Assembly: GCA_963764165.1 (NCBI GenBank)
Contig: CAVXRD010000002.1
Span: 1,760,001-1,824,000 of the forward strand
Direction of reading: 5' to 3'
Length of the DNA: 64,000 nucleotides
DNA from: an uncultured Verrucomicrobiae bacterium
GTDB lineage: Bacteria > Verrucomicrobiota > Verrucomicrobiia > Limisphaerales > Palsa-1400
Position numbers and translations under genes: made by a program
Shown here: in pieces, positions 1-64,000 of the stretch
Position numbering within the stretch: position 1 is the stretch's first letter
Layout of the letters: every line of letters starts with the position of its first letter
The notes under the pieces: generated by a model
Told to the model about the DNA's origin: nothing
Database searches by the model: none
What the model saw: only the letters and a program-made list of their open reading frames with translations

Positions 1-1041
1 CTGAAATAATTGGGCCGGATTCCACAGCAATACGATCACGGCCGCCGCAAACAGCGAGTTGATCAAATCAACGGGCCTTCGGCAGACCCAGCCAAAGATC
101 AGCACTGTCGCCATGATGGCCGCGCGAATGGCCGAGGCTGGCCAGCCCATTAATCCCGCGTAAGCCCACAAAGCTGGCAGCACGATCAGACCACACCACT
201 GCCGTGGAATGCGGAGCAATCGAAGCAATCCCAATTCAATGGCCGCGATCATGCCGATGCGCAAGCCGTCCACCGCAAATATATGGTAGGTGCCCGCCTG
301 GAGAAACGGCTCTTCCACCGCATCCGTCAGCGGCGCCTTCCAATCGAGCATCAGCGTCCATGTCAGGCGAAGCGGCTCGTCTTCTTCCGGCAATCCGAGC
401 GCGAGTGTCGTTCTCGCCCACTGCCGGAATCGCTCCGAAATGGGAAGCGGCAGGTTCGCCGCCTGCCAGTCGCCCGGTTCCGAAGTTTGCAGGACGAAGA
501 AAACTCCTTCGCGCCTGTAGAATGAGCGCGGGTCGAACAACCCATCCGCCACCGGCCCGCGCGGCGGCTGAAGCAGGCCGGTGACATCCACCGTTTGGCC
601 CTCGAAAATGTTTGTGGGCAAAATCCCGGAAGCGCCAGCCACAATGCGTCCAACGGCCGGGTGCCATTCGCCATTGGTGGAAATTTCCAGGGCGTCAATC
701 AGCGCAGACGAATGCCAGAACTCGCGCTGTTCGCGTTCAAAAATGCGCTGGGAAGGGGGGGCGCGCACCACGCCGCGCAGCGTGACGAATTGCGGGCGCT
801 CCCCGAACGCGGCTCGAAGATCATTTGGAGAAAGGATAGCCGAGTGCCAGCAGGCGTTTGTCCAGCCCGTCATGAATAATGCCACGGCCAGCAGCCACGG
901 GCGCGCGCGGCTCCATGCCAGCGCCAGCGCCACCGCCACAAACGAAACTGCAAACAGCCAGGCCAGTGGCGGGCGAGCCAGCTCTCCGCATAAAATGCCC
1001 GCGATCAAACAGCACGCTACCGGAAGCAGCGGGCGCTTCAT
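1..1041 (-). CDS. comEC: ComEC/Rec2 family competence membrane protein, 5' part (runs off left edge)
   Basis: Manual translation from ATG 1041: MKRPLLPVACCLIAGIL...; in-frame PFLQAGTYHIFAVDGLRIG and WAYAGLMGWPASAIRAAIM match ComEC core motifs. Absent from the ORF track because the stop lies outside the window. Confidence 0.88.
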   Translation of the reverse strand, partial: MKRPLLPVACCLIAGILCGELARPPLAWLFAVSFVAVALALAWSRARPWLLAVALFMTGWTNACWHSAILSPNDLRAAFGERPQFVTLRGVVRAPPSQRIFEREQREFWHSSALIDALEISTNGEWHPAVGRIVAGASGILPTNIFEGQTVDVTGLLQPPRGPVADGLFDPRSFYRREGVFFVLQTSEPGDWQAANLPLPISERFRQWARTTLALGLPEEDEPLRLTWTLMLDWKAPLTDAVEEPFLQAGTYHIFAVDGLRIGMIAAIELGLLRLLRIPRQWCGLIVLPALWAYAGLMGWPASAIRAAIMATVLIFGWVCRRPVDLINSLFAAAVIVLLWNPAQLFQ

Positions 1042-1043
1042 GG

Positions 1044-1508
1044 TCAGGCCTTTTTGGCCGGGGTTCGCCAGACCGCCCGGCTTATGCCCCACGCCAGCGC
1101 CAGTCCGCAGGCCGCCCCGCTTGTGTCAATCATAACATCCGTCACCGCCGGCTGGCGGCCCGGAACGTAGCGCTGGTGAAATTCATCCGAAGACGCGTAG
1201 AGCGCGCAAAATATCAGCGCATAACAGAATTGACGCCCGGGCGGGCAACCGCTGAAGATGGGATCCTTGCGCACCAAACGCCACGCGAGAATTCCCAGAA
1301 TCGAATACTCGGTGAAGTGCGCCATCTTTCGGACAAAATGATGGAAACCCTCCAGTGTATCCGCCGAGGCATGGGGCATCAGCCACCGCAGGAAGGGTAT
1401 GATGAATCTTGACGTATTATGCGGGCCGCCCATCGAAGTCGACGCGCCAAAGATCACGCACATCCATAAGAGCAGCGGGAGCCAATATTTGCAGATTCTG
1501 CCTAACAC
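1044..1508 (-). CDS. VanZ-like family membrane protein
   Basis: VRKMAHFTEYSILG and YASSDEFHQRYVPGR...DVMID motifs. Confidence 0.88.
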   Translation of the reverse strand: MLGRICKYWLPLLLWMCVIFGASTSMGGPHNTSRFIIPFLRWLMPHASADTLEGFHHFVRKMAHFTEYSILGILAWRLVRKDPIFSGCPPGRQFCYALIFCALYASSDEFHQRYVPGRQPAVTDVMIDTSGAACGLALAWGISRAVWRTPAKKA

Positions 1509-1596
1509 GGCGAAAAAAGACTACGGCGGCAGTTCAATTGCAATGGGAAAAACAACCCGCGCCAGCAAAGGTGTGATGCGCGAACGCAATTTAGCC

Positions 1597-1696
1597 GGAG
1601 CGCCGCTGTGTCGAAGACCAGCCGCAGCAACGTTGAATGGCTGGCGCCCGTGGCGGTGCAACGCGCTGCGGCTGGTCTTCGACACAGCCGCGCCCC
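1597..1696. repeat. REP-like inverted-repeat doublet (family A)
   Basis: Perfect 24-bp IR GCTGTGTCGAAGACCAGCCGCAGC (1605-1628) and its reverse complement (1665-1688); second copy at 53598-53714. Confidence 0.85.
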
Positions 1697-1803
1697 GGGC
1701 AACAGGTTGCGCCCTCATGCAATTTCAAGTGAGCCGGGCAGCCCATTGTTCCGCAATTTGTTGCCGACAAAACGGCGCGGGTGGCATAAGCTGCAGCCAT
1801 TCT

Positions 1804-3012
1804 ATGAAGCCATCCATCGTCAGCATTTCGATTGGCCTCGCGATTGCATGTTTGACACAATTGCCGGGAACCACATTCGCCCAGCAAAAGCGCGAACAGC
1901 ACGTCAGCCATCCAACTGATCCGGGGACGCCACCGTTGATCGCCGCCGGGCCGGACGCGGAACACCTGGCACAAGTGGCGTTGAAGAATTCGCCCGCGGA
2001 AAATCCGTCCGCCAACCCGACCAGTGGCGCGCCAGGTGTCAATCCGCCATCGGACGTCGATGGCAATTTTATCATCGGACCAATTTACAAGGCCGCGCCG
2101 GAATTGACGGTGGTTCCCGGTGTGCCGCAGGGGCGCGTGCAGCAATTCACGATTGCTTCGACGGAGAGCCCATTGTTCCCCGGCGTGATGCGCAGAGCCA
2201 ACGGCAAAGTTGATCCGGCTAATCCCAAGACGCTGATTGTCGACACATATCCCACGAACTACACGCGGACAATCACCGTCTATGTGCCGCATCAATACGT
2301 GCCCGGCACAGCCGCGCCCTTCATCGTCACGCATGATGGCCCGGGCATGGGAAATCCGGACATGACCTGGCCGCATGTGCTTGACAATATGATCGCCCAG
2401 CATCGTCTTCCGGCCATGGCGGCCGTGATGGTCGGCAACGGCGGCGGCGATGCCCAAGGCTGCGAGCGCGGCATTGAATACGACACGATGTCGGGGAAAT
2501 ACGCGGAATACATTGAGACTGTCGTGCTCCCAAGGGTTGAGAAGGAGTGCAGTGTCAAGTTGACAAAAGATCCCGAAGGGCGCGCCGTTTCGGGCGGCAG
2601 CTCCGGCGGTTCGGCGGCGTTGGAAATGGCGTGGTATCATCCCGAATGGTATCATCGCGTTCTGGCCTACTCGGGCACGTTCGTGAACCAGCAATGGCCG
2701 TTCAATCCCGAGACGCCGGGCGGCGCGTGGGATTTTCATGAAACGCTGATACCGCAAAGCCCCGTGAAGCCGATCCGCCTCTGGCTCGAAGTGGGCGACC
2801 GCGATCTGTATAACCCGAATTCGATGCGCGATGGAATGCACGATTGGGTGGAGGCAAATAATCACATGGCAAAAGCGCTCCGCGCAAAAGGCTACCACTA
2901 CCAATATGTGTATGCCGTCAACGCCGGACATGTGGACCGCAATGTCCGAAATCAAACGCTGCCTGAAGCGCTCGAATGGCTTTGGAAAGGCTACCCCATC
3001 CCGGCCCAGTAA
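1804..3012 (+). CDS. Secreted alpha/beta-hydrolase, enterochelin-esterase-like putative esterase
   Basis: Signal peptide from MKPSIVSISIG; GSSGG nucleophile elbow; ERGIEYD; C-terminal AGH. The upstream ORF extension runs through a REP and is probably not coding. Confidence 0.82.
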   Translation: MKPSIVSISIGLAIACLTQLPGTTFAQQKREQHVSHPTDPGTPPLIAAGPDAEHLAQVALKNSPAENPSANPTSGAPGVNPPSDVDGNFIIGPIYKAAPELTVVPGVPQGRVQQFTIASTESPLFPGVMRRANGKVDPANPKTLIVDTYPTNYTRTITVYVPHQYVPGTAAPFIVTHDGPGMGNPDMTWPHVLDNMIAQHRLPAMAAVMVGNGGGDAQGCERGIEYDTMSGKYAEYIETVVLPRVEKECSVKLTKDPEGRAVSGGSSGGSAALEMAWYHPEWYHRVLAYSGTFVNQQWPFNPETPGGAWDFHETLIPQSPVKPIRLWLEVGDRDLYNPNSMRDGMHDWVEANNHMAKALRAKGYHYQYVYAVNAGHVDRNVRNQTLPEALEWLWKGYPIPAQ

Positions 3013-3052
3013 ACTAAGGGACCGGTGCCCGTCCGGGAATGATTCAGTTGCC

Positions 3053-3180
3053 TTGGGCGCGCGGTCGTCTCGCCGAAAACCTGTGGAGCGCCGGCGGTTC
3101 GCCAATCGGTCTTGGTAGAGTCATCGTAAGACCTGCCTGCGAGCAGCCGGCCAGAGCGGACGGGACGGTCGCGCTCCCAA
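3053..3180. repeat. REP-like doublet (family C) between convergent genes
   Basis: TTGGGCGCGCGGTCGTCTCG (3053) vs CGGGACGGTCGCGCTCCCAA (3161-3180), 16/20 inverted match; related arms flank the IS630. Confidence 0.65.
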
Positions 3181-3201
3181 TACCAACTGATTCGTTCCGG
3201 C

Positions 3202-5031
3202 TCAGGCCGCTTCCTGCGCGGAATTTTTCGTTTTCGCGGCGGCCATCGGGCGGTCAAGGCATTCGCGCACCACTTTTAGCAGAGTCGCTGGCCGATATGG
3301 TTTGGCCAGGAAATTATGCTCATCGATGCTCTCAAGATGCGTGCCCGGAAGCCCCGCCGCGTAACCGCTGGTGAAAATAACCTTCAGGCGCGGATCTTCG
3401 GCGGTAAGCTGGCCGGCAAGCTTCTGGCCCGTGACGCCATCGGGCATGACGATGTCTGTCAATAATAAATGAATGTCGCCCGCGCGCCGGCCCCATTTCT
3501 CCAGGGCCTCTCGCCCGGAGTTGGCGGAGATGACTTTGTATCCCCCGCTGGAGAGCACATGCGCGACGAGGTCCTGCAGATCCGGCTCGTCGTCAACGAC
3601 AAGGATGGTTTCATGCCCGGCCACGGGCTTGGTCCCGGGCGCGGATGCCGCCAACGGAGCTGAAATCGGACCCGGCAAGGCCTGCGATTCTTTCATTGCG
3701 ATCGCGGGCAGGTAAACGCGGAACGCGGTGCCGCGATCCACTTTGCTCTGCACATCCACCCAGCCATGATGCTGTTTGATGATTCCGTAGACCGTCGAAA
3801 GCCCCAGGCCGGCGCTGTGCTCGGGCCCCTTGGTGGTGAAAAATGGCTCGAAGATGCGGGGCAAATCTTCCGGCTCGATCCCAATCCCGGTGTCACTGAC
3901 TGTCAAACGCACGAAGTCGCCTGGCCGCGCGTCTGGATTTGCCGGCAGCTCCCCGGCGGAAAGAGTCACCGGGGCGGCTGCCAGAGAGAGAATCCCGCCG
4001 TTCGGCATCGCTTCGCGCGCGTTGGCCGCGAGATTCATCAGCAGCGTTTCCATCATTTGACCGTCGGCGTTGACCATCGGGAGGCCGGGCGCGATATGCA
4101 CATCAAGCTTGATTTCCGGCGTCTGGGCGCGCGGCAGCCGGGCGGCGGCTGCTTCCAGCGAATCGCGCAATTGCGTCGGGCGCAGCTCCACAATTTGCTG
4201 GCGGCAAAACGTCAGCAATTTCCCGACCAGCTTCGCCCCGCGGTCGGCAACTGTCCGAATATTTTCCAGCGACCGGAAATCCGGCGAATCGGGAGTGGTT
4301 GCCGAAAGGAGAAGAGCCGTGTTGCCCTGCACCACCGTGAGCATGTTGTTGAAATCGTGGGCGATGCCAGCGGCCAATTGCCCGACGGCTTCCATTTTCT
4401 GGGCCTGGCGCAATTGGCCCGCCAGGCGGATGTGTTCGGAGATTTCCTTTTTGAGTTTTTCGTTGGTCTGCTGCAGATCGCGCGTCCGTTGCGCCACGAG
4501 GCGATCCAGGTCGCGAAGACGGCCGCTGACCTCGTGAGTCAGGCTCCATTTTTGGGTGAGCGCGTTGGCTAATTGCAGAACTTCAATGCTATCGAAAGGC
4601 TTTCTAAGAATGAGCAGGCTATCCGAGCGCGTGATGACCCGAATCAACTTCTCCCATGAATGATCGGATTGGGCCGTGCAGAGAACGACTTGCAAATCGG
4701 GAAACCGTTGGACAAGCCTGGCCACCGTGTCCATCGAGTCGGGACCGGCGGGCGAGCGGACATCGATGAACGCGACCGCGAAAGGCCGCCCCGCAATCTG
4801 CGCCTCCTCGATCATGTGCAGCCCCTCGTCGCCGTGCCCGGACGATTCCACTTCAAATGTCAGCGAATCTGGAATGGGCGCCGGATCGCCGAACAGATCA
4901 TGCTCATTGTTGTTGACTGCCGAAGAACCCGGATTCTGGCAGCGCAGAATGCGCCGCATATCCGGGCTGATCGAGCGATTATAGTCGATCACCAGGATGC
5001 GGTTGTTCCGAACTTGAGTAGGGACATTCAT
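3202..5031 (-). CDS. Hybrid sensor histidine kinase/response regulator (REC-HisKA-HATPase-REC)
   Basis: [16 protein letters not shown]-box, [24 protein letters not shown]-terminal receiver ILVVDDE...DIVMP...KP. Confidence 0.92.
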
Positions 5032-5034
5032 ATG

Positions 5035-5217
5035 TCAAACCGCCGGCTGCGGCGGGTGCGTTCCCGACGGAAAAGCGTGTTCCTTTGGCGCGCTCTCACC
5101 AATCCGCCAAAGATAAAAGCCCTGATTTGCTCGAATCATAAATAAGCTTGCGGCAGCAGGGCGTGAGCATGGTGCTTCTGTGTCCTGCTGTTTAATCCGA
5201 CTCGCCTTAACCGTCAT
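5035..5217 (-). CDS. Possible 60-aa small protein upstream of the hybrid kinase
   Basis: ATG lies 12 nt downstream of a sigma28-like -10 box; stop is 3 nt before the kinase ATG; no recognised homology. Confidence 0.3.
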   Translation of the reverse strand: MTVKASRIKQQDTEAPCSRPAAASLFMIRANQGFYLWRIGESAPKEHAFPSGTHPPQPAV

Positions 5218-5229
5218 GCGACATCTCTG

Positions 5230-5257
5230 TTATCGGCGGCGCCCGCAAAAGACTTTA
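5230..5257 (-). promoter_or_regulatory. Sigma28 (FliA/WhiG)-type promoter
   Basis: Minus strand TAAAGTCT-N12-GCCGATAA; exact -10 consensus. Confidence 0.65.
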
Positions 5258-5787
5258 GCGGCAAGTGAAAGCGGACGCCGCGGCTTGCGCAAGCCGTTGT
5301 GAGTCAAATACTACAAGAGGGCTGTTTCTTTGGGGGGAGCTTGGCGTATTTGTCAAAGCCAGAATCGGCGGCAGGTCATGGCGAGCTTGAGCCATTGGCG
5401 ACCATGTTTTGGAAGACCACCAGTCAACAGAAATGTCCTGCACGAAATCCGATACCGCCAGCAAACGGCGGGCCGGTATCCGCGTCGGCAAAGGAGGCAG
5501 GCGCTGCGGTCAGCCGCAGGGCGATTTCTATGGGTGGGTTTGCGTGGCATTGGCGATGACCTTGTTTACACGATTGATTTCAACTCTATGGTTTCCAACT
5601 CATTCATTCACCGCTCGTTACACTGGATTACATCGGAAAGCCTCACTGAAACTTTAGGAGCGCTACGCAGCGGTTTCCAGAAAGCTGGGCAGGATTCTTC
5701 TCCTTCGCCAAAAAAGATTTGAACAAACGGCAACCCGGCGCGTCTTACTTTGTATTGCAAAGTGAAGTTTGTTTTTGAAAGGAAAGT

Positions 5788-6492
5788 GTGAACGACAAGA
5801 AGCGATGGGTCATTGTCTGCATCTACGCCGTGGCGATGGCGTGGGTGGAATCGGCGGTGGTTTATTATTTGCGCACGATGGTGCATCGGCTGGAGCCTTA
5901 TCAGCCCGATCCGTTTCCAGTCGTCGGAGCGATGGCGCAGGTGGAAATTGTGCGGGAGGCCGCGACGCTGATCATGTTATTTACAGTCGGAATGCTGGCG
6001 GGCCGGAATTGGCGAAGCTGCCTGGGCTACTCCGCCATCGCCTTCGGTGTGTGGGACATTTTTTATTATGTGTTTTTGAAAGTCATGTACGGCTGGCCGC
6101 ATTCGGTGATGGATTGGGATATTTTATTTCTGATCCCGCTGCCGTGGTGGGGTCCCGTGCTGGCGCCGGTGCTCATTTCCGTGCTGCTGATTCTCTGGGG
6201 AACGCTCGGCAGCCAATTCGCCCATGCGCCGGCGCGGTTTCGGGCGCGGCTGACTGCGCTGGCACTGGGAGCATTCGGTGTGGTGGCGGCCCTGTGTGTG
6301 TTCATGGCTGACACCATGGCCGCGGCTTCCCGCGGCCCGGTTGCCGTGCGAAATGCGCTGCCGAAATCATTCAACTGGCTGGCCTTCGCCGGCGCTCTTC
6401 TGTTGATGTCCGCGCCCATCATCCATCACGCGTGGCTGCTGTGGAGGCAGCAGCGCGATTCCCTCAATATTTCGACAAATACGGCTCGATGA
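5788..6492 (+). CDS. Conserved hypothetical multi-pass membrane protein
   Basis: Several hydrophobic helices; WVESAVVYYLR, REAATLIML, WDIFYY, WDILFLIPLPWWGPV. Confidence 0.75.
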   Translation: MNDKKRWVIVCIYAVAMAWVESAVVYYLRTMVHRLEPYQPDPFPVVGAMAQVEIVREAATLIMLFTVGMLAGRNWRSCLGYSAIAFGVWDIFYYVFLKVMYGWPHSVMDWDILFLIPLPWWGPVLAPVLISVLLILWGTLGSQFAHAPARFRARLTALALGAFGVVAALCVFMADTMAAASRGPVAVRNALPKSFNWLAFAGALLLMSAPIIHHAWLLWRQQRDSLNISTNTAR

Positions 6493-7126
6493 CTTTTTTC
6501 AGAATGGCGTATCCCTTCAAGTTCGGGTGCAGCCGGTCCGCAAGGAAATAATCTGAATTCGCTTTTCCATCCGGTCCCAGCAATGAAGGGAAGGCGTCGA
6601 TGAAAATCAATTTGTCGTCGTGATCAATATAATCGCGGATCAACTTGTTCGCCGTCTTGACCTTGTCGATTTGCAACGAGCGAACGGGCGTCGTCAAAAT
6701 GGAAACGAAGGCGAGCCGGGCATTGGGCAATTTCTCATGCATCTTGGCCACGAAAATTTTGAAACCCTCAAACACCTGCTCGGGCGATTTGCGGTCATTG
6801 ATGTCATTGGATCCCTCGTAAAGCACGATCAACGCTGGATGATAAGGCGCGACGATTGTGTCAAAATAATAGTTGGCATCGCTCATCTGCGATCCGCCAA
6901 AGCCGCGGTTGATCGCCTTGTGCTCCGCAAAATCTTTCTCAAGCGAATTCCAAAGCCGGAACGTCGAGCTGCCAATGAAAAGGACAGCGTCCCTGGGCGG
7001 CGGATGCGCGGCGTCAGCCGTCGTGAAAGCTTCAATGTCTTTCTCGAAGCGCTTGGGATCCTGGGCTAAGGCGGAAAAGGTCATTGCCAGGAGAGCTGTC
7101 AATACTAGTATTGGATTTGGTTTCAT
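6464..7126 (-). CDS. SGNH/GDSL hydrolase (lipase/acylhydrolase)
   Basis: Signal peptide; FIGSST, NRGFGGS, GSND, DRLHPN blocks. Confidence 0.88.
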   Translation of the reverse strand: MKPNPILVLTALLAMTFSALAQDPKRFEKDIEAFTTADAAHPPPRDAVLFIGSSTFRLWNSLEKDFAEHKAINRGFGGSQMSDANYYFDTIVAPYHPALIVLYEGSNDINDRKSPEQVFEGFKIFVAKMHEKLPNARLAFVSILTTPVRSLQIDKVKTANKLIRDYIDHDDKLIFIDAFPSLLGPDGKANSDYFLADRLHPNLKGYAILKKVIEPYLSKY

Positions 7127-8421
7127 CGGAGCCAGGCGGGAATTTTTTCATCCGCCCAAAGCTGCTCGAGGCGCTGGCGCGGGCGGATCAATGCAGTCCG
7201 GGAGCCGTGGACCAGGACCTCGGCGGCCATCGCGCGGGTGTTGTAATTGGATGCCATGGTGAACCCATACGCCCCCGCGCTCATCAGCGCAAGAAAATCG
7301 CCCTCGCGCGCCTTGGGGAGCGGGCGGTTTTTGCAGAAGAAATCGCCTGATTCGCATACAGGCCCAACCACATCCGACGAAACCAATTCGCCCGCGCGTT
7401 TCCGCACCGGCACAATTTCGTGGTAGGCGTCATACATGGCGGGGCGGATCAAGTCATTCATCGCCGCGTCAACAATGACAAAGGTCTTGGCGCCGGTATG
7501 TTTGACAAATTCAACGCGGGTGACAAGCACGCCGGAATTGCCGGCAATGAAGCGGCCGGGTTCGAGCAGAATCTTCACCCCCATTTGCGCGAACAGCGGC
7601 TTGAGCCGTTCGGCGTAGCGGCTCGGCGTGAGCAATTTCGATCCCGCCGGGGATGCCCACCAGGCGTCCGGGCCGCTCTCGAGGGCGGGGTTGTAGACAA
7701 TTCCCAATCCGCCCCCGATGCTGAAAAATTCCAGCCCGTATTTATCCTTCAGCGCCGCCACCAGCGGCGACAGCTTTTTGACCGCGGTCTCGAAAGGCGT
7801 GACATCTGTCAGTTGGGAGCCAATGTGCGTCTGCAAACCGCGCCACCGCAAATTCTTCAATTTCGTCGCGCGCGCATAAACGGCTTCGATCTCCTCGAAC
7901 GGAATGCCGAATTTGTTCTCGTAAGTGCCCGTGGTGATTTTGGCGTGCGTGTGCGCGTCGACGTTCGGATTAACGCGGATGGCGACGGGGGCGATTTTCT
8001 TGCACTTGCCCGCCACTCGATTGATGCGGGCAAGTTCTGGCTCGCTCTCGACATTGAAGCAATACACGCCGCGATAAAGCGCGAATTCGATTTCGCGATC
8101 CGTCTTGCCGACGCCCGCGAAAACGCATTTGGCCGGGTCGCCGCCCGCAGCAAGGACGCGGCGAAGCTCGCCTTCGCTCACGATATCGAAACCCGCGCCA
8201 AGCTGCGCCAAAACGCGAAGAATGGCGACGTTGGAATTCGCTTTGACAGCGTAGCAGATTTGGTGGTCGAGGGGCTGGAGCGCCGAGTCCAAATCATTGA
8301 AGCGCCGGGTCAGCGTCTCCTGCGAATAAACGTAGAGCGGCGTGCCGTGGCGAGCGGCGAGTTCTTTGATAGGCGTTTTTTCGCAAAACAATTCATTCTT
8401 GCGGTAGAAAAAAGAATGCAT
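7123..8421 (-). CDS. lysA: Diaminopimelate decarboxylase
   Basis: YAVKANSN (PLP Lys), HIGSQ, EPGR, GPVCESGD, GAYG..MASNYN; start taken at MHSFFY. Confidence 0.96.
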   Translation of the reverse strand: MHSFFYRKNELFCEKTPIKELAARHGTPLYVYSQETLTRRFNDLDSALQPLDHQICYAVKANSNVAILRVLAQLGAGFDIVSEGELRRVLAAGGDPAKCVFAGVGKTDREIEFALYRGVYCFNVESEPELARINRVAGKCKKIAPVAIRVNPNVDAHTHAKITTGTYENKFGIPFEEIEAVYARATKLKNLRWRGLQTHIGSQLTDVTPFETAVKKLSPLVAALKDKYGLEFFSIGGGLGIVYNPALESGPDAWWASPAGSKLLTPSRYAERLKPLFAQMGVKILLEPGRFIAGNSGVLVTRVEFVKHTGAKTFVIVDAAMNDLIRPAMYDAYHEIVPVRKRAGELVSSDVVGPVCESGDFFCKNRPLPKAREGDFLALMSAGAYGFTMASNYNTRAMAAEVLVHGSRTALIRPRQRLEQLWADEKIPAWLR

Positions 8422-8457
8422 GGTCAGTTCAAAGCATGGCGCACTATCAATAAAATG

Positions 8458-8486
8458 AAAACCCCGCCGGCGGTCGCACCGGCGGG
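8458..8486 (-). terminator. Putative intrinsic terminator after the TolA-like gene
   Basis: CCCGCCGG/CCGGCGGG hairpin followed by a short T run on the minus strand. Confidence 0.5.
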
Positions 8487-8503
8487 TCAAAGGAGCGAAT
8501 CCG

Positions 8504-9472
8504 TTATGGTTCAGCCAGAATTTTGGCGCGGGCCGTGTGATACTCCATCGGCGTAATCTGGTCCGCTTGGTACTTTCGGAGAAGGTCAGCCAGGCGCTGC
8601 TCTTTCGTCGGCGGCCCCGAGGCGGCGGCCATGGCGGTGGGGCCGGATTTGGCCGTGCCCGTTTTTGCAGTGGACGTCTTGGAAGCCGACACAGAAGCGG
8701 CAGGCACTTGCTTATTCAGCTTTTCGAGATTGGCGGCGGTTTCCTGCTGGGCTTTTTTGCGTTTCGCGGCGGCTTCGGCGTCAGCGAGCTTCTTCTTCTC
8801 CTGATCTTTCTTCATTTTGGCGTCGTTCTCAGCCTTGAGCTTGGCGGCGCGATCCTTGTCGGCAGCCATCTTCTTGGAGTCCTGGTCCGCCTTCAGCTTC
8901 GCGGCTTCCGCCTTGGCTTTTTCGTCGCGGGCTTTCGCATCGGCGGCCGCCTTTGTGGCGGTGGCATTTGCCATGTCTTTTTTGCGCTGTTCCTCCGCCT
9001 TCAGCTTGGCATCGGCTTCTTCGCGCTTCTTCTTCTCGTCAAATTTTGCCTGCTCGTCCTTGAGCCGAGCGTCGGCTTTGGCTTTGGCTTCCGCGTCCTT
9101 CTTCGCTTGCTCGGCGGCTTTTGCCCTGGCTTTGGCTTCCTTGATGGCAGCTTCCTTCTGCGCTTCGGCGGCTTTTTCCTTTTCCTTTTCCACGCGCTTG
9201 GCTTCGCGTTCCGCGGCGAGGCGTTCGGCCTTCTGCTGTTTCTCCGTCGCCTCGGCTTGCTTTTTCGGAGCTTCCGCTTGCTTCTTGGCGGTGACGGGCT
9301 GGGCTTTGGCGGCCATCGGCGGCTGGTTGGTCTCGGCGGCCTTTTCCGCGTCATGGAGCGCCTGGAGCATCTTGGCGGTATCGGGGTTCTCCGGGGCTGG
9401 CTGGCCTTGGGCCGCAAATCCCATGGCGGTGGCAATGGTACACGCCATGAAGCAAGTTTTTAGGTATGTCAT
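8504..9472 (-). CDS. Exported Ala/Lys/Glu-rich coiled-coil (TolA-like) protein with a short C-terminal helical domain
   Basis: Signal peptide; long KAEA/EAKA tract; C-terminal KEQRLADLLRKYQADQITPMEYH. Confidence 0.7.
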   Translation of the reverse strand: MTYLKTCFMACTIATAMGFAAQGQPAPENPDTAKMLQALHDAEKAAETNQPPMAAKAQPVTAKKQAEAPKKQAEATEKQQKAERLAAEREAKRVEKEKEKAAEAQKEAAIKEAKARAKAAEQAKKDAEAKAKADARLKDEQAKFDEKKKREEADAKLKAEEQRKKDMANATATKAAADAKARDEKAKAEAAKLKADQDSKKMAADKDRAAKLKAENDAKMKKDQEKKKLADAEAAAKRKKAQQETAANLEKLNKQVPAASVSASKTSTAKTGTAKSGPTAMAAASGPPTKEQRLADLLRKYQADQITPMEYHTARAKILAEP

Positions 9473-9485
9473 AACTCTTTTTTAC

Positions 9486-10514
9486 TTATTTAGAGGAAAC
9501 ACTGAATGGAAGCAACTCCAATTCTTTCTGAAATTGCGCATGCCACGCGCCGCGAAACGGAAGCAGGAAAATCGTGCGCAGCAATATCGCGCGGATTTCC
9601 GGCCGTGTCACTTTGATGCGCTTCGTTGCGTCAAGCACATTTCCCGCCCGCAGCTTTTGCAGCGTGCGCGCGCCGATCAACACCGGCCATGCGCAGCCTA
9701 ATCGCAGCCGCATTTGTTTTCTCGGCAGGGCTTGAACGTACTGCCAACCCGCTGCCAAATGTCCCTGCGCCATGTCAAGCAGAGGGTCGTAAACAGCGCG
9801 GAATTTCACCCCGTTTTCTGTCAACAGAAGGTCGTTTTGGCTCATTCCGATGAACTTTAACGATTGCGCTGGCATATAACACCGGCCCTGCCGCAAGTCC
9901 TTTGGGATGTCCCGCAGAATGTTGACGAGCTGCAATCCTTTGCCAAACCGGATGCCGTCGCGGAGGAGCGCCGCACGGTCGGCCTCAGCCTCGCGCCACA
10001 AATGCTCCGCGCAGAGTTCCGTCCAGAATTCTCCCACGCAACCGGCTACGCGGTAAGTGTAATCGTCCAATTCCGCCGGCGAATCCAACGCGACGATGTT
10101 CGTCTCGCTGGCGCCGCCGAATCTTTGCAAATCCAATTCCTGCCCGCTAATGATGACATCGAGAACTTTCCGCACGAGTTGGCGGTCGCGTTCTTCCAAT
10201 TCACCAAGCCATTTCAAACTGTCCTCGGAACGTTCCAGCAGGACGCGCTCGGCAACCAATCCCTGGTTTTCCCGCAATTTCGCCAGCGGCAATGGCTCGC
10301 TGCTTTGTCCAAGAATGCGCCGGCGCAACGCCGTCAGCGCGGAAAGCCGGGAGGCAACGTCCACCAGCTCGGTGTCGGCGATGGTGTCGGTGGCGCGCGC
10401 CAGAAGGTAAGCGAGGCTGATTTGCCGCCGGACGCCGCCCGGCAGGACGCGCATCGTCAAGTAGAACGACCGGGAAACATCGCGCAGCAGGGATGTCAAC
10501 AATTCGTCAGCCAC
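9486..10514 (-). CDS. Squalene/phytoene synthase family protein
   Basis: VSRSF, YLLARATDTIAD, YTYRVAGCVG, GLQLVNILRD..D..GRCY. Confidence 0.88.
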   Translation of the reverse strand: MADELLTSLLRDVSRSFYLTMRVLPGGVRRQISLAYLLARATDTIADTELVDVASRLSALTALRRRILGQSSEPLPLAKLRENQGLVAERVLLERSEDSLKWLGELEERDRQLVRKVLDVIISGQELDLQRFGGASETNIVALDSPAELDDYTYRVAGCVGEFWTELCAEHLWREAEADRAALLRDGIRFGKGLQLVNILRDIPKDLRQGRCYMPAQSLKFIGMSQNDLLLTENGVKFRAVYDPLLDMAQGHLAAGWQYVQALPRKQMRLRLGCAWPVLIGARTLQKLRAGNVLDATKRIKVTRPEIRAILLRTIFLLPFRGAWHAQFQKELELLPFSVSSK

Positions 10515-10519
10515 ACAAA

Positions 10520-10600
10520 GGTAGGGACGCCTCGCCGAGGCGTCCGCGCTTACGCGTGAATCGCGCCGCGACCCGGACGCCTCGGCGAGGCGTCCCTGCC
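10520..10600. repeat. GTAG-type REP doublet (family B)
   Basis: GGTAGGGACGCCTCGCCGAGGCGTCCG ... CGGACGCCTCGGCGAGGCGTCCCTGCC; each arm is itself a hairpin. Confidence 0.85.
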
Positions 10601-10640
10601 TTCGCTGGCGCTTTGCCGCGCCGTGAGATGTCTCGCGCAG

Positions 10641-12047
10641 TCATGCTCCGGCCTGGATTTTTCGCCAGCGGGCCAGTTGCTTGGTGATTTGCTGCGGGCT
10701 GGGCGCGCCGACCAGATTGCGCTTGGCGAGAGCCTTCTTCAGGTCAAAAACTTCCAGCACGCTTTCGTCGAAGGCGACATTGATTTCCTTCCATTCCTGA
10801 ATCGTAAGCTGGTCGAGCGGCCGGCCCAATTTCGCCGCCACCGCGACGGCTGTGCCGACGACCTGATGCGCCACGCGGAACGCCATCCCCTTGCGAACCA
10901 GCGCGTCCGCCAGGTCGGTGGCCAGGAGCGACGCGTCGGCCGCGGCGGCAGTGCATTGCGCGGCCCGGATGGTGGTGTTCGCCACCATGCCGGCCATGAG
11001 GCGGACGGCGTTGCGGACGGTATCGGCGGAATCGAAAAGCGGCTCCTTGTCCTCCTGCATGTCCCGGTTGTAGGTCATCGGGAGGCCCTTGAGAATCGTC
11101 AGCAGCGCCACCAAATTCCCATAAACGCGCCCCGATTTTCCGCGCGTCAATTCGGCGACGTCCGGATTTTTCTTTTGCGGCATCAGCGATGAGCCGGTGG
11201 TGTAGGCGTCCGAGATGGTGATGAAATTAAACTCCGCCGTGGCCCACAAAATCCAATCCTCCGCCAGGCGCGACAAATGCGCCGCGATAATCGCTGCCGC
11301 CGCGCAAAATTCCACCGCAAAATCCCGGTCGCTGACGGCATCCATCGAATTTTGCGTCAATCGCGGGCGGCCCTTGTGATCCACAAAGCCCAGCATGGTG
11401 GCAACCATTTCGCGATCAAGCGTCAAGGTGGAACCCGCAATCGCGCCGCTGCCGAGGGGACAAACATTGGCGCGATGAAAGCAATCGACAAGGCGCCCGG
11501 CGTCGCGCTCGAACATTTCCATGTAAGCCATCAAATGATGCGCGACAAAAACCGGCTGCGCCCGCTGCATATGGGTGTAACCGGGCAAAACCACATCGGA
11601 ATTTTCCTCCGCCAGCTTCAGCAGCGCGCCTTGGAGCAAACGCAACCCGCCACTCAAATCCACAATCTCGTCCCGCAGCCACATCCGCATATCGAGCGCG
11701 ACCTGGTCGTTGCGCGAGCGGGCGGTGTGGAGCTTGGCCCCGGCAGGCGTGCGGCGGGTCAATTCGGCCTCGATGTTCATGTGGACATCTTCGAGAGCCG
11801 GATTCCACGGGAATTTATCCTCGCAGATTTCCTGGGCGATATCGTTCATGGCGGTCTCGATTTCGAGCAGTTCGCCCTTGGTCAAAATGCCGATTTTTTC
11901 CAACATGGCGGCATGGGCCAGCGAGCCCAGAATGTCCTGCTCCCACAGCCGCCAATCGAACGAAACGGACTCAGTGTAATGGGCGACATCGGCCTCTGGA
12001 CCTTCCGAGAACCGGCCGCTGCGAGAAACTGGAGAATCGTGATTCAC
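10641..12047 (-). CDS. argH: Argininosuccinate lyase
   Basis: EDVHMNIE, HTARSRNDQ, PGYTHMQRAQP, GSSLMPQKKNPD, YNRDMQEDK. Confidence 0.97.
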   Translation of the reverse strand: MNHDSPVSRSGRFSEGPEADVAHYTESVSFDWRLWEQDILGSLAHAAMLEKIGILTKGELLEIETAMNDIAQEICEDKFPWNPALEDVHMNIEAELTRRTPAGAKLHTARSRNDQVALDMRMWLRDEIVDLSGGLRLLQGALLKLAEENSDVVLPGYTHMQRAQPVFVAHHLMAYMEMFERDAGRLVDCFHRANVCPLGSGAIAGSTLTLDREMVATMLGFVDHKGRPRLTQNSMDAVSDRDFAVEFCAAAAIIAAHLSRLAEDWILWATAEFNFITISDAYTTGSSLMPQKKNPDVAELTRGKSGRVYGNLVALLTILKGLPMTYNRDMQEDKEPLFDSADTVRNAVRLMAGMVANTTIRAAQCTAAAADASLLATDLADALVRKGMAFRVAHQVVGTAVAVAAKLGRPLDQLTIQEWKEINVAFDESVLEVFDLKKALAKRNLVGAPSPQQITKQLARWRKIQAGA

Positions 12048-12463
12048 CTTGGACGCACTGTGGGGTTTGACCGCGTGAAAGTCACGCAGAAAGGGTGGGC
12101 GCAGCCATCCTGCGGCATTCCGCCGGACGCTTTGAGCATCGAGTTCATTTGTGATTTTTCAAAAAACAGGTGCGATTTGGTGCGACTAGCTGCGATTAGG
12201 TGATACTGGAGTGAGATTGAGTATTCCATGACACGCGCCACTCGCCGGGTTCCCAAAAACAAACGGTGGGTTGGCAAAAGACGCCCGCGCGAGAGTGCGC
12301 GCGCATCCCGAAAAGCGTGTGCGCAGCCCCCGCCACTCCACTGAAAACGTGGAGGAACCTGTTGGCGCTTTTTCAGAGATTATATTGCAATTGACCCTCG
12401 AAACACAGAAACGTGGAATGCGCATGAAGAATTCCAGCCCTGCAACTGCGCGACCGATGCGCA

Positions 12464-12492
12464 TTGACCGCTCCATCCGCAACGCGTATCTT
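12464..12492 (+). promoter_or_regulatory. Sigma70-like promoter directly before iscA (leaderless)
   Basis: TTGACC-N17-TATCTT, 5 nt before ATG 12498, no SD. Confidence 0.5.
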
Positions 12493-12497
12493 GCGGC

Positions 12498-12890
12498 ATG
12501 ATCGCTGGCAAACCTGCCGCCGCCAACACCGCTCCGTCCGCCAGTTTCCGAATTGGCGATGAACGGCTGATCAAGGTTTGTCCCGCGGCGGCCAAAAAAG
12601 TGACGTCCCTGCTGCAACGCCAGGGCCGGCCCCAAGGCGTTTTGCGCGTGGCTGTGGTCGGCGGCGGATGTTCCGGGCTGCAATACAAAATGGATCTGCA
12701 GGACCAGCCGGCCAATCGCGACATCATGGTGGAAAGCGGCGGCATCCGCGTTGTCGTCGATCCCAAGAGCGCCCTCTATGTGACGGGAAGCGAATTGGAC
12801 TTTGTCGATGCGCTGCAAGATGGCGGGTTCAAAGTGCGCAATCCCAATGCCGCCAGTTCCTGCTCCTGCGGCGAGAGTTTCAGCGCTTAA
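12498..12890 (+). CDS. iscA: HesB/IscA family Fe-S cluster A-type carrier
   Basis: GGGCSG, NPNA..SCSCGESF. Confidence 0.92.
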   Translation: MIAGKPAAANTAPSASFRIGDERLIKVCPAAAKKVTSLLQRQGRPQGVLRVAVVGGGCSGLQYKMDLQDQPANRDIMVESGGIRVVVDPKSALYVTGSELDFVDALQDGGFKVRNPNAASSCSCGESFSA

Positions 12891-12902
12891 AAATATTCTC
12901 CG

Positions 12903-13529
12903 GTGGCCGCGACCGATTATTTTGCATTGCTCGGCCAGCCCCGCCTGCCATGGCTGGAGCCCGACGCGCTCAAAGCGGTTTTTCTCGAACTTTCGTCCAA
13001 GTGGCACCCTGACCGAGTCCACACCGAAAGGGCAGACGGGCAATCCGCCGCCACCGCAAAATTCGCCGAGATCAACGCGGCCTATAATTGCCTTCGCGAA
13101 CCGAAGGATCGTGTGCTTCATTTATTCGCGCTGGAAACGGGAGCCCCTCCCGCCAGCGTCCAGAGCATTCCGGGTGATTCGATGGATTTGTTCATGGAAT
13201 GCGGACAGCTTTGCCGCGAGGTGGATCAATTCCTCACCGCGAAAGCCCGCGCCACTTCACCGCTGATCCAAGCGCAGTTGTTTGAACAATCGCTGGATTG
13301 GACGGCAAAGCTCATGGCGCTGCAGCAACGAATCGAGTTGCGGCGCGATGGGCTTTTGGCAGAATTGCGCGCAATGAACGCAGCCTGGGAATCCGCCCCC
13401 GCCGCACCGCCGGAAGCCCGCTCCTCCGCATTGCCGCTGCGGCGGCTGGAAGAGGCCGGCCGGACATTGAGCTACATCACCCGCTGCGCCAGCCAGGCGC
13501 AAGAACGCCTCGCTCAACTTTCTTTTTGA
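12903..13529 (+). CDS. hscB: HscB-like J-domain co-chaperone
   Basis: DYFALLG...WHPDR...INAAYNCL..P..R; adjacent to iscA. Confidence 0.75.
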   Translation: MAATDYFALLGQPRLPWLEPDALKAVFLELSSKWHPDRVHTERADGQSAATAKFAEINAAYNCLREPKDRVLHLFALETGAPPASVQSIPGDSMDLFMECGQLCREVDQFLTAKARATSPLIQAQLFEQSLDWTAKLMALQQRIELRRDGLLAELRAMNAAWESAPAAPPEARSSALPLRRLEEAGRTLSYITRCASQAQERLAQLSF

Positions 13530-13531
13530 CA

Positions 13532-14266
13532 ATGATTCGCCACATCAAAATCTCCATACTCGGATTCGTTGCCTTCGCCGCCGCCTTCATTGGCCGCGCG
13601 CAAGCCCAGCCTTCGTGGCAGCAGGAATTCGCAAAAATGCCGCTAGTCGAAAGCGTGACGAACATCGACCGTTTCAATTTCGCCCGCGTCATGCTCAACT
13701 CGTTCAAGAAGAACGACGCCGTGAAGGCCCTCATATTCATGCCCGGAGCGACAGACGAATTCTATTTCTTCCACCGCGCCCACGCGGACATTACGAACGC
13801 AAATCCAACGCTTCTGGACGCTGTCGCCGCCCTGACCAACCATACCTACCTTCACGCCACGGTTGTCGCGCCGTTTCTTGTCATTCACACGACAGAAGAC
13901 CCGCTGGAACCGATCATCATCGTCAAAGACCAGCACACGGCGGACAGGATTCGGCACAAGCATTTCGAGAAGCGCGCGTTGTTCAACGACACAGATTGGG
14001 ACGGAGTCCGCCGGACCCTCGCCATTGATCTCAACACCCGCGCTGCGCCGCCCGAAGGGTCGCACGCTTCCTATCACTTTTTCCGGCATAGCCTTGCCGC
14101 TTACGATTTGGAGGGCTGGGACGCCATTCGCGCGTTGGAGATGGCAGGCAAAACCCAATGCATCATCAAGAAGAATTTGCTGGAATTCGTCGGCGACGAC
14201 CGCTTCCTCGGCGCCCCGGTGCCACCGGATAGTTTTATGCTGAAGGATGCGGGGCTGGTAAAATGA
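13532..14266 (+). CDS. Exported hypothetical protein
   Basis: Start MIRHIKISIL 2 nt after the hscB stop; signal peptide ending AQA. Confidence 0.7.
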   Translation: MIRHIKISILGFVAFAAAFIGRAQAQPSWQQEFAKMPLVESVTNIDRFNFARVMLNSFKKNDAVKALIFMPGATDEFYFFHRAHADITNANPTLLDAVAALTNHTYLHATVVAPFLVIHTTEDPLEPIIIVKDQHTADRIRHKHFEKRALFNDTDWDGVRRTLAIDLNTRAAPPEGSHASYHFFRHSLAAYDLEGWDAIRALEMAGKTQCIIKKNLLEFVGDDRFLGAPVPPDSFMLKDAGLVK

Positions 14267-14347
14267 CTTGTCGGATCAGCACAAACCGGTCGGTTACGAG
14301 GTGAATCTCCTTGACACCGATGGCTTTTTCAGAAGTAGTTATCGGCC

Positions 14348-17300
14348 ATGACGACCAAGGCCTCCAGCTTGGCTGGGCGATTAGTTCTCTGGCTCCTGTA
14401 TTCTTCCTTGCGTTTCGCACAAGCGCAGCCGGTTATCACCAATCAGCCCGCGAGCCAACTGGCTGCGGTCGGGAGTTCGGTCAGCTTTTCGGTCGGGGTG
14501 ACGGACACCAATCCTGTGACCTACACATGGCAATTGAACGGCACGAATCTGCCGGGCGCGATCCTCACAGTGGCAGGCGGCGGAACGGGCGCGCTGGGCG
14601 ATAACGGCAAAGCCACAAATGCGTTCATCACGAATGCGTATGCCATCGCAGTCGATTCAGCAGGCACCCTTTACATAGCTGATACCGGGAATAACCGCAT
14701 TCGCAAGGTCACGAATGGGATCATTAGCACCATTGCCGGCAACGGCAATCCGTCCTACAGCGGCGACAAAGGCGCGGCCACCAGCGCGGCGCTCAACAAT
14801 CCGTCCGGCGTCGCCGTTGATGGAGCGGGACAGGTCTACATCGCGGACACCAGAAATAATCGAATTCGAAAAATCGATACCAACGGCATTATTACCACGA
14901 TTATCGGCACTGGAACCGCCGGGTATAACGGGGATGGCTTCGCCCCGGCCAGCACCGAGATCAGTTCCCCAATGGGACTCGCATTGGACATTGCCACGAA
15001 CATCTACTTTATCGACCTCGGAAACCAACGGGTCAGAAGGACCTTTGCTGGCTCGGTGTATACGATCGAAGGCACCGGAACTGCCGGAAGCGCTGACACC
15101 GGTTATACGCCGGTTCAACTCCACAATCCCACGGGGGTCGCGGTGGATTTTATGGGTGACGTGATTATTGCCGACTGGCTCAACGGACGTGTGATCGCGA
15201 CCTCCAACAGCATGACAATCGACGTGGCGGGAAAGGGAGGTGGCGGATTTGCCGGTGATGGCGGCCCGGGCCCACAGGCCACGCTCTTGGCAGCTCGCGG
15301 CGTGGCGGTAGATTTTAATCTCAATATTTATATCGCTGATACCGGAAATAATCGGATTCGAATGGTTGGGCCGAATTCGATCATCACCAATAAATCGCCC
15401 ATCGCGCCTACGACCTACAGCACATTTCTGAGCGGAACAATCTCGACATACGCCGGGAATGGTGCGGCGGGGTTTGGCGGAGACGGCTATATCGCCACGG
15501 GAGCCAGTCTCAATTTCCCATACGCCGTTGCCGTCGATTCCAAGGGCGATCTCTTCATCTCGGACATGGGAAATGGCCGCATCCGGGAAGTGCTCCCCTA
15601 CCAACTCAGCCCGACGTTGACCCTCAGCAACCTCACCTTCACCAACGCCGGAAACTACACGGTGGTAGTGAGCGACAGCACAGGCAGTGTCACGAGCAGC
15701 GTGGCTGCCTTGACCGTCGGCCTGCCGCCAGCCATCACATCCACCCCAACAAATCAGTATGTTTTGGCCGGCGGAAGCATCAGCCTTTCGGTCGGTGCGA
15801 CAGGAACGGGGCCGCTTTATTACGAATGGTTCCAAGACGGAACGAATCTGGTGGAAGCCGGCTTGTCCAGCACGCTGACATTGACCAACGCCACCTTGGA
15901 CGAAAGTGGCAGCTATTCGGTTGTTGTGACCAATTCATTTTCGAGCGCCGAGGGATTAGTTTCACTGCTCACCGTAGGGGTGCCGCCCACAATTGTCACC
16001 CAGACAATTAGCAGCCTCGTTTTGCCGGGTAGCAACGCAAATCTCAGCGTTACAGTCAGCGGAACAGGCCCATTTACTTATACATGGCAATTGAACGGGA
16101 CCAACTTGCCCAACAACATCATTGGCACCATTGCGGGGCAAGGAACGAATTTTTATCCAAACGGCGTTCCGTCCACTAATGCCATTATATATTGCACCGG
16201 CTTGTGCAGCGACCTGGCCGGAAACGTCTATTTGGCTGATCAGAATTCGCGTAGTGTCCTAAGGATTGATTCCAGTGGATTGATCTGGAACTTCGCAGGG
16301 AACATAAACTCCCCAAACCCTCCCGGCGGATTCCAAGCCACCAACACGGCGTTTCCGTCCGTGGAGTCAGTCGGAGCGGACCTGTTCGGCAACATATACA
16401 TCGGCGGGCTTGGAAAGCTATGGAAGGTTGCTCCGAACGGAATTGTGAGCACCGTAGCTGGCACAACAAAGGCCGGCTTTAGCGGGGATGGCGGTGCGGC
16501 CTCGTCGGCCCAAGTAAGCCTCATCACGGGTATTGCTTGTGATCCGGTCGGCAACGTCTACATATCCGATGAGACCAATAATAGGGTTCGAATGATCAAT
16601 GCGGCCGGAATCATCAACACGATCCTTGGGGACGGCGGCTCGTTCGGAGCCTTCGGAACGAACAACGCAGGGACAAATTTCGGCATCACCAGCCCTCAAG
16701 GACTCGCGCTGGATTCGATCGGAAATGCCTACGTGGCGACGGAAAACTACGTTATAAAACTCGCCACAAATGGGCTTGCCTCGAGCGCGGCGGGGAACGG
16801 CGGAGTCGGTTTTGCAGGTGATGGAGGTCGCGCGACGAATGCTTTGCTCTTCGTGCCTTTCGGAGTCGCTTTCGATGCAATCGGAAATCTCTATATGAGC
16901 GAGTATATGGGCAGTCGAATTCGCATCGTCGGCACCAATGGCATTATCCAGACAGCCGCAGGCTCCACGAACGGTGTGGCAAACTACTCTGGCGACGGCG
17001 GGCCAGCCACTGCGGCCAGGCTAAGCCAGCCGCGAAGCATTTGCACCGACCCTTTCGGGAATCTGTTTATCGCCGACCAGCAATCCAGATACCTCCGTGA
17101 AATTTTTTACTCCGGTTTGCCAAGTTTGACCATCACTAACGCATCGGCCAGCGCCGCTGGAAATTACACTGTGGTGATTTCAAGCCCGTTCGGAAGCGTG
17201 ACGAGCAGCATTGTCCCGCTTGAATTAGCAGTCGCGCCTTCCATCTCACAGATTACAGTTCAATCGAACGGCTGGCGGACAATCAGTTTTACCGGCACTC

Positions 17301-17467
17301 CGACGGCTCAGCATCAGCTTTTATTTACGACCAATCTCGCTCCGCCCGTGGCGTGGGTGCCGGTCGCGACAAACTCTGCGGATCTAAACGGCAACGGAAC
17401 TTTGACAGACACGAACGCTCCAGAAGATGACGGATTTTATGAAGTCATGCTGCCGATCTCGCCGTAA
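14348..17467 (+). CDS. Secreted Ig-domain/NHL-repeat beta-propeller protein
   Basis: Signal peptide; repeated P.GVAVD..G..YIADT.NNRIR; Ig motifs YTWQLNGTNL...AGNYTVVVS; C-terminal TTNL..W..FY domain. Confidence 0.9.
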   Translation: MTTKASSLAGRLVLWLLYSSLRFAQAQPVITNQPASQLAAVGSSVSFSVGVTDTNPVTYTWQLNGTNLPGAILTVAGGGTGALGDNGKATNAFITNAYAIAVDSAGTLYIADTGNNRIRKVTNGIISTIAGNGNPSYSGDKGAATSAALNNPSGVAVDGAGQVYIADTRNNRIRKIDTNGIITTIIGTGTAGYNGDGFAPASTEISSPMGLALDIATNIYFIDLGNQRVRRTFAGSVYTIEGTGTAGSADTGYTPVQLHNPTGVAVDFMGDVIIADWLNGRVIATSNSMTIDVAGKGGGGFAGDGGPGPQATLLAARGVAVDFNLNIYIADTGNNRIRMVGPNSIITNKSPIAPTTYSTFLSGTISTYAGNGAAGFGGDGYIATGASLNFPYAVAVDSKGDLFISDMGNGRIREVLPYQLSPTLTLSNLTFTNAGNYTVVVSDSTGSVTSSVAALTVGLPPAITSTPTNQYVLAGGSISLSVGATGTGPLYYEWFQDGTNLVEAGLSSTLTLTNATLDESGSYSVVVTNSFSSAEGLVSLLTVGVPPTIVTQTISSLVLPGSNANLSVTVSGTGPFTYTWQLNGTNLPNNIIGTIAGQGTNFYPNGVPSTNAIIYCTGLCSDLAGNVYLADQNSRSVLRIDSSGLIWNFAGNINSPNPPGGFQATNTAFPSVESVGADLFGNIYIGGLGKLWKVAPNGIVSTVAGTTKAGFSGDGGAASSAQVSLITGIACDPVGNVYISDETNNRVRMINAAGIINTILGDGGSFGAFGTNNAGTNFGITSPQGLALDSIGNAYVATENYVIKLATNGLASSAAGNGGVGFAGDGGRATNALLFVPFGVAFDAIGNLYMSEYMGSRIRIVGTNGIIQTAAGSTNGVANYSGDGGPATAARLSQPRSICTDPFGNLFIADQQSRYLREIFYSGLPSLTITNASASAAGNYTVVISSPFGSVTSSIVPLELAVAPSISQITVQSNGWRTISFTGTPTAQHQLLFTTNLAPPVAWVPVATNSADLNGNGTLTDTNAPEDDGFYEVMLPISP

Positions 17468-17501
17468 TGCGAAGCACATGCGCCTGTAGAATGCCTCACT
17501 C

Positions 17502-17523
17502 GGGACGCCCCGGCGAGGCGTCC
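17502..17523. repeat. Single family B REP between convergent genes
   Basis: GGGACGCCCCGGCGAGGCGTCC. Confidence 0.65.
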
Positions 17524-17528
17524 AAACC

Positions 17529-19550
<2,022 letters not shown>

Positions 19551-19581
19551 GGGCGGAGACAGACGGGCAAAATTTAATTAT

Positions 19582-19911
19582 TCAGGCAGCTTCACCGATA
19601 TTGAAAACAATACCGTAAGGGTCGCGCACATAGCAACGGGGGACCTCAGGATTCTCTTCCAAAACGACGCAGCCCGCCGCCACCAATTTCTTTTTCGCCG
19701 CCTGCACGCCGGGCACGAGAAATTCAAACACGGGCCCGTGATCTTTCCCCTCCTCTACATACAAACAAAAAGATCCCGTCTCAAAGCCCATCATCGTTTT
19801 GCTTTTCATGGTGACCGGCAGCCCGAGAATGGTCTTATAAAATTTTGCCGCCTCCTTCAAATTGCCTGTCCGGATGATGATATCGCGAGAAGAATGAAAT
19901 TTCCTTTTCAT
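19582..19911 (-). CDS. VOC/glyoxalase family protein
   Basis: AAKFYKTILGL...YVRDPYG pattern; start at MKRKFHSS. Confidence 0.8.
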   Translation of the reverse strand: MKRKFHSSRDIIIRTGNLKEAAKFYKTILGLPVTMKSKTMMGFETGSFCLYVEEGKDHGPVFEFLVPGVQAAKKKLVAAGCVVLEENPEVPRCYVRDPYGIVFNIGEAA

Positions 19912-20071
19912 GGCCAAGGAAATTGCCTCGTCGATTGAAGCAATGCAAAAAATATCGGCAAGGCAGAAGCGCCTCGCCGGGGCGCTCCTGCCTTTCGCCC
20001 AGCGAGAAAAAGCCATCTCAATTTTTTCGTGACAATGGCTGGAAGGTGTTTATATTGCACGGTTCTTAGCC

Positions 20072-20146
20072 GACCCTGTCGTCTAGCGGTTAGGACACTG
20101 CCCTTTCACGGCGGTAGCAGGGGTTCGATTCCCCTCAGGGTCGCCA
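20072..20146 (+). tRNA. tRNA-Glu (TTC)
   Basis: Acceptor GACCCTG/CAGGGTC, anticodon arm CTGCC-CTTTCAC-GGCGG, GGTTCGATT T-loop, encoded CCA. Confidence 0.96.
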
Positions 20147-20215
20147 TGTTTTTCCACTCGCTCGTTCCTGAAAACATCCCTCAAATTTTCCCTGTTTCCA
20201 TGACCGCCCGCTGGG

Positions 20216-20656
20216 TCAGGCTGCGCCAATAATCTCGAAATCCACGTTCACATTCCCGCGCGTTGCGTGAGAATAGGGGCAGATTTTTTCATGCGCTTCG
20301 TTGACCAGGGCGGCGAGGTCGGCTTGGGGAATCGCTGATTCCTCGACCCGCATTTTGACGGCCAGCCCAAATCCCCCGCCTTCGCGCGGGCCAATGCTGA
20401 CAGCGCATGTGACTTTGGCTTTGCTGGCGTTCGTGTGCTTCAATTTCGCAACGTAGTCCAGCGCGCCGCCGAAACAGGCCGCGTAACCCGCCGCAAAGAG
20501 ATGTTCCGGCGTGGCTGTCCCTGGTTTTCCAGGTCCGCCCATTTCCTTCGGAACAGAAAGGTCGGCTTTGACAATGCCGTCGCTGGTTTCAGTGTGCCCG
20601 TTGCGTCCGCCGGCGGCGGTCGCTGTCGCCGTGTAAAGTGGGGTAATCTTGTCCAT
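20216..20656 (-). CDS. ohr: Organic hydroperoxide resistance protein
   Basis: GGRNG, PEHLFAAGYAACF, ICPYSHATRGN. Confidence 0.95.
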   Translation of the reverse strand: MDKITPLYTATATAAGGRNGHTETSDGIVKADLSVPKEMGGPGKPGTATPEHLFAAGYAACFGGALDYVAKLKHTNASKAKVTCAVSIGPREGGGFGLAVKMRVEESAIPQADLAALVNEAHEKICPYSHATRGNVNVDFEIIGAA

Positions 20657-20826
20657 GGTTAATTTGTTTCTCCATCAGTAATTCGATTTCCGAAGAAGGG
20701 CAAGTGGCAATCATATACGCGGATCGACGGCAAGACGCGCCGGAAAGCCCGTTTCCTAGGCCTCCCGAATTGAGATTGATCGAGATTGATTTGCATTTTC
20801 GCGGGATGTCTGTCCAAACTTAAAAT

Positions 20827-21633
20827 ATGCACAAAGCTTTCGTAATCTGCCTCACTTTCGCGAGCGCGATCGCTCTCCAATCCCATGCAGAGCCCGTCCT
20901 CGGTTACACAGACACTCCGATGCTTCCGTCCGGCAAGTGGCACGTCCATGATCCGGACCGGCCCAGGCCGCTCGTGGTGAAGCCCGCCGCGACATTCAGC
21001 GATGGCGCAAAAGCGCCAGGCGATGCCATTGTGTTGTTTGACGGCACCGATTTCTCGAAATGGGAAAGCGACAAAGGCGGCGGCGAAGTGCCTTGGTCCA
21101 TCAAGGAAAATTTCATGGAGTGCAAGCCCGACAGCGGCGGCATTCACACGAAGGAAAAATTTGGCGATTTCCAATTGCATGTGGAATTTGCGGAACCGCC
21201 ACCGCAAGGCGACAGCCAGGAGCGCGGGAACAGCGGCGTCTTTTTGCAGGGCGTCTACGAAATTCAGGTTTTGGATTGCTACAATAACCTGACGTATCCA
21301 GACGGCCAATGCGGCGCAATTTACGGCCAGACTCCGCCGCTGGTCAACGCCTGCAAGCCCCCTGGCGAATGGCAGACTTACGATATTATTTTCGAAGCGG
21401 CCCGCTGGAACGAGAACCACGAACTCACCCGCCCGGCGAGTGTGACTGTCATTCAAAACGGAATGGTGATTCACCATCGCCAGCCGATTCTCGGGCCGAC
21501 TGGCCACAAAACCCTGGCTAATTACAAGAAGGAGCTGCCCGAGAAAGGACCCATCGCGCTGCAAGACCACGGAAACCATGTGCGCTTCCGCAACATTTGG
21601 ATCCGCAATATTCAAGACGAAGAAACGCCTTGA
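20827..21633 (+). CDS. DUF1080 (3-keto-disaccharide hydrolase) family secreted protein
   Basis: GDFQLHVEF, GNSGVF, YEIQVLD, GEWQTYDI, LQDHG..VRFRNIW. Confidence 0.9.
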   Translation: MHKAFVICLTFASAIALQSHAEPVLGYTDTPMLPSGKWHVHDPDRPRPLVVKPAATFSDGAKAPGDAIVLFDGTDFSKWESDKGGGEVPWSIKENFMECKPDSGGIHTKEKFGDFQLHVEFAEPPPQGDSQERGNSGVFLQGVYEIQVLDCYNNLTYPDGQCGAIYGQTPPLVNACKPPGEWQTYDIIFEAARWNENHELTRPASVTVIQNGMVIHHRQPILGPTGHKTLANYKKELPEKGPIALQDHGNHVRFRNIWIRNIQDEETP

Positions 21634-21647
21634 TTTGAGATCCGCAG

Positions 21648-21682
21648 AAGGCCGGGACGCCTCGCCGCGGCGTCCCGGCCTT
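21648..21682. repeat. Family B REP hairpin, possibly a terminator of the DUF1080 gene
   Basis: AAGGCCGGGACGCC-TCGCCGC-GGCGTCCCGGCCTT. Confidence 0.7.
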
Positions 21683-21784
21683 TGGGAAGAGCGCGGAGCG
21701 CATTAAGCCGTGACAAATGCAGTCGAAATTGGGGAGCGCCGTCGTCTAGATCGACGTCTTCGGCGTCCCGCCGAAGACATCTTA

Positions 21785-22885
21785 TTGATCTCTGCATAAT
21801 ATAGTGACACATTATTGTTTTTATGCTAATTTTTGGGCATGGGAAATCCTAAAGGCGTAAAACGCGATTTGGCGCAGTTTGCACGACTGGAACGGCGGCG
21901 CATGAAAGCCGTCAAACTTTTCGACCGAGGCTTGAGCCAGGCCGAGGTCGCCCGCCAAGTTGGCGTCCACCGGCAATCGGTCAGCCGCTGGCATAAGGCT
22001 TGGCAGGACCATGGCGCGCCCTCTCTCAAAAAGGCTGGGCGAGCCGGGCGCAAGCCCCGCCTGACCGACGAGAACTTCCGCCAGTTGGAACGGGCCCTCA
22101 AACAGGGACCCGAAGCCCATGACTTTGGCACCCAGCTTTGGACCACCCGGCGGGTGGCCGCCGTTATCCAACGGTTGACGGGCGTCCAATACCACGAGGA
22201 CCATGTTTGCCGGCTTCTGCAAAAGCTGGGTTGGAGCTGCCAGCGGCCCACCACCCAGGCTCGGCAGCGCCATGAGCGGGAGATCACCCGCTGGCGCAAA
22301 GTGCGCTGGCCGCAGCTTAAAAAAAAGCCCTCCGCGAGAGGCGAATCGTGGTTTTCATCGACGAGAGCGGATTGAGCCAGAAGCCGCACCGGGTTCGCAC
22401 TTGGGCGCCGCGCGGCCAGACCCCGGTATTGCAGTTCGACTTCAACTGGAAAAAGCTTTCGATCATCGCTGGCGTGACGGTCTGGAACTTTTACTTCCGG
22501 CTTTACCCCGGCACCATCAAAGGCCCGCAGGTGATCGAATTCTTGAAACATCTGCAACGCCACATCCCGGGCAAGCTTCTGGTCATTTGGGACGGTGGCC
22601 CCATCCACCGCAGCCGGCTGGTGCGGGACTATGTGGATCAACTGAAAGGCAAAATCTGGGTGGAACGACTGCCTGCCTATGCGCCCGAACTCAATCCCAC
22701 CGAGTATGTCTGGGGTTACTTCAAGCAGCACGAGTTGCCCAATCTTTGCGCGGCCGACCTGGCGAAGTTGAGTCATTGCGGGCGCAAGGCCCTGAGCCGG
22801 ATGCGGCGCAGACCCAAATTGGTCACTGCCTTCTGGAAGCAAGCCGAGCTTTGGTGATATTGTCACTATATTATACAGAGATCAA
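21785..22885 (+). mobile_element. IS630-family insertion sequence (about 1.1 kb)
   Basis: 25-bp TIRs TTGATCTCTGCATAATATAGTGACA / TGTCACTATATTATACAGAGATCAA (1 mismatch), flanked by duplicated TA (21783-84, 22886-87); reconstructed target CTTAAG. Confidence 0.95.
21839..22857 (+). CDS. IS630 transposase, HTH ORF and DDE ORF joined by a -1 frameshift
   Basis: ORF1 HTH (LSQAEVARQVGV, WTT); A8G run at 22319-22327; the -1 frame continues KALRERRIVVFIDESG...WDGGPIH...YAPELNPTE. Confidence 0.9.
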
Positions 22886-23003
22886 TAAGTTTCTGATAAA
22901 TCACCGAAAGGTGGATCCGCATTTTCCGCCAGAGCCAGTCGGCGGGACACCGACTGGAGGCGGCCGAACGGTCGCGCTAGCCTTCTCAACTGCATCGATG
23001 CGG

Positions 23004-23561
23004 CTAAGCCCGCTCCATGTATTTGCCGGTGCGGGTATCTACTTTGATTTTCTCACCCGTCTTGATGAACAACGGGGCTTGAACCGTGATGCCCGTTTCC
23101 AAGGTGATCGGCTTCTGGACGTTGTTGGAAGAATCGCCGCGAATTCCATCCGGAGCATCCGTCACTGTCAAAATCACACTCGAAGGCAATTCGATCGTAA
23201 CGGGTTTCTCGTTGACGTAGGTGATTGTAACCATCGCGTTCTCGACCAAATAGTTCTTGGCATCGCCCACGATTTCGGGTCCAACGGTCGTCGTCTCGAA
23301 CGTTTCCGGGTCGGAAAAAACATAGTCGTCGCCATCTTTGTAGCTGAAGTCCACCTTGCGCGTCATCATTGGGATGACTTCGATTTTTTCGGTGGAACTG
23401 AAGCGGACGTCCGAGGTTTTGCCGGTCTTGATGCTGCGGAGAGAGGCTTGCACGAAGGCGCGCAGGTTGCCGGGCGTCCGGTGCTGGGTGTCCAAGACGA
23501 CTGTGACGTCGCCATTATGAATGATCGCCATCCCTTTGCGTAAATCGTTTGCTGATGCCAT
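23004..23561 (-). CDS. efp: Translation elongation factor P
   Basis: ANDLRKGM, HRTPGNLRAFVQ, RGDS, LETG..VQAPLFI..GEKIKVDTRTGKY. Confidence 0.95.
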   Translation of the reverse strand: MASANDLRKGMAIIHNGDVTVVLDTQHRTPGNLRAFVQASLRSIKTGKTSDVRFSSTEKIEVIPMMTRKVDFSYKDGDDYVFSDPETFETTTVGPEIVGDAKNYLVENAMVTITYVNEKPVTIELPSSVILTVTDAPDGIRGDSSNNVQKPITLETGITVQAPLFIKTGEKIKVDTRTGKYMERA

Positions 23562-23652
23562 AAATAAATGTAAATTCGCCTCCGCCGATTGTTCGGACGG
23601 TGGAACGTCGAACATACGTATAAAGCGGTGAAAAGCAAGGAATTTCTAAGCC

Positions 23653-24859
23653 ATGTTATCGCTCGAAGAAGCGCTCGCCAGAATTCTTGACGCAGCCCAC
23701 CCGCTGCCGCCGGAATCGGTGCGGCTGGACTATGCGTTCGGGCGGTTTCTCGCCGCGCCGGTGGTTTCTGGAATCGCGCTTCCACCCGCCGACAACTCCT
23801 CCATGGATGGCTACGCCGTCCGTTCCGACGATTTGAAACTGGCCACGGCTGAGTCGCCCGCAACGCTGCGAATCACCGGCCATGCCCCGGCCGGAGTTCT
23901 TATTGACACCTGTGTGGTGCCGGGAACCTGCGTTCGAAATTTTCACGGGTTCCGTCCTGCCTGCGGGCGCGGATGCGGTGGTGATGCAGGAAGATGTTGT
24001 GGTGGACGCCGGTTCGCCGGAACTCGTGAGCTTCCGAGAGAAAGTCGCGCCTTGGGAGAATGTCCGGTTCCGCGGAGAAGACGTCAAGCAGGGTGACACG
24101 CTGGTTGAAGCGGGGGAAAAATTAACCGAGCCGCGGCTAAGCCTGCTGGCTGCGGCCGGTCATGGCATCGTGACGACGACGCGCCAACCGATCGCCGGTT
24201 TCATCGCCACGGGCAATGAACTGCAGGAGGGCGGAAATCCGCTGGCGCCGGGCGCGATTTACGAAAGCAACCGAATCGGCCTGGCGGCCTTGGCGCGTCG
24301 GGCCGGCGCCATCGCAAAAATCTATCCCATCGTGCGCGACGATTTTGCGGCCACACGCGAAGCGCTGGAACTCGCCTTTTCAGAGTGCGACCTCGTTGTC
24401 AGCACGGGCGGCGTTTCGGTTGGCGATTTGGATTGGGTCAAGCCGGCCTTCGAGGCGATGGCGGGCAAATTGGAATTTTGGAAAGTGGCGATTCGACCGG
24501 GCAAACCGTTTGCGTTCGGCCATTGGCAGGGGAAATTCTTTTTTGGCCTGCCGGGAAATCCGGTTTCGGCGATGGTGACCTTCACGCTGCTGGTTCGCCC
24601 CGCGCTATTGCGGCTTCAAGGCGCGCGGGAAGTGGGTCCGCGCCCGATTCAAGCCGAGCTCGCCGAGCCGCTGAATAATCCCACCGACCGGCGGCACTTC
24701 ATGCGCGTGGCGCTTGACGCCGGGGGCAAGGCTCGGCTGGCGGGCGCCCAGGCTTCGCATATCTTGAGCGGATTGTCCCGGGCGGACGGATTGGTGAGTG
24801 TCAGCCCGAAATCAACGCTGCCGTTTGGAACCATTGTCGACGTGATTCCGTGGAGTTAG
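23653..24859 (+). pseudogene. moeA: Molybdopterin molybdotransferase MoeA, split by a 1-nt insertion (pseudogene or sequence error)
   Basis: Frame 1 gives DNSSMDGYAV...GTCVR; frame 2 continues IFTGSVLPAGADAVVMQE, TGGVSVGDLD, GLPGNPVS; extra A in CGAAATTTTC at 23935-23944. Confidence 0.85.
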
Positions 24860-25011
24860 CCAGCCGTTCCACACTTGATTTTGGATCAATTCGCCAGCTT
24901 CATTGTCGGATTCATTTGCAGGCTTGGCCTTTTTTGTGTCAAAATAACGCGTGGCGTCCAAAAGAATTCCAAGCCCATTCAGAATACAAATTTGATATGC
25001 GTAAATTTGCC

Positions 25012-28000
25012 ATGAAATTGAAGTTTTATTTGATTGCGGCAGTTATGTTGACAGACGCCTTGGTATCTGTGGCTGACGCTCAAACTTCGCCGACTTTGTA
25101 TTGGACAAACCCCGCTCCCATTATGTACGGGACGCCTCTAAATTCCAACCAGTTGGACGCTACGGCAAGCGTGCCAGGCTCCTTTGCCTACAACCCGACA
25201 AATGGCACATTGCTCAACACAGGCACTAATTCGCTTGCGGTTATCTTCACACCCTCCGACACGGTAGATTACGGCAGCGTCACCGATTCAGTGAGCCTGG
25301 TTGTTACTCCGTTGCCGTTGCAAGTGACGGCGTCCAACGCCAGCCGCCAAGTGAGCGCGGCCAATCCAGCTTTCAAGGGATCCATCAAAGGTTTGACCAA
25401 TGGCGATAATATAACGGCAACTTACACTACCACCGCCACGGCGGGCTCACCGGCAGGAACCTATCCCATCACGCCCACGCTGGCAGACACGAACAACCGC
25501 CAAACCAACTACACCGTCACTCTGGTGAATGGCACACTAACCGTAACGAACGCCTCCAGTTACGTCTCTCCCTACACCTTCGCGACACTGGCCGGCCAAC
25601 CCGGCGTTTCAGGCACCAACGATGGGACAGGCGCCGCCGCTCTTATGAGTCATCCCAACGGGGTTGCCTTGGATAGCGCGGGTAACATCTACATCACGGA
25701 TATAGACAACGAGATCATACGGCTGGTCACACCTGAGGGAATGGTAACGACGCTGGCCGGACGGGACGGCGTGGCTGGCACCAATGACGGGGCGGGCAGC
25801 GCGGCGCTTTTTCATACGCCGTTGGGGGTGGTGGTGGACAGTGCCACCAACCTCTATGTATCGGACTATAGCAGTGACACCATTCGAAAAGCAAGTCCGG
25901 TGGGAACGAATTGGGTGGTGACGACGTTTGCCGGGCAGCCGGGCGTTGCAGGCACCAATGACGGATTGGGAAGCGCCGCGCAATTCTCAAACCCCAACGA
26001 ATTGGCGATGGACAGCGCGGGCAACATTTATGTGGCGGACGAAGGCAACGAGACGATCCGGCGAATCACACCCGCTGGGATGGTCTCAACCCTGGCCGGA
26101 AATCCGGGCATTGCCGGCAACTCAAATGGAATTGGGAGCGCGGCGCTCTTTCGCACTCCGTCCGGAGTGGCGGTGGACAGCGCTGGAAATGTGTACGTTG
26201 CAGATTGGGGCAACGACATGATACGAAAGCTCGCGCCTTCAGGGACAAATTGGGTGGTCTCGACACTGGCGGGCCTCGCAGGCACGACTGGCAGCGCGGA
26301 TGGGACGAACACCGGGGCGCGATTTTATGAGCCGAATGACATTGCTGTGGACGGTGCGTCCAACCTCTACGTATCGGATTACCTTAACAACTCAATCAGG
26401 AGGATCGAGCCGGTTGGAACTAACTGGGTGGTGACGACGATCGGAGGATTGCCGGGCGTTTACGGCACCAACGATGGGACGGGCAGCGCCGCGCGGTTTG
26501 ATGAACCGGCTGGTTTGGCAGTGGATGTTAATGGAGTCCTTTACGTCGCGGACCCATCCAGCGATACAATCCGGAAAGGGTACTTGCCGCCCTTCATCAC
26601 CGCTTCTCCGGCGTCTGAGACGGTCGCCGCGGGCTACAATTTGACCTTGAGCGTGACGGCGGGCGGCACTGGTCCATTGAGTTACCAATGGCTCTTCGAT
26701 GGGACAAATCTCAACGGCGCAACCAGCTCTGAACTCACCGTGAGCAACGTTCAACAAATCGATGCGGGCGATTATCAAGTGATTGTTTCCAGTCCCTACG
26801 GCTCGATTACAAACGCAGCACCCGCCATCCTGGTCGTCGAGCCCGCCTTGGCGGTCTACACTTTTGCGGGGCTTCCCGGAACCAACGGGGCGGGCTCCGG
26901 TGTCGGCACCAATGCGCAATTCTACTATCCGACAACCCTGGCGATGGATGCGTCGGAGAATTTATATATAGCCGATGCCGACAATAACGAAATTCGTTAC
27001 ATGACGCCCGCAGGAGTGGTGAGCGTCCTGGCAGGCTTGGCAGGCGTCAGCGGGACAAATGACGGCGTTGGCTCCGCTGCGCGGTTTTCGGGACCCAATG
27101 GAGTGGCGGTGGACGGCTCGGGGCATGTCTTTGTGGCCGACACCGGAAACAACACCATCCGTGAAATCATGCTCGTCGGCACAAACTGGGTGGTCAGCAC
27201 CATCGCCGGATCGGCCGGGCTCACCGGCACGAACGACGGAGCGGGACATGCGGCGAGGTTTAATACCACCAAGGGCGTGGCCGTGGACAGTGGGGGCAAT
27301 GTCTATGTGGCGGATCAAATCAATAACACCATTCGGAAACTCGTGCCAAGCGGGACGAACTGGACGGTCAGCACGCTGGCCGGGTCGCCGACAGTCAGCG
27401 GCAGCGCCAACGGAACGGGCGCCGCCGCGCGGTTTAACTCTCCCCGCAACGTGGCCACGGACGCCGCGAGCAATGTTTACGTGGCAGACTGGAACAATTA
27501 TACGGTGCGCAAGGTGACGCCCGCCGGAGTCGTGAGCACCCTGGCCGGATTGGCTGGCAATGCCGGAAGTGCGGATGGCATCGGCGGGGCCGCCCGATTT
27601 TACTCTCCTCATGGGATGGCCGTGGACAAGGCGACCAATGTCTATGTGGCCGATTTTTATAACTCAACAATTCGGAAAATCACTCCTGCAGGCGTTGTTA
27701 CCACGGTGGCCGGACTTCCCGGAAGCCCTGGCAGCGTCGATGGGATCGGCATCAGCGCGCAACTCAACGATCCCTGCTCGTTGTGTTGCGACAAGGCTGG
27801 CAGCAACTTTTTCATCGCCGACACCAGCAACCATGCGATTCGCAAAGCGGTGTATGATTATGGCGAACCGATCGTTTTGCAGGAACCGCAGAGCATCACG
27901 GCTGCCGTTGGTGGCGCAGTCTCATTCAGCGCGATCGCCTCCAATTCGCTGTCTGCCTCCTACCAATGGTTTTTTGATGGAACAAACTTTGCCGACAGCG

Positions 28001-28626
28001 ATAACCCCCTCTTCACTGTCTCCAACACGCAGTTCAGCAACGCGGGCAACTATGGCCTCATTGCCTCCAATGGGGTCGGAGCAACCACAAACCCAATTGT
28101 GACACTTGCCGTGGTTCCCCTCATCATCAATCCGCAACCCGCCAGTCTGACTGCCGTTGCCGGCTCAAACGCTGCCTTTTCAGTGGGCGTGTCGGGTTTG
28201 GGCCCATTCAGCTATCAGTGGCAGATGGGAGGAACAAACCTGGCGGACAATTCTCGCATCAACGGTTCGCAATCGAATGAGCTTGCCATTTCGAATCTGG
28301 CTGTTGCCGATGCCGGTTCCTACCAAGTCATAGTCACGAACGCTTACGGCGCCGTAACAAGCACGGTTGCCACCCTGGGTCTTTTGGGAACGCCAGTGGC
28401 ATTTGCCACTAATCCGGGCAGCATCTACTACGCCCATGGGTTGCTCACGCTGCAACTGACGAACCTGGCCGGTCAAGGAGCCATTCTGATCGAGGCGTCA
28501 ACGAATTTAACCGCGTGGGTTCCCATTCATACCAACCCCGCGAGCTTCGGCGCGATCCAGTTTACCGATTCCGGCGCAAGCAACTATTCGCAACGCTATT
28601 ATCGCGCCGTAGTTTCGCCACAGTGA
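25012..28626 (+). CDS. Secreted MBG/NHL-repeat/Ig-domain protein
   Basis: Signal peptide (alternative start 24997); MBG-like YG..NP/GTYPIT; two NHL clusters with GTNDGTG.AARF..P.GVAVD; Ig domains; C-terminal ASTNL..W..RYYR. Confidence 0.9.
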   Translation: MKLKFYLIAAVMLTDALVSVADAQTSPTLYWTNPAPIMYGTPLNSNQLDATASVPGSFAYNPTNGTLLNTGTNSLAVIFTPSDTVDYGSVTDSVSLVVTPLPLQVTASNASRQVSAANPAFKGSIKGLTNGDNITATYTTTATAGSPAGTYPITPTLADTNNRQTNYTVTLVNGTLTVTNASSYVSPYTFATLAGQPGVSGTNDGTGAAALMSHPNGVALDSAGNIYITDIDNEIIRLVTPEGMVTTLAGRDGVAGTNDGAGSAALFHTPLGVVVDSATNLYVSDYSSDTIRKASPVGTNWVVTTFAGQPGVAGTNDGLGSAAQFSNPNELAMDSAGNIYVADEGNETIRRITPAGMVSTLAGNPGIAGNSNGIGSAALFRTPSGVAVDSAGNVYVADWGNDMIRKLAPSGTNWVVSTLAGLAGTTGSADGTNTGARFYEPNDIAVDGASNLYVSDYLNNSIRRIEPVGTNWVVTTIGGLPGVYGTNDGTGSAARFDEPAGLAVDVNGVLYVADPSSDTIRKGYLPPFITASPASETVAAGYNLTLSVTAGGTGPLSYQWLFDGTNLNGATSSELTVSNVQQIDAGDYQVIVSSPYGSITNAAPAILVVEPALAVYTFAGLPGTNGAGSGVGTNAQFYYPTTLAMDASENLYIADADNNEIRYMTPAGVVSVLAGLAGVSGTNDGVGSAARFSGPNGVAVDGSGHVFVADTGNNTIREIMLVGTNWVVSTIAGSAGLTGTNDGAGHAARFNTTKGVAVDSGGNVYVADQINNTIRKLVPSGTNWTVSTLAGSPTVSGSANGTGAAARFNSPRNVATDAASNVYVADWNNYTVRKVTPAGVVSTLAGLAGNAGSADGIGGAARFYSPHGMAVDKATNVYVADFYNSTIRKITPAGVVTTVAGLPGSPGSVDGIGISAQLNDPCSLCCDKAGSNFFIADTSNHAIRKAVYDYGEPIVLQEPQSITAAVGGAVSFSAIASNSLSASYQWFFDGTNFADSDNPLFTVSNTQFSNAGNYGLIASNGVGATTNPIVTLAVVPLIINPQPASLTAVAGSNAAFSVGVSGLGPFSYQWQMGGTNLADNSRINGSQSNELAISNLAVADAGSYQVIVTNAYGAVTSTVATLGLLGTPVAFATNPGSIYYAHGLLTLQLTNLAGQGAILIEASTNLTAWVPIHTNPASFGAIQFTDSGASNYSQRYYRAVVSPQ

Positions 28627-28670
28627 AGACGCAATGGCGCCAGACGGCATTGAAGCTGCCTTTCCAAATT

Positions 28671-29993
28671 TCAATAAATCGAAACCATGGCGATGGCATT
28701 TTCGACGGTCTTCACCGCATTGTCCGTGCGCATGCCGGGTGAACCAAGATTCAGCCCCTTGACCGATTGCAACAGGCGCAAGGCGTGCAGCGATTTCACC
28801 GCGTAGTTGACATTCTGCGGAACGACACCGGAAGTTTCGAGCATCGCCATGTCGTTCATGCGCGCCACCACCACGCCGACGACCTGGCCTTGAATGTCGC
28901 AGAGCGGGCCGCCGGAATTTCCCGGCTGCACCGGGACGCTGATTTGATATTCGCTCGCGTCATCCTGCATGCCGGCGAGGCTGCTGATTTTGCCGTCCGT
29001 GTATTTTGGCTCGACGCCCTGAATTTGGATGTTCGGAAAACCGATCGTAAAGACTTCCTGCCCGAGATCGGCGGTTTCCTTGCGCGAAATCGCCAGCGGC
29101 TCAAATGTTCCCTGACCATCCACTTTCAAGAGCGCCAGATCATTGGTCAAATCCTCCACCACGACTTTGGCCGGAAATGTTTTGCGTGAAGGAAACACAG
29201 TGACTTCGATTTTCACCGCGTCTTTGACAACGTGATGATTCGTCAGCAAGTAGCCATCGCGCGTCACAAAAAATCCCGAGCCAATCGCGTGGACATGCTT
29301 ATGATCCGGCAGGGCGGAAAATGAGTGGCGGTGCGCTTCTTTGGGTGGGTTCAATGAAGGCGCGAAAGCGATTCCGTCTTGGAGAATTTGCGTTGGCACC
29401 TCGCTGCGCGCGCAGGCGCGGCCCGCATCGTAGCTGCGAACGGTGCGCTCCCCGGAGCGGCTGGTGATGACCATGGGCCCCAAAGCCTTCACATAAACGG
29501 ACACCCTATCGCCATCCGCATAGACCGTCGGCAGGTTATGAATCACGACGTAGATGGGAGACGCCGCCGTGGTGCTGGCCAATTCCGCCAGCGCGCCCTC
29601 GGGGGTCACCGACAAAAGCTTTGCATTGTTGAGCTTGACCCAATTGGCCTGGGGCTTCCGCAAATCGTAAACCACGCCCTCCACTTCGCGGAACATCCCG
29701 TTGCGCACAGCGTCCTCGAATTCCTGCGTTTTGTGCCGGAGCGCCTGGGCGGCGGCTTCGGTGATTTCCGCCTGGCTGATGCCCCAGGAGTCGAGAAAGG
29801 CTTTCGAGAGTTTTGAAGCCGGCACCGTCGCGCCGCCGGCTGGATACGTCAGCACCACGCGCCCGCCGCCGATGATGTGCGCGTCCTGAATATCCACATA
29901 CGAGGTGCCATCCACGGTGACGGCGGTGATTTTCGGGCCCGCCCAGCACGGCAACACGAAGGCGGCAAGCAGCAACGCGGCCAGAAATCTCAT
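28671..29993 (-). CDS. Secreted trypsin-like (S1C) serine protease with a long N-terminal region, no PDZ
   Basis: GSGFF, LTNHHV, DLALL, QPGNSGGP; signal peptide MRFLAALLL. Confidence 0.88.
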   Translation of the reverse strand: MRFLAALLLAAFVLPCWAGPKITAVTVDGTSYVDIQDAHIIGGGRVVLTYPAGGATVPASKLSKAFLDSWGISQAEITEAAAQALRHKTQEFEDAVRNGMFREVEGVVYDLRKPQANWVKLNNAKLLSVTPEGALAELASTTAASPIYVVIHNLPTVYADGDRVSVYVKALGPMVITSRSGERTVRSYDAGRACARSEVPTQILQDGIAFAPSLNPPKEAHRHSFSALPDHKHVHAIGSGFFVTRDGYLLTNHHVVKDAVKIEVTVFPSRKTFPAKVVVEDLTNDLALLKVDGQGTFEPLAISRKETADLGQEVFTIGFPNIQIQGVEPKYTDGKISSLAGMQDDASEYQISVPVQPGNSGGPLCDIQGQVVGVVVARMNDMAMLETSGVVPQNVNYAVKSLHALRLLQSVKGLNLGSPGMRTDNAVKTVENAIAMVSIY

Positions 29994-30390
29994 GGCGCAA
30001 ATATCACACAGATGCAGCGTGCTTTCAACTGCATGGTTGCGCTGCTTGCGAGTTCCGCCCGGGATCCCATATAGCATCAACTTGACAACGGGCCAACCGG
30101 GGGGGCAGCGTCGAGCTAATGCGCGGACTTCACGGATGATCCGCAAGTAGGGCAATTGCAATGAACGCGCCGGACGTTCGCCGGACCGCCTTTATTTTGA
30201 TCGAGTTGACCCAGCTCCGCTCCGCTCACAGCGAAATCGCGCGCCTCACCCACTTTCAATCACACCCCTCCACTGTGTTTTTGAATTCCGTAGCAGACTT
30301 TGAGGAAGCATCGTGCTATGGTGTCATCAGTTTGCTGAATCCAAACCAGGCGCCGTTTGGCCGCCAGCGGGTGAGCCGGAACATGCAACG

Positions 30391-31125
30391 ATGAGCAGCG
30401 TCATTTTAGAATCCGCCAGTCAATTCGCCACCACCCGGTGGAGCGTGGTGCTGCTGGCAGGCCAGGAAATATCGCCGGGCAGCGAGGCGGCGCTGGAGAA
30501 GCTGTGCCGCGGTTACTGGCATCCCGTGTGCGCTTTTGCCCGGCGGAAAGGCTGGAACGAGGAGGATGCCAAGGATTTAACCCAGCAATTCTTTGCCAGC
30601 CTTCTGCGGCGGAAGGACATCAGCGGACTTGATCCCAGAAAGGGAAAATTTCGCACGTTCCTGCTGACCGCCTTCACCCATTTTCTGGCCAATGAATATG
30701 ATCGCGCCACCGCCCAGAAACGGGGTGGAGGCTGCACGATGCTTTCGTTGGATTATCTTCCCGCCGATGCCTTGGGAGGGCTTTCCCGGGCGGAGGATGT
30801 CGCGCCCGACACGGTTTACGACATGCGCTGGGCGCAAACGATTCTGCAAGCCGCGCTGCGCCAGTTGAAAGAGGAAATGTCCAGGGCCAACAAGCAAGAC
30901 CAGTTCGACGAATTGAAACCGTTCCTGACGGCCAATGCCGCCGCGGGCGAGTACTCGCAGGTCGCACAAAAGCTGGGAGTGGCGGCTTCGGCGGCGCCCG
31001 TGCTGGTGCATCGGCTGCGCCAGCGATACCGGGAATTGGTGCGCGCTGAAGTGGCGCAGACTGTCTGCGGCCCCCTGGAATTGGAGGAGGAAATGCGCTA
31101 TTTGTTTTCGGTGCTGAACCAGTAG
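30391..31125 (+). CDS. ECF sigma-70 factor of the Ser/Thr-kinase-associated type
   Basis: FATTRWSVV, DAKDLTQQFF, KGKFRTFL, region-4 HRLRQRY; directly upstream of an STK. Confidence 0.88.
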   Translation: MSSVILESASQFATTRWSVVLLAGQEISPGSEAALEKLCRGYWHPVCAFARRKGWNEEDAKDLTQQFFASLLRRKDISGLDPRKGKFRTFLLTAFTHFLANEYDRATAQKRGGGCTMLSLDYLPADALGGLSRAEDVAPDTVYDMRWAQTILQAALRQLKEEMSRANKQDQFDELKPFLTANAAAGEYSQVAQKLGVAASAAPVLVHRLRQRYRELVRAEVAQTVCGPLELEEEMRYLFSVLNQ

Positions 31126-31196
31126 CCGGCGGGCTTCAGGGCTGGCGCGATGTTGACACCCTATACCAAGGCATAGCGGCGGGAAGCCTTTTTTTC

Positions 31197-31232
31197 TGTA
31201 ATCGCCATCGGCTTTTCCTTCTTAGAGAGGTA
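31197..31232 (+). promoter_or_regulatory. Candidate ECF promoter, copy 1
   Basis: TGTAATC-N14-CTTCTTAGA-GAG-GTA; same architecture at 34338. Confidence 0.6.
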
Positions 31233-31254
31233 TATAAGACCGGACTCTCAACCT

Positions 31255-34200
31255 TTGAGCACGCAGCCAAAATGTCCAACGTGCGGATCGGAAATACCCG
31301 AAGACGCGGAGGACGGCTTGTGCCTCAAATGCCTCGGGCGGCTGGGATTTGTGGCGGACACCGGCGGTCCCCAGGACGGCGGTTTGCCGCGGCTGGGGGA
31401 TTACGAACTGTTGGAGGAAATCGCGCGCGGCGGCATGGGAGTGGTGTATCGGGCGCGGCAGGTGAGCCTCAACCGCATTGTCGCGTTGAAAGTGCTGCTG
31501 CACGGCCCGTTTTCCAGCGAGGATTTTGTCCGGCGCTTTCGCCAGGAGGCGCAGGTGGTCGCTTCCTTGCGGCACCCGAACATCGTGGCCATTTACGAAG
31601 TCGGCGAACAGAACGGCAGCCATTTTCTATCGCTGGAATTCGTGGAAGGGCGAAGCTTCGCCGAACTGACCAAAGGGCAGCTTCTGCCGGCCCGGCGCGC
31701 GGCCGAATACGCCAAGACCATTGCCGAGGCGGTCGAACACGCCCATTCTCGCGGCGTGCTCCACCGCGATTTGAAGCCGTCGAACATTCTGCTCGATATC
31801 TTTGATCAGCCGCGCGTGACAGATTTTGGCCTGGCCAAAGTGGCGAACCATGACGCGGAATTGACCGACACGGGTCATGTGATGGGGACGCCCAGCTATA
31901 TGCCTCCCGAGCAGGCCGGAGGAATGCCATCCAGCAGCGCGCCGCAGTCGGATGTCTATTCAATGGGGGCCATCCTGTATGAATTGCTGACCGGACGGCC
32001 GCCGTTTCAAGGTGAAACGCTCTCCTCCATCCTGTCCCAGGTTCAGAACAATCCGCCCGTTCCGCCGCGCCGATTGAACCCCAGCATGCCGCCGGACTTG
32101 CAAACCATCTGCTTGAAGTGTCTGCAAAAGGAACCCGGGCGGCGTTACGCCACCGCGCAGGCAATGGCCGAGGACCTCGGACGCTTTCTGAAAGGCGAAC
32201 CCATTCAAGCCCGGCCTGTGCCACTGCTGGAACGGGCCTGGCTTTGGTGCCGCCGGCGTCCGTTGTTGGCGGCCATGACCGCCGGCCTGGCGGCGGCGGT
32301 GATTTTTGGAGTGGCGGGAATTCTTTGGGAATGGCGACAGGCGGAGTCTCATGCGCAGGGCGAACGCCAGCAACGCCGGGTGGCCGAAAACATCGCCGCC
32401 GAAACGCGGCTTAATCTTTACGCGGCGGACGCGGCCGTCGCCTCGCAGGCGATCCAAACTGGCGACTTGGGCCGCGCGCGCCGCACGCTGGACGCTTTGC
32501 GGCCAAAACCGGGAGAAACGGATCTGCGCGGCTTTGAGTGGCGATACCTTTGGAATCTTTGCCGTGGCGCTGAATTGGCGACGCTGACGGGACATCACGG
32601 AACCGTGAATTGCGCCGCGTTCTCGCCGGATGGAAAGCTCCTCGCCACCGGCAGCCATGACGGCACGGTCAGGATTTGGGAAATGGCGCGGCGCACATGC
32701 GTCGCCACGCTCAACGCCACCACCTTTGCCGTATGGTCGGTCGCATTCACTCCCGACGGAAAGGGATTGATGGCGGCCAGCAATGATAAAGTTCAATTTT
32801 GGGACACGGACTCGTGGCGCGGGTGCGCGAATTTTGCCGGCGGGCTGGCCGCGCTTTCCAAAACTGGCGACTTGCTGGCCGCGTCCGAATCGAGCCCGTT
32901 TTACTGGGAACCGGCGGGGGCGGTGGCGCTTTGGAACTGGCGGACTGGAGCATTGATCCGCCGCTTTGAGAAACCCGGGCGCGCGCTGGCACTTGCATCC
33001 GACGGAGGCTCGCTAGCCGTTGCGGGCGCCGAAAGCGGCATCACGGTTTGGGACACAGCCACCGGAAAACGGGTGCGCGAGTGGACGACCAAAGAGCCGG
33101 TCTGGTCGCTTGACTTTTCACCGGATGGCCACCGCCTTCTTTCCGCTGGCTGGTCGAGTGACGTTTCCCTGTGGAGGCTGGACGAGCCCTCGCCGCAAAT
33201 TCTTTCCGGCCATCTGCTTCACGCGTGGTCGGCGGTTTTTTCCAAGGATGGCGCGACGATAGCCACGACCAGTTCAGACCAATCGGTGCGCCTATGGGAC
33301 ACCGCCACTCTCCAGCAGAAGGCGGTGTTGCGCGGCCATGACAGCGAAGTGTGGTGCGTTGCGTTCAGTCCGGATGGCAAACTCCTGGCCACCGGCGGCA
33401 AGGATCAAAATGTCATGCTTTGGTCCAGCGGGGCGGCTCATGGGCAAATGGCGCTGCCCCACGAGATGGTTTTCCGTCCCGTTTTCTCCCCAGACGGAAA
33501 GCGGATCGTCACGGCCAATCTATCCACCGACAGTTTCATGTTGCGGAACGCGGAGGACGGCGTCCCGTTGGCGGAAAACTTAGCCGAGGGCAGACAGGTC
33601 ATCGGTTTTTCCCCTGACGGAAAATGCGTTGCGACATTCAACTCCGGAGGTTGGACCTTGAATTTCTGGCTGCCGAAGGGAACCGCTCCGCAACGGGAAG
33701 TGGCGCTGGAAGGCATGACGGCGGAAAAAACAAAGTTCAGCTTCGTTGGCATGTCACCGGAGCAATCCATTTTCTTCGCCATTGACGCCAAGGGACTCAT
33801 TCATATCTGGAACTCGGACACAGGACGACTGTTGCGCGAAATCCAAGGCCCCATTCCCCCCATCCGCAACGCCGTGCTCTCGCTGCAAGGCAGGCAAATT
33901 GCCGTGAGCATCGAATCGGAAAATGTGGCGCGGCTTTACGACTGCGCCACGGGCGCGGAACGGGAGCTGGCGGGCCATCGCGATTTTGTGAGCGGCCTGG
34001 CCTTTGCGCCCGATGGCTCGACGCTCGCCACTGGCAGCGTGGACGGAACCATCCGATTGTGGAAGACGGCGGACGGCGGACTCATCGCCTCGCTGCCTGG
34101 CCACATGCAGGAAGCGACTGATGTCGCTTTTTCGCCGGACGGACGCACGCTGGCCTCTTTGGGCCGGAACGAATCGCTCAAGCTGTGGCATTTGCCGACG

Positions 34201-34329
34201 TTGCGGGAGGTGGTTTCCGAGAGCCTGCCGCATGCAGGGATGTGGCTGCGGTTTTCCCCGGATGGCCTGAAACTGGCCGTCGAGACAGGCACCAACGAAC
34301 TCCGCTTGCTGGCCGCTCCGGCCGAATAA
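31255..34329 (+). CDS. Hanks-type Ser/Thr protein kinase with TM helix and WD40 repeats
   Basis: N-terminal CPTC/CLKC; GGMGVVY, VALK, HRDLKPSN, DFGLAK, GTPSYMPPEQ; many GH..V..VAFSPDG..LATGS.D.TVRIW repeats. Confidence 0.95.
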   Translation: MSTQPKCPTCGSEIPEDAEDGLCLKCLGRLGFVADTGGPQDGGLPRLGDYELLEEIARGGMGVVYRARQVSLNRIVALKVLLHGPFSSEDFVRRFRQEAQVVASLRHPNIVAIYEVGEQNGSHFLSLEFVEGRSFAELTKGQLLPARRAAEYAKTIAEAVEHAHSRGVLHRDLKPSNILLDIFDQPRVTDFGLAKVANHDAELTDTGHVMGTPSYMPPEQAGGMPSSSAPQSDVYSMGAILYELLTGRPPFQGETLSSILSQVQNNPPVPPRRLNPSMPPDLQTICLKCLQKEPGRRYATAQAMAEDLGRFLKGEPIQARPVPLLERAWLWCRRRPLLAAMTAGLAAAVIFGVAGILWEWRQAESHAQGERQQRRVAENIAAETRLNLYAADAAVASQAIQTGDLGRARRTLDALRPKPGETDLRGFEWRYLWNLCRGAELATLTGHHGTVNCAAFSPDGKLLATGSHDGTVRIWEMARRTCVATLNATTFAVWSVAFTPDGKGLMAASNDKVQFWDTDSWRGCANFAGGLAALSKTGDLLAASESSPFYWEPAGAVALWNWRTGALIRRFEKPGRALALASDGGSLAVAGAESGITVWDTATGKRVREWTTKEPVWSLDFSPDGHRLLSAGWSSDVSLWRLDEPSPQILSGHLLHAWSAVFSKDGATIATTSSDQSVRLWDTATLQQKAVLRGHDSEVWCVAFSPDGKLLATGGKDQNVMLWSSGAAHGQMALPHEMVFRPVFSPDGKRIVTANLSTDSFMLRNAEDGVPLAENLAEGRQVIGFSPDGKCVATFNSGGWTLNFWLPKGTAPQREVALEGMTAEKTKFSFVGMSPEQSIFFAIDAKGLIHIWNSDTGRLLREIQGPIPPIRNAVLSLQGRQIAVSIESENVARLYDCATGAERELAGHRDFVSGLAFAPDGSTLATGSVDGTIRLWKTADGGLIASLPGHMQEATDVAFSPDGRTLASLGRNESLKLWHLPTLREVVSESLPHAGMWLRFSPDGLKLAVETGTNELRLLAAPAE

Positions 34330-34337
34330 CGAAACTT

Positions 34338-34373
34338 TGTAATCCCTCGTCCGCGTTTCTTCTTAGATAAGTA
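34338..34373 (+). promoter_or_regulatory. Candidate ECF promoter, copy 2
   Basis: TGTAATC-N14-CTTCTTAGA-TAA-GTA. Confidence 0.6.
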
Positions 34374-34433
34374 GGAATGGGTGCGTCCGCATCGTTGAGA
34401 GGCACGGTTCCGAAATTAAAAGCTGCAAAGGTT

Positions 34434-37100
34434 ATGAAAAACAAACTGAACCATGTCAACATCGCGCTGGCCTGCCTGGTGCTCTCAATTCTCGACTCCA
34501 AACTTTCCATCGTTCACGCCCAAGGCACAGCGTTTACTTATCAAGGCAATTTGGTGAGCGGCTCCAATGCCGCCAACGGAATCTACGACCTGACGTTTGA
34601 GCTGTTTAACGCCAGGAGTGGCGGCAGCGTGGTCGGCGGCACGTTTACCAATCTCGATGTCGGCGTGACCAACGGGCTGTTCACCGTCATCGCGGATTTT
34701 GGGGCTGTTTACAACGGCGCGTCTTGCTGGCTGGAGATAGGCGTGCGCACCAATGGCGGCACTAGCTTCACCGCCCTGGCTCCCCGCCAGGAGTTGACGC
34801 CGGTTCCGTATTCGGTCACGGCGCAAAACGTGACCGGCGCCATTGCCCTGACACAATTGCCCGCCGGAATGGTGACGAACAACGAAAGCGGTGTGACATT
34901 CAGCAACGTGACGGTGTCGGGCAATTTGTCGCTGCCATCGCCGGCGATCATTGAAACCGGCGGCGTCGGCCTTTTATACGCCGACAACCTGTATAACTTT
35001 TTTGCCGGGGTCGATGCGGGCAATGATGCTGTTACCGGCTATTACAACACGGGCGTTGGCTACGAAGCGCTTAACAACGTTACGAGCGCCAATTATAACA
35101 CTGCTTTCGGCATGCAGGCGTTGGAGAGCAGCACGACTGGCGCCATCAACACCGGCATCGGTGTTCAAGCCCTCTACCACAATACGACCGGCGTCTATAA
35201 CACGGCCGGCGGCGTGGATGCTCTTTTCTTGAACACCAACGGGAGCTACAACACCGCCGTCGGGGTGAGCGCTTTGGTTGACAACACAAGCGGGAGCAAC
35301 AACACCGCGCTTGGTTACGCGGCTGGGCAGAACATTGGCGCTGGCAGTTACAACATTGACATCGGCAATTCCGGCGTCGCCTCCGACAGCATGACTATTC
35401 GCATCGGCGATGCCCAGACCGCGACCTACATCGCCGGCGTGATCTACGGCGACGGCTCCGGCTTGAGCAATATATTTGGCGGCGCCTTGATCAATGGGAC
35501 TGCATCGCAAAGCTTTTTCGCTGGTCAATCCGCCGGAAACCAATCGGTGACAGGAGCTTTCAACACGGGCGTGGGTGATAGCGCGCTTTCCCTCGATTCG
35601 ACCGGCGCCAACAACTCGGCCGTCGGCTTCAAATCGCTGTGGAAGAACACCAGCGGCGGCGGCAACACGGCCTTGGGTTCTGATGTGCTGGCCTTCAACA
35701 CCACCGGCAACAACAACACGGCCGCGGGGCTTGGAGCGCTGGAATACAACAACAACAGCGACAACACCGCTTACGGAGCTTATGCGCTGAACAACAATAG
35801 TTCCGGGTTTCAGAACACGGCCGTCGGTTATGGCGCGCTTTCCACCAACACAAGCGGCAACTACAACACCGCCGCAGGCACGGGTGCGCTGGGCAACAAC
35901 ACGGCCTCCTATAACGCCGCCTTCGGCGCAGGCGCGCTGGGTCTCAACACCAGCGGCTCCGACAACGCCGCCGTTGGCGAGAGTGCGCTGGCATTCAACC
36001 AGACCGGTTCCAGCAACACGGCAGTTGGCTATGCTGCCTTGGCCTTGAATACGACGGGGGCCAATAACACGGCCGTTGGAATTTATGCGATGGGTGGAGC
36101 GATCTCGTCCAGCGGAGGGAACACAGCCATCGGTGGCATGAGCCTCAATGAAATCACCACCGGCTATAACAATACGGCCGCAGGCTATGACGCTTTGCAA
36201 GCGGATTCGACCGGCGTGGACAATGTGGGCATTGGGGTTGCCACCTTCCAAATGAATTCCGCCGGCTCGCTTAACACCGCTTGTGGCACTTATGCATTTC
36301 AGCACCTGACCGCGGGCAACGGCAACATTGGGCTCGGTTACGCCGCCGGCTACAGCCTGGATACCGGCACCAATAACATTTATATCGGCAACGAGGGCGG
36401 GGAAAACGAAAACGAAACGATCCGCATCGGAAGCGGCCAAAGCCAGACTTACCTCTCCGGCGCAGTTGAGTTAGACGGATACTCCACTGACAACGGACTG
36501 ACTTACAGTGCGAACGCGCTGCTGCCTGGCCCCTTCCCTGGCGATGGAGTTTTTGTTTACGGTTATAATGGCGGCGCGCTGGGCACCACCGTTCCGACTG
36601 AAGTTGCTTTAAGCTGGGATTTTAATGGCAACATTTGGGTGAGCAACAACCTTTCCACAGCATCAATAACTATCCGAGGCGGCTCGGACTTGGCCGAACC
36701 TTTCAAAATCACTCCAGGCAAAGACGACGCTCCAGAAGGCTCTGTAATGGTAATTGACGAGGAAAATCCGGGGCGCTTGAAAACGAGCAGCCTGCCTTAC
36801 GACACGCGCGTGGCGGGCATTCTCAGTGGCGCCAACGGCGTCCATCCAGGCATTTCGATGCAACAGGAAGGCGCTCTTGAGGGCGGGCGAAACGTCGCGC
36901 TGACCGGGCGCGTCTATGTTCAAGCCGACGCCTCCAACGGGCCGATCAAACCGGGCGACTTGCTCACCACGTCCAGCGCGCCGGGCCGGGCCATGAAGGT
37001 TACCGATCACGTCCGCGCTCAAGGTGCTATTCTGGGCAAAGCTATGTCGAGTTTAAGCGAAGGCAATGGCATGGTATTGGTGCTGGTCACATTACAGTAA
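34434..37100 (+). CDS. Secreted fibre-like beta-solenoid repeat protein with a possible C-terminal intramolecular-chaperone-like domain
   Basis: Signal peptide, then AQGTAFTYQG; many 14-aa NTA.G..AL..N.G repeats; C-terminal GSDLAEPF...ALTGRV...GPIKPGDLLTTS. Confidence 0.78.
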   Translation: MKNKLNHVNIALACLVLSILDSKLSIVHAQGTAFTYQGNLVSGSNAANGIYDLTFELFNARSGGSVVGGTFTNLDVGVTNGLFTVIADFGAVYNGASCWLEIGVRTNGGTSFTALAPRQELTPVPYSVTAQNVTGAIALTQLPAGMVTNNESGVTFSNVTVSGNLSLPSPAIIETGGVGLLYADNLYNFFAGVDAGNDAVTGYYNTGVGYEALNNVTSANYNTAFGMQALESSTTGAINTGIGVQALYHNTTGVYNTAGGVDALFLNTNGSYNTAVGVSALVDNTSGSNNTALGYAAGQNIGAGSYNIDIGNSGVASDSMTIRIGDAQTATYIAGVIYGDGSGLSNIFGGALINGTASQSFFAGQSAGNQSVTGAFNTGVGDSALSLDSTGANNSAVGFKSLWKNTSGGGNTALGSDVLAFNTTGNNNTAAGLGALEYNNNSDNTAYGAYALNNNSSGFQNTAVGYGALSTNTSGNYNTAAGTGALGNNTASYNAAFGAGALGLNTSGSDNAAVGESALAFNQTGSSNTAVGYAALALNTTGANNTAVGIYAMGGAISSSGGNTAIGGMSLNEITTGYNNTAAGYDALQADSTGVDNVGIGVATFQMNSAGSLNTACGTYAFQHLTAGNGNIGLGYAAGYSLDTGTNNIYIGNEGGENENETIRIGSGQSQTYLSGAVELDGYSTDNGLTYSANALLPGPFPGDGVFVYGYNGGALGTTVPTEVALSWDFNGNIWVSNNLSTASITIRGGSDLAEPFKITPGKDDAPEGSVMVIDEENPGRLKTSSLPYDTRVAGILSGANGVHPGISMQQEGALEGGRNVALTGRVYVQADASNGPIKPGDLLTTSSAPGRAMKVTDHVRAQGAILGKAMSSLSEGNGMVLVLVTLQ

Positions 37101-37150
37101 TCATTCATGCAAATGAAAAGTTACCCTAACCTTGCTTTAGGAGCTGATTT

Positions 37151-38854
37151 ATGAGAATAAGAATGATTCTTCCGGCCCTCCTGGCGCTATGCGCCTTGGG
37201 AAGGCCCAACCAGGCTGCCGCTTCAGGATGGGTGCAAGTCGCAACGCCTCCCCCCTCTATCTCTACCAACTACAGCTTCGTGACCATGCTGCTGCTGCTT
37301 CCCGACGCCACCGTCATGGCGCAGATTAACAACAGCTCAAACTGGTTCAGGCTGGTGCCGGATTCAACCGGGCATTATGTCAACGGAACCTGGAACACCA
37401 ACGTCGCGCCCGCGAGCTATAACCGAACCTATTTCGCGTCCGACGTGCTGCCAAGCGGCAAGGTCTTTATGGCTGGCGGCGAGTATGGCAATGGCAAGGA
37501 TTACACGGAAATCTACGACCCCGTCCACAATTCCTGGACCGAGTACGGCGCGGCCGGTTTTGGAGGTTTTGCCGATGCGGATAGTGTGGTCCTGAGCGAT
37601 GGCCAGGTGCTGCTGGAGCCGCAGGCTGCCAGCAGCCCTGATGGTTCAGACACCTTCATTTTTAATCCCGCCACCGGCACCTATAGCTCACCCATAGCAC
37701 CATTGAACGATCTTCATGAGTCCACTTGGGTTAAGCTGCCCAACAACGACATTTTGACGGTGGACTCTGATGGTTCCTCCTACGGCGCGTTTACGTCCGA
37801 GGCTTTCTCCCAGGCCAGCAGCACTTGGATTAGCACTGGGGAGTTGCCGGTTTCCATTTGGGACGATCTGCCGGTGGCGGGTGTCGTCGGAGAGACCGGA
37901 CCGGCTCTCCTCCTGGCCAACGGCAATGCGATTTTCTTCGGCGGCTCCGGGCACACGGCAATCTACAATCCGACGACAAAAGCATGGACTCAAGGCCCTG
38001 ACATCCCGCAAGGGGTCTGCGCGGATGCGCCCGGCGCCATCATGAACAATGGCAAAGTTTTGCTGGTGACCCAAAATACTGTGGACACCACCAATCAGAT
38101 CTGGAAGGGGCCGATTTATTTTTACGAGTACGATCCCACCGTTGGCTCAACTGGCAGTTTTACGCAGCTTCAGGCGCCGGGATCCAGCAACTACACCAAC
38201 AGTGGAGACTCCTACCAGGCTGTCATGCTTGCCTTGCCGGACGGCAATATCCTCTACGCCAATGACTCCACCCGCCAATCCCTCTATGTGTTCGAGCCGG
38301 ACAGCGGGCCGCTGGCGGCTGGCCAGCCCACCGTCTATTCAACGGCGTGGAACCCGGACGGCTCTTTGCTCATAAGCGGCACTCTGTTCAATGGCATCTC
38401 CCAAGGCGCTTCCTACGGGGACGATGCGCAAATGGACAGCAATTATCCGCTGGCCCGCTTCACGGACAGCAGCGGCAAGGTTTATTATGGCCGCACTTAC
38501 AATTGGAGCAGCACCAGCGTGCAGACTGGCGGCCAGGTCATAACGACGCAATGCACAGTGCCGGCGAATATTTATGACGGCCCGGGAACTTATACTTTGC
38601 AAATCGTGGCCAATGGCAATGCCTCTTCTGGCATCACCTTTGATGGGCCGGTCTGGGTTGATTTCAACTACAGCCCCAGCTCTCCCCAGTTGGGCACCTA
38701 CAGCAACCCCTACTCGACACTATCCCAGGGAGTGAGTGCGGTGGCAACAGGCGGGACGATTTTGGTCAAGCCTGGCTCCAGTTCGGAGACCCTCTCCATT
38801 ACAAAGGCGATGACAATCACCGCCGTTGCCGGCTCGGCCATGGTGGGAGATTAA
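37151..38854 (+). CDS. Secreted Kelch/galactose-oxidase-like beta-propeller protein
   Basis: SD AGGAG; signal peptide; LPSGKVFMAGGEY..EIYDP..W repeats; GASYGDDAQM.SNYP. Confidence 0.8.
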   Translation: MRIRMILPALLALCALGRPNQAAASGWVQVATPPPSISTNYSFVTMLLLLPDATVMAQINNSSNWFRLVPDSTGHYVNGTWNTNVAPASYNRTYFASDVLPSGKVFMAGGEYGNGKDYTEIYDPVHNSWTEYGAAGFGGFADADSVVLSDGQVLLEPQAASSPDGSDTFIFNPATGTYSSPIAPLNDLHESTWVKLPNNDILTVDSDGSSYGAFTSEAFSQASSTWISTGELPVSIWDDLPVAGVVGETGPALLLANGNAIFFGGSGHTAIYNPTTKAWTQGPDIPQGVCADAPGAIMNNGKVLLVTQNTVDTTNQIWKGPIYFYEYDPTVGSTGSFTQLQAPGSSNYTNSGDSYQAVMLALPDGNILYANDSTRQSLYVFEPDSGPLAAGQPTVYSTAWNPDGSLLISGTLFNGISQGASYGDDAQMDSNYPLARFTDSSGKVYYGRTYNWSSTSVQTGGQVITTQCTVPANIYDGPGTYTLQIVANGNASSGITFDGPVWVDFNYSPSSPQLGTYSNPYSTLSQGVSAVATGGTILVKPGSSSETLSITKAMTITAVAGSAMVGD

Positions 38855-38879
38855 AAGGGTTGGCCAAGGCTAAGCTTTT

Positions 38880-40838
38880 ATGGCCGCGATGAAAATGAGC
38901 TTGGCTGCCACCGCGGTTCTATGTGGGTGGGCGCTGGCATTTGAGGCCTGCGCCCAGGATGACGACTCCTTGGGCGGCCCGAATATAGGTGAGCGATTGT
39001 TCTTGGAAACCCGCTTCGCGCAGTTTTTTTTCACCAATTCGGGAGGGAATGCCAATGCTGTCTTGACCAACGGCGACCCAGTCATGAACGTCACGGCATC
39101 CCCCATTTACGGAAATCTGCCAGGACCTTTCGCCGGGCAATCCATGAACTGCCGCGCCTGCCATCTTGTTGAAGAGCATGAAAGCACCGGCAATCGGACT
39201 TATTGCGATTTCGCCAGCCGAAGCCCCATCCCCAATATCGGCGATGGGCGCGCGACCGCCACGCGCAATGCCATGCCATTGGTCGACGCCCTGCTGCCGC
39301 GCCCGACTCCCTTGTTCCTGCACAACGACGGACAATTTACGACCCCCCAGGACCTGATTGTCGGCACGCTCACCGGGCGGAATTTCGGCTGGCAGCCCGC
39401 GGAGTACGCCACGGCCATTCATCACATTGCCAGCATTATCAGGAACGACGACGGCACGGGCGGGTTGGCGCAACAGTACGGCGGTTGGTCTTACAAGGTC
39501 GCTTTTGAAGGGCTGCCAATGGTGCAGTCGCAGTACCTTATCCCGGGCCAGAATCGCATGGATGTGGCCGTCACCGACACCAACAGCCTTTTCTACGTGA
39601 ACGACGAGCAAATTGTGCAAAATATTGCCTCGTTGATCCAGCAGTATTTGGAGACATTGGTATTCTCCCAAGACACGAACGGCGCATTCAACGGCTCGCC
39701 TTTCGACGTTTTTTTGATTAAAAACGGACTGCCCCAGCAACCGGACCCAAATGAATCGCCGCTCCAATACGGGCGCCGATTGCTTCGACTCGTGGCCGGA
39801 CTATCCAATCCTCAATGGGTCACGGACCCGGCGGACGGCGTCTTTTTAACCAATGCCAAAGGCCAGCTATTTCAATTCGGCACCAATGAGCTTGCCGGGA
39901 TGGAGATATTTTTTATGGACAGCGCGAGTCTCGCCATAGCCACCAACCTGCAGCAAAAAGGCATCACCACTGGAATCGAAGTGGGAAATTGCATTGCCTG
40001 CCACTCGCCGCCGGCCTTCACCGATTTTCTTTTCCACAACACCGGGGCGGCGCAGGTGGAATACGACGCCATCTTTGGCGCCGGTTCGTTCATGGCGCTG
40101 CCCGTGCCGGGCTTGGGTCAGCGCCAGACCAATTACAACGCCTGCTTGCCCCCGACCACCAACCATCCTTACGCCTCGGGTTTGTATGATTTGCCACCGG
40201 CGACGGGCAGCCCCGGCCAGGCAGATTTGGGGTTATGGAATGTTTTTGCCAACCCTGACTTCCCGGCCCCGCAAGCCGGACTGCAACAAATTTTGCCGCT
40301 GCTGCTGTCAGTGCCGCAGCCGCAAATCACCGTGGCGGGAATGAGCGGGAGTCATTTTTTCCTTGGCGGCACAAACGGTTCGCCGGGCTGGTCCTATTAT
40401 GTGCTGGCCTCGACCAATCTCTCCATCCCGCTGGGCAGTTGGGCTGTCATCGCGACGAATACCTTCGACGGCGGCGGCCAGTTTGGCTTCACTAACACCG
40501 CGACCTCCGATCAGCCAAAGGAGTTTTACGCGATTTCTCTTGGCACTTTGCCGCCGGAGGCGGCGCTCCCAGGAACCATCGGCCTTTTCAAGACTCCCGG
40601 TGTTCGCGACCTCGTGAGTTCCGAGCCTTACCTGCATACGGGGCAGATGTATAGCATCGAAGATGTCATCAATTTCTATCTGACCACTTCTAGCAACGCT
40701 CGTGCCGGTGCTGTCAGGAATGCCGACCCCAAGTTGAGCGGCATCTCGTTGGATAGCTCTGCCGTGGCTCCACTGGCTGCGTTTTTACGCGCGCTAAACG
40801 AATCGGACTACGCCGATATTCCGTGTCCCTGCCAGTAG
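38880..40838 (+). CDS. Di-heme cytochrome c peroxidase (bCcP/MauG) superfamily protein
   Basis: GERLF.E.R, CRACH, RNAMPL, CIACH.PP.FTD..FHNTG, FKTPGVRDL...PYLHTG. Confidence 0.82.
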   Translation: MAAMKMSLAATAVLCGWALAFEACAQDDDSLGGPNIGERLFLETRFAQFFFTNSGGNANAVLTNGDPVMNVTASPIYGNLPGPFAGQSMNCRACHLVEEHESTGNRTYCDFASRSPIPNIGDGRATATRNAMPLVDALLPRPTPLFLHNDGQFTTPQDLIVGTLTGRNFGWQPAEYATAIHHIASIIRNDDGTGGLAQQYGGWSYKVAFEGLPMVQSQYLIPGQNRMDVAVTDTNSLFYVNDEQIVQNIASLIQQYLETLVFSQDTNGAFNGSPFDVFLIKNGLPQQPDPNESPLQYGRRLLRLVAGLSNPQWVTDPADGVFLTNAKGQLFQFGTNELAGMEIFFMDSASLAIATNLQQKGITTGIEVGNCIACHSPPAFTDFLFHNTGAAQVEYDAIFGAGSFMALPVPGLGQRQTNYNACLPPTTNHPYASGLYDLPPATGSPGQADLGLWNVFANPDFPAPQAGLQQILPLLLSVPQPQITVAGMSGSHFFLGGTNGSPGWSYYVLASTNLSIPLGSWAVIATNTFDGGGQFGFTNTATSDQPKEFYAISLGTLPPEAALPGTIGLFKTPGVRDLVSSEPYLHTGQMYSIEDVINFYLTTSSNARAGAVRNADPKLSGISLDSSAVAPLAAFLRALNESDYADIPCPCQ

Positions 40839-40850
40839 AGTTGGTCGTAT

Positions 40851-42065
40851 ATGAACAAAAGGCGCAAATCAAGTTTTGGTAGAGACGGCTTTGGGAAGCG
40901 GAACATCCGCCCAAGGAGTCTGGTTGCGAGGAATCGATGCCGCGGCGTGCGTGCGAATCATGCCTCACCCCGAACGCCTCGGCGAGGTGTCCCTACCTTT
41001 CAGAGGCATTGTCAAAATTGGGGCGGCGGGCTGGCGCTTGCTTTGCTTTTAGCCCTTCCCTGCGTGATGCAGGCCCAATTCCTTTTCACCACCAACAGCG
41101 GCGCGCTGACGCTGGCACACTACACGGGCCCCGGCGGAGCGGTCACCGTGCCCGACTATACCAATGGACTGCCCGTCACCAGCATTGGCGCCAATGCGTT
41201 CCAGAACTGCACAGACCTGTTGAGCATCGATATAAGCACGAATGTGACTAACATTGGTGATGGGGCGTTCATGAATTGCTACGGTCTGGAGGACATTACA
41301 ATACCCGACAGCGTTGTCACGATTGGAGCGGAGTCGTTCGACTACTGCTATAACATGACCAGCGTCACGTTCGGAACCAATGTGGCCAGCATCGGAGAAG
41401 GGGCGTTCTATGTATGCTTCAGCCTGGGTTGCATCACGATTCCGGACAGCGTAACGAACATCGGCGAATTTGCGTTCGGATTTTGTGGCAGCCTGTGCGG
41501 CGTTGCGATGGGCGCGAATGTGGCCAGCATTGGGGCGAGTGCCTTTTTCGGCTGCTCCAGTCTGACGAGCGTCGAAATGGGCGCCAACGTCGCAAGCATT
41601 GGGGGCGAGGCGTTCGGTGGCTGCCTCAGCCTGCCCAGTGTGACCCTGCCCAGCACAATCACCAATCTCGGGATCGACGCTTTCGGGGATTGCTCAAGTT
41701 TGACCAATGTCTCTTTCCTAGGCAATTCTCCTGGCTCCGATACGTCCGCGTTCGCCGGCGATACCAATGCAGTCGTTTACTATCAGCCCAATACCACCGG
41801 CTGGGGAGCATCTTTTGGCGGCGCGCCTACGTGGAATCCGCAAATCCAGACACTCGGCGGCAGCCTCGGAATGGAGAATCATCAATTCGGATTCAATATC
41901 ACTGGCAACAGCAATCTGGTGGTGGTGGTGGAAGCCAGCACAGGCCTGGCCAATCCAGCATGGCAAGCAGTCCAGACTGTCACCCTCAACGGCCAGCCCT
42001 GCCATTTCTTTGATCCCCAATGGACGAATTATCTCTGTCGCTTTTATCGACTCCGATCCCCCTGA
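40851..42065 (+). CDS. BspA-type leucine-rich-repeat secreted protein (start uncertain)
   Basis: IPDSV..IG..AF..C..L repeats; signal h-region LALALLLALPCVMQA; C-terminal EAST.L..P.W...RFYR. Confidence 0.85.
   Translation: MNKRRKSSFGRDGFGKRNIRPRSLVARNRCRGVRANHASPRTPRRGVPTFQRHCQNWGGGLALALLLALPCVMQAQFLFTTNSGALTLAHYTGPGGAVTVPDYTNGLPVTSIGANAFQNCTDLLSIDISTNVTNIGDGAFMNCYGLEDITIPDSVVTIGAESFDYCYNMTSVTFGTNVASIGEGAFYVCFSLGCITIPDSVTNIGEFAFGFCGSLCGVAMGANVASIGASAFFGCSSLTSVEMGANVASIGGEAFGGCLSLPSVTLPSTITNLGIDAFGDCSSLTNVSFLGNSPGSDTSAFAGDTNAVVYYQPNTTGWGASFGGAPTWNPQIQTLGGSLGMENHQFGFNITGNSNLVVVVEASTGLANPAWQAVQTVTLNGQPCHFFDPQWTNYLCRFYRLRSP
40878..40997. repeat. Degenerate family B REP doublet within the 5' end of the LRR gene
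   Basis: GGTAGAGAC ... GAACGCCTCGGCGAGGTGTCCCTACC. Confidence 0.65.
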
Positions 42066-42120
42066 TGAACCATGTTCCTAAACGCCCCGCGCCAACTGGC
42101 TGAATCTACTCACGCATATT

Positions 42121-42591
42121 ATGATCACTACGAAAAAAATTGTCCTGCTCACATTGCTCACGGGCCTGCTTGCGCCGGCCCTCCGCGCACAAACCTATTC
42201 CATCGATTGGCATAAAATCGCCGGCGGCGGCGGAAACAGCGCCGGCACGAACGGCAGCGCCGTTTATGCGCTGAGCGGCACGATCGGCCAGCCTGACGCC
42301 GGCGGCTCCATGACCGGCGGCAGCTACTCTTTGACGGGCGGCTTCTGGAGCATTGTATCTATCGTGCATGCCGCCAGCTCGCCTGTGCTATCCATTGCGC
42401 GTTCAGGCAATGCCGGCGTGGTGGTCTCATGGCCCACCGCGCCCGCTGGATTCACGCTTCAACAAAGCACCAGTTTGTCAACGGCCAACTGGACAACGAG
42501 CGGGTATGCCATTACGACAGCCAACGGAACCAACAGCATCACCATCTCGCACCCAAGCGGCAACTTGTTTTTCAGGCTGGGTAATCCTTAA
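42121..42591 (+). CDS. Small secreted protein (YSIDW..IAGGGG...GGFW domain plus C-terminal domain)
   Basis: Signal peptide; GTIGQPDAG, SLTGGFW; C-terminal QSTSL..W...FFRL. Confidence 0.8.
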   Translation: MITTKKIVLLTLLTGLLAPALRAQTYSIDWHKIAGGGGNSAGTNGSAVYALSGTIGQPDAGGSMTGGSYSLTGGFWSIVSIVHAASSPVLSIARSGNAGVVVSWPTAPAGFTLQQSTSLSTANWTTSGYAITTANGTNSITISHPSGNLFFRLGNP

Positions 42592-42629
42592 AGGGAACGA
42601 ATGCCCCGCGCAGGAACACGGGCTTTGCC

Positions 42630-42746
42630 AGGACAGACGCATCTTGATTCTTGTCATCCATTGAATATCAACGAGCGGCCAGCTCGTTGATTGGCAGGGA
42701 CGCCCGGCGAGGCGTCCCTGCCTCGGAACTAAGATGCGTCTGCCCT
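42630..42746. repeat. Nested inverted-repeat structure containing a family B REP
   Basis: Outer IR 42630-45/42731-46 (15/16); inner hairpins 42667-42691 and 42693-42722. Confidence 0.7.
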
Positions 42747-42763
42747 GTGGGCTATGCTCGTGA

Positions 42764-45700
42764 TTATTGGGCCGAGATAATATAGTAGCCTTGCGTCCCC
42801 GTATAACTCTCCATCACGTTGGTGGGCGAGCCGGTGCCGTTGATGGCAGGGCCGACTTGCGACCATGACGGGCTGGTCAAGCTATTCTTGTAAAGAACGG
42901 AGTAACTGACACCCGCCTCCGTGGGGAATCGCAATTCAAGCTGCCCGCTGGAGATCGAAGCCGTCACGTTGAACGGCTGCGGCGCGGGCACGAGCATGAA
43001 GAACTCCATGTTGCAATACTGCGGGCTGCCGCTCGTGACTTGCAGCGTCTCGAGGCCGGGCCCCGACTGCCCCTGGCCCAGCGAAACAACCACCGGGCTG
43101 CCATTGCTGCCGAACAGCGGAATCCAGTGCCAGGCTTGAAAGCCGGCGGCATTGGGATCGGAGAAGGTTCCCAGTATATTGCTCGTTTGCATCGAGGTGC
43201 CATAGCCGCTGGTTAGAATGCTCATTTGCGTGTTCGTGTAAGCTGGCGTGCCAGCCAGCCGCCCCCAAATGTAGAAGTTATTGGTCGGATAATGCCGGGT
43301 GTAATTGAGCCAGGACCCGTTCGTGAAATAGCAAATATTGAACGGACCAATGGCGGGATCGTTAAATTCTTTCTGAGCCGCAATGAACTTGGGACGAATT
43401 GCATCCGTCGATGGCTGGGTGGCGACGCCGTCGGCCCGGTAATCCATGACTTGCCCTGAGATCATGTTCCATCCCACGTCGATCCCCTGCTGGGCGTAGG
43501 AATTGTTAAATAAACCCTCAGGGAATTCAAAGTAGCTGTTTGTTGCCATCGTGCCGTTGCTGAACTGTCCGGCGGCGACCGCTCCACCGTCACCGGTCGG
43601 GACAGCATTGTCAATGAATTGACCGGCAGTGGAATTTGTGGTGAAATCATAATCAACAGCCTCCCATTGATAATTGGTGGCCGCGAAGTTATCGAAGTTC
43701 ACGGAGTAACTGAACCCGGCCGACGCCGCATTGGTAACAGTCAAGGTGGCTGAGTAAAGCGAGTTGATTCGGATCGGGCATGTGATGGTCCATGTTCCCC
43801 CAAAATCGCTGAAGATCAGGCTGGACGTGACGTTGACCCCGTTCAATACCAGGTTGAAGCCATTCGTGGCGATGGCCGCACCGGCGTTCGCGTCGACGAT
43901 GAAGGTCAGTTCGTTGGTTCCTTGCAGCAGCGAACTGCCGTCTGGGTAGGCATAGATCAATGTGGGAGTTGTGACAGGCTCTGGAGGCGTCAGCATATAG
44001 AATGCGATGTTTGGATTTCCAACGACGACCGGCTTGAGCGTGGCGGTGTTGCTCAAGGTGACCGTAACGATATTGCCGTACTTATCCACCAATGGCAGAT
44101 AAACGTAATTATTATAGCTCGTGTTCGCGTAATTCGATGTGCCAAAAGAGCCAAGATAATTGGAGGTCTGACCGCCTTGCGTTGGATCGCTGGTCACTTC
44201 GTAAAGGGTCTCCTGAACACCCGAACCTGAGGTCGCCGAGTAAAGCCATACATTATAAGTTCCGGCGGGCGCCGAGTTCGTTATATCGCTTCCATAGGTG
44301 CGCGTGTAGTTTTCCCACTGGCCGGGGCTGTTATATCCGACTTCCATCTCGGTAATGTCAGTGTAGTTTGTGTCGCCCGCGGCGGCGGCGTTCGCAAATT
44401 TTTGCTCGATCACTGTGGTGGCAGTTCCCTGCCCCGCGGCGGGTTGGATTACCACCGCGTCATTGGGCCGGTAAGACTTGGCGGCGGTGCGAATGGCGCC
44501 AGCTTCGTCGACGCCAACATTGCCCACTTCACTTCCGGCATAAAGCCCCAAGCCGCCATTGGCTGGCGTGTCCATGAATTGGCCGCCGTTAAAATTGAAA
44601 TCGGAGGCCTCGATCACGAGCACCGGCGCCAGCGTGTCGAACGCGTCGGCTGGCGAGGTCACGGTGATGCCGTTGGCATCCGTGGCTTTGACGACGACCG
44701 AGCTGTAGACCGTGTTCGAGTGCAGAGCGTAGGAGATGTTCGCGGTCCCCGTTCCAAGGCCGGTCACCGTCAAGCCGGGCGACCCGGGCACATTGGTTGC
44801 CGTCGTAGAGGCCGTCCCTCCCAGCGTGGTCGTCGTGACGATAACCTGCACATTAGTTATGGTAAACGCCGCCGAGTTTGCCGTGGCGGTGAAGAATGCA
44901 TTTGTGCAAAGTGTCTCATAGCTTGGCGACATCGAGGGAATTGTCGGACCGAGCGGGACTGCTATCGAACTGGATGCCGCGCTGGCTCCGGCGGAATTGA
45001 CGCCAATCACTTCGTAATAATAGTAGGGGACGCCGGTCACAACACCCGTGTCCGTGTAACTCGTTGTGGCAACTCCCTCGGCTATGAACGAATAGGGGCC
45101 CGCGGCATTTGTAGAACGCAGTATGATATAACTCGTCGCGCCGCTGTCGGTCCAACTCAATTCGACTTGGCTGCTGCCTTGCAGTGATCCGGTCAAATGC
45201 GTGGGAACTGCCGGCACAGATGGAATCGTGCCTCCGGTGATCGTCAGCACAATGGTGCTTCCGTTTTGCGCCAGACTCCCTGTTACGCCGGATGGCAGAA
45301 TGAGATTTGGAGCGGTAACAGTGCCGTTCAGCCCTGAGAACTGAAATAGCGGGATAGCACTTCCAACAGTAGTTCCAGATGGCAATCCGGCGATGATTAT
45401 GGTCAGGGTGCTGTCGGTATCCGGCCAGGTCAGGTTCCCGACATTGACATTGGGGACCGTCAGGCTGGAAGGCGCGAGTTGCAAGGTCACATCATTGGAA
45501 ATCGTAAAATTGCTAATCGGCGCGTTCGTCGTGCCAATCGTTGTATCGAGTCCCATGACGAGCGTGCCGCCAAGGTTCAGGCTGCCCGTGCCGGCTGCGG
45601 TTCCGTCAGTGATCGAACCGAAATTGGTAACGACGCCGCCGGCTGCGATATTTAAGGTGCCAGCCGCCGTTCCTGCCGTTTGTGTCGCCAAAGAAATGCC

Positions 45701-46843
45701 GCCGAACCCCACCAGGAGCGTCCCTGTGGCGCCGACGCTCAATGTCCCATTGGCGGTGCCGCTGGCCGTGGCCGTGTTGGCTATCACCACGGTCGTCGCA
45801 TCAACAACCCCGGTGTCATATTGGAAGACTCCAGTGCCGGTATCTCCGGTGGTTGTGCCGGTGTTGGGATTGGCCCCGACAGTCAGGGTGGATGCTTTAA
45901 TATCCAACGGATTGCCAACAGCCACAAAAGACCCGGAGGTGGTGCCTGTGCCCGTTTGATTGCGATTGCCGACGGTGACGGCCGCCCGGTCGGTGTCGGC
46001 CCCCGACACGCCGCGGATGCGCAGACCGCCGGTGGAAGCGGCAAAAGTGACACTAAACGTGTTTTTGTTGTTGGCAATGTTGATGTTGGCGGCATTGATG
46101 ATGTTGGTGCCCGGACCGAGCACCAGCGTGCTGGCGGGCCCAGCCTGCGCATTGTTGCAGGTGCCGAGGTTAATGGTCGACGCCGTGATGTAATTGCTAA
46201 CCCCCGCCAGAACAAAGTTGCCACCCGCGCGCGTGTTCAGCGAACCGGAGCTTTCTGGCAGAGTCGTGTCCGCCACGCTGATGATGCCCGCGCTGTTGCT
46301 ATAGACGAAGTTATTCAAGCTGGAGAGATTCAAATAGGCCGTGGCGTTGGCGCCGGAAGCCGTGCCATAATTCTCCACCGCCAGATTGGTGCCAGTGACC
46401 ATCAACGTTCCGCCGCCCGTCATGTAGGCATACGTTGCGTAGCCGCCGGCCGCCTTATTCAGCCCGCCGACCAGCATCCAATTGGTGACCACCAACGTTT
46501 GTCCCGAGCCGATTTGCGTAACGTTGTAAGCGGCGGTGGTGGCCGCGGAATTGTAGATCAGGTTGGCCACCCTGCCACTGAAGCCGGGATCGACAATGTT
46601 ATTGACCGTGGTGGAACTGCTGGTGGTGTTGGTGATGCCGAAAGTGGCCGTGTCGGCCGCGCCAGGGGGGCCGCCGGCGGGAGTCCAGCTGGCCGCCGCG
46701 CTCCAGTTTCCGCTGGCGGCATTCCAAATGTAATTTGAGGCATGCGCGCGAGGGGCTGAGGCGGCCATCAATGCGGCCATGAGAACGGCGAGCGCGAAGC
46801 TGGGGGAAAACGGAGACGTTGTGAGGTGACTCGGTTTATTCAT
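42764..46843 (-). CDS. Large secreted protein: beta-helix-like N-terminus, FN3 domain, two CBM-like beta-sandwich regions
   Basis: Signal peptide; WNAASGNWS...SW; G/T/A-rich solenoid; VELSWT..GATSYIILRS..YYYEV; two EA.D[FY].F..GQF.D...G.W.NYTR repeats. Confidence 0.8.
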   Translation of the reverse strand: MNKPSHLTTSPFSPSFALAVLMAALMAASAPRAHASNYIWNAASGNWSAAASWTPAGGPPGAADTATFGITNTTSSSTTVNNIVDPGFSGRVANLIYNSAATTAAYNVTQIGSGQTLVVTNWMLVGGLNKAAGGYATYAYMTGGGTLMVTGTNLAVENYGTASGANATAYLNLSSLNNFVYSNSAGIISVADTTLPESSGSLNTRAGGNFVLAGVSNYITASTINLGTCNNAQAGPASTLVLGPGTNIINAANINIANNKNTFSVTFAASTGGLRIRGVSGADTDRAAVTVGNRNQTGTGTTSGSFVAVGNPLDIKASTLTVGANPNTGTTTGDTGTGVFQYDTGVVDATTVVIANTATASGTANGTLSVGATGTLLVGFGGISLATQTAGTAAGTLNIAAGGVVTNFGSITDGTAAGTGSLNLGGTLVMGLDTTIGTTNAPISNFTISNDVTLQLAPSSLTVPNVNVGNLTWPDTDSTLTIIIAGLPSGTTVGSAIPLFQFSGLNGTVTAPNLILPSGVTGSLAQNGSTIVLTITGGTIPSVPAVPTHLTGSLQGSSQVELSWTDSGATSYIILRSTNAAGPYSFIAEGVATTSYTDTGVVTGVPYYYYEVIGVNSAGASAASSSIAVPLGPTIPSMSPSYETLCTNAFFTATANSAAFTITNVQVIVTTTTLGGTASTTATNVPGSPGLTVTGLGTGTANISYALHSNTVYSSVVVKATDANGITVTSPADAFDTLAPVLVIEASDFNFNGGQFMDTPANGGLGLYAGSEVGNVGVDEAGAIRTAAKSYRPNDAVVIQPAAGQGTATTVIEQKFANAAAAGDTNYTDITEMEVGYNSPGQWENYTRTYGSDITNSAPAGTYNVWLYSATSGSGVQETLYEVTSDPTQGGQTSNYLGSFGTSNYANTSYNNYVYLPLVDKYGNIVTVTLSNTATLKPVVVGNPNIAFYMLTPPEPVTTPTLIYAYPDGSSLLQGTNELTFIVDANAGAAIATNGFNLVLNGVNVTSSLIFSDFGGTWTITCPIRINSLYSATLTVTNAASAGFSYSVNFDNFAATNYQWEAVDYDFTTNSTAGQFIDNAVPTGDGGAVAAGQFSNGTMATNSYFEFPEGLFNNSYAQQGIDVGWNMISGQVMDYRADGVATQPSTDAIRPKFIAAQKEFNDPAIGPFNICYFTNGSWLNYTRHYPTNNFYIWGRLAGTPAYTNTQMSILTSGYGTSMQTSNILGTFSDPNAAGFQAWHWIPLFGSNGSPVVVSLGQGQSGPGLETLQVTSGSPQYCNMEFFMLVPAPQPFNVTASISSGQLELRFPTEAGVSYSVLYKNSLTSPSWSQVGPAINGTGSPTNVMESYTGTQGYYIISAQ

Positions 46844-46957
46844 ATAAAATGTGTTGTGGAACTCGTGCAGATTATTTGGCGGGGCGGGCCATGCCTACCC
46901 CCTCTTTTGGAGGGTGGCTTTTTTCCGTGGTCTATCTATCATCGGGCATTGCCCTGA

Positions 46958-49156
46958 GTGAAAACGGACTGGCCAGCATCCAATCGCGGGACCCGAATGC
47001 TTGTGGGAGCATTGCTCGCGCTTTTTTACGGAGCGCTTCCGGTGCGCGCCGCCGGGCCCATCACCAACGCCGCCGATGTCCTCGCGCTCTCAACCAGCCG
47101 CGCGGCGCAAGGCATCCAAGTCTCCATAACAGGGGTCGTGACCGTCGCGGAACCGTCATGGTCGGGCCGGTTTTTTATGCAGGACGCCAGCGGCGGCGTT
47201 TTTGTCAATAATGTTGGCAAAGCCCAGCCGCAGGTCGGGGACCAGGTGCATGTCACCGGAGTTAGTTTTGCCGGCGGCTACGCTCCATGCGTTACGAAGC
47301 CAAGCTGGATCAGGCTGGGCGCCGCGCCGCTGCCCGAGGCCAAGCCCGTCACCATCGACCGCTTGATGTCCGGCGCCGAAGACAGCCAGCGCATCGCGGT
47401 CTCGGGAATTGTTCGATATGCCGGCGCCAGCAGCAATCGCCTGGCTCTCGATATTGTTTCCGGCGGCTTTCGCTTGCGCGCGTTTTGCCCGTTATTGCCC
47501 GCGTTCGATCCAATTTCGTTGACAGGCGCCGAAGTCCTGCTCAAAGGCACAGCCGGCACGTCCTATAACGCGCCGCTGCGGCACTTCGTGACCGTCACGC
47601 TTTATGTCCCGAGGCTGGAGGACTTCATTGTCCAGAAGCCGGGCGCCGCCCGGCCGTTCGATGAGCCAGTCCTTTCATTGAATAACATCGCGCAATTTCG
47701 CGAAGATGCTTCCCCCGCCAAGCTGGCCCATGTCAAAGGCTTTGTCGTTTATCAACGCGACGGCCAGGATTTATTTCTGCAAGACGCCAGCGGCGGCCTG
47801 CAAATCAAGAGCCGCCAAACGCTCGCGCTCAAGCCGGGTGATGCCGTCGAGGCTGTGGGCTTTCCCGCCATTGAGAACTTTCTTCCGGTCTTGGACGACG
47901 CCATTTTCCGCAAGACTGGCGAGGCTTCCGTTCCAGTGCAGCCGACCAACGTGGCCATTTCAAACCTGCAAAAAGGCCTCCATCACGGAAGCCTCGTCGC
48001 GATTGAAGGAAAACTCATCGAACGCTCCGAACGCGCTCTGGGCAAAGCCGGCGACAAAGCCAACGCCCTGACCACGCTGGTCTTGCAAAACACCAACCTG
48101 ATTTTTGTGGCCGAGAAATACGCTCCCGACGACGGCTCCCTTGCGTCCATTCCCATTGGCAGCGTTGTCAGAGTGACCGGCGTTTGCTTTCTCGAGAATA
48201 ACGAGAACGGCAAGTTCAAAACATTTCGCGTTCTGCTTCCGAGTTCGCATGACGTCGCCGTGCTGGCGCGGCCTGGCTGGCTGACGCCGCCGCACTTGCT
48301 CATCAGCCTGACCGTTGTCCTGGGCATTTTATTGATGGCGGTCAGTTGGTCAGTCATGGTTTCCAAGAGGAATTCAATGCTCAAGCTGCTCGTGCGCGAC
48401 CGGGAGCTGGCGCAGCGGGAATTGCAGGAGGCGCATGGTCAGCTTGAGGAGCGCGTGAACGAACGCACGGCCCAATTGAAAGTCGAGATGACCGCTCGCA
48501 AGGAATCGGAACTGCAATTCCGCGCCGTGCTGACCGAGCGGACACGGCTCGCGCAGGAGCTTCACGACACATTGGAGCAAACGATGACCGGAATCGCCTT
48601 GCAATTGAATCTTGCGGAAAATCATTTTGAGAAAAATCCGCTCAACGCCTTTCATCATCTCAAGCTCGCCCGCAGCCTGATGCGCCAGAGCCGCGGTTAC
48701 CTGCGCGATTCGGTGATGGGCCTGCGCCAGCGCGCCTCCGAGGAATTCAACCTGGCCGCCGCCTTGAAAACCACCAGCCAGCAAATCGCCGATGGCACCA
48801 ACATCCGCCTCGAAGTCCAAACGTCCGGCGACCGCCATGCCTTGACTGAAGTGGTGGAAGAAAATCTGTTGCGCATTGGGCAGGAGGCGGTCACCAACGT
48901 TGTCAAACATGCGGACGCGACTCGGTTGAATGTGGAACTGCAATTCGCGCGGGGCAACGTGGTCCTTTTGGTCCGGGACGACGGCAAGGGTTTTGACGCC
49001 GCGCATCCCGCCGGCCCGAGGGATGGCCATTTTGGCCTCTTGGGCATGAGCGAGCGGGCGGCGCGGCTGGGCGGCCAATTGGTCGTCACCAGCGCCCCCG
49101 GCGCCGGGACATCGGTGCGGGCGGAAATTCCGACCGAACATCCCACCGGAGCTTGA
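46958..49156 (+). CDS. Membrane sensor histidine kinase (HisKA_3/NarX type) with repeated extracytoplasmic domains
   Basis: ERTRLAQELHDTLEQ, QEAVTNVVKHA, DDGKGF, GLLGMSER; two F.QDASGG repeats; one TM helix (alternative start 46997). Confidence 0.92.
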   Translation: MKTDWPASNRGTRMLVGALLALFYGALPVRAAGPITNAADVLALSTSRAAQGIQVSITGVVTVAEPSWSGRFFMQDASGGVFVNNVGKAQPQVGDQVHVTGVSFAGGYAPCVTKPSWIRLGAAPLPEAKPVTIDRLMSGAEDSQRIAVSGIVRYAGASSNRLALDIVSGGFRLRAFCPLLPAFDPISLTGAEVLLKGTAGTSYNAPLRHFVTVTLYVPRLEDFIVQKPGAARPFDEPVLSLNNIAQFREDASPAKLAHVKGFVVYQRDGQDLFLQDASGGLQIKSRQTLALKPGDAVEAVGFPAIENFLPVLDDAIFRKTGEASVPVQPTNVAISNLQKGLHHGSLVAIEGKLIERSERALGKAGDKANALTTLVLQNTNLIFVAEKYAPDDGSLASIPIGSVVRVTGVCFLENNENGKFKTFRVLLPSSHDVAVLARPGWLTPPHLLISLTVVLGILLMAVSWSVMVSKRNSMLKLLVRDRELAQRELQEAHGQLEERVNERTAQLKVEMTARKESELQFRAVLTERTRLAQELHDTLEQTMTGIALQLNLAENHFEKNPLNAFHHLKLARSLMRQSRGYLRDSVMGLRQRASEEFNLAAALKTTSQQIADGTNIRLEVQTSGDRHALTEVVEENLLRIGQEAVTNVVKHADATRLNVELQFARGNVVLLVRDDGKGFDAAHPAGPRDGHFGLLGMSERAARLGGQLVVTSAPGAGTSVRAEIPTEHPTGA

Positions 49157-49179
49157 ACGCAGATGCCAAGGCGAAACCC

Positions 49180-49812
49180 ATGTCAAACACACAAGCCAAA
49201 ATCAAGATTCTAGTCGCGGACGATCATTACGTGGTGCGCATGGGCGTGACCGCCATGATTAACAATGAGCCGGACATGGAAGTCGCCGGCGAAGCGGCCA
49301 ACGGCAGCCAGGTGATTGATCTATTCGAGCGGCAAAGGCCGGATGTGGTCCTCCTGGATTCGCGCATGCCGCATAAAAACGGGGTGCAGGCGGCGCAGGA
49401 GATATTGCAGCGTTTCGGCAAAACGCGCATCATTATGCTGACAGCGTTCGACGGCGACGAAGACATTCACAAAGCATTCTGGGCCGGGGCGCAAGGTTAC
49501 GTCTTGAAGAACGACACCGAAGAGCAGCTCATTCCCGCCATCCGCGCGGTCTTTGCCGGGGAAGGCTGGATCCCGAACGAAGTCAACGAGCGCCTGGCCC
49601 AACGCGAGAAATTCGAGCCTTTAACACCGCGCGAACTGGAGGTATTGCAGGAACTGACCAAAGGCCTGGCCAACAAACAAATCGCCGATCTGATGAACAT
49701 CTCACCGCACACGACCAAAGGGCACATGAAAAGCATCCTCAGCAAACTGCACGCAGCCGACCGCACAGAAGCCGTGATGGTGGCAATACGACGAGGACTG
49801 ATACACGTTTAG
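49180..49812 (+). CDS. NarL/LuxR family response regulator
   Basis: ADDH, LLDSRMP, LTPRELEVL..GLANKQIA. Confidence 0.95.
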   Translation: MSNTQAKIKILVADDHYVVRMGVTAMINNEPDMEVAGEAANGSQVIDLFERQRPDVVLLDSRMPHKNGVQAAQEILQRFGKTRIIMLTAFDGDEDIHKAFWAGAQGYVLKNDTEEQLIPAIRAVFAGEGWIPNEVNERLAQREKFEPLTPRELEVLQELTKGLANKQIADLMNISPHTTKGHMKSILSKLHAADRTEAVMVAIRRGLIHV

Positions 49813-50957
49813 GATTTGGCCACTTCAAACTTGTCCGGCAGCAGGCCGCGTTCAACACAATGCCGGAAATTCCATTCCGTCCCTTTCTCCATCTTGTAGC
49901 TCCAGAAAAACCAGCCGCACGCCTCCTCGTAATTCAAGAGTTGCGTGGCCGCGTAAGCGCGCGTGGCGGCCACAGTTTGCAGCGGGGACAAGCCGCGGGT
50001 TGATCCGCCCGGCCAGCCAAGCGACCATTCGCCAATCATCGTCGGCAGCTCTTCCCGCTGCATTCGGTCGAGATCGCTTTTTCGGTCGAGCGTGAACTGC
50101 AACTGCTCGCGAGCGGTGCGGTCTTTGTCTTTCTTGGTGAAGCATTGGTACCAATGGGTGTCAAGTATTACGTTTTTGCACGCGGGCTCGCGCATGAAAT
50201 TTTTCCACGCAAACGGCCGGAACGAATCGTGAAAGACAATCGCCACCCTTGGGTCCAGGTGATTGCGCAGTCGCGCGTAGGCATCAAGATAAAACTGCTG
50301 AAGAATCGCCAGCGGCACCGATTGCTTGGGCTCGTTCAAAAGCTCGATGCCAAACAGCGCCGGATGATCGCCGCAGGATTGCGCGAAGCTCTCCAAAACG
50401 CGCAGCGTCTCCGCAATGTTCTTGGGGTCTTTGTGCCAGTTGATCGGGCCGCTGCGGCCGCTGTGGTCCCAGCCATTCTGGCTGCCGGGCGCCCCGTGCA
50501 AATCCAAAAGCACTTTGAGCCCGTTTTGCTGCGCCTGGTCGAGCGCGAACCGGATGTGCCGCGAACACTCCACGTACGGTTTTTCCGCCTCCAAAGCCCA
50601 ATAGCCAACTGGCAGCCGAACCGCATTGAGCCCGCACTGCTTGATCCAGCGAAAATCCTCCGCGGTGATGAATTCGTCGCGATGCCGCTCCAGTCTTGCT
50701 TTTGCTTGACTGCCCAGCGCACTGCAAAGATTGTATTCGTCTTCGGCATCAGTGCCCGCGTAAACCGAAGGCACCATCCATTTTTCGAGCACGAGCCACG
50801 CCCCGAGGTTCACTCCCCGGATCGTGGCGGCCTTGGCGGGATCCTCCGCCGGCTTCTGCCCGCTTGCAGCCGCCATCTCCACGGCGGCTGCCGGCTCGCT
50901 CAAGGCCAGGGCCAAGCCGCCGGAAAGGGCGCTCTTGATGAACTCTCTTCGTTTCAT
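49809..50957 (-). CDS. Tat-exported GH5 glycoside hydrolase (exo-1,3-beta-glucanase-like)
   Basis: MKRREFIK Tat signal; GVNLGAWLVLEKW, DLHGAPGSQNG, LNEP, IGEWS, GWFFWSYK. Confidence 0.9.
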   Translation of the reverse strand: MKRREFIKSALSGGLALALSEPAAAVEMAAASGQKPAEDPAKAATIRGVNLGAWLVLEKWMVPSVYAGTDAEDEYNLCSALGSQAKARLERHRDEFITAEDFRWIKQCGLNAVRLPVGYWALEAEKPYVECSRHIRFALDQAQQNGLKVLLDLHGAPGSQNGWDHSGRSGPINWHKDPKNIAETLRVLESFAQSCGDHPALFGIELLNEPKQSVPLAILQQFYLDAYARLRNHLDPRVAIVFHDSFRPFAWKNFMREPACKNVILDTHWYQCFTKKDKDRTAREQLQFTLDRKSDLDRMQREELPTMIGEWSLGWPGGSTRGLSPLQTVAATRAYAATQLLNYEEACGWFFWSYKMEKGTEWNFRHCVERGLLPDKFEVAKS

Positions 50958-51239
50958 GCTCGCACGAAGTGAAACAAATAAACGCCAGGCACACCAACCC
51001 CCCTTTCGAGGGGTTCAAGGCGGGAATGGCAAACCTCTGAGATTAAACAGGGAGCAACCGGCGCTGATGGTATTATGCCCCGTCGGGGCGGCACAGGTGG
51101 GAGCAGGTGCAAAAAGGCGAGGCACCGCCCGATCCAACGCGCGCGAATTCTTGCTGTTGCATGTCCCGTGCGCCGCGCTTACCATTCATGCCACATCACT
51201 TATTTTGGCATCATGGCCCCGTAGAATTTGAGGAGTTTT

Positions 51240-53543
51240 ATGAACGTATTCCATCGCAAGTTTCTTGTATGCGCCGCCGTTCCGCTGTCGTCAGCCATCC
51301 TTGCGGCTTCCTTGCATGCCGAGATTCCACGCCCAGAGCACCCACGTCCGGACGCCTTCCGCGCCAACTGGATTTCGCTCAACGGAGAATGGCAATTTGA
51401 AATTGACGACAGCGACAACGGCAATTCGCGCGGGCTTTATTCTGGCCACGATCTGGATTCCAAAATCGTCGTGCCATTCTGCCCCGAAAGCAAATTATCC
51501 GGGCTGGGCCACTACGGCATCATGAAGCACACATGGTATCGGCGCGTCTTCGAGGTGCCGCCCGCCATGGAAGGCAAACGCGTTCTGTTGCATTTCGGAG
51601 CGGTGGATTATCGGGCGCGCGTGTGGGTCAATGGCGCGGAAGCGGGCTCGCATGTTGGCGGGAGCGTGCCATTTGAGTTCGACGTCACCCATTTGCTCCG
51701 GGGCGGACAGAACGAAGTCGTCGTCCACGTATTTCACGATGTCGCGTCTGGACACGAACCCACAGGCAAGCAAACGCACACAGTCAGCGAAGGTTGCGTC
51801 TACACGCGCACCACCGGAATCTGGCAGCCCGTCTGGCTTGAAGCGGTGGGTTCAAGTTTTGTCAAAACTATTTCTATTGTGCCGGACCTGGATAATTCCA
51901 GTGTCTCCATTGATGCCGAGATCGATGGGCCGGCGGACGGGCTTGCTTTCAAGGCGGAAGCGCTGGCTGGCGGGAAAAGCGTGGGTTCGGCTTCCATGCT
52001 GGCTGGCGGCGGCCCGCTGCACCTTGCCGTCAACCTCAGCGAAAAGCATTTGTGGGAGCCGGCTTCGCCCTTTTTGTACGACTTGAAATTCACTTTGACG
52101 CGCGGAACGGAAACCGTCGACGAAATGTCGAGCTACTTTGGCTTGCGCAGCGTCAAGATCGACGGCCGTTCAATTCTCGTGAATGGCAAGCGCATTTTCC
52201 AGCGGCTGATTCTCGACCAGGGATTTTACCCGGACAGCGAATGGACGGCCCCCTCGGACGCGGAATTGAAGCGCGACATCGAGCGTTCGATGGCCGCCGG
52301 ATTCAATGGCGCGCGATTGCACCAAAAAGTGTTTGAGCCGCGCTATCTCTATTGGGCCGACAAGCTCGGCTACCTCGTTTGGTCTGAGTTTCCAAACTGG
52401 GGTTTCGATTTCCTCCCGCAGGATTACGCCAAATACACCAACGAATGGCGCGAAGCCATGCTGCGCGACCGGAATCATCCGTCCATCATCGGCTGGTGCC
52501 CTTTCAATGAAACGCCTGCCAAGGCGGGCGAACTTCAGGCGATCGTCTGGCAGCAAACGCGCGAATTGGATCCGACGCGCCCGGTGCTGGAAACGAGCGG
52601 CTGGACCCACACCGTGCCCAATCCGCTGGTTCGCGACGATCACGATTACAATCAAGTTCCGGCGGCGTTCAAAAAACGCTGGGAAGATTTTTTTAAAGGC
52701 GACCCGGCAGCGTCCGCGCCCGCCCGGTATGGCGTCAAAAACACGGGCCATTCGGATCGCGGCATTCCATTCATGGTCAGCGAATTCGGCGGCATCGGCT
52801 GGGCCACCGAGGGCGGATGGGGTTACGGCGACGGCCCGAAATCGGAAGCGGAATTTTACACGCGCTACGGCGGCCTGATGGCGGCGCTGCTGGATAATCC
52901 GAACATGTTCGGCTTTTGCTACACGCAACTCACGGACGTCGAGCAGGAGCACAACGGATTGTATTTTTACGACCGCCGCCCAAAGTTCGACCTGGCGAAA
53001 ATTCATGATTCCACGGCGCGCCCGGCGGCTTACGAAACGGCGGGGCCGACCGCGCCTTTGCCATCCGCGAATCTTGCCCGCCATTGGAACGTCCTCGTTG
53101 GCGCCGCCGCCGATGGCGCGCTGGCTAGGCCTTATCGCTGCACCACCAACGAGCCGCCCGCGGATTGGAAATCCGCTGAGGCGGACGATTCGTCCTGGTC
53201 CTCGGACCTCGCGCCTTTCGGCCACGCGCTGCCCGGCGTCCGCACAGCCTGGACGAGCGGCGACATTTGGCTCCGCCAAAAATTCCAATGTGATGAATCC
53301 TCGATTCAAGCGGGCCTGCTGGTCATTTTTTATGATGAAGACACCGAGGTGTACGTGAATGGAGAGCTTGTTTGGAAAGGCACCGGCTTCGCGACAAGCT
53401 ACCAGGCCCACGGCGTGACAGCCAGTCTTCAGAAAGCCTTGCGCAAGGGCGAGAACACTCTGGCCGTCCACACGCATCAAACCACCGGCGGGCAATTTAT
53501 TGACCTGGCGCTTCTGACCGAAGAATCTGGCGCAGCGCGCTAA
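51240..53543 (+). CDS. GH2 glycoside hydrolase (beta-galactosidase/glucuronidase-like)
   Basis: SD GAGGAG; PEHPRP, HFGAVDY, TGIWQPVWLE, LDQG, WCPFNE, SEFGG, YTQLTDVEQE. Confidence 0.9.
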   Translation: MNVFHRKFLVCAAVPLSSAILAASLHAEIPRPEHPRPDAFRANWISLNGEWQFEIDDSDNGNSRGLYSGHDLDSKIVVPFCPESKLSGLGHYGIMKHTWYRRVFEVPPAMEGKRVLLHFGAVDYRARVWVNGAEAGSHVGGSVPFEFDVTHLLRGGQNEVVVHVFHDVASGHEPTGKQTHTVSEGCVYTRTTGIWQPVWLEAVGSSFVKTISIVPDLDNSSVSIDAEIDGPADGLAFKAEALAGGKSVGSASMLAGGGPLHLAVNLSEKHLWEPASPFLYDLKFTLTRGTETVDEMSSYFGLRSVKIDGRSILVNGKRIFQRLILDQGFYPDSEWTAPSDAELKRDIERSMAAGFNGARLHQKVFEPRYLYWADKLGYLVWSEFPNWGFDFLPQDYAKYTNEWREAMLRDRNHPSIIGWCPFNETPAKAGELQAIVWQQTRELDPTRPVLETSGWTHTVPNPLVRDDHDYNQVPAAFKKRWEDFFKGDPAASAPARYGVKNTGHSDRGIPFMVSEFGGIGWATEGGWGYGDGPKSEAEFYTRYGGLMAALLDNPNMFGFCYTQLTDVEQEHNGLYFYDRRPKFDLAKIHDSTARPAAYETAGPTAPLPSANLARHWNVLVGAAADGALARPYRCTTNEPPADWKSAEADDSSWSSDLAPFGHALPGVRTAWTSGDIWLRQKFQCDESSIQAGLLVIFYDEDTEVYVNGELVWKGTGFATSYQAHGVTASLQKALRKGENTLAVHTHQTTGGQFIDLALLTEESGAAR

Positions 53544-53597
53544 TTCATCCAGCAATCGAGGGGATTAAACACGGGCGATGGACGCGGGCCGTCAGGC

Positions 53598-53714
53598 GGA
53601 GCGCGACTGTGTCGCAGACCAGTCGCAGCATGTTGACTTGCAAACCGCGTCCGTGGATCGGCTTGCTGCGGCTGATTCTCCGTCGCTTCGCTCCTCCGAA
53701 CACAGCCGCGCTCC
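53598..53714. repeat. Family A REP doublet, second copy
   Basis: GGAGCGCGACTGTGTCGCAGACCAGTCGCAGC ... GCTGCGGCTG...ACACAGCCGCGCTCC. Confidence 0.75.
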
Positions 53715-53733
53715 ACTCATAGTGATCGGCGCC

Positions 53734-54711
53734 TCACCCACCCTCAAACACTCCGTCCGGCAATTCCCGCACCACGCTCTTGGGGTCTTTGTCGTCGCGC
53801 AAACCGAGAAATACGGGCTGGCGAAGCTTGCCCTCGTTCGTCCATTCGGCGAACTTTATTTGACAGACCAGCTCGGGCTTCAGCCAGGCGCACCGGCGCA
53901 ATTCCGGGCCGCCGAATTCTCCCGCCACGCCGGTCGAGAACGGGCATTTGTTGGCTTTCAGTTTCTCGAATTTTCTGTGGAGTGATTCCAGCAGCGCCTC
54001 GTCAAATCCAGTTCCCACTTTGGAGGCGAAGGTCAGCATTCCATCCTTGTAATATCCAACGAGAAGGGCTCCGAAATGCTGCCGCGAGCCTTTCGGCGCA
54101 GTATAGCCGCCAATGACAAATTCCTGTTCGCCCACCGCCTTGACCTTCAGCCACGACGCGCTTCGCCGGTCCGGTTCATAGATCGAATCCGCGCGTTTGG
54201 CCATGATTCCCTCCAGGCCGAGCTGGCCGACCTCTTTCCAAATCGCCGCCGGAGAGCCGTCCAAGGCCGGGGACACCCGCAATTTGTCACTCCTGCCCCG
54301 CAGCGTTTTTTCCAGCGCTTTCTTCCGCTGCAACAGCGGGAGGCCGGTCAAATCCTTGCCGTCAAGATGAAGCATGTCGAATGCGTAATAGCGGATGCGC
54401 GAGCGGACGCTTTCGTCGCGCCCGCGATTTTGCAGAAGCTGGAACGAAGAGCGGCCCTGGTCATCCAGGGCAATAATCTCGCCGTCTAATATCACGCTCT
54501 CCGCGCGGATTTTCTGAACCTCCTCCACGATGTCCGGATGCTCCGCCGTCAGCTCGCGAGGCTTGCGGGAATAGAGGCGAACACGTTTTCCATCCTTGAT
54601 TGCAATCGCGCGGACACCGTCGAATTTTATTTCAAATATCCATCCCGGCCCTTCCGGCAAGGCGGCGGCCTGGCGGGACTTCATGGGTGGCACAAAGGAG
54701 ACATCTTTCAT
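53734..54711 (-). CDS. ATP-dependent DNA ligase, stand-alone LigD ligase domain
   Basis: EIKFDGVR motif I, LDGEI, FDML, EGIMAK, WLKVK, LRQPVFLGLRDDK. Confidence 0.92.
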   Translation of the reverse strand: MKDVSFVPPMKSRQAAALPEGPGWIFEIKFDGVRAIAIKDGKRVRLYSRKPRELTAEHPDIVEEVQKIRAESVILDGEIIALDDQGRSSFQLLQNRGRDESVRSRIRYYAFDMLHLDGKDLTGLPLLQRKKALEKTLRGRSDKLRVSPALDGSPAAIWKEVGQLGLEGIMAKRADSIYEPDRRSASWLKVKAVGEQEFVIGGYTAPKGSRQHFGALLVGYYKDGMLTFASKVGTGFDEALLESLHRKFEKLKANKCPFSTGVAGEFGGPELRRCAWLKPELVCQIKFAEWTNEGKLRQPVFLGLRDDKDPKSVVRELPDGVFEGG

Positions 54712-55838
54712 TTCTTCTTGACACGCCTGATGCTTTTCTGGAGGAGCTTTTCCAACGGCTCCGCCTGCTGCGCGAGGCGCTTTTGGAGGAAGCCCACGAC
54801 TGCGGCTTCTTCGGGGCGCAGCCGGTGGCGCTTCGCCTTTAGCTCGTGCTCGGCTCGCGCGCGGACGGCTTCAATCGTCGCGCCTTGCAGATAGCCGTTG
54901 AGGATTTCCGGGTGGATGTAGGATTTTTTGCAAATCGCCTTCGTGTTCCCGAGGCGCGCGGCGACGGATTCTATCGCCTGCGCGACATTTTTCTTCGCCT
55001 GGGCCAGCGAATCGAAGGCCGCGAATTCCCGCAGGGCAATTCCAGCCAGCACCGTTCCGGCCCAAGTGCGAAAATCCTTGGCCGTGAAATCGCCGCCAGA
55101 AATTTCCCCGAGATATTCGTTCACGTCTTCGGAGCGGATGTTTTGGCGCTGGCCGCTCTCGTCAATGTATTGAAATAAATCCTGTCCGGGAATATCGCGG
55201 CAGTTCCGCACAATTCGCGCGAGCCGCGCGTCGTGAATTTCCACCTCGTGCTCCTTGCCGCTCTTGCCGCGAAAATGAAATTGAATGGTCGAGCCGCGAA
55301 TGCCGACGTGGCGATTCTTCATGGTCGTCAGGCCATAAGAATGGTTCTCGTGCTCGTATTCCGTGTTGCCCACGCGGATCAAGCTGACTTCCAGCAATTG
55401 CACCACCGCCGCCAGCACTTGCCGTTTCGAGCGGGATGGCGCCTTCAAATCGCGGGCGACCTGGCGGCGGATGCGCGGCAGCGCCTTGGCGAAGGCCAGC
55501 ACGCGGTTGTATTTGGTGTCGTCGCGCGCTTCGCGCCAGCGCGGGTGGTAGCGATACTGTTTGCGCCCGCGATCGTCGCGTCCGGTGGCCTGCAAATGGC
55601 CGTTTTCAACCGGGCAAATCCAGACGTCGCGCCACGCTGGAGGAATGGCCAGCGATTTGATGCGTTTCAGGAGCGGCTCATCTGTGATTTTTTTCCCGTG
55701 CGCATCGAGATATTTGAATCCCTGCCCATTCAAACAGCGGGTGATTCCATCCTGCTCTCCCGTGACATAACGCAGGTGCGCGGTGCGGGCGAACTTCGCC
55801 CCATCGTCAGCCAGCTTTGACCCGCCGTTGTTGTGCAT
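54708..55838 (-). CDS. Bacterial DNA topoisomerase IB
   Basis: IPPAW, GRKQYRYH, RVGN..Y, FRGKSG, AKDFRTW, LGNT..ICKKSYIHP (catalytic Tyr). Confidence 0.95.
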   Translation of the reverse strand: MHNNGGSKLADDGAKFARTAHLRYVTGEQDGITRCLNGQGFKYLDAHGKKITDEPLLKRIKSLAIPPAWRDVWICPVENGHLQATGRDDRGRKQYRYHPRWREARDDTKYNRVLAFAKALPRIRRQVARDLKAPSRSKRQVLAAVVQLLEVSLIRVGNTEYEHENHSYGLTTMKNRHVGIRGSTIQFHFRGKSGKEHEVEIHDARLARIVRNCRDIPGQDLFQYIDESGQRQNIRSEDVNEYLGEISGGDFTAKDFRTWAGTVLAGIALREFAAFDSLAQAKKNVAQAIESVAARLGNTKAICKKSYIHPEILNGYLQGATIEAVRARAEHELKAKRHRLRPEEAAVVGFLQKRLAQQAEPLEKLLQKSIRRVKKK

Positions 55839-55899
55839 GGCTGAATATCACAGCCATGCGGCGCGCGGCAAACGTGGGTGATGGCCCCATGAACGGAGG

Positions 55900-56610
55900 T
55901 TAGAGTGGCGTCACTTTCAAAGTGCGAAAGGCCACTGAGCCGTGATCGCCTTGCACATAAATCGGCCCGGTCGGATGTTCCTTGGCTTTGCGGCTGACGT
56001 TTGTGCCGTGAGCAATTTCAACATTGCTCTGCACCACTGTCCCATTCAATTCCACTTCCACGAATTTTGCGTTCGCGATCTTTTTGCCGGCGGCGTCGAA
56101 ACGCGGGGCGTGAAAAACAATTTTCAGCGTCTGCCATTCGCCGGGCTTCTTGCACGCGTTGGTCGAGGGCGGCGTCTCGCTGTAAACCGCTCCGCAATCC
56201 GTCTTGCCCGGATGCGGATTGCCGTAGCTGTCAAAAATCTGGATCTCGTAAATGTTCTCCAATTTGATGCCGGAATTCGAATCAGTCGAATTGCCCGGCG
56301 TCGATTTTCCAACCATGAACTCCGCCTCAACCATGCAATCCCCAAATTCGGCGATGGACGAAAGGTTTACCGTGCGGTTGGTGTTGATCATGTCGGTGCC
56401 CGGCCCGGAAACTTTCACCCGCGAGGGGTGCTCTTGGTCCCAGACAGCGGTTCCAAAGGTCCATTCGTTTGTTCCTTTGCCAACGACTTTCCATCCGTCC
56501 GTATTTTTGCCGTTGATGAGCGAGACAGATTTGGAGACATCTTGCGCGCGCGAAACCGCGGCGGCGGCCAGCATGAAAATGGCGATGGCGTTGCGAAGAG
56601 AGCAGTTCAT
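55900..56610 (-). CDS. DUF1080 family secreted protein
   Basis: SNSGI, YEIQIFDS, GEWQ, QGDHG.VAFR. Confidence 0.88.
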   Translation of the reverse strand: MNCSLRNAIAIFMLAAAAVSRAQDVSKSVSLINGKNTDGWKVVGKGTNEWTFGTAVWDQEHPSRVKVSGPGTDMINTNRTVNLSSIAEFGDCMVEAEFMVGKSTPGNSTDSNSGIKLENIYEIQIFDSYGNPHPGKTDCGAVYSETPPSTNACKKPGEWQTLKIVFHAPRFDAAGKKIANAKFVEVELNGTVVQSNVEIAHGTNVSRKAKEHPTGPIYVQGDHGSVAFRTLKVTPL

Positions 56611-56740
56611 GCAGCGAGATTGCGACGGACGCGCCGCCTCGTCAACATCGTTCAACCTGCTCGATCAAACAGGGCAAAATGAAGACGTTCGAACTCAAGA
56701 CAAACCGAGGGCGCTGAGATGGGAATTCTATTTGCCTTTC

Positions 56741-56975
56741 TTCTTCGTGTCCTTTGCGTACTTCCTGTTCAATTCTTTTGCCGCTTCTGGCTGGCCCTGA
56801 CGAGTGCCACGCGCGCCGCTCGGCCGCCGGATTTAAACAAGACTTTTCACAGCAAGGACACGAAGGACACGAAGAATCTTGTTTCACGCCTGTCTTGAGG
56901 AGCGACTTATGGATTTGAGATTGCGCAACCCGGGCAGCTTTTCCTCTGCGCTCTCGGTTTTACTCCTGTTCAAAA
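56741..56975. repeat. Cluster of short imperfect intergenic repeats
   Basis: CTTCGTGTCCTTTGCGTACTTCCTGTTCAA, inverted AAGGACACGAAGGACACGAAG, and TTTTACTCCTGTTCAA. Confidence 0.5.
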
Positions 56976-57195
56976 ATCCCTTCCATTGTAACCACTTTTG
57001 GCGGCAGGTTTATTGGTAGTGTCCTAATTTGAAATAGTGCTTTCATCTTGATTGTTATCCGGTCACAATTCAAGGTGTGGGATAATTTCAAAAAAGTCCA
57101 GCCATAAAAATCTTGTCAAGCCCTATTTTCAATAACCAACTTTCACTTGACAGAACCGCCTGCCAGAACGGTGGTAAAATTGCTGCATGATAAAA

Positions 57196-57576
57196 TTATT
57201 GTGGTGGACCTTGGTTTTGGGCGGTATGCTCGCTGGAGCATCGCCAATACGCCGCCTTGCGACCGGGCGGCATTCCCATCATAACCGGATTATGGCGGCA
57301 TTCTTTGCAATACGGGACCGCCTCGAATCCGTTGGCCGTTCGCTTCCACAGCACGCCGCCGAATTCTTTGAAGGCACCAACAATTGGCTGAGAATTCTTA
57401 AACTGTGCGCGAAGCTGGCCATTCTCGATTGCAAGGCGAGACACATCTGCTTCAAGCGAAACAACCTTCTCCGCGAGCAGCAGCGCCTTCTTCTCGAGAA
57501 GATCAACAACGTCTTTTGATAATCCGGCGGTGCTGCCTATGCGAATGATCTCTTTCGCTGTTTCAGCGGCTCCCAT
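57196..57576 (-). CDS. Hypothetical protein, coiled coil plus putative Zn finger
   Basis: Heptad-like N-half; YCKEC...WRC...H. Confidence 0.7.
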   Translation of the reverse strand: MGAAETAKEIIRIGSTAGLSKDVVDLLEKKALLLAEKVVSLEADVSRLAIENGQLRAQFKNSQPIVGAFKEFGGVLWKRTANGFEAVPYCKECRHNPVMMGMPPGRKAAYWRCSSEHTAQNQGPPQ

Positions 57577-57701
57577 AATTTGTCACGTTCATTGGTGTGC
57601 GATTATCAAAGCGCGGCATCCAATAGTCCAATGATTTATTTTGCCGGAGTCTTACATTTAAGACTTGCAAGATCAAGCAAAAATCATAAATGTTTGAACC
57701 A

Positions 57702-57920
57702 ATGAACAATCAATCTGGCCCATTCAAAGGCCCACCCCAGAACGCCAAGCAAAATCTTGAGGCGAAGTTGCTCAAGTTGGAGAAAAAGACATCGGATTTG
57801 GAGAAAAAAGTATCTCCATACGAGGCCAATATAGCGGAAATGAAGGTCGAATTGGCGGCGCAGAAGGCGAAAATAGATAAATTGCTTGCGGCGTTGAGTC
57901 ATAAAAAGGGGGAAGTGTAA
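57702..57920 (+). CDS. Small basic coiled-coil hypothetical protein
   Basis: LEAKLLKLEKKTSDLEKK heptads (alternative start 57690). Confidence 0.55.
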   Translation: MNNQSGPFKGPPQNAKQNLEAKLLKLEKKTSDLEKKVSPYEANIAEMKVELAAQKAKIDKLLAALSHKKGEV

Positions 57921-57998
57921 GAACTAACTCTGACCGCTTTGCGCGATCATCTGAAAAGGAAAGTTCGGAGAGGGGGTCGGCCTCGTCTAGGTATTCGC

Positions 57999-58238
57999 TT
58001 ATTTTGCCGCCACAATCGCAGCCCTAACCGCCGTCTCGGCGTCTTTCACCGGGGGAATCTTCAAGACCGCCACAAAGTTGATTCGCTCATCATTCTTGCC
58101 CTGTCTGGCGCACAGAATGGCATCGCCTTCTGTGAAATAACCACGGAAGCGCCAAACCCGGTTAAGAACATGAGCTTGGCCGGGTTTCGTTTTTATACTC
58201 CCGCAAAAAAAGAATCGCTTTGACTCGGTATTCGGCAT
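57999..58238 (-). CDS. Hypothetical protein, probably a 3' gene remnant
   Basis: The C-terminus FVAVLKIPPVKDAETAVRAAIVA looks protein-like; the 5' part overlaps another ORF. Confidence 0.4.
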   Translation of the reverse strand: MPNTESKRFFFCGSIKTKPGQAHVLNRVWRFRGYFTEGDAILCARQGKNDERINFVAVLKIPPVKDAETAVRAAIVAAK

Positions 58239-58353
58239 CGGCTTTGATGCGTTCAGCGCTGGCTAGGATTGACGCCTGTTCGGCGTTGAATGCCGGTGTT
58301 TCAGTTGTTGAACCATCAACGAATTCAATTAAGAAAACAGATACTAATTCCAT
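58162..58353 (-). CDS. 63-aa hypothetical protein
   Basis: Plausible beta-beta-alpha composition; its ATG abuts the divergent ORF. Confidence 0.35.
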   Translation of the reverse strand: MELVSVFLIEFVDGSTTETPAFNAEQASILASAERIKADAEYRVKAILFLREYKNETRPSSCS

Positions 58354-58605
58354 ATGAATGCTGTTGTTAAATTTGCCAACAAGACTCGCGGAATGTATGC
58401 CGCGAAAGCCGATGAAGGCGGGTTTGTTATTTTTGAACTGATGGATTCTCGCGAGCCACAGATCGGCGATACCGTTTCAGGCTCGTTTCTTTCAATGGGA
58501 AGCGGAACTTACCGCAATCTGACGCAGGGTGAAAAATTTGCAGTCTACACGCAGAACTTCGTAAACACTGTCGAGATGGCCAAGAAACAGTGTTTCTTGG
58601 CGTGA
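58354..58605 (+). CDS. 83-aa hypothetical protein (beta-rich, possibly OB-like)
   Basis: ATG-initiated ORF ending just inside the right TIR. Confidence 0.6.
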   Translation: MNAVVKFANKTRGMYAAKADEGGFVIFELMDSREPQIGDTVSGSFLSMGSGTYRNLTQGEKFAVYTQNFVNTVEMAKKQCFLA

Positions 58606-58697
58606 GTGATCCAATTGTTATCGGATCAAATTAGGACACTACCGGTTTATTCCGATCTTGGGTTGCAAAAGCCGTGAATGGGCCTACTGTGTTTTAC

Positions 58698-60425
58698 ATG
58701 GCAGAGTCCAAGAAGAAGTCCGCCGGTTCAGGTTCCGCAGCCAAGTCCCACCCCGCAGAAAGTTCGCCTCCACCGCAGCCGCCTGCGCCTTCCGTCGAAG
58801 AACTGATTCTCTCCCGCGAGCAACTGGAGGGTCTCTCGCTTTTGCAATTGGTGGACATGATCGTGTCAAAGCTGCCGCCGCGCCATTCGGCCATCATGGA
58901 CATGGTTTATTTGCGGGATCGAGTGGCGGAAGTGGAGGAGATCAATGACCAGGCGCGGCAAACGATTGAAAAACTCGATGCGGTCATTGAAAAGCTTCGC
59001 TCACCCGCCTTTCGTGTTGGAACTTTTCTCATGCCCGTCGAGCCGGACAAAGCCCACGTGTGCGCGGGCGGAACGGATTACGTGTGCCGCATAGACCCGC
59101 AACTGCCGCTGTCCAGCTTGCAAGTGGGGCAGCGCGTGTTGTTGAACGAAGCATTCGCAGTCGTGCTCGGCCTCGGATTTGATCGGAATGGCCCCATCGT
59201 TCGCATTGATGAATTGCTTTCGGGCGGACGTTTGAGGATTGGCCAGGAATCCGGCTTGATGTCCTCTGTTCTGTTGCGTTCCGCTTTGCTGGCCAAGGAA
59301 AAGCTCAAGTCGGGCATGGATGTCCGCCTCGACGCGAATCAACGCGTGGCGCTGGAGGTCATCGGCGTCGGCAAACGCATCGAACGCTCGCTGGAAACAG
59401 TTTCGGCGCTGCCGTGGTCTTCGATTGGCGGCCAGGACGAAGCGGTGCAGGGCATTCGCGATACCATTGAAATGCCGTTCCTCCATCGCGGATTATTCAA
59501 GCGATTCGAGCACACGGTGCCGAAGGGGTTCTTGCTGCACGGCCCGCCCGGTTGCGGCAAGACGCTCCTCGGCAAGGCGACGGCTTACAATTTGCGCCAG
59601 CAAATTCTCGCGGAAACCGGCGTCGACCATCCGGAATTTTTCCTGCACGTCAAAGGCCCGGAGATTCTCAACATGTGGGTCGGCGAATCCGAACGGCAGG
59701 TGCGCGATCTCTTCGCCCAATGCCGCGAGCGCGCCGCCGAAGGTTCGCTTGCGTTCCTGTTCATTGACGAGGCGGAATCGATTCTCGGCACCCGCCGGGC
59801 CGGCCGTTACAGCTCGATTCTCAGCACGCTCGTCCCGATGTTCTGCACGGAGATGGATGGATTGGAGCCGCTGCAAAACGTCGTCGTCATTCTCGCCTCC
59901 AATCGGGCGGATTTGATTGACCCCGCCATTTTGCGTCCTGGAAGAATTGATAGAAAAATCAAAGTCAACCGTCCAAATCAAGAAGGCGCGCAGCGCATTT
60001 ACGAAATTTATTTGAAAGATTCGCTGCCGCTCGCCGAACCGAAAGACGCCATGGCCAAAGCCATTACAGATTTGCATTACGCCAGGACGGTGGAGAACCA
60101 GTTTCTGGAAATCACCTACCGCAGCGGCAAGAAGGATTTTCTCTACCGCGGCGATCTTGCCAGCGGCGCGATCATCGCGGCGATTGTGGAACGGGCCAAG
60201 AGCCTGGCCATCAAGCGCTCGATTGACATCAAGCAGGAGACGCATCTGACCCGCGACGATCTCGCCAACGCCCTGCAAAAAGAATACGCCGAGAACGACC
60301 TGTTCCCGCCGACGGACATCACGGAGGATTGGCTGAAGTTGACGGACTTTGATCCGGAGAACGTCATCAAGCTCGCGCCGATTCGTCCGCGCAAAAAAGA
60401 GCTGATCGGATCGGGGATTGTTTGA
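58698..60425 (+). CDS. arc: Proteasome-associated AAA ATPase (ARC/Mpa family)
   Basis: Coiled coil plus OB interdomain (GQRVLLNE), IGGQD, GPPGCGKT, KGPEILNMWVGESERQVR, FIDEAES, LRPGRIDRKIKV; next to dop. Confidence 0.92.
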   Translation: MAESKKKSAGSGSAAKSHPAESSPPPQPPAPSVEELILSREQLEGLSLLQLVDMIVSKLPPRHSAIMDMVYLRDRVAEVEEINDQARQTIEKLDAVIEKLRSPAFRVGTFLMPVEPDKAHVCAGGTDYVCRIDPQLPLSSLQVGQRVLLNEAFAVVLGLGFDRNGPIVRIDELLSGGRLRIGQESGLMSSVLLRSALLAKEKLKSGMDVRLDANQRVALEVIGVGKRIERSLETVSALPWSSIGGQDEAVQGIRDTIEMPFLHRGLFKRFEHTVPKGFLLHGPPGCGKTLLGKATAYNLRQQILAETGVDHPEFFLHVKGPEILNMWVGESERQVRDLFAQCRERAAEGSLAFLFIDEAESILGTRRAGRYSSILSTLVPMFCTEMDGLEPLQNVVVILASNRADLIDPAILRPGRIDRKIKVNRPNQEGAQRIYEIYLKDSLPLAEPKDAMAKAITDLHYARTVENQFLEITYRSGKKDFLYRGDLASGAIIAAIVERAKSLAIKRSIDIKQETHLTRDDLANALQKEYAENDLFPPTDITEDWLKLTDFDPENVIKLAPIRPRKKELIGSGIV

Positions 60426-60484
60426 CGGCCATTGAGCCATTTCGTCCCGACTAGATAAGCCAGCCCGGGCGAAGAAATGACAAC

Positions 60485-62008
60485 ATGATCATCCAGTTTG
60501 GATCCGAAACCGAAATCGGAATCGCCCGCGAAAAGGAAGAGAATCTCGACGTCGTCGCTGAATCCATGGCGCTGGTGCGCAGCGCGACAAAATCGGGCGT
60601 GCTCATGCGCTGGGATTATAATTGCGAGGATCCGCATGCCGACATGCGCGGCTTCCACGTCCAGGAACTTCGCCAGGATACCGATGAGGCGAATTACTTT
60701 ACGCAGGATTCCGAGCGCGAGCTGACGTTCGTCGAAATCAAAAGCGATCTCGTGCTCGGGAACGGCGCGCGCTACTACAACGATCACGCCCACCCGGAAT
60801 ACTGCACGCCCGAATGCAGCACGGTGGAGGAATTGGTGGCCCACGACCGCGCCGGCGAGCGCATCCTGATGCGTTGCGCGCAAAAGCTTTCCGAGGAACG
60901 CGACTCGGATATTTGCCTTTACAAAAACAACACGGATTTTCGGGGGCATAGTTATGGCTGCCACGAAAATTACCTGCTGCCCCGCTCGCTGCCGTGGGAA
61001 AAATTGGCCCGCGGCATCCAGGCGTTTTTGGTGACGCGGCAGATTGTGGCGGGCGCCGGAAAATTCGCCTTCGAGGAAGAGGACAAATTCGTTTCACCGG
61101 GATTCCAGATTTCGCAGCGCAGCGATTTTTTCAGCGAATTGCAAAGCGTTGACACGATGCAGCGCCGGCCCATCGTCAACACGCGCGACGAACCGCACGC
61201 GAACCCGAATTTGTTCCGGCGCTTTCACGTCATTCTCGGCGATGCCAACATGTCGCCCTTCGCGACGCGGATGAAAATTGGAACGACCGCGCTGGTGCTG
61301 GAAGCCTTGGCGCGGGACCCGAAGCGGGTGTATTCCGTGCTGGCCGATCCGTTGCAGGCGCTCGCGGCGGTTTCGCGCGACGGGAAATTTCGCTGGGAGG
61401 TGGCGTTGCAGGACAAGAAAGCGTCAACCGCGCTTGAGTTGCAGCGCGAGTACATAGCGGCGGTGAGGGAGTTGTGCGATCTGAGCGACCCGTCAAAGGC
61501 GTCCATCTTGGATGATTGGAATCAAGTGCTCAACGATCTTGAGGTTGATCCGATGCGCTGCCGGGATCGGCTGGATTGGGCGGCAAAGCTGGCGCTTATC
61601 CGCGAATTTCAATCGTCGCAAAATGTCGGCGCAAACGACCCGTGGCTGCAAAGCCTCGATTTGGAATATCACCGCCTTGATCGCGAGAAGGGTTTATACT
61701 ATGCCCTTGAGCAATCCGGCACAATGCGAGGCATTCCCGACGATGCCCTCGTTCGCCGCGCCATCTCCGAGCCGCCGAAAACCACCCGCGCCTACATTCG
61801 CGGCCGGTGCATCCAAAAATTTGCCTCCGCCGTCGTCGCCGCCCAATGGGACCACATCACGCTGCAAGGAACGCGCGGCCCGCTGAAAATTTCACTCTTG
61901 GATGTTTTCACACCCGACGAAGTTGCCAGCTATGCGAAAGTGGTCGACGCCGCCAAGCGTCCGGACGATCTCGAATCGATTGCGGAATTGACATCCGACC
62001 CGCTTTAG
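60485..62008 (+). CDS. dop: Pup/UBact deamidase-depupylase Dop (PafA/Dop family)
   Basis: GSETEIG, Dop-loop RWDY..E.P..D.RGF, NGARYYNDHAHPEYCTPEC, KNNTD..GHSYGCHENY, RPIVNTRDEPHA, HVILGDANM. Confidence 0.9.
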   Translation: MIIQFGSETEIGIAREKEENLDVVAESMALVRSATKSGVLMRWDYNCEDPHADMRGFHVQELRQDTDEANYFTQDSERELTFVEIKSDLVLGNGARYYNDHAHPEYCTPECSTVEELVAHDRAGERILMRCAQKLSEERDSDICLYKNNTDFRGHSYGCHENYLLPRSLPWEKLARGIQAFLVTRQIVAGAGKFAFEEEDKFVSPGFQISQRSDFFSELQSVDTMQRRPIVNTRDEPHANPNLFRRFHVILGDANMSPFATRMKIGTTALVLEALARDPKRVYSVLADPLQALAAVSRDGKFRWEVALQDKKASTALELQREYIAAVRELCDLSDPSKASILDDWNQVLNDLEVDPMRCRDRLDWAAKLALIREFQSSQNVGANDPWLQSLDLEYHRLDREKGLYYALEQSGTMRGIPDDALVRRAISEPPKTTRAYIRGRCIQKFASAVVAAQWDHITLQGTRGPLKISLLDVFTPDEVASYAKVVDAAKRPDDLESIAELTSDPL

Positions 62009-62446
62009 CCCGCCTTCCGAGACATAGTCGGAGCCGGGCAGAATATGTAATCATCTCCGGTCCGATCCCTTTCTTCGATTGCTTCGATATTGCGCCCGTC
62101 CCACGGAAGACTTATGCTGGCAGCGTGCCTGCGGAAATTGAACCGATGCAGCAACCCGTGAGGAAGATCGTGGGACGTCCCGCAGACCTCTCAAAGCGCC
62201 TATCGCAGGTTGAAGACCTGACTAGGTTTGCCAAGAAACACGCGCATGGAGCGTTCATCCGAGCCGAGGGAGAATATTTCCCAGTTCGAAAAACTGTTGG
62301 CCGCTCTCGCGGCCGCGGGCATTTATTTCGGACGTAATCGCTCTCCAGCAAATCGTGTCCAGTCAGCGGGAGTGACGACAAAACGAGGTTTTAAACAATG
62401 GCGCCGGGCTCTCTCTCGGCAGGGCGGTGATAGCCCTGCGGCAAAG

Positions 62447-62599
62447 TGCGGAAAATTAACGCGCAATTTGGCAAAATTTAACGCATCCTCGCAAATAGCC
62501 CAAGCTGGGCAATCTACCCCAGTTTCATCATAATGCGTTGATAATCAGAGATTAACCATTATACCATGTGCCGTCGCACACTATGGCATTCGCCATGCT
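62447..62599 (+). promoter_or_regulatory. Sigma54-type promoter with IHF site and tandem upstream repeats
   Basis: TGGCATTCGCCATGCT (GG-N10-GC, 62584-99); IHF consensus TATCAACGCATTA on the minus strand (62531-43); repeats TGCGGAAAATTAACGCG / TGGCAAAATTTAACGCA 22 bp apart. Confidence 0.65.
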
Positions 62600-62646
62600 A
62601 TATAAAACTCAAGGCGATTCAATTCAGCAGACGCCAAAGAGGTGAT

Positions 62647-62859
62647 ATGAATAAAGTAAACAGAATGACAGTGCATCCCCAGCTTGAAGAATTGCCCCGC
62701 CTGCAAGTGGTGACTCCGAGGAATGGCGAGGTCAAACGGCAGGCGCCGCTGGCCGCTCCGCTGCAATTCCCATCGAACTTGTATAAGCGGGTTCCGCGCG
62801 CGGAGACGGTGGTTCTTGGCTGGAAAACCCGCGCGACGCGGCTGGCCAAAGGCGAATAG
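62647..62859 (+). CDS. 70-aa small protein ending in -AKGE
   Basis: Strong SD AGAGGTGA just upstream of the ATG; downstream of a sigma54-type promoter. Confidence 0.65.
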   Translation: MNKVNRMTVHPQLEELPRLQVVTPRNGEVKRQAPLAAPLQFPSNLYKRVPRAETVVLGWKTRATRLAKGE

Positions 62860-63095
62860 GCCCGAGTCCCATCCCCGCGGAAAAAGGACGCAACGGGGAA
62901 AAATTTGTCGTTTCCTTTGTATGAAACGCCCCGTTTTCGATCCTCGAAGCCGAAATGTAGCCGGTCTGTAGCCACTTTGTTGCCTTTTGTAGCTGTTTAA
63001 GTGCCTCGCCTTCAACGATGTAACGGTTGTAGCCGCTTTTTGGAGATTATATAATTATCTGCTGCCCCCGCAATTCCATCCGGGCCAAACTGCCG

Positions 63096-63977
63096 TTAAT
63101 CGGGTTGGCGCAGAGCATCCGGCAACAAGGGTGTCGCGCCTTCCCGCGAACACACAAAACGGGCGACTTCATTGGCGTGCTTGTTAATCGCCTCCAGCGA
63201 TTTTCCCCTTAGCATCCCCATCGCCAGCGCGGCGGTGAACGCGTCTCCCGCCCCCACGGTGTCTTTGACAACGACAGGCGCGCCCGGGTCATCCGCCCAT
63301 TTCCCCTCGGAATACAGGAGGCTTCCGTGCGCGCCTCGTGTCAAACAAACGAGCTTCAATTGATACTGCCCGGCAAGCTGCTCCAATTGCTCGCGCACCG
63401 TGCCGCGAAGATGGAACATGGGCGCTAGCGCCGGCAATTCGCCGTCGTTGAATTTCACCACACTGGCCAGGCCCAGCGACATTTTGATGATGTCTTCGCT
63501 GAAATAGGTTTGACGCAAATTGAGATCCAGAATCCGCAAAGCGCCGGGGCGGGCGGAACCCAGCAGCGCATGGATGGTGGCGCGTGAAGGTTCGCATCGC
63601 TGGGCCAGCGTGCCGAACGCGACCGCATCCGCTTCGCCCATGGCGAGCACCGCGCTGCCAGCCACCGCGAGGCGATCCCACGCGACGCCTTCGTGGATCG
63701 TGAAGGCGGGCTGGCCGTCATCAGCTAGTTTCACGGTGACAGTTCCCGTGGGAGCCGCCGGATCCAATTGAACATCGGAGATGGGAAGGCCCAAGGTTTG
63801 CAGGCGCCTGAGCAATTCAACGCCCAGCGCGTCCGACCCGACGCGCGAAATCACGCGGCTGCGCGCGCCGAGGGATTGCGCGTGAAAGGCAAAATTCGCG
63901 GGCGCTCCGCCCATTTGTTTTCCGGTGGGCAGCAGGTCCCAGAGAATTTCGCCAAGGCCGATAACACTATAGCTCAT
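63096..63977 (-). CDS. PfkB family carbohydrate kinase (fructokinase-like)
   Basis: GEILWD, GGAPANFA, DLNLR, DTVGAGDAF. Confidence 0.93.
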   Translation of the reverse strand: MSYSVIGLGEILWDLLPTGKQMGGAPANFAFHAQSLGARSRVISRVGSDALGVELLRRLQTLGLPISDVQLDPAAPTGTVTVKLADDGQPAFTIHEGVAWDRLAVAGSAVLAMGEADAVAFGTLAQRCEPSRATIHALLGSARPGALRILDLNLRQTYFSEDIIKMSLGLASVVKFNDGELPALAPMFHLRGTVREQLEQLAGQYQLKLVCLTRGAHGSLLYSEGKWADDPGAPVVVKDTVGAGDAFTAALAMGMLRGKSLEAINKHANEVARFVCSREGATPLLPDALRQPD

Positions 63978-64000
63978 GCCACGAGCTATATGGTTTACTC

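Follow-up and report, generated by a model that had tools for sequence, protein, structure and literature searches.

Gene content of the locus

The window, the whole 64,000-nt stretch of DNA analysed here, carries adjacent forward-strand genes for the UBact-system proteasomal AAA+ ATPase ARC/Mpa (58698..60425, +, 575 aa) and the deamidase/deconjugase Dop (60485..62008, +, 507 aa), as the initial annotation had read them. The ARC ORF opens with an ATG at 58698 and matches PF00004 and TIGR03689, the latter at 417.9 bits, below the cut-off of 504.75; its proteasomal OB domains, PF17758 and PF16450, each score above cut-off. The Dop ORF matches PF03136 at 504.7 bits, and scores 453.7 bits with the Dop model TIGR03688 versus 344 bits with the PafA model TIGR03686. 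Beyond dop lies a spacer (62009..62450) that is single-copy in the genome. It exceeds its counterpart in most relatives by about 400 nt; in these the enhancer element described below begins at the dop stop codon or close to it. A small gene (62647..62859, +) then begins 638 nt past the dop stop, with AGAGGTGAT immediately 5' of its ATG. It encodes 70 aa, among them 7 Pro and 8 Arg, and ends in TRLAKGE, in agreement with the earlier description of a Pro/Arg-rich ORF with an SD sequence. An Rfam scan of 56600-64000 returned one weak miRNA match (E 0.19), which we disregarded.

A split UBact-proteasome system

The initial annotation noted no Pup- or UBact-type ORF in the window, and left open either a new modifier or a split operon. 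Our six-frame scan for Pup/UBact-like endings likewise found none convincing in the 64,000 nt, and the same scan of the source genome (G000) gave one convincing UBact, on another contig, C4. This UBact (C4:55606-55436) scores 84.6 bits with NF033388 against a cut-off of 35, ends in RTGQ, and heads a canonical ubact-prcB-prcA-pafA cluster (G000:C4:55606-52472), which settles the matter in favor of the split operon and answers the earlier call for a genome-wide search. Homologues of ARC, Dop, PrcB, PrcA and PafA are all encoded in the genome, matching actinobacterial models below the curated cut-offs. C4 also carries the genome's other Dop/PafA paralogue, which scores 277 bits with the Dop model and 265 with the PafA model, both below cut-off; gene order and elimination identify it as the probable PafA, a calling that rests on position.

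In Gram-negative phyla the UBact cluster (NCBIfam NF033388) has the order mpa/arc-dop-ubact-prcB-prcA-pafA, and it was reportedly described by Lehmann and colleagues in 2017. All six of these genes are in the source genome, with the RTGQ end and with canonical order inside each half, but they do not form a single cluster: arc-dop lies on contig C2 and the rest on C4. The break between dop and ubact runs throughout the host's family, with an unrelated small gene after dop, whereas the six-gene order is intact in other families of the order (G027, G029, G038). Among 31 family genomes, ubact is found in 27, its product ends in RTGQ in 27/27, and arc or dop lies in the ubact locus in 0/27. Of 78 named dop loci, 41 are followed by ubact, 17 by the small gene and 16 by neither, with 4 too short to tell; the two never occur together (0 loci). 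The window thus holds the arc-dop half of a split, otherwise ordinary UBact-proteasome system.

The enzymes here are homologous to those of the actinobacterial Pup-proteasome system (Pup, Dop, PafA, Mpa, PrcAB), while the tag is UBact. The available part of one account gives Pup a length of 50-90 aa, a C-terminal G[EQ] and a gene adjoining a PafA paralogue (PMC2588565), and that of another has PafA activating a C-terminal Glu and Dop deamidating Gln (PMC7947786). By analogy with pupylation, UBact-RTGQ would be deamidated by the window's Dop and ligated by the C4 PafA, and UBact-tagged proteins would be delivered by the window's ARC to the C4 proteasome.

A small-protein family

The small gene belongs to an uncharacterised family that is single-copy in 28 of the 31 family genomes. 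Comparison of homologues gives the motif R51-x-E53-x3-L57-G-W59-x2-R62-x2-R65-L66 in the source protein, and R-x-E-x3-L-x-W-x2-R-x2-R-L is invariant at 28/28 loci. The codons of this motif vary synonymously, with entropies of 0.87, 0.63 and 1.40 bits at codon positions 1, 2 and 3 (28 loci); the seven invariant residues use up to six synonymous codons each, and the ATG and reading frame are kept in 28/28. These comparisons indicate that the ORF is a real protein-coding gene, as had been assumed of it.

Family members are 50-76 aa long. An AlphaFold2 model of the source protein is of low confidence (pLDDT 64, pTM 0.21) and mostly coil, with C-terminal helices. Four charged residues and the Trp are invariant, motif and tail together carry a net charge of +3, and P-x-[LF]-x-[VI]-[VILM] is present in 41/52 homologues; we take the P-x-L-x-V-V segment to be reminiscent of ClpX-docking motifs. 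The small protein has no match in Pfam, NCBIfam or PDB, Foldseek with its model finds nothing in PDB at E <= 0.001, and a profile search of PDB sequences also finds nothing. Pfam gave 2 single weak matches on 52 family members, and the 70-aa query had no usable match in the ESM Atlas. One homologue, P0007, resembled AAA_23 ATPase fragments there (0.92-0.93, about 135 shared features), a recognition below threshold that we dismiss, as it was probably produced by coincidence from a Walker-A-like stretch lacking G-K-[ST]. No relative turned up when the 70-aa protein alone was used to scan the named genomes. One weak match outside the family was seen in G207 (E 0.007, residues 4-50). A second small-gene match in G023, L064, was dropped as spurious, since it scored 20 bits and had neither the motif nor a sigma-54 box. 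A search of mainly open-access main texts found no paper on the small gene, the enhancer motif or a verrucomicrobial pilus regulon; the supplementary tables of PMC12316311 may list these sigma-54 sites.

Promoter elements common to the small gene and type IV pilus genes

A predicted upstream activator site (62451..62487, +) contains two degenerate half-site copies, AAATTAACGCGC at 62453 and AAATTTAACGCATC at 62474, of the family consensus AWTTTCACGCA. The half-site element TTTCACGCA is one half of the palindrome TTTCACGCA-N3-TGCGTGAAA, and the small gene's second half-site is degenerate, with 2-8 mismatches to the full palindrome. With at most one mismatch, the half-site occurs in 25/27 small-gene loci, the same loci from which the consensus was derived (enhancer counts leave out L061, whose contig ends at the sigma-54 box). 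Ranked by a matrix trained without the source genome, the site in the window comes third of 362 sigma-54-like sites. An IHF-like site, TATCAACGCATTA (62531..62543, −), matches WATCAAN4TTR, which we take as the IHF consensus; it recurs with at most one mismatch in 12/27 loci, against a mean of 2.4 and a maximum of 7 in 200 shuffles. A sigma-54 -24/-12 box, TGGCATTCGCCATGCT (62584..62599, +), follows; such a box is found upstream of 28/28 homologues, among them 9/9 copies unlinked from dop, versus 38 of 858 background windows of equal size, and rpoN is present in the source genome.

Across the family, the enhancer element also lies 5' of the sigma-54 boxes of pilM, of pilB-pilT-pilB-pilC and of a prepilin-type gene. 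A matrix built from small-gene upstream DNA alone (trained without L055) ranks pilM first and the prepilin-type gene second of the 362 sites. Upstream of pilM its score exceeds 15 bits at 25/28 loci, a level reached in 0/28 coding controls and in 0.29% of the 4161 upstream windows, and the GG-N10-GC box precedes pilM in 27/28 (the pilM count excludes L077, with 67 nt upstream), the small gene in 28/28 and pilB in 29/30. Tandem sigma-54 boxes precede pilB, and the palindrome (<=4 mismatches) occurs upstream of it in 14/30 loci versus 0/30 controls. Of the 12 best palindrome loci in four other genomes, 9 lie in front of pilM, pilB or the pilin gene. Neither enhancer nor sigma-54 box was found upstream of arc, ubact or the pilC-like gene described below. 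A loose enhancer plus sigma-54 pattern run across the order was noisy (120/301 genomes, with the control also frequent) and is not used as evidence. Since the sigma-54 enhancer motif is common to its promoter and to type IV pilus genes, the small gene is likely switched on with pili. The best reading of these patterns is a PilR-like pilus regulon with one small member, whose function we infer.

The likely activator is a receiver-AAA-HTH protein encoded beside the pilC-like gene (G000:C2:1507290-1508780), the best candidate among 12 enhancer-binding proteins, one of which (C1:721200) our script missed. It is present in 29/31 genomes, with the pilC-like neighbor at 22/29 loci. In G009 this candidate is absent, and so are the small gene, the pilM enhancer and the sigma-54 boxes of pilM and pilB. 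The choice is nevertheless not unique by this pattern: a second enhancer-binding protein (C2:936916-938343) fits the same absence in G009 and is present in 4/4 others tested. In G017, whose assembly also lacks the ubact half, the small gene and the pilM enhancer are present but the candidate has no match.

Discussion

Observed gene content, the split, C-terminal variability, the protein motif and shared promoter elements lead us to a reading in which we have reasonable confidence. The window holds half of the UBact system, and the 70-aa gene is a separate unit with its own sigma-54 box and enhancer, likely co-activated with type IV pilus genes, whose product would be no tag but a small protein of the cytoplasm that assists piliation or feeds back on it. 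A PilR-like receiver-AAA-HTH activator would bind TTTCACGCA half-sites 100-155 nt upstream, IHF may bend the DNA at these promoters, and sigma-54 polymerase would then transcribe pilin, the pilM operon, the pilB operon and the small gene. How the protein would act is the weakest part: we tentatively suggest, with slightly less than even confidence, that the mostly disordered chain binds one conserved partner via its invariant basic C-terminal helical motif, most likely a pilus motor ATPase or the activator.

The protein might be co-regulated with pili and act elsewhere, as a general factor of a surface-lifestyle switch that binds nucleic acid, a nucleotide messenger (e.g. c-di-GMP), RNA polymerase or a protease. 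As read from ORF starts, the gene is monocistronic and never beside pilus genes in 28 loci, and the invariant charged residues and Trp, the basic motif and tail, and the P-x-[LF]-x-[VI]-[VILM] segment would all suit such binding. However, the other identified promoters carrying both elements are those of pilus genes, and the protein resembles no known binding domain, so we consider this alternative unlikely.

Position suggests another role, that of a regulator or adaptor of ARC/Dop coupling the pilus programme to UBact-dependent degradation. The small gene sits where ubact does in other families, and of the dop linkage raised by the initial annotation a part stands: 27 genomes are informative, and it adjoins dop in 18 of them, which span six genera and differ in the other neighbors, and is unlinked in 9 (the genomes compared throughout are kin and so not independent). 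Near the dop stop there is no + strand terminator-like site, apart from one weak GC stem at 62306; given this and the adjacency, read-through from arc-dop into the small gene is possible, a point that weighs against the piliation reading. Against a role with ARC and Dop, G005 and G023 (assemblies 81% and 90% complete) keep the small gene and its promoter with arc, dop/pafA, proteasome and ubact unmatched, and arc and ubact are preceded by neither promoter element. In most relatives the enhancer begins right at the dop stop, where a breakpoint could scarcely fit, and the synteny is thereby accounted for without invoking function. G009 cannot separate a pilus link from a UBact link, because the UBact system is missing there too. 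We regard this adaptor role as improbable.

The modifier proposed by the initial annotation, conjugated via a C-terminal Glu, fits the size (50-76 versus 50-90 aa), largely disordered model and place after dop of the 70-aa protein, and the GE end that it has in the source genome. The conserved G[EQ] end of Pup is missing: GE or GQ ends 1/61 homologous proteins, the query itself, and E ends 2/61 (counts exclude P0014, 4046 aa and with no matched stretch); likewise, among the 28 genomic copies only the query ends so. Other C-termini include GD, AE, KK, HR, RK, IK, VK, KA and SR, two homologues at 85-86% identity end in GD and AE, and the tail after the motif varies from 2 to 12 residues. GE or GQ ends 24 of 3280 long ORFs of the source genome (about 0.7%), and homologues fail to retain it, so the terminal GE is a chance feature, as the earlier annotation had itself allowed. 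It had also seen no other resemblance to Pup or UBact, and hhalign against a 4-sequence UBact alignment gives a probability of 0.1%, alongside the lack of Pfam and NCBIfam matches. With a canonical UBact on C4, variable C-termini and a third of informative genomes (9/27) unlinked from dop, the very outcomes that the initial annotation had named as refuting a modifier, we reject the 70-aa protein as a tag; a second, divergent modifier is refuted at the family level and very improbable. A conserved regulatory DNA or RNA element in place of a protein gene, which the low-confidence fold and variable middle might suggest, can practically be dismissed given seven invariant residues in synonymous codons, the highest entropy at third positions, a kept ATG and frame, and no Rfam match of note.

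Placed beside sigma-54/PilR-type pilus regulons, the piliation reading finds several parallels. In the available parts of the sources, these are Xanthomonas RpoN2-PilRX (PMC7170775), Desulfovibrio DVU2114, with palindromic sites reported for Desulfovibrio regulators (PMC3333781), and the PilR proteins of Pseudomonas, Myxococcus and Geobacter cited in them (PMC7170775/PMC3333781). As far as those descriptions go, the likenesses are pilin and pilus-assembly operons preceded by sigma-54 boxes, a pilus gene with a receiver-AAA-HTH activator (here a candidate) encoded next to it, and palindromic sites of a kind similar to those of Desulfovibrio. The differences, to the same extent, are the phylum, Verrucomicrobiota, with an activator that is a candidate only; the 9-bp inverted repeat TTTCACGCA-N3-TGCGTGAAA, not met in the comparison descriptions; the tandem sigma-54 boxes before pilB; and a family-restricted 50-76 aa member without known homologue.

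No such new protein tag exists, and the proteasome locus represents a known system whose genes have been split. The value of the locus lies in a predicted regulon of a soil lineage that is abundant and mostly uncultured, comprising an enhancer motif, four target promoters and a candidate activator, and an unannotated small-protein family gains its first functional context and a sharp motif. A bolder picture, possible if doubtful, is that in soil Limisphaerales one sigma-54 enhancer motif drives the entire type IV pilus programme (pilin, PilM operon, PilB/PilT motors), and that one family added to this programme a 65-residue disordered regulator docking on the pilus motor or activator via the R-x-E-x3-L-G-W-x2-R-x2-R-L helix; its seat at the former place of ubact might in addition link the control of pili to degradation by the UBact-proteasome system. 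If true, this docking regulator would represent a novel type of small protein controlling pili.

Promoter elements shared with type IV pilus genes

The 70-aa ORF of the window (62647-62859, C-terminus TRLAKGE) begins 638 nt past dop and is preceded by AGAGGTGAT. We find this small gene in 28 of 31 related Limisphaerales genomes (the family), with one true copy in each; the three genomes without it are 95%, 73% and 64% complete. When 300 genomes were sampled evenly across the order and 20 candidates were scored in each, it occurred in 6 of 7 family members, with a weak match in 1 of 293 others. A TGGCA-N8-GCT (sigma-54) box lies upstream exactly once in 28/28 loci, against a background of 38 in 858 control windows, and a conserved element, AWTTTCACGCA, is found 102-153 nt upstream of that box. 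The enhancer half-site TTTCACGCA, allowing at most one mismatch, is present in 25 of 27 loci, and 12 of 27 carry an IHF-like site between element and box, versus 2.4 in shuffles, as called with the IHF consensus. The source genome G000 (7.0 Mb, 97% complete, the window being on contig C2) encodes a single rpoN along with 12 strong enhancer-binding proteins.

The small gene and the pilus genes have promoter elements in common. When a matrix trained on small-gene upstream DNA of relatives was run over the 362 sigma-54-like sites of G000, the small gene (19.8 bits) ranked behind C2:2268981 (27.2 bits), before a PilM operon whose last gene is a secretin, and C1:1278344 (22.8 bits), before a prepilin-type gene; the next site scored 13.2 bits. 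A third copy of the element lies upstream of pilB-pilT-pilB-pilC. Across the family, scores above 15 bits occur before pilM in 25/28 loci vs 0/28 coding controls, the background being 0.29% of 4161 upstream windows, and a sigma-54 box precedes pilM in 27/28. The pilM site is the palindrome TTTCACGCA-N3-TGCGTGAAA. At pilB, 29 of 30 loci have a sigma-54 box, usually two, and the palindrome is found in 14/30 vs 0/30 controls. The top palindrome loci (n=15, five genomes) precede pilM, pilB or pilin in 9 of 12 cases outside genome G009 and in 0 of 3 within it. G009, also without the small gene, is the sole exception at pilM and pilB.

Several features of these loci were observed in passing. G009 (95% complete) has pilM and pilB, but neither is preceded by a sigma-54 box, and the pilM enhancer, the small gene, the UBact system and two enhancer-binding proteins are missing as well; its pilus control has apparently been rewired. 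Upstream of pilB (loci L096, L250-L279), most members have two sigma-54 boxes, ~290 and 620-700 nt away, with the enhancer between them; in G000 a repeat-like insert increases the spacing. PilM (L095:4962-6836; 625 aa, PilM domain at residues 10-349) is probably fused to a PilN-like part, and the two genes that follow have no Pfam match. L096:2012-6573 is one operon with pilT between two PilB-type ATPases, both with an MshEN domain from whose N-terminus the c-di-GMP motif RLG seems to be absent. The combination of full palindrome and sigma-54 box recurs in families of the order that have no small gene, e.g. G139, G096, G158, G266, G275 and G125, the last with four such sites.

A candidate activator and a predicted regulon

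The best candidate for the activator of these promoters is the enhancer-binding protein C2:1507290-1508780, found in 29/31 genomes with no match in G009 or G017; a pilC-like gene adjoins it in 22 of 29 loci. The choice is not unique, a second enhancer-binding protein being likewise missing from G009. In G000 the preceding pilC-like gene (L219:2932-4238, or C2:1505931-1507237) spans two overlapping frames; since similarity to relatives ends at about residue 242, it is frameshifted in the assembly, either by error or as a pseudogene.

We consider it likely from the sequence that a PilR-like activator, IHF and sigma-54 jointly turn on pilin, pilM, pilB and the small gene, whose degenerate second half-site would give it an activation threshold unlike that of the pilus genes. 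More tentatively, at slightly under an even chance, the small protein may act on piliation, with a pilus ATPase or the activator as the docking partner of its invariant basic helix. That it is co-regulated with pili and acts elsewhere seems unlikely.

The small gene, dop and the modifier proposal

The initial annotation proposed the product of the small gene, 3' of dop, as a candidate divergent protein-tagging modifier. Linkage to dop is inconstant: dop lies within the locus in 18 of 28 cases and is absent from 9, the remaining locus ending with its contig. The 9 unlinked copies retain the sigma-54 box (9/9) and mostly the half-site (7/9). The small gene is also kept in G005 and G023, where arc, dop/pafA, the proteasome and ubact gave no match (genomes 81% and 90% complete), and the element precedes neither arc nor ubact. 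The small gene is thus predicted to have its own promoter, independent of the proteasome genes. In most genomes with linkage the dop stop codon coincides with the start of the element, an arrangement that may account for the gene's position beside dop without a functional tie; a role as ARC/Dop regulator is very unlikely.

The C-terminus also varies. Two homologues 85-86% identical to the protein end GD and AE, and searching 1.84 billion representatives with a profile returned 60 matches. Among 61 short proteins from both searches (one 4046-aa match, which had no matched stretch, being excluded), the query alone ends in GE/GQ and two end in E; the tail beyond the conserved motif is 2-12 residues, its commonest last residue being Lys (21/52). 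Pup-type tags, as described in PMC7947786 and PMC2588565, need a C-terminal Glu, or a Gln that Dop deamidates, so a family with such variable ends cannot be a Pup-type tag. The -GE ending is chance, as had been suspected, 60 of the 61 proteins ending otherwise. Together with a UBact profile comparison at 0.1% probability and a canonical UBact on contig C4, the variable C-termini rule out the modifier, which we hold extremely improbable.

The ORF is a real gene: R-x-E-x3-L-x-W-x2-R-x2-R-L is conserved in 28/28 copies with codons varying synonymously, which leaves a non-coding element next to no chance. We found this motif in no other G000 gene, no match to NCBIfam or Pfam, and no PDB match by structure or sequence. 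AlphaFold2 gives a low-confidence coil with short C-terminal helices, and databases name family members 'hypothetical protein' or not at all.

A split UBact-proteasome system

The window locus belongs to a known system that is split here. As initially annotated, an ARC-type ATPase (ATG 58698, stop 60425; 417.9 bits to TIGR03689, with matches to both proteasomal OB domains) neighbours Dop (60485-62008; 453.7 bits to the Dop model vs 344 to PafA). A tblastn search with Dop found a single G000 paralogue, 34% identical and located on C4; ~3 kb from it, a six-frame scan picked out a 56-aa ORF ending RYRQRTGQ. The order there, on the minus strand from 55606 to 52472, is ubact-prcB-prcA-pafA, a canonical cluster that bears out the split-operon alternative and speaks against a new modifier. 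UBact scores 84.6 bits to NF033388 (cut-off 35), and PrcB and PrcA match actinobacterial models under cut-off; the last gene is named PafA by position and elimination, as its Dop and PafA scores are close (277 and 265 bits). UBact systems are already catalogued (NF033388).

UBact is present in 27/31 family genomes and ends RTGQ in 27/27, with arc/dop near ubact in 0/27 loci (flanks of at most 1.5 kb, the upstream one being short in two). Elsewhere in the order, in the families of G027, G029 and G038, ubact lies directly 3' of dop. Of 78 named dop loci, almost all with titles of Verrucomicrobiota metagenome assemblies and some with Limisphaerales titles, 41 are followed by ubact, 17 by the small gene and 16 by neither, with 4 too short; the two never occur together. 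The 17 come largely from species already in the family set, hence they are not independent. Neither gene lies downstream of dop in ten more distant loci (L301-L308, L321, L330, L341; 50-54% identity), several of them with Chthoniobacterales titles, which probably represent a separate operon split.

Gene content 5' of arc varies between relatives. In the window, 57000-58650 is low in GC (47% vs 57% for the genome), and is probably acquired DNA; several short ORFs in it (57196-57576 minus, 57690-57920, 58354-58605) match no family. An adjacent minus-strand pair of ORFs at 53734-55838 resembles ATP-dependent DNA ligase and topoisomerase IB, as judged from the translations.

Implications for pilus control

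Sigma-54/PilR control of pili is known, according to the reports on Xanthomonas (PMC7170775) and Desulfovibrio (PMC3333781) and others cited there; here the same scheme is predicted from sequence. In its main text, a sigma-54 regulon survey (PMC12316311) treats Verrucomicrobiota in passing only, with pilM absent. We found no published account of the enhancer motif or the small gene in literature that covers few subscription papers. The new result is modest: a predicted pilus regulon that would include a small uncharacterised member.
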